Of a DNA stretch of 30,043 nt, positions 1 to 30,043 are shown piece after piece. Both the position numbers and the translations under genes were made by a program. This DNA comes from Chthoniobacteraceae bacterium (GTDB taxonomy: Bacteria; Verrucomicrobiota; Verrucomicrobiia; Chthoniobacterales; Chthoniobacteraceae). The notes under the pieces were generated by a model. It had not been told where the DNA came from and did no database searches. It saw nothing but the letters and a program-made list of their open reading frames with translations. Numbering within the stretch: position 1 is the first letter of the stretch; each line of letters begins with the position of its first letter. The stretch is taken from contig JANNWY010000260.1 of assembly GCA_031409335.1 (NCBI GenBank), positions 1 through 30,043 on the forward strand, given 5' to 3'.

Positions 1-172
1 CAGCGGGCGGAGCGGAGCGGAGAAACCACTCACTTTTCTTCGGGCCAGGTGGCGCGGAGCACAAACGTCCCGCGGCTCCGCCCCGCCTTCGCCCGCCGAA
101 GAAAAGTTTGAGGTTTCTCCACTTCGCTCCGCCCACCTTTCCGCCTGCGCTCCGGTCGAAATGACAGCTTTT
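1..172. repeat. Palindromic (REP/MITE-like) element, left arm cut by the window edge; same family as 16198-16386
   Basis: Nested inverted repeats: acttttcttcgg (32-43)/ccgaagaaaagt (96-107) and ggagaaacc (19-27)/ggtttctcc (112-120). ctgcgctccggtcgaaatgacag at 145-167 is identical to 16354-16376. Bases 1-27 match 16237-16263 with 2 mismatches. Confidence 0.9.
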
Positions 173-199
173 GGTTTTAGATGTATCGGGCTTGGGGAT

Positions 200-230
200 T
201 GGCCACAAAAAAGCACAAGAAGCGTAAAGG
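200..230 (+). repeat. Short A-rich repeat unit (tggccacaaaaaagcacaagaagcgtaaagg)
   Basis: Similar to the reverse complement of 1368-1402 (tggccgcaaagaggcgcaaaaggcgcaagaaaagg); internal ~9-nt periodicity. Confidence 0.65.
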
Positions 231-311
231 TTTGGAGAAGGAGTTGGTTCGGAGTGGCTTCCGTGTTCACACAACTCGTTAAAATTTTTCCAAACGGCTT
301 TCGGGATTTCT

Positions 312-674
312 TCATGGGCACAAGAGCGTAGGCAACTGGTATAGTCCTATGCCTCGTTGCTCGGCGAATCGAATGATGTCAGCCATGATCGCGGGCGGAG
401 GATACGTGACCGGACTGTTGGGATAATCTCGCCATGCGATCGACCTGCCTTTTCGGACTCGCGAAAGACGGACCTTGAATGCTTTGGGATTCGCAGAGGC
501 ATCGGGAGATTGATAGACCTTCGCCGCGCCTTTTGGGAGATCGGACTCTGGAATCAGCGCGAAATGCCACGGCTGACGCCGTGGCTGCCAACTAAACAGC
601 GCGACTTCCCAGGATGCACAGCCGGAGAGCAGTGAGCAAAGGCAGATGATGAGGACGCGGAAGGATGCGGTCAT
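312..674 (-). CDS. Hypothetical lipoprotein
   Basis: 120 aa; hydrophobic N-terminus with lipobox LLSG-C; start overlaps the stop of the upstream gene (671-674). Confidence 0.7.
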   Translation of the reverse strand: MTASFRVLIICLCSLLSGCASWEVALFSWQPRRQPWHFALIPESDLPKGAAKVYQSPDASANPKAFKVRLSRVRKGRSIAWRDYPNSPVTYPPPAIMADIIRFAEQRGIGLYQLPTLLCP

Positions 675-1312
675 TTGGGTTTTGGCTTATAGCCCGGAAA
701 CCGCTTCAACTCCGCCTCTGGTATTGGCATGAAGTCGTGGAGACGCTTTTTAAGGTCGTTGGCGTCCTCGGTAAGAGGCACCCACCGGCTCTCGCCTGTG
801 TAGGTGAAGTAAAAGTTGCTGCACGCCCAGCAGAGGCTTGTCTCGAATAGAAGTTTGGTGCCGGCATAAATGCGCAAACCGTGAATCGGGTAGTGGCAGA
901 ACGCGCCTCCGCCGTCTTTGTCGCTCGTCACCATCTTGGTGACCGCAGCGCACCAAGTCGGTATCTCCTTCGCGGGCAGCTTGGAAGTCTTGAGGATTTT
1001 CGTTTTGGCTTCGTCGAAGGATCCCCTGCTGTAAGGCCGAATCGGAAAACCCTCGTCGTCATCTTTGAGTTGGTAAGTGGGATCCTCGCCGATTGAGAAA
1101 TCGAGCAGATAGACCTCGATGCGGTCGGCGAATTGAAAGGTAGTTGCCACTGTCGCCCGGTAGTCCCGATCCGCCTTGGAATGGGCATCGTATCTCTTGG
1201 AGAACGCTTGATGGACGATGTCGTCGATGCGCGCCTCCGTCTTCGTTGCGTCATCCGCGGCGCTCGCACCGAGGAAGGACACGACAAAAAGGATGGTAAG
1301 AGAGGCTTTCAT
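671..1312 (-). CDS. Secreted hypothetical protein with Cys/His motif
   Basis: 213 aa; signal peptide MKASLTILFVVSFLGASAA; motif FCHYPIHG...SLCWACSNF. Confidence 0.8.
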   Translation of the reverse strand: MKASLTILFVVSFLGASAADDATKTEARIDDIVHQAFSKRYDAHSKADRDYRATVATTFQFADRIEVYLLDFSIGEDPTYQLKDDDEGFPIRPYSRGSFDEAKTKILKTSKLPAKEIPTWCAAVTKMVTSDKDGGGAFCHYPIHGLRIYAGTKLLFETSLCWACSNFYFTYTGESRWVPLTEDANDLKKRLHDFMPIPEAELKRFPGYKPKPK

Positions 1313-1353
1313 TTCACAGGACGCGTAGCGCGCCTAAGATATTGTTGTTCGGT

Positions 1354-2580
1354 TCACTGCGGAATCCCCTTTTCTTGCGCCTTTTGCGCCTCTTTGCGGC
1401 CATCTCGCTCGGTGGCATCCGCGCCGCGTCCGCGCGCGGGGCTGTTCGATCTGAGGCGGAGATCGCTGCCGAGTTGCGGGTCGGTTCCGTAAATTCCGTC
1501 GCGTTCGGCTGTGGGGAGCGTGGGTTTGCTGCGGTCGGGGCGGTCGCGGCAGAACCAGAAATTGCGGGCGAACTCGAAGGTTTCCGGAGCGGTGCCGCCG
1601 CCGATATTCACGCCGCCGCTGGCCCATGAATCCGAGCGGAAGACGATGAGGTTGTCCGTGAATTTTCCGCGGCGCGACGGGACGAAGCCGGGTTGCTGCG
1701 TTTCCTGCAAGATGCGGATCGCCCAGCGCGCGGGATCGACGATTGTATTGAAGCACACGGTCGCGCCATCGACGCCGACGAAGCAGATCGGTGCGCCGCT
1801 GCCGATGAAGGTGTTACCTTCCACCAAAAGCTCGGCGGCTTCGTAACGCTCGGTGCCGGGCCATTGATCGAGCGGCGGGCGGAAGTATGGAACGCCCGTG
1901 CTGCCGCCGAGATTCACCGCGCGCTGGCCGGCGTGCTCAAAGCGGTTGCCGCGGATTGTGAGGTCGCGGCTGCCGCCTTTCGCCTGAATGCCCGAGCCAC
2001 CAGTGGTCTGCTGATCCGCGCTGTGTCGGAGCGTGTTGCCGCGCAACACGCCGGAATGGCACCCGACCATGTCGATGCCGCTGCCACTGCCAGCGCCCCA
2101 GTTTTCCAAGGTGCAATCCTCGACGCGAAATCCGGTGAGGCCGGAAAGCTTGATGGCATCATGATTCCCGCGTGGTCCGACCTCGCTGACGCGCAACTTG
2201 CGCAGGATGATGCCGCGCGGTGTCGCGACGTATCTTCCACCATCGTCGATGCTCACGCCGTTGCCGGTCGCGCCGGTAAATTGCAGATCGTGCAACTCGA
2301 CGTGAAATGGATTCACGAGATGAATTCCGTTGCCACCGCCAGTGAAGCGCGGCGGTTTCGCGGGATCGGCCCCGGCGATCACAATGGGTTTTCCCGCCTC
2401 GCCGCGGAGGTCGGTGAAAAAGAGTCCGCCCGCGTATTCGCCCGGCGCGACTTCGATCCGCGTGCCCGGTTTCGCCGCCTTCACCGCCGCCTGCAATTCG
2501 GCGACTGTGCGCACCGGTTCCGACTGCCCGGCGGCGACCAAAGCGCCAAGCAGCGCGACGGGGAGGCTGATTTTGCGCAT
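1354..2580 (-). CDS. Secreted right-handed parallel beta-helix protein (pectin-lyase-like fold)
   Basis: 408 aa; signal peptide; N-terminal VRTVAELQAAVKAAKPGTRIEVAPGEY cap typical of beta-helix lyases; repeated strands (IRGNRF, VEGNTF, FTDNLI). Confidence 0.85.
   Translation of the reverse strand: MRKISLPVALLGALVAAGQSEPVRTVAELQAAVKAAKPGTRIEVAPGEYAGGLFFTDLRGEAGKPIVIAGADPAKPPRFTGGGNGIHLVNPFHVELHDLQFTGATGNGVSIDDGGRYVATPRGIILRKLRVSEVGPRGNHDAIKLSGLTGFRVEDCTLENWGAGSGSGIDMVGCHSGVLRGNTLRHSADQQTTGGSGIQAKGGSRDLTIRGNRFEHAGQRAVNLGGSTGVPYFRPPLDQWPGTERYEAAELLVEGNTFIGSGAPICFVGVDGATVCFNTIVDPARWAIRILQETQQPGFVPSRRGKFTDNLIVFRSDSWASGGVNIGGGTAPETFEFARNFWFCRDRPDRSKPTLPTAERDGIYGTDPQLGSDLRLRSNSPARGRGADATERDGRKEAQKAQEKGIPQ
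1368..1402 (-). repeat. Short A-rich repeat unit, inverted partner of 200-230, lying in the 3' end of the beta-helix CDS
   Basis: + strand ccttttcttgcgccttttgcgcctctttgcggcca; encodes GRKEAQKAQEK. Confidence 0.65.
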
Positions 2581-2596
2581 CGGAAGAAGCCGTCCT

Positions 2597-4816
2597 TCAA
2601 AGCGCCTCGCGTTTGCTCTTCTTCGTCCGCCGCTCCATTTCCTTGGCGATGCGCTCCGCCTTTGCGGTGTTGCCGCATTTGATCCAGCAGTCGGCGACGA
2701 GGGCGTAGGCGGAGTGCTGGCTGCTCACGGCGAACCAGTCGATCGTCGGCGTTTCGACGTAACGTTCGTAAGTGTTTTCGATTTGCCGGGCGCTCTTTTC
2801 CCGCTGGGTGTCATCCGCAGCGCAGAGCGCAAAATAGTCGCGCGCGAGCATTCTCCACGCGGCGGGATTGCCGCCATTTTCCTGCAAGGAGCGGTGGTAA
2901 AGCTGGTGCAGCGAATCGAACTTGGCGGACTCGGCGAGCAACTGGCCCTGGCGTTTCACCAGCTCCGCCATCGTCGCGGTGTCCTTGCTCGCCTCGGACA
3001 TGCGCGGGTCCTTGAATTTCTTCGTGTCCTGCTTCAGATCGTGAATCGACTCCCGCACATCCTGGCGCGGGAAGATGAATTCCTCCTGCAGCTTCCGCGC
3101 TTCGGCTAGCATCACTATGTCGTCGGTAAAACGCTTCTTCAAATCGCGCACGAGGTCGTCCCATTTCTTTACGTCATCCTCGCGATGATACGCGCGTCAG
3201 TGCGCGAGTTTTGCATCCCACGCGGGCGCGAGCCGCGGCGAAGTTTTCAGCGAAAGATCAATCGCGGAATCGGTCTTTGCGTTGCCTTTCAGCGCAGCGT
3301 GGAGATCGGCCAGCCACAGGAAACGATGCGCGGTGAGCGTGCGCTGCTCGCCGGCTTCGCGCGGGTCGCTGCGGCGGACGAATTCCATCTCGGAAAAAGT
3401 GCGGCCCGTCTGCGGATCGGTCGTGGTGCCCGCCGCGTAGCCGCCGATGCGGCCGGTCTCGGCCCACTGGTCGTCCGCGGGCATCCAGCGAATCCACGCA
3501 TGACCGCCGAGCGGCCCGTCGCCGCTGATGACCGCGGCGGGAATTCCATTCGCGCGCGCCGTGTAGGCCGCGAAGTAGGCGCGGTCGCCGCAGATGCCGC
3601 CCTTTTCCAAAATCTCGGCGAACGTGTAGGAATCGTAAGCGACCTTCGACTGGCCCGTCACCGCCTTGTCCATGTCGTATTTCACCATGCTGTACGCCTC
3701 GCCCCAATTCTTCTGCCGCAGCCGCACTTTTTTCAGCGCCCATTCCATCTCGGAAAGCGGCACCGGATCGGCCACGACCCACACCAGATTGCTCGCGGAG
3801 TAGCGATGGATGTTCGCCTGGAGCTGCCCTTTTTCGTTCTTCTCCTTGTAAAAATCGAACCGCTCGCGCGCCGAGATTTCGAGCCGCTGGCTGTTCCATT
3901 CTGGGCGAAACGGCTTGTCGAAAACCAGCGCGATCGCCAGCGCGAGTTCGCGATATTTCCCGCGCGCCGCGTCATCCTCCGCCGCGAGGCCGGCCCACAC
4001 GCGCAGGACATCGCGCTCGCCATCCTCGGGCCGCAGACTTTTCAACAGCGATTCCGTGGCCTCGGGCGCGGTGAGCAGCCAGGTGAAAAACGGCCGCGAG
4101 CCGCTGTCCTCGGTGAGCAAAGCGCGCGCATCGGCGGGCAGCCGGTGCAGCAGCGTGTGCTGGAGCAGCGCGCCGTAAAACAGCGGATTTTTCAGCACAC
4201 GATCGTAGCTCTGCGGCTGTGAAAAATCCGTCATCCTTTTCACCTCCGCGCCCAGCCCCGCGCGTAGCCAGTCACGGTACTCCGCCCATTTTCCTTTAGA
4301 AAAAGCCTCGTTCAATGCGGCCTCCGCGAGCTTCGTGTTCGCGGCACTTTTTCCCGCCACCGGATCGAGAATCGCGGCGTGCGCGAAGACATCCGGCGCG
4401 GCAATCACGGGCGGCGGCACGGGCTTCGGAGCTGGCTCCGGCATGGGCGCGGGAACCGCCGGCATCGGCGCGGCTTTCGCGAGTGCCAACGGAGCGGCGG
4501 GCGCGACGGGCGCGGGCTTCGCTTTCTCGACGACTGGTGCCGCGACCACGACGACCGGCTCCGCGATCACATTCTTCGCCGGACTCGATTGCGCGCCTTT
4601 CCACCAGAAAACTCCCGCCGCCACCCCGACCGCGATCATTCCCACCCAAAACGCACCGCCCGAACTCTGCGGCGCACTGGCGGCGACCGCGCGCACGGGT
4701 CGCCGGGGTGCCGCCATTTTTGGCGCGGGCACGTTTGCCTTTGGCGCCGTTGGCACTGGCCGGGCGGGGACGGGATTGCGCGGTGGTTGGGGACGGCGAT
4801 TGGAAGGAGCGGGCAT
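2597..4816 (-). pseudogene. Membrane-anchored transglutaminase-like domain protein interrupted by one in-frame TGA at 3197-3199
   Basis: ORFs 3197..4816 and 2597..3151 are in the same frame and read ...WDAKLAH*RAYHREDDVKKWDDLVRDLKKR across the stop. Pro/Ala-rich N-terminus with a TM segment; TGase-like motif GGICGDRAYFAA...ARANGIPA...GHAW. Confidence 0.8.
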
Positions 4817-4928
4817 ATCCGTAAATCTGGGGGCAAGATTCGCAGGAAGCCTCCGCGGCGCAAGCCATTGATCGGGACCGCGAGACGAGCGGATTTACCC
4901 CGAAATTGAGCGCGATAAAAATAACCGT

Positions 4929-4958
4929 TTGCCAACATTCACGGGCACGAATTACAGT
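4929..4958 (+). promoter_or_regulatory. Candidate sigma70 promoter
   Basis: TTGCCA (4929-4934), 18 nt spacer, TACAGT (4953-4958), upstream of ATG 4984. Confidence 0.35.
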
Positions 4959-4983
4959 CAGGCCGTCGTTACAAAGTAAATCT

Positions 4984-5259
4984 ATGATCGAACTTGAGGT
5001 CTATGCCGCTGGCATTCGCAATTTAGAAAAAATCCTGGAACTGGACCACGAGTTCGAGGCTGTCCCCAGCCTGCGCTACAAGGTCGATAGCAATCACGAC
5101 ATCGTGTATCTCGACTTCGAGGAGCCGACGATGACGATCCAAGAAGTCCGCAGCGTCTTCCGGAAAATCGGGCTCGAACCGCGCATCGTCGGCCAGATCC
5201 CGAGCGAGCTGAATCCGAAGGCGAAAACGCAGCCGATCCGCATCGCGGAAATGCGCTGA
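4984..5259 (+). CDS. Small hypothetical protein (possible ferredoxin/HMA-like fold, no Cys)
   Basis: 91 aa from MIELEVYAAG; host-like codon usage; beta-alpha-beta-beta-alpha-beta pattern is inferred only. Confidence 0.8.
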   Translation: MIELEVYAAGIRNLEKILELDHEFEAVPSLRYKVDSNHDIVYLDFEEPTMTIQEVRSVFRKIGLEPRIVGQIPSELNPKAKTQPIRIAEMR

Positions 5260-5268
5260 TCCCCGCGC

Positions 5269-6021
5269 CTACGAGCGCGGGATGATGGCGAGGTAATTGC
5301 GCACGCCCTTCCACTCGCGGGAGTAAAAAGGAGCGCGCTCGCGTCGCACCCAAAGCGCCGTCGAGGAGCCGCCGTCGAGATTCAGCGCGCGCGTGATTTT
5401 CCCCGTCCGCAGTAAGCCCGGCGCAGCGAGAATGCGCCCGGTCTCCGCAAGTGTGGCGCTCCCGCAAATCAGCACTCCGAAATCTCCAGCGGCGTCCGCA
5501 AAGACGACCGTGCGCGCCGCCCCGCGCGTGTCATTCAGCCCCGCGACCGCCTTCCCGCCATCGACCAAAAACGGTCCCGCCTGCAATGCCTCACGCACAT
5601 CTTTCGAGGCGCGAAATTCCGCCGTCCGCACCAGCGCGATCCGATCCTTTTTCACCACCACGATGCCACTCAGCAGCTTCGCGCGTTCCAGCGGATGGAT
5701 CGTCACGCCTTGCCGCACCACGAGCCCGAGCGGTGTGCGATCCGGGTGAAAATACCCGCCATTCACCGCCGCCAGCGCCCCGCGTTTCGCCGACGCGCTG
5801 CCAAGGTCGAAAGCGCCGTCCGGATTGTCCATCACTGCGAAGGTGTGGGCCTTCGGCTGAAAGCTCACGATGTGCAGCTCCGCACGGCGATCTCCATTGG
5901 AAGCGGACACTCGCGCAAAGCTGATTCCCTCGGGCGCGGCGAGCGGCTCCGCAGTTGAAAAAATCCACTCCGCACGGAGCGGGACGAGGAGGGCGAGGAA
6001 AGCGAGGGCGAGGCGGATCAT
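5269..6021 (-). CDS. Phosphodiester glycosidase (NAGPA/DUF2233) family protein
   Basis: Signal peptide; motifs AAVNGGYF, QAGPFLV, ARTVV, ALNLDGGSS. Confidence 0.9.
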   Translation of the reverse strand: MIRLALAFLALLVPLRAEWIFSTAEPLAAPEGISFARVSASNGDRRAELHIVSFQPKAHTFAVMDNPDGAFDLGSASAKRGALAAVNGGYFHPDRTPLGLVVRQGVTIHPLERAKLLSGIVVVKKDRIALVRTAEFRASKDVREALQAGPFLVDGGKAVAGLNDTRGAARTVVFADAAGDFGVLICGSATLAETGRILAAPGLLRTGKITRALNLDGGSSTALWVRRERAPFYSREWKGVRNYLAIIPRS

Positions 6022-6069
6022 GCGCGGCGTCTCTATCCGGTCCGCAACGCCCGAGCCATCATCGAGTGT

Positions 6070-7536
6070 TCACAGTTTCGCAGCCCCTTCGACCGGAGTC
6101 GAACGCCAGACGGCATCGCTCGAGTCGTCACCGCCACCGTCCCAGCAGTCCTTTCCCACGGAATACAGAATCACGCCGCTGCCATCCGCCCTGCGAAAGC
6201 GCAGCGCCTGCCCATCGAAGCGGTCGCGCGGCAGCTTGGGCAGCAGGCTTGGCATGAGTTCGTGCAGTTCTTTCGGGTAGTCGCCGTTACGAAGGCGAAA
6301 GCGTTCCAGCGCGCACGCCACAAGCGACAGGTCCACGTTCGTCTGAATCTCTCGGCAGAGGCTCCGATTGCCATCCAACATGTAAGCAGCTGGCTGAGCG
6401 AAAAACCAATACGGAAACCGGATCCAGTCGCTCGGATCGTCGAAGTTGGGTGGCAAGATGTCCGCCGGGATGCCAGGAGGGATGTCGATTGCCGGATGGG
6501 CTTCCGACGCAACGGCGATGCCTAAATGTTGGTCATACCATTCATTCAAGCGCAGTTGATTTTGAGCAAACCAGCCCGGTGGAATCAGCATGGCCCAGGA
6601 CCACTTCGGCACTTCCGCAGGGCGCCTGCTGTTGAAGGCGGTCCACAAGCGCGGATTCGCTTTCAGGAGATCGAGCGTGTTGTTCGAAAATGCTCTCTCA
6701 CTTGAAACCCCGAACGTGAAGTCCGACATCAAATCAATCGTGGCGAGATCGTTAGTGACCGAGCTTAGCTCCTGATCGGACCAAATGTGAGCGGCGAGCC
6801 CACGTTGAATACTGTTCGTCGAACAAGCGGTAAGCATCACACGCAACATGCAGGCAAGGAGCGTCGGCTGGCCTTGAAAAGCACTTGCGTGTCGATGCCC
6901 CACTCGCCAGTCAATCCACGCATCATGCGCCTGGCCTTTTGCCTGGAGAGCGGCCACTCGCAGGTTGATCAACTGGCTGATTTGCAGGACCCCGCCCAGA
7001 TTCCAAAATGCCGCATCAGATCCTTTCTCCCATTCGCCATCGAGCCGACTGCGGGGCCGGGAAAGTCCTTCGCGCAATTGGTTGAGCACCGGCTCATATC
7101 TTTCGAGACCCCGGAGCACGTCGGCAACAGGGTCGTCCGTCGTGGCTGAAATCAGAGCATATTCAATCATGCATTTTCCGATCGCAGGAAAGTCCACTGG
7201 TTCGCCTTGCGCGATGTAACGTCCGCATTCTACCGGTAGTTCACACGCCTTTCTTGCACGCTCACGCACAGCCGGATCTCCGGATAGGAGTTCGCGATAA
7301 ATCGTGCTCCCCGCAAAATTCTCCCCATCCGGGATCCGCGATGGGATGAAATCCTTGAAGTCGAGCTTCGCGCCGCGCGCTTCGGCGTCTGCTCGGTAAC
7401 GAGCCCACGCCTTCTCGCCGCGATAGTTTTCAATCGCATACGCCGCGACGATCAACGTAGCCAAACACGCGAGGGCAAATACACTGCGCTGCCAGAATTT
7501 TCGCGATGCGAGAAGGCGGAGCGATGGGTGTTTCAT
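6070..7536 (-). CDS. Membrane-anchored protein with C-terminal GspG(pseudopilin)-like motif
   Basis: Start at ATG 7536 (MKHPSLRLL), ATGA-coupled to the upstream stop; N-terminal TM; C-terminal ACALERFRLRNGDYPKELHEL...PRDRFDGQ...LYSVGKD...GG resembles the T2SS protein G C-domain. Confidence 0.8.
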   Translation of the reverse strand: MKHPSLRLLASRKFWQRSVFALACLATLIVAAYAIENYRGEKAWARYRADAEARGAKLDFKDFIPSRIPDGENFAGSTIYRELLSGDPAVRERARKACELPVECGRYIAQGEPVDFPAIGKCMIEYALISATTDDPVADVLRGLERYEPVLNQLREGLSRPRSRLDGEWEKGSDAAFWNLGGVLQISQLINLRVAALQAKGQAHDAWIDWRVGHRHASAFQGQPTLLACMLRVMLTACSTNSIQRGLAAHIWSDQELSSVTNDLATIDLMSDFTFGVSSERAFSNNTLDLLKANPRLWTAFNSRRPAEVPKWSWAMLIPPGWFAQNQLRLNEWYDQHLGIAVASEAHPAIDIPPGIPADILPPNFDDPSDWIRFPYWFFAQPAAYMLDGNRSLCREIQTNVDLSLVACALERFRLRNGDYPKELHELMPSLLPKLPRDRFDGQALRFRRADGSGVILYSVGKDCWDGGGDDSSDAVWRSTPVEGAAKL

Positions 7537-7871
7537 CGGGTGCCGGGCGGTTGCTGGAACTGGCGCAGAAGTTCCTGATAATCCGCGTACGCGAAGAAGG
7601 GATGGCGCGACTGCGACGGCACCGCTGCGAAAGATTCGACGCGGGCGGGAGACGGGGATTCTCGCGCGAGCACCAATGCCCAAACCGCCGCGAGCGCGCC
7701 CCAGGCCAGCGGCGACGGCCACAGCCAGTCGCGCCACGTCCAGCGTGTCGGCTTTTCTTCACAGCGACCCAATGCTCCGAGCGCGCGATTCAGCGCCGTG
7801 CTGTGTGCGGCATCGTCGCACGGCGGCACGCGCAGCTTCGCGAGGCGCGCTTTTAGTTCATCGTCATTCAT
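7533..7871 (-). CDS. Small single-TM protein, putative anti-sigma factor
   Basis: 112 aa from MNDDELKARL; overlaps the sigma stop (ATGAATGA); TM segment WPSPLAWGALAAVWALVLA. Confidence 0.75.
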   Translation of the reverse strand: MNDDELKARLAKLRVPPCDDAAHSTALNRALGALGRCEEKPTRWTWRDWLWPSPLAWGALAAVWALVLARESPSPARVESFAAVPSQSRHPFFAYADYQELLRQFQQPPGTR

Positions 7872-8406
7872 GGCGGGTGAGCAGGGTTTTGAGTTTCCTT
7901 TTCGCGACGAAAATCCGCCACGAGACAGTCGTCTCCGCGCAACCCAGCACGCGCGCCGCTTCCGCGTGGGAGAGATCCTCGAAATACACCGCGACCACCG
8001 CCGCGCGCAGTTCCGCAGGCAGTGCCGCCAGCGCCTCGCGAGCCGCATCGAAGGCGGGCGGGCGCTCCGCCGAGTCGATCTCCGCACGGAGTTTTGCCGC
8101 ATCCGCCAGCTTCCGCCGCCGCCCTTCACCGCGCTGCCAGTCGCGCGCGGTGTTTGCGCAAATCCGGTAGAGCCAGTGGCGAAACGGCGTGCGCGCCCGG
8201 TAGCCGCCGATGGCCCGCGCGGCCTTGATGAACGTCTCCTGCGCGATGTCCTGCGCTGTCGTGCCATCGAGGCAGAGGCGGAAGGCGAAGGCGTGAATCA
8301 TCGGATGGTGGCGGTGGAAGAGTTCGGCAAATGCCCCGGGCTTTCCGGCGATGGCTGCTTGGACGGTGATTCCTTCGTCGATGGCGTCCGCGTCGGAGAG
8401 AAGCAT
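7864..8406 (-). CDS. ECF RNA polymerase sigma factor
   Basis: 180 aa from MLLSDADA; region 2 AQDIAQETFIKA...FRHWLYRICANTARD; region 4 LSHAEAARVLGCAETTVSWRIF. Confidence 0.93.
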   Translation of the reverse strand: MLLSDADAIDEGITVQAAIAGKPGAFAELFHRHHPMIHAFAFRLCLDGTTAQDIAQETFIKAARAIGGYRARTPFRHWLYRICANTARDWQRGEGRRRKLADAAKLRAEIDSAERPPAFDAAREALAALPAELRAAVVAVYFEDLSHAEAARVLGCAETTVSWRIFVAKRKLKTLLTRHE

Positions 8407-8423
8407 GAGGTCTTTGATGTCTG

Positions 8424-8450
8424 AAACGACGGGGGCGCAGAAATCCTTGG
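8424..8450 (-). promoter_or_regulatory. Candidate autoregulatory ECF promoter
   Basis: Minus strand CCAAG-N17-CGTTT just upstream of the sigma ATG; a CGT-containing -10 is typical of ECF promoters. Confidence 0.25.
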
Positions 8451-8545
8451 TACGAATTTTGAAAGAGATAACACGCAAGCGGGGCTTTGCCTGCCCGTGG
8501 ATCGCGGAGCTTTCAAAACGCGCCCCCGCTCTGGCATAAAAAGTC

Positions 8546-9526
8546 GTGCGTTTTTCCACCCTCTCCATCGCGCTCGTGCTCGCCGTCACGGCAAACGCTG
8601 CGCAGCTCGAAGTCTTCACCATAACCAGCACAAAGCTGCGCGGCAATCCGCTCGGCGATCCGGTCACGCGGCGAGTCGCGATTTTCAAACCGGACGGGGT
8701 GAAGGAAAGGGCGCTCGTCGTGTATTTGCCGGGTTGGGGCGGGTCGTCGGAGGATGCGATCGCGCAGGGTGCGGGCGGGTGGTTTGGGCAGGTCGTGGAC
8801 CGGCTGGCGGCGAAGGGGATGGCCTTCCGCATCGCGGTCGTCGATGGGCGCTCGCGGTATGGCGGGAGCCAGTTTTTGAATTCGAGCGCGACTGGCGATT
8901 ACGCGGACTACGTATCGGAGGAAATCGTGCCCGCGCTTTTTAAGGCGGGTGAAAAAACGTGCATCATTGCGGGGCATTCCAGCGGCGGCTACGGCGCGCT
9001 CATGCTCGCCATTTCGCACCACGAAAAATTCCCCGCCGTCGTCGCGCTCTCACCCGACAGCAACTTCGAGATCACGCACAAACCGCTCGTGGAAGATCCC
9101 TCCGTCCGCGCCGTCACCCGCGCCGAACTCGACGCTGCGATGGCTCCCGCGAAACCCGCGAACATTCCCGCGAGCCTCATCCTCGGCCTCTGCGCCAACT
9201 ACGCGCCGATCGCCGAAAAACCCGGCCGCTTCGAGTGGCTCTACGACGATCGTGGCAAGTGGCGCGCGGAAGCTTGGGCGCGCTGGATCGCGCTCGATCC
9301 GCTCACGGTCGTCCGCAAAAATCCCGATGCCTTCGCGAAGACGCAGCGCGTTTACCTCGACGGCGCGGAGCACGATGAATTCGGCGCAAATATCGGCGCG
9401 CGGAAGATCCACGACGTCATCCGCGAAAAGGTCCCGCGCTCCACGTTCTACGAATCGCCGGGGCATCACTCCGACCGGCTTGTGGAGCGGCTGATTCGCG
9501 GACTGACGGTCGTTTCAGGGAAATAA
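8546..9526 (+). CDS. Secreted alpha/beta-hydrolase (putative esterase, Fes-like family)
   Basis: Signal peptide; LRGNPLGDP; VYLPG; nucleophile elbow GHSSGGYGA; downstream D (HDEF) and H (GHHS) triad candidates. Confidence 0.88.
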   Translation: MRFSTLSIALVLAVTANAAQLEVFTITSTKLRGNPLGDPVTRRVAIFKPDGVKERALVVYLPGWGGSSEDAIAQGAGGWFGQVVDRLAAKGMAFRIAVVDGRSRYGGSQFLNSSATGDYADYVSEEIVPALFKAGEKTCIIAGHSSGGYGALMLAISHHEKFPAVVALSPDSNFEITHKPLVEDPSVRAVTRAELDAAMAPAKPANIPASLILGLCANYAPIAEKPGRFEWLYDDRGKWRAEAWARWIALDPLTVVRKNPDAFAKTQRVYLDGAEHDEFGANIGARKIHDVIREKVPRSTFYESPGHHSDRLVERLIRGLTVVSGK

Positions 9527-9541
9527 AAGTCCGCAAACGCG

Positions 9542-9590
9542 CTGATTCACTACGATTGTAGTTGACTGATTCACTACGGATGTCGTATCA
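9542..9590 (+). promoter_or_regulatory. Tandem BlaI/CopY-type operators overlapping the promoter
   Basis: Direct repeat ctgattcactacg at 9542 and 9566 (24-bp period); cores ACTAC-gatt-GTAGT (9549-9562) and ACTAC-ggat-GTCGT (9573-9586) resemble the TACA-N2-TGTA BlaI/CopY box; TTGACT at 9562-9567. Confidence 0.75.
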
Positions 9591-9601
9591 GGCATTTCGT
9601 C

Positions 9602-9985
9602 ATGCCAATTCCCGATATTTCCGAATCCGAATGGGCCGTCATGGAGGTGCTCTGGGAGAGCGCGCCGCAGACGGCCTCCGAACTCACCAAGCGCCTGCGC
9701 CCGACGATGGACTGGGCGGAAAATACCGTCCGCACTTTGCTCACCCGACTCGTGGACAAGGGCGCGCTCAAGACCGGCGAGAACGCGAACGGCACACGGG
9801 TTTTTCTTCCCGCGGTGAAGCGGGAGGATTGCGTGGGTGCGGAGAGCGAGTCGTTCATGCAGCGCGTCTTTCGCGGCGCGTCGAAGCCACTGCTCGTCCA
9901 CTTTGCGCAGCAGGCGCGGCTCACGCCGGAGGAAGTGCGCGACTTGAAACGCCTGCTCGATCAATCCCTCAAAAACCAACCCTGA
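9602..9985 (+). CDS. blaI: BlaI/MecI/CopY family transcriptional repressor
   Basis: ISESEWAVMEVLW...WAENTVRTLLTRLVDKG...F.G...L..HF. Confidence 0.95.
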   Translation: MPIPDISESEWAVMEVLWESAPQTASELTKRLRPTMDWAENTVRTLLTRLVDKGALKTGENANGTRVFLPAVKREDCVGAESESFMQRVFRGASKPLLVHFAQQARLTPEEVRDLKRLLDQSLKNQP

Positions 9986-9992
9986 CCTCCGC

Positions 9993-11819
9993 ATGAACAC
10001 GCTCGATACTTTTTTCCAATGGCTCCTCGCCGCCAGCGTGCGCGCTTCGTTGCTCGCGATCGCGGTGCTGGCTCTCCAATTCGTTTTGCGGCTCTGGTTG
10101 CCTGCGCGGTGGCGGCACGCGCTGTGGCTGCCGGTTGTATTCGTCCTGATCGCGCCAGTCCTCCCCGCCAGCCGGTGGAGCTTGGAAAATCGCATGGCGT
10201 CGCCGCTGGTGGTTCGATCCGCGCTTTTGCCGACGGGAACCGGGACGCCGGATATGGACACGGCGCCGGAAACTGAGATGCCGACAGACCTAGCGGCTTC
10301 GGCAGCCACGAGATCGCGCGTCCACGGGATTGTGCTTTTCGCCTGGCTGGCGGGAGCGTGCGGCTTCTTGGGAGCGGGTGCGATCGGATATAGGCGGAGC
10401 TTGCGACGAATCGGGCGAGGCGCTGTCGAAACGGACGCGACGCTCGCGGAGGCGGTGGCAAGTGTGGTGCGGCATTTGAAGCTGCGTCGTGCGCCGCGCG
10501 TCGTCGTTTCCGCAGCGATCGGAAGCCCCGCTATCGCGGGACTTTTTCGCCCAAGGTTGTTGCTGCCCACGGGATTTTCGGAGGACTTTTCCGACACCGA
10601 AAAGCGACTCATCCTGCGCCACGAACTCATGCATCTGAAGCGCTGCGACCTGCCGCTGAATTGGTTGCTCTGCCTTCTCCAGGCACTGCATTGGTTCAAT
10701 CCGCTGCTCTGGTTCGCCTTTGCGCGGATGCGGTCCGACCGCGAGATGGCCTGCGACGCGCAAGTGCTCGCCGCCGATGCCGAAGACCGCCGCGCCGACT
10801 ACGGCCGCGCCTTGCTGAAGCTCCAAGATTCCATGCCTTGTCCCGGCCTCAGCCTCGCGTTCGTCGGCATCTTCGAGCGCAGTGCTGGGCTGCGCTCGCG
10901 TATCCGCGCCATCGCCGGGTTCCGTCGCGCACACCACGCCTGGGGAATCGTCGTGCCGGTGGGAATCGCTATGCTGACGGCGCTCGGCGCAACCCGCGCG
11001 TCCCACGCCAAAGCGCCGCCGCAAACCGCCCCGCCGCTGCCGAAACGCGCGGCGGATTCCGGGAGCAAATCCGCGCGTGAGGCGCGCTCCGAGGCCCCGC
11101 ACATCGAGATCGAAGCCCATTTCATCGAAGTCCCCGAAGCCATCTGGAAACAGATGGCCGCCGCGGGATCGTGGGAGGTCGTGCGCGGCCAGCGTGAATG
11201 GTCCCGCCTCGTCGCGAGCACGGACCGCAAGGATCAGGAATCGCTGATTGAGTCCTGGTTTGGCAAAAAAGTGACCGCCGATTCGGGGGGATTTCTGCCG
11301 CTTGTTACCAGGGCTTTGAGTGAAAAACCGGGCGTCGATCTACTCTCCGCTCCGAAGGTGACGACGCGCTCAAATCAGAACGCGATCATCGAGATCGTCC
11401 GCGAGTTTAAGTACCCGACGGCTTGGAAACCGGGCGAAAAAAAGGAGGACGCATGGGTGCCGACCGTATATGAAACTAGGAATACCGGCGTGACCCTCGA
11501 AGCCGAGCCCACGCTGACGAACGATGGGAAAATCAACCTATGGGCCACACCGCAGGTCGTGGAATGCGAGAGCTTCAAGGACATCGGCCACGGACGAAAG
11601 CAGCCGATTTTCTCAGAGCGCAAAGTGCGGACGAACGTCACGCTGCGCTCCGGCCAAACGGTAGTGCTGGGTGGGGCGCTGCGGGAGACTCAGCAGACGG
11701 TCGAGAACAAGGTTCCGGTCCTCGGGGATGTGCCTTTGCTTGGGCGACTGTTTCGGACCTCGCAAAAGCAGGTGGTAAAGCGATGCCTGGTGGTGTTGGT
11801 CACACCGCGAATTCCTTAG
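9993..11819 (+). CDS. BlaR1-like M56 metallopeptidase fused to a secretin C-terminal domain
   Basis: M56: HELMH, ALHWFNPLLW, REMACD. Secretin: LLSAPKVTT, NTGVTLEAEP, PIFSERKVRTNVTLRSGQTVVLGG, KVPVLGDVPLLGRLF, LVVLVTPRI. Confidence 0.92.
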   Translation: MNTLDTFFQWLLAASVRASLLAIAVLALQFVLRLWLPARWRHALWLPVVFVLIAPVLPASRWSLENRMASPLVVRSALLPTGTGTPDMDTAPETEMPTDLAASAATRSRVHGIVLFAWLAGACGFLGAGAIGYRRSLRRIGRGAVETDATLAEAVASVVRHLKLRRAPRVVVSAAIGSPAIAGLFRPRLLLPTGFSEDFSDTEKRLILRHELMHLKRCDLPLNWLLCLLQALHWFNPLLWFAFARMRSDREMACDAQVLAADAEDRRADYGRALLKLQDSMPCPGLSLAFVGIFERSAGLRSRIRAIAGFRRAHHAWGIVVPVGIAMLTALGATRASHAKAPPQTAPPLPKRAADSGSKSAREARSEAPHIEIEAHFIEVPEAIWKQMAAAGSWEVVRGQREWSRLVASTDRKDQESLIESWFGKKVTADSGGFLPLVTRALSEKPGVDLLSAPKVTTRSNQNAIIEIVREFKYPTAWKPGEKKEDAWVPTVYETRNTGVTLEAEPTLTNDGKINLWATPQVVECESFKDIGHGRKQPIFSERKVRTNVTLRSGQTVVLGGALRETQQTVENKVPVLGDVPLLGRLFRTSQKQVVKRCLVVLVTPRIP

Positions 11820-11840
11820 GAAAAGTGAAGCGGCGCGCCG

Positions 11841-12764
11841 CTATTTCACGCCAGTCGCGAGCACGGTCTGAAACTGCGGGTTCTGCTCATCGCGCGTCAC
11901 GACGGTGACTTCGATGTCCGAAAATCCGGCGTCTTCCAGAAAGCCGTGGAGTTGCGATTCCGTGAAGCCGAGCCAGGTGTCGGCGTAAAGCTCGCGCGCC
12001 TTTTCAAACTGATGCGCGAGCAGATCGAGGATCGCGACGCGGCCGCCTTTTTTCAAAATGCGAAACGCCGCCGCGACGGCGCGCGCGGGACTGGCCGCGT
12101 GATGCAATGCCTGACTCAGCAACGCGAGATCGACGGTGCCTGCCGGGATCGGCGGCGTCTCCAAATCGCCGTGGCGGAATTCGAGATTTTTGAAGCCGTG
12201 TTTCTTCGCCAGTGCCGCGCCGAATTCGACCATCTTTTCGGAGTTGTCCACAGCGATGACTTTCTTCGCGCGCTTCGCCAGCAGTTGTGAAATCGTGCCT
12301 TCACCCGCGCCGAGATCGGCGATGACCATTGGCGGGGCGAGCGCGAACAGCAGATGCGCCACGCCTTCCCAAGTCCGCCCGGGGCAGTATGCGCGGCCGA
12401 ATTTTCCCGCGAGCTGGTTGAAATATTCGCGCGCCTTGTCCTGCCGCTTTTTCAGCGCAAGGCGGAGCGCCTTCTGATCGCGCGCCGCCTCGGGCAATTC
12501 CTTCGCGCTCGCCGCGATCACCGACGCAAACTCGGCGTGCGCCGGGTCGTCCGTGAGCGCGTAATAAATGTTCTTCCCCGCCCGCCGATCCTGCACCAGC
12601 CCGGCCTGGCGGAGCTGGCCGAGGTGCATGGAAATCCGCGATTGCCCCATGCCCAAAACCTCCTGAATCTCGACGACGGACAGTTCCTCCTTTTGCAAAA
12701 GGAGCAGCAGCCGCAGCCGTGTTTCATCGGCGATCAGGCGCAGAGATTTTACAATTGACGCCAT
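11841..12764 (-). CDS. sahR: ArsR HTH + SAM-methyltransferase fusion regulator (SahR/SamR-like)
   Basis: N-terminal ArsR (ADETRLRLL...QSRISMHL..LRQAGLV); C-terminal DLGAGEG motif I; adjacent to metK. Confidence 0.85.
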   Translation of the reverse strand: MASIVKSLRLIADETRLRLLLLLQKEELSVVEIQEVLGMGQSRISMHLGQLRQAGLVQDRRAGKNIYYALTDDPAHAEFASVIAASAKELPEAARDQKALRLALKKRQDKAREYFNQLAGKFGRAYCPGRTWEGVAHLLFALAPPMVIADLGAGEGTISQLLAKRAKKVIAVDNSEKMVEFGAALAKKHGFKNLEFRHGDLETPPIPAGTVDLALLSQALHHAASPARAVAAAFRILKKGGRVAILDLLAHQFEKARELYADTWLGFTESQLHGFLEDAGFSDIEVTVVTRDEQNPQFQTVLATGVK

Positions 12765-12781
12765 GCTTTAGTAGCTTAGAC

Positions 12782-12801
12782 GTATCACCGCATCATGATT
12801 G
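12782..12801. promoter_or_regulatory. Candidate SahR operator
   Basis: ATCA-N8-TGAT palindrome (12784-12799) in the 99-bp divergent sahR/metK spacer, consistent with the ATCA...TGAT core recalled for SahR boxes. Confidence 0.45.
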
Positions 12802-12863
12802 GTCAATGCGTTGTTTGACCAGTCTTCCACATCCTACCAACCAAAATCCCAAATAACTCCCGC

Positions 12864-14039
12864 ATGTCCCGTCCCTTTATTTTCTCGTCCGAATCCGTCG
12901 GTGAAGGCCATCCCGACAAGGTTGCCGACACCATTTCCGATGCCGTTCTCGACGCCTGCCTCGCGCAGGACATCCGCAGCCGCGTAGCCTGCGAGACTTA
13001 TGTGAAGAGCAACATCGCCATCGTCGGCGGCGAGATCACCACCAAGGCGAAACTCGATTACGTGCAGATCACGCGCGATGCCGTCCGCGAGATCGGCTAC
13101 GTGAATGACGACGACATTTTCCACGCGGACAAAATCTTCGTGCAGAACATCCTCACCGCGCAGTCGCCCGATATCGCGCAGGGCGTGGATGCAAAGAAGG
13201 CCAAGGGCAAGAAGCACGCCGAGCAGGGCGCGGGCGACCAAGGCATCATGTTTGGCTACGCGAGCGATGAGACGCCGGAGCTGATGCCCGCGCCGATCAT
13301 GTTTGCGCACCGCCTCGGGCGGAAGCTGACGGAGATTCGCAAAGCGGGCAAAGCGGCAAAGTGGCTGCGGCCAGATGCGAAGTCGCAGGTGTCCGTCGAG
13401 TATGTCGATGGGAAGCCTACGCGGATCACGAACGTCGTAATTTCCACGCAGCACGCGGCGGATGCGGAGCACGCGGAGATCGAGAAATTTTGCATCGAGA
13501 AAGTCATCAAGGCCGTGCTGCCCAAAGGCATGCTAACCAAGGACACCGAGTATCTCATCAACCCGACCGGCAAGTTTGTCGTCGGCGGGCCGCAGGGCGA
13601 CACCGGTCTGACTGGGCGCAAGATCATCGTGGATACCTACGGCGGCATGGGTCGGCATGGTGGTGGCGCTTTCTCCGGAAAGGATCCATCGAAGGTCGAT
13701 CGCAGCGCCGCTTACATGGGTCGCTGGGTGGCGAAGAACGTCGTCGCCGCCGGCCTCGCCGCGCGCTGCGAAGTGCAATTTGCCTACGCCATCGGGCATC
13801 CGGAGCCGGTCAGCGTGCATATCGATGCCTTCGACACTGGCACCCTGTCCGATGAGTCGATCCTCGCTGCGGTGCTCAAGGTTTTCAGCTTCAAGCCGGC
13901 GGACATCGTGCAGCAGCTCAACCTGCTCCGTCCGATCTACTCGAAGACGACGAACTACGGTCACTTCGGCAAGGACGACAAAGACCTGACGTGGGAAACC
14001 ACGGACAAGGCTGCGGCGCTCAAGAAGCACGCCAAATAG
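12864..14039 (+). CDS. metK: S-adenosylmethionine synthetase
   Basis: [38 protein letters not shown] signatures. Confidence 0.99.
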
Positions 14040-14160
14040 CGTCCGAGAAGACTCCAGTTTCGCGGCGCAGTTGCGGTCCTCCTGATCCGGCTCCAAGCCG
14101 GAAACTTTTCCTGCCGCGCGCTTGCGTGCGCTTCACCTGGCGGCAAGCTCTGCCCGCCTC

Positions 14161-16173
14161 ATGTCCAGTTTTCGCCTTTTCGATCTCAATCCCGAGCAGG
14201 AGCGCGCCGTGCGCACGACCGAGGGACCGCTGCTGATCCTCGCTGGCGCGGGCACGGGGAAGACGCGCGTCATCACGATGCGCATCGGTTTTCTCATCGC
14301 GCAGGGAGTCGCGCCGGACCACATTTTGGCGGTCACTTTCACGAATAAAGCGGCGAACGAAATGCGCGAGCGGCTGGCGAAGATGATGGATCCTGCCGTG
14401 GCGAAAAAGGTGACGGCCTCGACTTTTCACGCGCTGTGCGTGCGCATCCTGCGGCAGGACATCGAGCGACTGGGCTATAAGAAGAATTTTTCCATCTACG
14501 ACGACGGGGATCAGATCGGGATGATCAAAAAGATCATCACGCGCACTGCGGCGAAGGATGAAAAACTCGATCCGCAGGTGGCGAAGAATTTGATCTCGAA
14601 GGCGAAGAACCACGGCTGGCGCGAGGTCTTGCCCGGTGAGGAAAAGTCGCTCGTCGGCGCGGTTTTCGCGCGGTATCAGGCGGAGTTGAAGACGCTGAAC
14701 GCGGTGGATTTCGACGACCTGCTCGGGCTCACGGTGAAGCTGCTCACGGAGCACGCGCTGGTGCGCGAGAAGTGGCAGCGGAAGTATCGCTACCTGATGA
14801 TCGACGAGTTTCAGGACACGAACCGGCTGCAACTCGAACTCATCACCAGCCTCGCCGACGCGCGGAAAAACGTGGCGGTGGTGGGCGATGACGACCAATC
14901 CATCTACGGCTGGCGCGGTGCCGAAGTGTCGAACATCCTCGAATTCGAGGCGCACTTTCCGAACCCCGTCGTCGTAAAGCTGGAGCAAAATTACCGCTCG
15001 ACGAATGCCATCCTGAACACGGCGAATGCGCTCATTAAGAACAATCCGCGCCGCCGCCCGAAGCAGCTCTGGAGCGCCGCGGGCGACGGAGCGAAGGTGC
15101 GGGTGATCCAGATGACGGACGACCGGCAGGAGGCCGAGTTCATCGTGAACGAGATCGCCAACCGACTGCTCGTCGAGGGCCGCAAGCACGAGGATTTCGC
15201 GATCCTTTTCCGCATGAACGCGCAGTCGCGCCTGCTCGAAACGAATCTGCGCGCGCAGAAAATCCCGTATCGCGTGGTCGGCGGGAAGAGCTTCTTCGAC
15301 CGGCGCGAAATCAAGGAGCTGCTCGCCTACATGCAGTGCCTCGTGAACAACGACGACGACGTGTCGCTGCTGCGCATCGTGAACGTGCCGGCGCGCGGAC
15401 TTAGCTCCGCGACCGTCGAGCGTGCGACGGAATGGAGCGCGAAAAATCACTGCAGCGTTTTCGCCGCGCTGAAGTCGTCGGAGTTCCAGCACGAACTTTC
15501 GTCGCGGACGCGCGCGAGCATCGAAGTGTTCGTGGCGCTGATGGATCGCTACGAAACGCGGCTCAACACGCCACTGACGAATCACGCCGAAATTCTGCGC
15601 GAGCTGATCAAGGAAGTCGGCTACCTCGAAGACCTGCGCCGCACCTGCAAGACGCCCGCCGAGTCCGACGGGCGCGAGGGCAACGTGAGCGAGATGATCA
15701 AATCGTTTGAAGAATATCAGTCGCGCTCGACGGAAGGGCTGCGCGGATTTCTCGACGAGATGAGCCTGCGGCAGGAGCGCGAGGACGAGGAGGATGATTT
15801 GAAAGGGCCGGGCGTCACGCTCATCACGCTGCACGCCGCGAAGGGTCTGGAATTTCCAAACGTCTATCTCATCGGCCTCGAGGAAGGCCTGCTCCCGCAC
15901 GATCGCTCGAAGGTGGAAGGCACCGTCGATGAAGAGCGTCGCCTGCTCTACGTCGGCATCACGCGCGCCCGGGAGACGCTCGCGCTGACATGGTGCGGCC
16001 ACCGGATCAAGTGGGGAAGCCCATCGCCGGGCACGCCGAGTTCATTCATCAAGGAACTCCCGCACGAGTGGATCGACCGCTGCGGCGCGACGCAGATCCT
16101 GAACGCACCAGTCGCGCAGGACTCGGTGAAAGACCGCTTCGCCGCGATGAAGGCGCTGCTGGAGAAAGCGTGA
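14161..16173 (+). CDS. uvrD: UvrD/Rep/PcrA superfamily I DNA helicase
   Basis: LNPEQ, AGAGTGKT, DEFQDTN, VGDDDQSIYGWRG, NYRS, TLHAAKGLEF, EERRLLYVGITRA; no long C-terminal Tudor-like tail (Rep-like length). Confidence 0.95.
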   Translation: MSSFRLFDLNPEQERAVRTTEGPLLILAGAGTGKTRVITMRIGFLIAQGVAPDHILAVTFTNKAANEMRERLAKMMDPAVAKKVTASTFHALCVRILRQDIERLGYKKNFSIYDDGDQIGMIKKIITRTAAKDEKLDPQVAKNLISKAKNHGWREVLPGEEKSLVGAVFARYQAELKTLNAVDFDDLLGLTVKLLTEHALVREKWQRKYRYLMIDEFQDTNRLQLELITSLADARKNVAVVGDDDQSIYGWRGAEVSNILEFEAHFPNPVVVKLEQNYRSTNAILNTANALIKNNPRRRPKQLWSAAGDGAKVRVIQMTDDRQEAEFIVNEIANRLLVEGRKHEDFAILFRMNAQSRLLETNLRAQKIPYRVVGGKSFFDRREIKELLAYMQCLVNNDDDVSLLRIVNVPARGLSSATVERATEWSAKNHCSVFAALKSSEFQHELSSRTRASIEVFVALMDRYETRLNTPLTNHAEILRELIKEVGYLEDLRRTCKTPAESDGREGNVSEMIKSFEEYQSRSTEGLRGFLDEMSLRQEREDEEDDLKGPGVTLITLHAAKGLEFPNVYLIGLEEGLLPHDRSKVEGTVDEERRLLYVGITRARETLALTWCGHRIKWGSPSPGTPSSFIKELPHEWIDRCGATQILNAPVAQDSVKDRFAAMKALLEKA

Positions 16174-16197
16174 CGCGGAAGATCGCCGCCGACCGTA

Positions 16198-16386
16198 CCC
16201 ACAAACCCTGTCATTTCGACCGGAGCGCAGGCGGGCCAGCGGGCGGAGCGGAGTGGAAAAACCTCTAATTTTTCTTCGAGCGGAGGTGGTGCGCAGCAAC
16301 GAGCGCGTCCAACTTCCCACCTCTGCCGTCCGCGGAAGTGAGAGGTTCCTCCACTGCGCTCCGGTCGAAATGACAGGCTTTGTGGG
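16198..16386. repeat. Complete palindromic (REP/MITE-like) element with 33-bp terminal inverted repeats
   Basis: cccacaaaccctgtcatttcgaccggagcgcag (16198-16230) vs ctgcgctccggtcgaaatgacaggctttgtggg (16354-16386), 1 mismatch; inner stems gtggaaaaacctct/agaggttcctccac and gaggtgg/ccacctc; lies between convergent uvrD and yajQ. Confidence 0.92.
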
Positions 16387-16443
16387 AGCGGCTTCGCCGC
16401 ACACGGAATCCCGAATAACGGGCATTCTTCTGCGCGGCCTACG

Positions 16444-16935
16444 CTAGTCGCGAAAATTCCCGAAGTTCAGCGCCACGCCGAAATCCTTGCCCCGGCAGAA
16501 CGCGATGACTTCCTGCAAGTCATCGCGCTTCTTCCCGTTCACGCGAATCTGCCGCTCCTGCAGCGTGCTCTGCACCTTGAACTCCTGCGCCTTGATCGCT
16601 TTCACGATCTCCTTCGCCTTGTCACCATCGAGTCCCTGCTTGATCACGAAATCCTGCGTCGCATGGCCGAGCGGCGAGATCACCGGATCTTTCCGCTCCA
16701 CATTGCGCAGGTCGATGTTCCGCTTCGCCAGCTTGCCCGTCACGATGTCGTGCAGCCCTTTCAAGCGCGAGCCATCCTCTGCCTTCAGCTCGATCTTTGA
16801 CTCCTTCTCGCTCCACTCGATCGTCGCCGTGCTACCCTTGAAGTCGAAGCGTGTCGCGAGTTCCTTGCGCGCCTGATTGATCGCGTTGTCGATCTCCTGG
16901 GTGTCGATTTCAGAAACGATGTCGAAGGAAGGCAT
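16444..16935 (-). CDS. yajQ: YajQ family nucleotide (c-di-GMP)-binding protein
   Basis: MPSFDIVSE...NA.NQA.KE...RFDFKGS...RV.GKKRDDLQ...F.NFRD. Confidence 0.97.
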   Translation of the reverse strand: MPSFDIVSEIDTQEIDNAINQARKELATRFDFKGSTATIEWSEKESKIELKAEDGSRLKGLHDIVTGKLAKRNIDLRNVERKDPVISPLGHATQDFVIKQGLDGDKAKEIVKAIKAQEFKVQSTLQERQIRVNGKKRDDLQEVIAFCRGKDFGVALNFGNFRD

Positions 16936-16941
16936 GGGTAG

Positions 16942-17265
16942 TTAGAGTGCGGCGCGCGCAGCGGTTTCGTCGGGGTAAAGGTGGAGGACTTGATCCAACC
17001 GCGCGATTTCAAAAATGTGACGCACGGTCGGCTGGAGACCAAACAGGCCGAGCTTGCCACCGTATGAATCCATGCGCTGAAGGCATTCGATGAAGAGCGC
17101 GAGGCCGGAGCTATCCATGTATTTCACGCGGCTCAGATCCACGAGGATGCGCTCGGTCTTACCCTCGATCAGCTCGTCGAGTTTCACCTTCACAACCGGC
17201 GTCTGGTAAAGGTCGATGTCGCCTTCCATGGCGAGGATGCCGAGAGAGTTGGTCGGGTCAGACAT
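16942..17265 (-). CDS. STAS domain anti-sigma factor antagonist
   Basis: GDIDLY...VDLSRVKYMDSSGLA (phospho-Ser motif)...VRHIFEIARL. Confidence 0.93.
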   Translation of the reverse strand: MSDPTNSLGILAMEGDIDLYQTPVVKVKLDELIEGKTERILVDLSRVKYMDSSGLALFIECLQRMDSYGGKLGLFGLQPTVRHIFEIARLDQVLHLYPDETAARAAL

Positions 17266-17267
17266 GG

Positions 17268-17876
17268 TTATTTTTTCGCCTCTGCTTTGCTGACGTTCAA
17301 GGTCCGCACCGAGCCATCGGCTTGCAGGCTGTTGTAGCTGCTCGATTCCGGCGTGCGCTGGTGCGGCGCCTCCCCGGCATTCACGAAATCGACCAGCAGA
17401 CGCACACGGTTCATTGGCACATTGAACGCCCCACGCGGTGTGTAGATTTTCGGCGCGTTGACAAGTTCGCCGTCAAAGGTCGGACGCCATTCGTAGCTCG
17501 TCTTTTTCTCCGCGAAGAAACTGATCCCCTCGGCGGCATCCTTCGTGAAGTTTAGCTTCGCTTTCAAATCCGCCGGGCACGTCAGAATTCCCGCTGTCAC
17601 GCCGTATGGCTTCAGCACGGTGTCGATGGGTTCCACCTTCGTGCCTTCGGGATAGACTGGGTTGGTCGGGTCCGTCTCAATGTAAGGCAGCGTGTTGTCG
17701 TGGTCCGCGCAGTAGAGGTTAATGCTCGCGCCGATCTGCTTGAGATTGCTCAGGCACTTCGTCGTGTCCGCATTGTCGATCACGCGTCCGACGACCGGGA
17801 AGAGCAGTCCGGCAAGCAGGGCGATGATGGCGATGACGGAGATCAGTTCGATGAGGGTGAAGCCACGCTGCTTCAT
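17268..17876 (-). CDS. Prepilin-type N-terminal cleavage/methylation protein with H-X9-DG-like C-terminal motif
   Basis: RG/FTLIELISVIAIIALLAGLLFP; KCLSNLKQIG; CPAD; H...YNSLQADGSV. Confidence 0.93.
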   Translation of the reverse strand: MKQRGFTLIELISVIAIIALLAGLLFPVVGRVIDNADTTKCLSNLKQIGASINLYCADHDNTLPYIETDPTNPVYPEGTKVEPIDTVLKPYGVTAGILTCPADLKAKLNFTKDAAEGISFFAEKKTSYEWRPTFDGELVNAPKIYTPRGAFNVPMNRVRLLVDFVNAGEAPHQRTPESSSYNSLQADGSVRTLNVSKAEAKK

Positions 17877-18913
17877 TTCCCCTCCTGCCGGCTTTGTTTG
17901 TTTTGAATGTAGTCGCGGTAACGCTCGCTGCGCTGCTGCGGCGTCTTCATCGCGTCGCGCTTTGCCATGCCGCTGAAAAACTTTTCCTGGGTCGCCGGAT
18001 CCTGCATCCGCTCTTCCATTTTCGCGCGCCGCTCTTCCGGGGTGAGGTCTTTCATGCTCTCGAAAAATTTCTTCCCCTCATCAAACTCCGCCTGCGCCTT
18101 CGCCCGCTTGTCTTCCGGCATTTGATTGATCTTCGCCTGCATGAGGTCGCCCATCGCGCGCATCATCTTTTCCATCGCCGCATCATCCTGGCCGGTGCCG
18201 CCCCCCATCATGCCGAGCGCGCGGCGCACTGGTTCGGGCGGGCCGTTCTCCGCCGTTTGCGTTGCCGCATCGCGGCGGCGTCCGCTCAGGAAAAAGACCT
18301 GCTCCACCACGCCGCCTGCCGCTTTCGCGAGCCGCGGCATCACATCCTGAATCTCCCCGCTTTTCGGCGTGGAAGAAATCGCGGGATTCCAATCCACCGG
18401 CGTTTCCAATCGCGCGGACACATTCTTCGCAGCCTGCTCCAGATAAGCCTGGAGCGTCCCCTCCACCGCGGGCTTCACTTCCCAGCGGTCGATGCGCGGA
18501 TCGCTCGTGCCTTCATCGCCGCCGACCATCATCCCACCGGGGATGGGAACGTGAAACCGCTGCCAGCCCTCCGGCTTCTCGCCCGCGGCGCGGGCGGTGA
18601 GCAGCGCGTCGATCGGAGCTTTCGTGGGCGCGAGGAAATAGCCCAGCTCGACGCGCGCGTCGGCCACATTTGCGAGCACTTCGAGCGCATAGGAAAGCGG
18701 CACCTTGTCCACATTCATCGTTACCGTTTTGTCCGCCTCCAGATTTGTGCGAATGCGGATGCCGCCTTGTTTCTCGATGCTTTTGATCACCGTCGGCAGC
18801 GCCGCATCCGTCGCGTGGACGGTGATGAGACCCCAGCCAGCCCAGACGCGGTACCCGACATTGCCGAGCACGAGGACGATGGCGGCGAGGATGAGGAGGC
18901 GTTGGCGATTCAT
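17873..18913 (-). CDS. Membrane-anchored periplasmic protein with STN/secretin-N-like segment and helical C-terminus
   Basis: N-terminal TM; ITVHATDAALPTVIKSIEKQGG...VTMNVDKVPLSYALEVL resembles STN/N0; C-terminal MPEDKR.../LTPEERRAKM repeats; overlaps the prepilin start. Confidence 0.8.
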   Translation of the reverse strand: MNRQRLLILAAIVLVLGNVGYRVWAGWGLITVHATDAALPTVIKSIEKQGGIRIRTNLEADKTVTMNVDKVPLSYALEVLANVADARVELGYFLAPTKAPIDALLTARAAGEKPEGWQRFHVPIPGGMMVGGDEGTSDPRIDRWEVKPAVEGTLQAYLEQAAKNVSARLETPVDWNPAISSTPKSGEIQDVMPRLAKAAGGVVEQVFFLSGRRRDAATQTAENGPPEPVRRALGMMGGGTGQDDAAMEKMMRAMGDLMQAKINQMPEDKRAKAQAEFDEGKKFFESMKDLTPEERRAKMEERMQDPATQEKFFSGMAKRDAMKTPQQRSERYRDYIQNKQSRQEGK

Positions 18914-18920
18914 GGGGAGG

Positions 18921-18957
18921 AACTTTCAGCATCCCACTTCGAACGTCCAACTTTGAA
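18921..18957 (+). repeat. Degenerate heptamer tandem repeat
   Basis: aactttc agcatcc cacttcg aacgtcc aactttg aa in a 59-bp intergenic spacer. Confidence 0.4.
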
Positions 18958-18972
18958 TGCGCGAGCCCCGGG

Positions 18973-19824
18973 CTAGAATTTCCAATCAATCCCCGGCAGG
19001 TCGAAAATCATGGTCATCGACCCATGGCCGTCGGGGCGCACTTCGGTAGCGGTCCGCAGGCCCGTGCCGAGGTGGAGCGATTGACCGACCGCGTGCTGCT
19101 CCCGCTGCGCAGCGGGGATGAGCGCTTCGATGCGTTGCGTCGCCTCATTCAGCGCAGTGCGGCGACGCAGGTGCCAGTCGTCGCGCTCCGTCTCGGGGCG
19201 CTGCGGGCGGGTCAGCTTTTGTTCGCGGAGTTGGAAAAAATCCCGCTCGATCTGCTGGCGCACTCGTTCCGCAGTGGCGGCATCGAGCTTCAGCCGCGTG
19301 CTCAGCGTGGCCGTGTGCAGCCGCGCTATTTCCGCGGGCGTGTCTTCCATTTCGCCGATCACTTCCATGCGTTTCAGCCACGACATCATTTCCTGCCCAA
19401 AACGGTTATTTTCTTCCGGCTTTATTTCCTCGTTCTTCTTCTGTCGTCCCAGAAAGTCGGCAAACGAACGCACAAAATCCCCGGCCTGCTGGCCGAGTTC
19501 CTCGATGCGCCCGAGCGAGCGCCATTCTTCATTCGACATCGCGGGCAGGCTTTTGCCGATCTCGACCGCCTTCGCTTCGGCGGCGCGCAGCAACGCGGTT
19601 TCGCGCTCGATCTCCGCCGCCACGCTCGCGCTTTCTACCGTCGGCGCGGGGTCTTTCGCGGGAGCGACTGAGGTTGGCGCGGAGCGCAAAGCGACGAGTT
19701 CAGTTTTCAGCGCGCGGCTTTCGCGGAAGATCTTCACGCCCAGCACGAGCCCGCCGCACATCACGAGGCCGAGGGCTCCGAGCGCCAGGGCCGTGGATTG
19801 TGGCAAGCCAGCAGGCGCGCTCAT
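18973..19824 (-). CDS. Single-TM protein paralogous to the C-terminal domain of the upstream sigma factor
   Basis: 283 aa from MSAPAGLPQ, ATGA-coupled to the sigma stop; TM LALGALGLVMCGGLVLGV; colinear motif matches to the sigma C-terminus. Confidence 0.85.
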   Translation of the reverse strand: MSAPAGLPQSTALALGALGLVMCGGLVLGVKIFRESRALKTELVALRSAPTSVAPAKDPAPTVESASVAAEIERETALLRAAEAKAVEIGKSLPAMSNEEWRSLGRIEELGQQAGDFVRSFADFLGRQKKNEEIKPEENNRFGQEMMSWLKRMEVIGEMEDTPAEIARLHTATLSTRLKLDAATAERVRQQIERDFFQLREQKLTRPQRPETERDDWHLRRRTALNEATQRIEALIPAAQREQHAVGQSLHLGTGLRTATEVRPDGHGSMTMIFDLPGIDWKF

Positions 19825-21275
19825 GGCTGCCCGCCTCCGCCCAGCATTTCGTAATCGGAGGAGCCGCTCTCGCGCCCGCCGAACAGTTCCACGAAACTCT
19901 CCGGAATCGGTTTGCCTGGCGGCAATTGGCTGGCGAGAGATTTGTAGAGCTGTTTGGTCGCGGCATTCCGTCGTGTGTCCCACTCTGGGGCCTTACCCTT
20001 GGGCCGCTGCGGCAGCGCGAGTCCTTCCTGCTGGAGGCCGCGCAGCCAGTCGCGCGTGCGATTTTCCACGAGAGTCCGCGCAGCTTCATCGAGTCCAGTC
20101 ATCTCGCCGTAGAGCGTGGCGTAAAAGCGCGCCGCCTTTTCCGGCGCACGCTCCAGGCGCGCAATTTCGGGCATGATCCCAAAGAAATCCGTCATCCCCT
20201 CCGCCGCGTTTTCCGCCCGCGCCCGCAGCGCCGCTTGCTGTTCAGGGCTCAGCTCCGTTTTGCTGCCCTGGGCATCTGTGACTGACTCCATGATCTGCAG
20301 CGTGCGCGCCATCTTCTTCGCCATTGCGTCCACCGTGCCGAACGAAACGACGACTTCGGTTTCGACCTTCTCCTTCAGCGCGAGCAGCTCGGAGACGCGA
20401 TTTTCCGCCGCGATGCGTGCGCTGCGGCGGGCGGCGAGTAGAGCTTCCGGATTTGCTCCGGGACTGGCTCCGGCAGGGAGCGCGGCGAGTTGTGGATTCG
20501 CACTGCGGATTTGCGCGATCTCCGTCCGCAGGGTGGCGTTGGCAGTCCACTCCAGCGCGAGTGGAGTGGCAATGAGCGCGGCGGCGCAGACGACTTTGAG
20601 GGTGGTTTGAGACATGAGTGTGGTGAGAACGGCGGCGGTGGATGTCGTGGCCAGAGTAGCGGCGGCGAGCCCGGCTTGCGCGGGGATGCTGGCCTGTTGC
20701 GCGACGGCGGCAGTGAGGAGTGCGGTTGCCGAAGTGCCAATGCCGCGGCGGCGGAGTTGCGTCTCCAGATTTTGCAAAGCGCGCGACACGCGTTTGCGCG
20801 CGGCGGCTTCCTCGATGGAAAGCGCGTGCGCCATTTCGGGATACGAGAGGTCTTGGAAAAAATGCAGCACCAGCGACTCGCGTTCGCTTTCACCCAACCG
20901 CGCCAGCGCATCCTCCACGAGCGGCCAGTGCGCCTCGGACGGGGAAATCGGCGGCTCTTTTCCCGAACGCTCGTGCGCCCCGCGCCGCCGCATCTCCGCC
21001 TGCGCCGCCCGTGCGCCGATGTGGCTCGCGGCCTGATACAGCCAGCCCGCGACATTCGTCCGGCCGAGCAGCGTGCGCGCCTTCGCCGCGAGCGTGGCGA
21101 AGACCTGCTGTGCCACATCGCGCGCCAGCTCCGCATCACCCGTCCGCCTCAGCGCCGCCCCGAGCACGAGCCGCTGATAATTCCGCACGATCTCCGCAAA
21201 CGCGTCCTCATTTCCCTCCCGAGCCCACTGGCTCAGGAGCGCGGAATCATCGCGGATGGAAGGTTCACCGTGCAT
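19821..21275 (-). CDS. ECF sigma-70 factor with TM segment and C-terminal extracytoplasmic extension
   Basis: DDSALL...AFAEIV...ARDVAQQVF...GWLY; LSYPEMAHALSIEEAAARKRVSRAL; Ala-rich linker, hydrophobic segment, ~240-aa tail. Confidence 0.93.
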   Translation of the reverse strand: MHGEPSIRDDSALLSQWAREGNEDAFAEIVRNYQRLVLGAALRRTGDAELARDVAQQVFATLAAKARTLLGRTNVAGWLYQAASHIGARAAQAEMRRRGAHERSGKEPPISPSEAHWPLVEDALARLGESERESLVLHFFQDLSYPEMAHALSIEEAAARKRVSRALQNLETQLRRRGIGTSATALLTAAVAQQASIPAQAGLAAATLATTSTAAVLTTLMSQTTLKVVCAAALIATPLALEWTANATLRTEIAQIRSANPQLAALPAGASPGANPEALLAARRSARIAAENRVSELLALKEKVETEVVVSFGTVDAMAKKMARTLQIMESVTDAQGSKTELSPEQQAALRARAENAAEGMTDFFGIMPEIARLERAPEKAARFYATLYGEMTGLDEAARTLVENRTRDWLRGLQQEGLALPQRPKGKAPEWDTRRNAATKQLYKSLASQLPPGKPIPESFVELFGGRESGSSDYEMLGGGGQP

Positions 21276-21282
21276 TTACCCA

Positions 21283-21313
21283 TATACTCCGCACGGCGGG
21301 CGGATTTGTGACA
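21283..21313 (-). promoter_or_regulatory. Candidate autoregulatory ECF promoter
   Basis: Minus strand TGTCACA-N16-GGAGTATA ending 7 nt before the sigma ATG; TGTCACA is a known ECF -35 type (e.g. ECF41-like). Confidence 0.45.
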
Positions 21314-21328
21314 GGAAACTTCCGCACG

Positions 21329-21357
21329 TTGACGGGCCGGGACCGAGGTTCTAGTTT
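21329..21357 (+). promoter_or_regulatory. Sigma70 promoter for a likely leaderless antitoxin transcript
   Basis: TTGACG (21329-21334), 17 nt spacer, TAGTTT (21352-21357), then 7 nt to GTG 21365. Confidence 0.6.
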
Positions 21358-21364
21358 GCGCGAA

Positions 21365-21589
21365 GTGATCCCGACCATCGAACAAACTGAGGCCGACCTT
21401 GCCCGGATTGTGGATTTGGCGCGCTAAGGTGAGGAGGTGGTCATCACGCGCGGCGGCGAGCCGATTGCGAAATTGACCGGCTTGGTTCCAGTCCGGCCAC
21501 TCGGTTATTTTGCGGACTGTTACGGGGCGGAGGAGGCGGATGAATCCAACGAATTGGCGCGGCGTTTGGTGCGAAGGATCGTCGAGTGA
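21365..21589 (+). pseudogene. Phd/YefM family antitoxin with premature TAA at 21425-21427
   Basis: Manual translation: VIPTIEQTEADLARIVDLAR*GEEVVITRGGEPIAKLTGLVPVRPLGYFADCYGAEEADESNELARRLVRRIVE*; GEEVVITRxGxPxAxL is the Phd signature. Confidence 0.88.
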
Positions 21590-21604
21590 AGCAGTGAGTG
21601 GTGG

Positions 21605-21856
21605 CTCAGTTTGCCGTCGTCCCGGAGGGACAGTGGAAATTAGCCGGTGGTGAAAGCGAGTCCCCGAGCGGGAACCACCGGATCCAGTCAGCAAATGAGT
21701 CCGCCCCGGCGGGGCGCTGGAGTTCCGCGCACGCCGACCTTTCCATCGTCCCTCCGGGACGGGCTCGCTTTTGGTGGAAAGTCCGGTGGTTGCGTTCGTG
21801 GCTCACTTCACCACCGGCTAATTTCCGCAGTCCCTTCGGGACGAAGATAAACTGAG
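21605..21856. repeat. REP-like multi-hairpin palindromic element
   Basis: 37-bp inverted arms 21618-21654 / 21807-21843 (3 mismatches), outer ctcagttt/aaactgag, inner aaccaccgga/tccggtggtt, and four small hairpins of the form gtccc-nnn-gggac or gcccc-ggc-ggggc. Confidence 0.9.
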
Positions 21857-21919
21857 TGGCTACCGAAAATCGCGGAATGTTTGCGACTGCCAGCTTCATG
21901 GTAAAACGGCTGAAGCTCG

Positions 21920-23362
21920 CTACGCCAGCAGCGGCTTCACCACATTTCCCGCGATGTCCGTGAGCCGGTAGTCGCGGCCTTCGTGGCGGAAAGTGAGGCG
22001 CTTGTGATCGACGCCCATCGCGTGCAGTAGCGTCGCGTGCAGGTCGTGCACGTGGACGGGATCGCGCGTGATGTTGTAGCCGAAATCATCCGTCTCGCCA
22101 TAGACGAGGCCGGGCTTCATCCCGCCGCCGGCCATCCACATCGTGAAGCAGCGCGGATGATGATCGCGCCCAAAATTTCCCGGCGTGATGTCGCCCTGGC
22201 TGTAAGCCGTGCGTCCGAATTCACCGCCCCAAATGACGAGCGTGTCTTCGAGCAAACCGCGCTGCTTCAAGTCCGCGACCAGCGCCGCCGCGCCTTGATC
22301 CGTCTCCTTGCATTTCTGTTTCAAACCTGCGGGCAGCCCGCCGTGGTGATCCCAATCGCGATGGCAGAGCTGGATGAAACGCACGCCGCGCTCGGCAAGG
22401 CGTCGCGCGAGCAGGCAGTTATTCGCGAAGCTCGGCTGGCCCAGCGTCGCGCCGTAAAGTTCGAGCACTTCCTTCGGTTCCTTTGAAATGTCCGTGAGTT
22501 CCGGCACGCTCGTCTGCATCCGAAACGCGAGTTCGTAGTTCTCGATCTGCGCATTGATCGCGGGATCGCCGATGGTGCCGAGCGCCATCCGATTCAGCTC
22601 ATTTGTCGTGTCGATGAGCTGGCGTCGCGTGGTGCCGCTGATGCCTTGTGGATTGGAAACGTAGAGCACCGGATCGCCCGCGTTGCGAAACTGCACGCCG
22701 CCATATTGCGCCGGCAAAAATCCGCTGCCCCAATACCGCGTCTGCAAAGTCTGCCCACCGCCACCGCTCGTCAGCACGACGAAGGACGGCAGATCGCGAT
22801 TTGCGCTGCCGAGTCCGTACGCGAGCCACGCGCCCATCGTCGGGCGGCCCGGCTGCTGATGCCCGCTCGCGAAAAACGTGACGGCGGGATCGTGATTGAT
22901 CGGGTCGGTGAACACGGAACGCACAAACGTGCAGTCGTCCGCGACCTTCGCCAGATTCGGCAGCAACTCCGAAATATCCATCTGCGCGCGGCCGTATTTT
23001 TCGAACTTAAATGGTGAGCCGACGCACAGCAGATTCTTCTGCCCGCTCGTCATCGTCGTGATGCGCTGCCCCTTGCGAATGCTGTCTGGCAAATCCTTCC
23101 CGGTCATCTCCGTCAGCTTCGGCTTCGGATCGAACAGATCGAGATGCGACGGCGCGCCCGACATGAAGAGGTAGATGATCCGCTTCGCCTTCGCCGGAAA
23201 ATGCAACTGCCCGAGCGCGCCCGGAACGCCCGATCCGGCGGCGAAAACGTTGCCGTTGAAAAGCGAGGTGAGCGCGAGTGCGCCGATGCCGGTGGTGCTC
23301 TTTTGGAGAAAAGCGCGGCGCGTGATCTGGCGTTGGATTTCGTCGGGTATCTGCGTGCTCAT
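21920..23362 (-). CDS. DUF1501 family protein (Tat-exported, sulfatase-like)
   Basis: TRRAFL Tat motif; AKAKRIIYLFMSGAPSHLDLFDPKP; CLLARRLAERGVRF; WDHH; WGGEFGRT; GRDHH; VHVHDLHAT. Confidence 0.95.
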   Translation of the reverse strand: MSTQIPDEIQRQITRRAFLQKSTTGIGALALTSLFNGNVFAAGSGVPGALGQLHFPAKAKRIIYLFMSGAPSHLDLFDPKPKLTEMTGKDLPDSIRKGQRITTMTSGQKNLLCVGSPFKFEKYGRAQMDISELLPNLAKVADDCTFVRSVFTDPINHDPAVTFFASGHQQPGRPTMGAWLAYGLGSANRDLPSFVVLTSGGGGQTLQTRYWGSGFLPAQYGGVQFRNAGDPVLYVSNPQGISGTTRRQLIDTTNELNRMALGTIGDPAINAQIENYELAFRMQTSVPELTDISKEPKEVLELYGATLGQPSFANNCLLARRLAERGVRFIQLCHRDWDHHGGLPAGLKQKCKETDQGAAALVADLKQRGLLEDTLVIWGGEFGRTAYSQGDITPGNFGRDHHPRCFTMWMAGGGMKPGLVYGETDDFGYNITRDPVHVHDLHATLLHAMGVDHKRLTFRHEGRDYRLTDIAGNVVKPLLA

Positions 23363-23534
23363 GTTCAAGGCCGAGTCTATCTCGCGCGGAGGCATTTCCT
23401 AGATCAGTTCTGCCCGCGATGCGCGCGTCGTGACCGTCAAACCAATCGCGGAATGATTCCAAAACTCTATGCCGTCGTGAGCTTCAGCGCCCCGGCCCGC
23501 ATTTGGACGGACCGGGAAAGTTCCGCCCAAGCGG

Positions 23535-26500
23535 CTATGGCGCGATCTGCACGCGGACGAAGAATTGCGCAGCGCCGGCGTTGTCGAGTGTGACGGTTTT
23601 CGAGCCAGTCGCCGTGGTGAGGATGAGCGGGGAGACGTTTGTCCACGCCGCGAGGTCTGGGCTCGTGCTGATGCGATACAATTTTCCGGCGACGGCGGGC
23701 CACGTCACCGCGAACTGATTCGCGCCGGGAATGCTTTCGCTCGTGAAGGCGAGGCGCGATGCGGGTGAGTTCGCGATGGTGCCCGCGAAAAATTCCGCGC
23801 GGTTGTTTTGGCCGTCGCCGTCGCGGTCGAGCGCGGAGTCGTTCACCGCGGCGTTGAGGCCGTTCGCGTTTTCATACACGTCGGGAATGCTGTCGCCATC
23901 GGTGTCGGCGAGGGCGGCGAGGATGTCGAAGGTGGCGGTCTGGCCGACGACTCCGCTGCCCGTCGCGGTGATGCGCGCGGTGGTCGCGGTTTGCGTCATC
24001 GTGAGGTCGCCGAGGAATTCGCCGTTGGTCAGCGTGATCGCGGTGGGCGTCATCGTGACCGGGGTTGTCGTGCTCCACGGCAGCGTGAGCGCGGGGTTCG
24101 TCGCGTTGAAAGTGCCGGCCGCCGCGAGACGCGAGAAGTCGGTCGCGATGTTGTTGTCGGCGGTGCCGGTCCGCGCCCAAAACGTCGCGGCACCCGCGCT
24201 GAAGACCGCCTGCGGCGCGCCGCTCCAGCCGGCGTTCGCGGCGGTGACGTTGGTGCCGTTGATGGTCACGTTGAGCGTCGCGAGTTCCGGGCCGGTCCAG
24301 CCCCAGATGAAAAAGTCGCGCAGCGTGTTCGTCGCGTCGAAGAGCATGATCCAGCCTTTGCTCGTGCCGGTGGAAGACCAGTTAATTGGGCTGCCCCACG
24401 AGGTGCGCGGGGCGAGGTTCGTCTCGGAAATCCAGACGAGCCCGCTCGCGCCGAGGCTGGCGGGCAGTGCGAGCTGCGTCGCATTCACGACGTTGATATT
24501 CGCGGCGGCATCGTTGATCCGCACGTACCAGCCGTTCGTGTTCACCGCGGCGTTCGTCACGTTTTGCAACTCGATCTGATCCTCCTGCGCGTCGGTGATT
24601 TCGGTGATGACGACGGGCGATCCGCTGAAACCGCCGCCCGCACTCGCGACGAGCGTGGTGCTGCCGCTGAAGGTCGTGACGAGCCGCTCCGCGGAATCGC
24701 GCGCGGTGAGCCACACGGCAAAAGGCGCGTTCACATTCGCCGTCGCGGGCGGGCCGTAGTGCCAGGTGAAATGATGCAGCGCCCCCGACGTGGCGATAGT
24801 GATGGCGAGATTCTGCTGCGCCGTGCCGCCGGGATTCGTCGCGCTGATCGTCGCGGAAAATGTGCCCGTCGCCGTCGGCGTGCCGCCGATGAGTCCGCTC
24901 GCCGTATTCACCGAAAGCCCAGCCGGCAGCCCGCTCGCGCTGTAGCTCGTCGGCGTTTTTGTCGCGGTGATTTGATACGCGAAAGGGTCGCCAAGCACGC
25001 CGCTCGCGGTCGCGGCGCTCGTGACGGAAGGCGGGCCGTCGCTGCCCGGCGTGCCGTTCACGGCGGGCGAGGCGCTCCAAGTGTAATCCTGATCCCAATC
25101 CTGCGGATACGACGCGCTTTGATTTGCGGTGGCGAGCGAGTAGCCGCTCGTCGCGGTGCTCGGATACCACGACGCTTCGTAGCGGAAATTCAGGATGTGA
25201 ATGTCCCACGGCACGGGCAGCGTGAGCTTGATCGTCTCGCCATCGTTATCGAGTCCGCCGCTCCACGCGCCCGCGGCGAGCACGCTGGCAGCGGCGGGAT
25301 AGCGCGAAAGAAACGCGGTGCGATCGCGGCAGACGACGATGAACGCGCCAGTCGCCAGTGTGGTGCCCGGCGCGAAGGTATAATCGACGCCCTGCGTGAA
25401 ACGCACGCCGCTCAAATCGAGCGTCGTCGCGCCGATGTTTTGCAACTCGATAAATTCGAAAGTGCTCCCGCCTTGCGGCGCATACATCACTTCCGTGATG
25501 CGCAGGCCATTGAGCGAACCGGGATGCGTCGCGGGCACGGTGGTGTTGTTCGCGAGGCCAGGCGTGGGCACCGCGAAATTCGTGAACGTCGCCGCCGCAT
25601 CCGTCGTGCGGCCCGTCGAGTAGTCGGCGTATTGCGTCACGGCATCGACTTGATCGAGCACCGCGCCATTCGCGCCGAGCAGCCAGATGAAGCCGAAATC
25701 GCCATTGAGTCCGAACGTGAGATAACTCGCATCCAGCACGAGATGTCCGCCCGCCGCGATGAAGCTGAGGTCGGGGAAAGTCTGGCGCGCGGGGTAGTTC
25801 GCGATGTCGTCCGTGACGCGCGCGCTGCCGAGCGCGACGGGCGTGGCGGCGGGGTTGTAGAGTTCGATGAAATCGCCATCGAGCCGGTAGTCGGGTTTGC
25901 ACACCCACTCGTTGAGTTTCACGCCGGTCACCGCGCCGAGCGCGACGGCGGTGCCATTCGCCGCACCGAGCGTCGGCACGGTGAGCGCCCACGTCCCCGG
26001 TGCGGCGGCGGTGCGCGAGATGGAGAGATCCGCGATTTGCAGGCCGAAAAGCACCTCGTCCTGCAACACGATTGCCGCGTTGTAAAGCCGCACGGAATCG
26101 CCGAGCACATCTAGCTCAAATCCTGTGTGCAGGCCCGCCGCCGCCGTATCGGCGTCCGCGAAAACCAAAAGATAGCCGCCCGCCGCGATCGTCGTCCCGG
26201 CAGGGAAAACGTATTTCTGCGGCGTGCCGATTTGATCGCTCAAACTCCAGCCCGTGAGATTCACGGCGGACGCGCCCGGATTGTGCAGCTCGATCACATC
26301 GGGATAAGTCGCGCCGTTCAGCAGCGTCACCGCATTGCTCGCGAGCACTTCATTGATCCGCACGCTCGGTGCCGCCGTCGCCGCTGTGGTCCCGACGCTC
26401 GTGCCGGTGTTCGTGATTTTCGGCTGCCCGATCAGCCCGAGCAGATACGACTGCCGCTGCGTCATAAAAGTCTTCATCTCCGTGCGCACCGCCGCGGGCA

Positions 26501-28586
26501 CATGCGCGATGTGATTGTCCACGAAAGCGTAGTACGGCGGATACGCCGCCGCCGCCGTGTCCGCGTCGAAAACCGTCCCGAGCAGCTCGCGAATCTGCGT
26601 GAGATATTTCGCACGAAACGCCGCATTTCCCGGCGAAGCAGCGGTGCCGAAAAGCGGCAGCAGCGGCTCATGGATCAGTCCGTTTTCCGTCATGTTGTAG
26701 AGCCCGTTCGTCGTCGCGCCCGCTACCGTGTCGCCTTTGCCGAGCACGTTATCCATGTCGTGCGGGAGCAAATACAGCCGCCGGTTTCCCAGCGCGTCCT
26801 TCGCAAAAGCGCCCGCGTATTCGATGTCCTCGCCGACCGAAATGCTCCCCTCTCCGTTATTCATGATCGTCATCAGCGCCATCCACCGCGCCATGTGATC
26901 GAGGTCCGCGACCGTGCCGAGCGTCGCCACTTCCGCATCAGTAAACGGCACGTTGTTCCAAGTGCCCACCTGCACATTTCCCGCCGTCGCTCCGGTGAAA
27001 TGCGAGGACGCCGTGTTCTGCCACACCGTGCTGAAATTGATCACGTCGCTCCAGTCGTTGAGGCCGTGATGATTCTGTTTGCTCCAGCCGCTCCACATCG
27101 CATCGGGATTCGCCGGCGCGGCGGCGGTGCTCGCCCAGTAGCTCGAGCCAGGCTTGCGATACACCTGCACATCCGTCGCGAGCGGCCAGTGTTTGTCCGC
27201 CATCACGCCGTCGATTTCCTCGATGCGCGTCAGCATTCCATAATCCTGCGCTGCCTGCGTCGTGGTCGTCACCTCCGTGCCGTTGCGCCGCACTTCGATG
27301 CTCGCGGAATCGTGGCACGGCAGCCCCGCCGCCTGCTGCAAGCGCATCGCGAGAAGCTGCACGTAGGCCCACTTCGGATTGATGATGAAATCATGCACAC
27401 CGTCCCAAAGATCGTCCGTCGGCATCGAGATGCGCATCGGGCGGATCGCGTAATTGCGGCTGCTGTTCCCGCGATTCCGAATCGCGCAGCGGTAGCGGAT
27501 CGTCGTGTCGTAGCCCTGCGTCACGACGAGCGTGAAATTGAACTGCCGATCGCTGTTCGCGGCGATGCCCATGTAGGCCGAGAGTTCCGCACCCGTGAAA
27601 ATCTGACGGTAAACCGCCGCCGTGCCCGTGTAGTTTTCGTTGTCGAATTGAAGCTGGCAATTCGCCACCTGCCCCGCGCTCGCCGGCGCGGGCCAGGTGC
27701 GCGCGAGCGTGCCATCGCTCGCGCTCACGTAAAATTCGATGATCTGCTTGTCGCCCAGCGGCGAGAGCGTCGCGGTGAAACGCCCCGCGCTGCTGCCCGT
27801 CATCGCCACGCTTTGGAAAACGCCTGGCGCAGTGGACGTGGCATTTCTCCAGAAAAGCGTCGCGCTCAAACCCGTCGCCGATTCATCGTCGAGATCGCAC
27901 GAAATCGTCACCGGCTGCGAAGTCGTCGGCACCGCGGGCGAATGTTTCATATTGGAAATGATCGGCGCGATATTCGTCGTACGGTTCGAGTTCACCGCGC
28001 CCGGCGTCCCGCCCGGCGCCGCCGACTCGCCCCAGTTCTGCCCATTGTTTTTCGACACCAGCGGATTGCGCATTTCCATCGACCGCCCGCCATTCGCGAT
28101 CCCCGTTTTCCAATTCGCGCCCGTCTGCCACACGTAGCCATTCGTCGCATCGAAATTCCGCGTTGCCCAATCGCCCTCATCGGCATACGTCACCTTGTCC
28201 ACCGTCGTCCACCCGCCCGCGCCATCCGGCATCGAAAGCACGATGTCTTCACCCGTATCCGACAGCGCATCACCCGCCTCCCAAGGCCCCAGAGCCCCCG
28301 CCGCCCCGAGCGCCGCCGGATTCGCCGCGACCACAAGAAACCCACCCGCCGCAATCGTCGTCCCATTTGGAAAAGTGTAGTCCACCCCCTGCGTCAGCGC
28401 CCACCCCGTGAGCACCACCCCTGCCGCATCGGGATTGTGGATTTCGATGAATTCGAGCGCCTCATTCTCCGGGTAGCTCGAACCCGGCCGATACATGATT
28501 TCACTGATCACCGGCGCGGCGAAAGCGCGGGCGGCAAACAGCGTGACCATGGCAAGGGCGATGTAACGGAGGGGTGACAATATCAT
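23535..28586 (-). CDS. Large secreted lamin-tail-domain / CotH kinase family protein
   Basis: 1683 aa; signal peptide; repeated LTD starts (VISEIMY, VRINEVLA, VKLNEW, LRITEVMY, VVITEI); CotH motifs RGNSS and LLPHDMD; Ig-like ASGLPAGLSVNTASGLIGGTP; C-terminal DTDGD/DRDGDG cassette. Confidence 0.92.
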   Translation of the reverse strand: MILSPLRYIALAMVTLFAARAFAAPVISEIMYRPGSSYPENEALEFIEIHNPDAAGVVLTGWALTQGVDYTFPNGTTIAAGGFLVVAANPAALGAAGALGPWEAGDALSDTGEDIVLSMPDGAGGWTTVDKVTYADEGDWATRNFDATNGYVWQTGANWKTGIANGGRSMEMRNPLVSKNNGQNWGESAAPGGTPGAVNSNRTTNIAPIISNMKHSPAVPTTSQPVTISCDLDDESATGLSATLFWRNATSTAPGVFQSVAMTGSSAGRFTATLSPLGDKQIIEFYVSASDGTLARTWPAPASAGQVANCQLQFDNENYTGTAAVYRQIFTGAELSAYMGIAANSDRQFNFTLVVTQGYDTTIRYRCAIRNRGNSSRNYAIRPMRISMPTDDLWDGVHDFIINPKWAYVQLLAMRLQQAAGLPCHDSASIEVRRNGTEVTTTTQAAQDYGMLTRIEEIDGVMADKHWPLATDVQVYRKPGSSYWASTAAAPANPDAMWSGWSKQNHHGLNDWSDVINFSTVWQNTASSHFTGATAGNVQVGTWNNVPFTDAEVATLGTVADLDHMARWMALMTIMNNGEGSISVGEDIEYAGAFAKDALGNRRLYLLPHDMDNVLGKGDTVAGATTNGLYNMTENGLIHEPLLPLFGTAASPGNAAFRAKYLTQIRELLGTVFDADTAAAAYPPYYAFVDNHIAHVPAAVRTEMKTFMTQRQSYLLGLIGQPKITNTGTSVGTTAATAAPSVRINEVLASNAVTLLNGATYPDVIELHNPGASAVNLTGWSLSDQIGTPQKYVFPAGTTIAAGGYLLVFADADTAAAGLHTGFELDVLGDSVRLYNAAIVLQDEVLFGLQIADLSISRTAAAPGTWALTVPTLGAANGTAVALGAVTGVKLNEWVCKPDYRLDGDFIELYNPAATPVALGSARVTDDIANYPARQTFPDLSFIAAGGHLVLDASYLTFGLNGDFGFIWLLGANGAVLDQVDAVTQYADYSTGRTTDAAATFTNFAVPTPGLANNTTVPATHPGSLNGLRITEVMYAPQGGSTFEFIELQNIGATTLDLSGVRFTQGVDYTFAPGTTLATGAFIVVCRDRTAFLSRYPAAASVLAAGAWSGGLDNDGETIKLTLPVPWDIHILNFRYEASWYPSTATSGYSLATANQSASYPQDWDQDYTWSASPAVNGTPGSDGPPSVTSAATASGVLGDPFAYQITATKTPTSYSASGLPAGLSVNTASGLIGGTPTATGTFSATISATNPGGTAQQNLAITIATSGALHHFTWHYGPPATANVNAPFAVWLTARDSAERLVTTFSGSTTLVASAGGGFSGSPVVITEITDAQEDQIELQNVTNAAVNTNGWYVRINDAAANINVVNATQLALPASLGASGLVWISETNLAPRTSWGSPINWSSTGTSKGWIMLFDATNTLRDFFIWGWTGPELATLNVTINGTNVTAANAGWSGAPQAVFSAGAATFWARTGTADNNIATDFSRLAAAGTFNATNPALTLPWSTTTPVTMTPTAITLTNGEFLGDLTMTQTATTARITATGSGVVGQTATFDILAALADTDGDSIPDVYENANGLNAAVNDSALDRDGDGQNNRAEFFAGTIANSPASRLAFTSESIPGANQFAVTWPAVAGKLYRISTSPDLAAWTNVSPLILTTATGSKTVTLDNAGAAQFFVRVQIAP

Positions 28587-28695
28587 GGCAAAACGATGGC
28601 GCCGTAAATTGTTCTACAAACGCCGCCGCGCAACGGAACGGTGCGGGATATCTGTAAAGTCTACGAAAGACTGTGCGCGGCCCCGCGGCTGGAAT

Positions 28696-29120
28696 TCAAC
28701 GAGAATCAGGGCAGGACGAAAGATGTGGCGCGCCGTCATCGCGGATGGTGTAGCCGACGGCCTCGTAGCTGCGGCGGCGTTTGTCGAACATCCTCGAGAG
28801 CATGGGCACAGCGCCGCCGATGTAGTCACGGACACGCACCTCGGTCTTGCTGGTGTGAAAGCAGTGGAGTCGGCCAACGTATTGCTGGAGCGTGACCCTC
28901 CATAAAATGGGCAGGGCGAGAGACAGGGTGTCGAGCCGACTGTCGTCGAAGCTCTCGCCGATGTATCGGCCGGTTGCGATGATGACGCGGGGCGCTTCCG
29001 CAGGGATCGCGGCCAGTTCGCTGGCGGCAACGGCGCGGGCCTTCGCGTCCTGACCGCCTTTCAGCATGACGACATGCGCGACCTTTCCGCGCAGCGCGCC
29101 GGCGATTGCAGCGCCGCCTT
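28696..29120 (-). pseudogene. C-terminal remnant of a SF2 (DEAD/DEAH, ResIII-like) helicase
   Basis: LRGKVAHVVMLKGG...RVIIATGRYIGESFDDSRLDTL...TLQQYVGRLH...VRVRDY...MLSRMFDKRRRSYEAVGY contains only motifs V/VI; an in-frame stop lies at ~29121-29123 and no Walker A/B is present. Confidence 0.8.
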
Positions 29121-29158
29121 GTCAAGTTGCAATCAGTCGGCATATCCTCCGACACATC

Positions 29159-29950
29159 ATGAACCACTCGATTTGTTTCCGCGGCAGGATAGGCCAACGG
29201 CGCCCGGAGGGCTCCTCACGTCTATTGAGGCCTCTTTCTTCTACTTTGGCTTTGTTTACAATGCATGCCTTCGCACCACTCGTACCGGCGAAGGATAAAG
29301 CTTTATCGATTAAACCCGTTGAAATCCAAGTCGGAGAAGCCGCTCTTTTGTCTTGGGCTGTTGAAGGAAATCCATCCGTATATCTTTCTGGTATCGGTCG
29401 CGTGCCACCGTCCGGCTCGCGCAAAGTTATGCCGACATCGGCTGTAAGCTACTTCCTATTGGCAGAAAACGGAACAAATATCTCCGTTCACAATGTCCGC
29501 GTAAATGTAACAGGGGCGCGAGGAGACGATGGGTTTCCAAAAGACCTAAATCAATTTCGTTATCCTATATCTACAAAGACCGAAATGGGTTTGGTTGATC
29601 TCCTTGATCGCTTGCGTGACGTGATGCAAAATACACTTCAGTTCAGCCTTCGCGAGATGATAGAATCCGCCAAGCGAATCGTCATTATCACGAATCTGTC
29701 GGAGCGCGCGTCGTTGCTAGACGGAAAAGATAAGGCCATTGGAGCGCGTCGTCTTGCGTTTCGTGTTGATGTTTCGCCCCCCTCTCGTGAGTCGAGCCAT
29801 ATACATTGGAACATTAGCACCATGGTCGATTATCGTAAGCGAATTGAAAAGACGTGGCGAACGGAACGGGACGAAAAGATGTATCGCGCCCAGGCTGATC
29901 TCCTTAACAGTCTGTTGAAAAACCCTCAAGCGGCGGCGGACAGAGGGTAG
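29159..29950 (+). CDS. Hypothetical exported protein, AT-richer than the host genes
   Basis: Long ORF with uncertain start (29159 or 29261); hydrophobic stretch, Ig-like IQVGEAALLSWAVEG...VPPSGSRKVMP segment; visibly more A/T at third positions. Confidence 0.72.
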   Translation: MNHSICFRGRIGQRRPEGSSRLLRPLSSTLALFTMHAFAPLVPAKDKALSIKPVEIQVGEAALLSWAVEGNPSVYLSGIGRVPPSGSRKVMPTSAVSYFLLAENGTNISVHNVRVNVTGARGDDGFPKDLNQFRYPISTKTEMGLVDLLDRLRDVMQNTLQFSLREMIESAKRIVIITNLSERASLLDGKDKAIGARRLAFRVDVSPPSRESSHIHWNISTMVDYRKRIEKTWRTERDEKMYRAQADLLNSLLKNPQAAADRG

Positions 29951-30043
29951 CCTTGCTGGGATTGGAGATATTCGCGGCCAAAGCGCGCAGAGTGCGCGAA
30001 TCGGCAGAGTAACCTCAGAAACGGTCGCCAGAACCGATCATAG

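Follow-up and report, generated by a model that had tools for sequence, protein, structure and literature searches.

A putatively membrane-tethered ECF sigma factor is co-inherited with a paralog of its own C-terminal domain in Chthoniobacteraceae

A 30,043-nucleotide stretch of DNA from a Chthoniobacteraceae bacterium (contig JANNWY010000260.1, assembly GCA_031409335.1; referred to here as the window) encodes an ECF sigma factor, P0002, whose C-terminal extension is homologous to the product of the next gene, P0001, a partner protein that carries no sigma domain. Both open reading frames lie on the minus strand and overlap by ATGA, in agreement with the preliminary description of this DNA (Table 1). 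Across 151 genomes of the family, with 16 candidates scored per genome, a sigma domain joined to the full domain was found at 16 loci in 14 genomes, and a partner-class gene was next at 16 of 16 (one partner runs off its contig and two of the ECFs are broken). The membrane-tethered ECF design is already known; the domain family is new, and no earlier description of such a conserved paralogous partner was found.

Table 1. Features of the ECF-partner locus, in positions of the window
Feature	Position	Strand	Basis or remark
Sigma-less partner P0001	18973..19824	-	283 aa; N-terminal anchor, stalk, same domain as ECF tail
Partner-specific C-terminal beta-hairpin, residues 256-274	19003..19059	-	Model strands 256-262 and 268-274, local pLDDT 90-93
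Predicted signal anchor of partner, residues 12-30	19735..19791	-	Kyte-Doolittle 2.27
ATGA stop/start overlap	19821..19824	-	ECF stop with partner start; putative translational coupling
ECF sigma factor P0002	19821..21275	-	484 aa; 305-residue C-terminal extension
Unnamed all-alpha domain of ECF, residues ~307-455	19911..20357	-	Model and conserved motifs
Two predicted coiled-coil stalk helices of ECF, residues 244-307	20355..20546	-	Tail-model helices 3-39 and 56-86; heptad table
Predicted transmembrane helix of ECF, residues ~228-243	20547..20594	-	Hydropathy only; continuous helix in model
Ala/Thr-rich linker without charge, residues 180-226, ending M-S-x-T-T-L-K	20598..20738	-	Sequence; hydrophobicity marginal
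Sigma2-sigma4 core of P0002, residues ~24-174	20754..21206	-	TIGR02937; Pfam PF04542, PF08281, PF04545; no cysteines
Promoter-like motif TTTnnn-GTCACA-N16-GGA	21283..21318	-	GTCACA 21307-21312, GGA 21288-21290; 37 nt before ECF ATG

P0002 is an ECF (group 4) sigma-70 factor, having sigma2 and sigma4 and lacking sigma3 and region 1.2. Its sigma part scored 52.2 against TIGR02937 (cut-off, 42.9) and passed the Pfam cut-offs for PF04542 (Sigma70_r2; 26.7 versus 24) and PF08281 (Sigma70_r4_2; 37.4 versus 25.7), and a Pfam scan returned none of the other sigma regions (sigma3/1.2). The AlphaFold2 model of the tail (pLDDT 88.5) contains no beta strand, and the helical domain carries the conserved motifs E-x-x-x-S-x-G, E-x-x-P, GL..RP, and W..RR. 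"Sensor," as applied to this domain, is a label and not an observation.

The ECF tail and the partner had been described as colinear homologs, which both sequence and profile comparison bear out. BLASTP aligned residues 224 to 484 of the ECF colinearly with the partner (22% identity over 238 columns, E = 2e-9), and HHalign of the tail-core and partner-core family profiles gave a probability of 99.91 (E = 5.6e-34, 151 columns). Motif pairs fall in aligned columns (SFGTV/SLGRI, LERAPEKAARF/MEDTPAEIARL, and ALPQRP..W..RR/TRPQRP..W..RR), and conserved core residues are common to the tail and partner classes. The AlphaFold2 model of the partner (pLDDT 88.8) shows the same series of helices as that of the tail, both running from an anchor helix into a stalk and through a linker and a second stalk helix to the helical core; a beta-hairpin is present in the partner model and absent from the tail model. 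The two proteins also share the layout of membrane segment, stalk, and domain that had been proposed for them, with the caveat that the hydrophobic segment of the ECF is marginal (Kyte-Doolittle over 19 residues, 1.5 versus 2.27 for the partner).

The helical domain constitutes a new family with confident models and no structural match. No significant Pfam, NCBIfam, or PDB sequence match was obtained for the tail and partner domain. Foldseek with either model returned nothing at E = 0.001 (rows for SigA had an rmsd of 15 to 18 Å); the best VIA-align hits, at Z = 7.3 to 7.4, covered hairpins of 52 to 55 residues, and none reached Z ≥ 8. The best ESM Atlas match (0.84) fell in unnamed clusters, which serve as leads only. 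These fold searches took whole models and not the isolated core, which may still have a known fold. A partner-profile search of 1.84 billion proteins at E = 0.001 yielded 226 representatives at 50% clustering, and a sigma domain was present in 45 of 191 retrieved family proteins. Three forms of the family exist: the ECF tail, the hairpin-bearing partner, and a solo anchored protein. A link to Spy/CpxP/CnrX, prompted by an L-x-L-[DT]-x-x-[QT] loop, was unsupported by profile and fold searches: PF13801 and PF07813 were absent from the first 25 of the 123 families listed when 57 members were searched and from the fold-search listings, the core profile reached at best 13.2 bits against 20 PF13801 loci, and the CnrX-type PDB match 3zg1 (E = 0.0064) covers only the anchor and coiled coil.

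Beyond the 16 loci of the family survey, pairs were also found at loci L106 and L188, each with a partner-class gene next, and an ECF tail lay directly upstream at four of four metagenome partner loci. The source genome itself holds a second pair, on contig C229, and among the 35 ECF-like open reading frames found in this genome only the two paired ECFs have long tails. Some copies depart from the arrangement: a 430-bp insertion separates ECF and partner at G164a, three half-domain ECFs (G030, G062, and G066) have no adjoining partner, three partners in the 151-genome survey sit at contig edges, and copies are broken in G089, where the locus has decayed, G090, and G155. Solo copies with neither sigma nor partner occur in G027, G060, G128, G282, and others; therefore, the domain works without this circuit. 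Seven ECF tails falling with the solo class in the tree lie outside these co-occurrence counts. Outside the family, with six candidates scored per genome, matches were found in 3 of 329 order-level and 5 of ~390 class-level genomes, none with a sigma domain. An Akkermansiaceae-named record contains the full pair, and the only named relatives of full length are two MAGs, one from Chthoniobacteraceae and one from Akkermansiaceae. A first contig scan for the pair confirmed no locus; in a second, 2 of 80 matches were full length and the bulk were unrelated ECFs. Downstream genes differ from locus to locus. A family located after a 2-oxoacid dehydrogenase operon (G136, G140b, G150, G151, and G164b) is related distantly at most and does not enter the counts. 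Divergent sigma-less tandem pairs (G018 and G077b) have partner-like downstream genes and upstream open reading frames that match at E = 1e-5 in one case and not significantly in the other, and they constitute weak evidence. The pair is thus no isolated case, with a partner at every one of the 16 full-domain loci of the survey. Neither outcome that the preliminary description took as refuting its proposal (no significant alignment or different folds; related sigma factors that generally lack the partner gene) was observed.

A rapid maximum-likelihood tree was built from 115 cores (48 tails, 44 partners, 19 solo, and 4 divergent; near-duplicates and fragments excluded). It placed all 44 partners on one side of a branch with SH-aLRT support of 98, together with three divergent partner-like proteins and three half domains, and 45 full tails and the solo class on the opposite side. 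Forcing the tail of this ECF to group with this partner was rejected (p-AU = 0.00017), and partner monophyly was not (p-AU = 0.86). Because the partners group apart and add a beta-hairpin, the duplication is old and the partner is not a recent copy; it belongs to a separate, old lineage, and the earlier proposal that it duplicates the domain of its own ECF does not hold. The tree points to a single old duplication, after which tail and partner diverged jointly into three or more subfamilies, which are ~22 to 25% identical to one another. Over 15 related pairs, the distances between tails correlate closely with those between partners (Mantel r = 0.98, 0 of 5,000 permutations), a correlation that speaks for co-inheritance only and derives mostly from three subfamilies whose loci are related. 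In dN/dS comparisons, which are not mutually independent, ratios were 0.20 to 0.40 for the partner (11 comparisons), 0.09 to 0.18 for sigma (10 comparisons), and 0.29 to 0.45 for the tail in 11 of 13 comparisons, with 0.85 to 0.89 in the two closest pairs; the values for the partner indicate purifying selection. The patchy occurrence (14 of 151 genomes) and the three broken copies would suit an isolated tandem duplication whose products do not function together. We nevertheless consider such an origin extremely improbable, given that local duplication is rejected and that the pair has persisted under purifying selection in three subfamilies and in two named families.

The junction between the genes and the region upstream of them are conserved as well. 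At 17 of 17 junctions, the stop codon of the upstream gene lies in ATGA (15 junctions) or GTGA (2 junctions), and the overlap opens the partner in 16 of the 17, in keeping with the translational coupling postulated earlier; an [A/G]TGA overlap across three subfamilies is as expected for 1:1 production, judging from the sequences. The TGTCACA motif that had been noted upstream of the ECF lies on the minus strand at 21307 to 21313, its GTCACA beginning 37 nt ahead of the ATG. In 18 of 20 ECF upstream regions, GTCACA sits 36 to 40 nt ahead of the start, mostly with GGA 16 nt later; in the two exceptions the motif is placed further upstream. With a matrix built without this site, the site ranked first in the 7.9-Mb genome (29.2 bits, versus maxima of 19.5 and 20.7 in shuffled sequence). 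The ECF is therefore likely to regulate its own transcription through this promoter-like motif. Neither a sigma-70 promoter-like site nor a terminator-like site was detected downstream of the pair on the same strand between 15800 and 22000.

No regulon beyond the ECF's own promoter emerged from the matrix and pattern searches. The matrix gave 59 genome matches above 14 bits (versus 39 and 46 in shuffles) with no clear second tier, and a strict motif pattern gave 1, 2, 2, 1, and 1 matches in five genomes with the pair versus 2, 1, 0, 1, and 3 in five without; the 11 non-ECF matches mostly lacked a well-placed gene. The absence of any other motif target in the genome suits an explanation in which the partner is the output of the circuit: an anchored envelope protein, such as a holdase or ligand-binding protein, would be switched on by the ECF, whose tail would be a sensor from the same family for the same substrate, with no need for contact between the two. 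In G013 and G155 the gene after the pair is convergent, leaving the partner as the only cis output; in G031 the sigma part is deleted and the two remaining open reading frames, tail and partner, are both intact; solo members exist without any sigma; and the partner keeps a hairpin that the tail lacks. An origin of planctomycete extensions by capture of a downstream gene, proposed in PMC7671368, would also fit. We regard this explanation, the main rival of the complex proposed below, as rather unlikely, however, because it leaves unexplained both the division of stalk charges and the weak complex prediction described below, and because the tails group with the solo class and not inside the partner class. 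The strict pattern, moreover, matched only three ECF promoters in the five pair-bearing genomes, so a regulon may have been missed. Against a complex of the two proteins, co-inheritance and overlap would also be seen if one gene encoded a regulator and the other its target. The output explanation and the complex proposed below can both hold.

To assess whether the partner binds the ECF tail, as the preliminary description had suggested, we considered a complex prediction and the composition of the stalks. The tail and the partner scored 0.59, against 0.00 for the best of three controls, with contact agreement of at least 62% and a partner pLDDT of at least 76 across runs. In the benchmark, 116 of 157 solved complexes passed the mark, as did 2 of 215 mismatches; with scores of 0.60 or below, however, only 18 of the 157 solved complexes passed, along with both mismatches. 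The heterodimer score lies where a predicted pass is more often wrong than right unless binding is likely beforehand. The score may also reflect a homodimer interface common to the paralogs. In the stalks, one heptad core position of the second helix is E/D in 33 of 44 partners versus 5 of 45 tails; the core position after it is R/K in 30 of 45 tails versus 11 of 44 partners. With the register taken from sequence, the corresponding residues at heptad core positions here are E75 in the partner and R283 and R287 in the ECF. Net stalk charge differs little between the classes, only these two core positions being distinct, and in subfamily II both charges are mostly lost together. A homodimer that had become a heterodimer would leave such a pattern, but the pattern amounts to ~3 independent states in a register assigned from sequence. 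The suggestion that the paralog heterodimerizes with the tethered sigma factor thus draws on a weak complex score and on the split stalk charges, whereas the further suggestion that it acts as a classical anti-sigma factor is unlikely because only ~11 residues precede its anchor, leaving almost no cytoplasmic part.

Both charges are kept together in 4 of 19 solo and 11 of 44 partner stalks, as self-pairing would predict, and the core residues shared by both classes could likewise serve two homodimers. The partner might then be a decoy or competitor, dampening the signal by taking up ligand or protease instead of binding the ECF, and autoregulation would give negative feedback. With basic R283 and R287 in the ECF core and acidic E75 in the partner core, however, homodimers would be disfavored, and a decoy would have no need for strict 1:1 coupling; we judge a decoy improbable. 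A more specific form of the heterodimer proposal, in which duplication of an ancestral homodimeric membrane receptor gave rise to two obligate heterodimer subunits, only one of them bearing sigma, with complementary stalk charges enforcing the pairing, would represent an undescribed mode of ECF control and is put forward as a tentative possibility.

As a best explanation, we propose that the two anchored proteins, adjacent in the inner membrane and joined through their coiled-coil stalks, form one complex facing the envelope that keeps sigma inactive until, on a signal, proteolysis releases it; we consider the case for this to be evenly balanced. Each protein is predicted to have one membrane helix, with the N terminus inside and both domains periplasmic, and binding of the ECF tail to the partner is weakly predicted. 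By analogy with IutY, the outer part would be trimmed and a site-2 protease would then free sigma; M50 site-2 proteases are encoded in the genome, indicating only that this route is available. Freed sigma, acting at the conserved motif, would transcribe its own operon and supply more partner, thereby restraining further release in a feedback loop, and the triggering signal would, at a guess, be an envelope or cell surface cue. The alignment of the two N-terminal modules, in which the M-S-x-T-x-x-K and hydrophobic segment of the ECF match the anchor module of the partner, makes a single crossing and an external domain the simplest reading. The 47-residue uncharged linker could add crossings and thereby flip the side of the membrane on which the ECF domain lies. 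Residues 180 to 241 contain a single charge and two marginal hydrophobic stretches, and about two helices are described for ECF57 in the supplement of PMC7826278, features that would accommodate an ECF that crosses twice or not at all, whose domains are cytoplasmic or whose sigma part is never released, the pair being a scaffold that gates sigma by conformation. Such a scaffold appears very improbable, however, in view of the one clear anchor and short N terminus of the partner, the alignment of the ECF segment to that anchor, and the position of K227 of the ECF, conserved in at least 90% of 37 ECFs, immediately before the helix.

In RseA/RseB, CpxP, and CnrX/CnrY, a second co-encoded membrane or periplasmic protein controls the ECF or the sensor, which provides an analogy for the partner. 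To our knowledge, neither these systems nor SigY/YxlC/YxlD have an accessory protein paralogous to a sigma-fused domain, and no homology was found in profile, PDB, and fold searches. The literature search returned no description of the architecture, which the preliminary description had not recognized either, and no case of an ECF accompanied by a paralog of its extension; two studies that reportedly define planctomycete ECF groups, Jogler 2012 and Wiegand 2020, were outside its scope and may bear on novelty. Among published systems, the ECF31 factor SigY, with YxlC and YxlD, resembles the pair in that a co-encoded second membrane or periplasmic protein is needed for control (PMC7826278). IutY of Pseudomonas putida, an ECF243 sigma/anti-sigma hybrid, is a tethered ECF released by Prc and RseP and the only ECF hybrid for which proteolytic release has been shown (PMC5411451 and PMC8999054). 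Like IutY, P0002 would combine in a single polypeptide an ECF in the cytoplasm, a membrane helix, and a part in the periplasm, but its outer domain is all-alpha, unnamed, and without a FecR-like match in Pfam, NCBIfam, or PDB, and a paralogous partner follows. A TonB-dependent transducer, a feature of IutY and ECF243, was not found among the 23 open reading frames of the window and 86 selected neighbors.

Membrane-tethered ECFs are common in PVC bacteria (PMC7671368), and ECF57 is a PVC group with a membrane-spanning C-terminal extension and proposed release from the membrane (PMC7826278). P0002 likewise has an extension, with one or two marginal hydrophobic segments by hydropathy. According to the supplement of PMC7826278, however, ECF57 is 100% Planctomycetes, with a Cys pair conserved in sigma2 and sigma4 and with extensions of the WD40 or homeodomain-like type, whereas the full-length named relatives found here are Chthoniobacteraceae and Akkermansiaceae MAGs, no Cys occurs in residues 1 to 229 of P0002 or in the invariant or nearly invariant columns of 37 ECFs, and the P0002 tail has no Pfam match and an all-alpha model. 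The section on ECF57 in that paper mentions no paralogous partner. The actinobacterial groups ECF48, ECF52, and ECF53 (e.g., SCO4117) also fuse an ECF to membrane segments and an extracellular domain, with proteolysis proposed, but they have a zinc-finger anti-sigma domain (PMC8999054), whereas residues 151 to 229 of P0002 are without His or Cys. Their described and testable features thus set P0002 apart from ECF57, IutY, and ECF48/52/53. In PMC7671368, where the word "paralog" is absent, planctomycete extensions with sigma-less homologs are explained by gene capture; they are unrelated and without conserved context, and a regulatory role is left open. Here, in contrast, extension and neighbor are conserved together under selection. 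By analogy, gene capture is a plausible origin of the fusion between ECF and domain.

The known overall design and the patchy range narrow the scope of interest of this locus. Within that scope, a dedicated partner, a coupled junction, and a conserved promoter-like motif, retained with the extension between subfamilies at ~22 to 25% identity, argue for a real circuit. The circuit also offers a compact test system, in which two genes and one 36-nt motif would be enough to assay release, binding, and feedback.

The genome that carries the window holds a second ECF-partner pair on another contig, preceded at 361 nt by the promoter-like motif (GTCACA-N16-GGA), with an 11-codon open reading frame (ORF) and a small ORF in between. 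The sigma part of this second ECF showed a dS of 1.1 to 1.6 relative to three relatives, whereas the tail, which includes the unnamed all-alpha domain, showed 0.24 to 0.35. This difference suggests that the sigma moiety was swapped.

At L015 8921-9760 (genome G031), the sigma part is deleted, and the tail ORF is intact and starts at a conserved Met ahead of the membrane anchor; the partner ORF is intact as well. This Met belongs to a Met-x(1-6)-Lys pattern that occurs in 26 of 37 ECFs, and an internal start there could possibly yield a sigma-less product. Three further loci (L097, L098, and L099, in G066, G062, and G030, respectively) encode ECFs that belong to the same group and in which the domain is present as its C-terminal half alone. 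This half scored highest against the partner class; the same promoter-like motif lies upstream, and no partner gene was found next to these ECFs. In G066, the only ECF of the three inspected over its whole length, a Pro-rich linker precedes the half domain. A conserved, anchored helical protein of 245 to 257 aa with weak similarity to the domain is encoded directly 3′ of the E2 gene in a 2-oxoacid dehydrogenase operon at five loci (L103, L104, L105, L101, and L041).

Downstream of the main pair, the window contains a tightly spaced gene run. Its products are a protein of 346 aa that has a hydrophobic segment near its N terminus and belongs to no family, a prepilin-type protein, STAS and DUF520 proteins, and the product of a 127-aa ORF. 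These genes are possibly cotranscribed with the pair, and they were not seen adjoining it at the other loci compared. Elsewhere in the window, a 74-codon frame, neither piece of which matched Pfam, resembles a decayed Phd/YefM-type antitoxin, and an inverted repeat is REP- or MITE-like.

Features of the window and of the second pair in the same genome
Feature	Location	Strand	Basis
Another ECF, of ordinary length, then long ORF without Pfam match	window 6070-8832	minus	Pfam scan
M56 peptidase, BlaR1-type, fused to secretin domain	window 9993-11819	plus	Pfam scan
ArsR-methyltransferase fusion, divergent from S-adenosylmethionine synthetase	window 11841-14039		Pfam scan
Tightly spaced gene run after main pair	window 16042-18913	minus	
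74-codon frame, one internal stop	window 21365-21589	plus	
Inverted repeat, 50 nt, 88% complementary, arms 152 nt apart	window 21605-21856		
Second ECF-partner pair	G000:C229 49627-52004 (= L001 5628-8005)	minus	

At L106, a full pair in a record named Akkermansiaceae, two more copies of the motif (at 914 and 2032) lie upstream of neighboring genes, one of which encodes another anchored coiled-coil helical protein; these copies may mark a local regulon. The partner at L106 shares 65% identity with that of the second pair (P0004) despite the name of the record, which suggests horizontal transfer.
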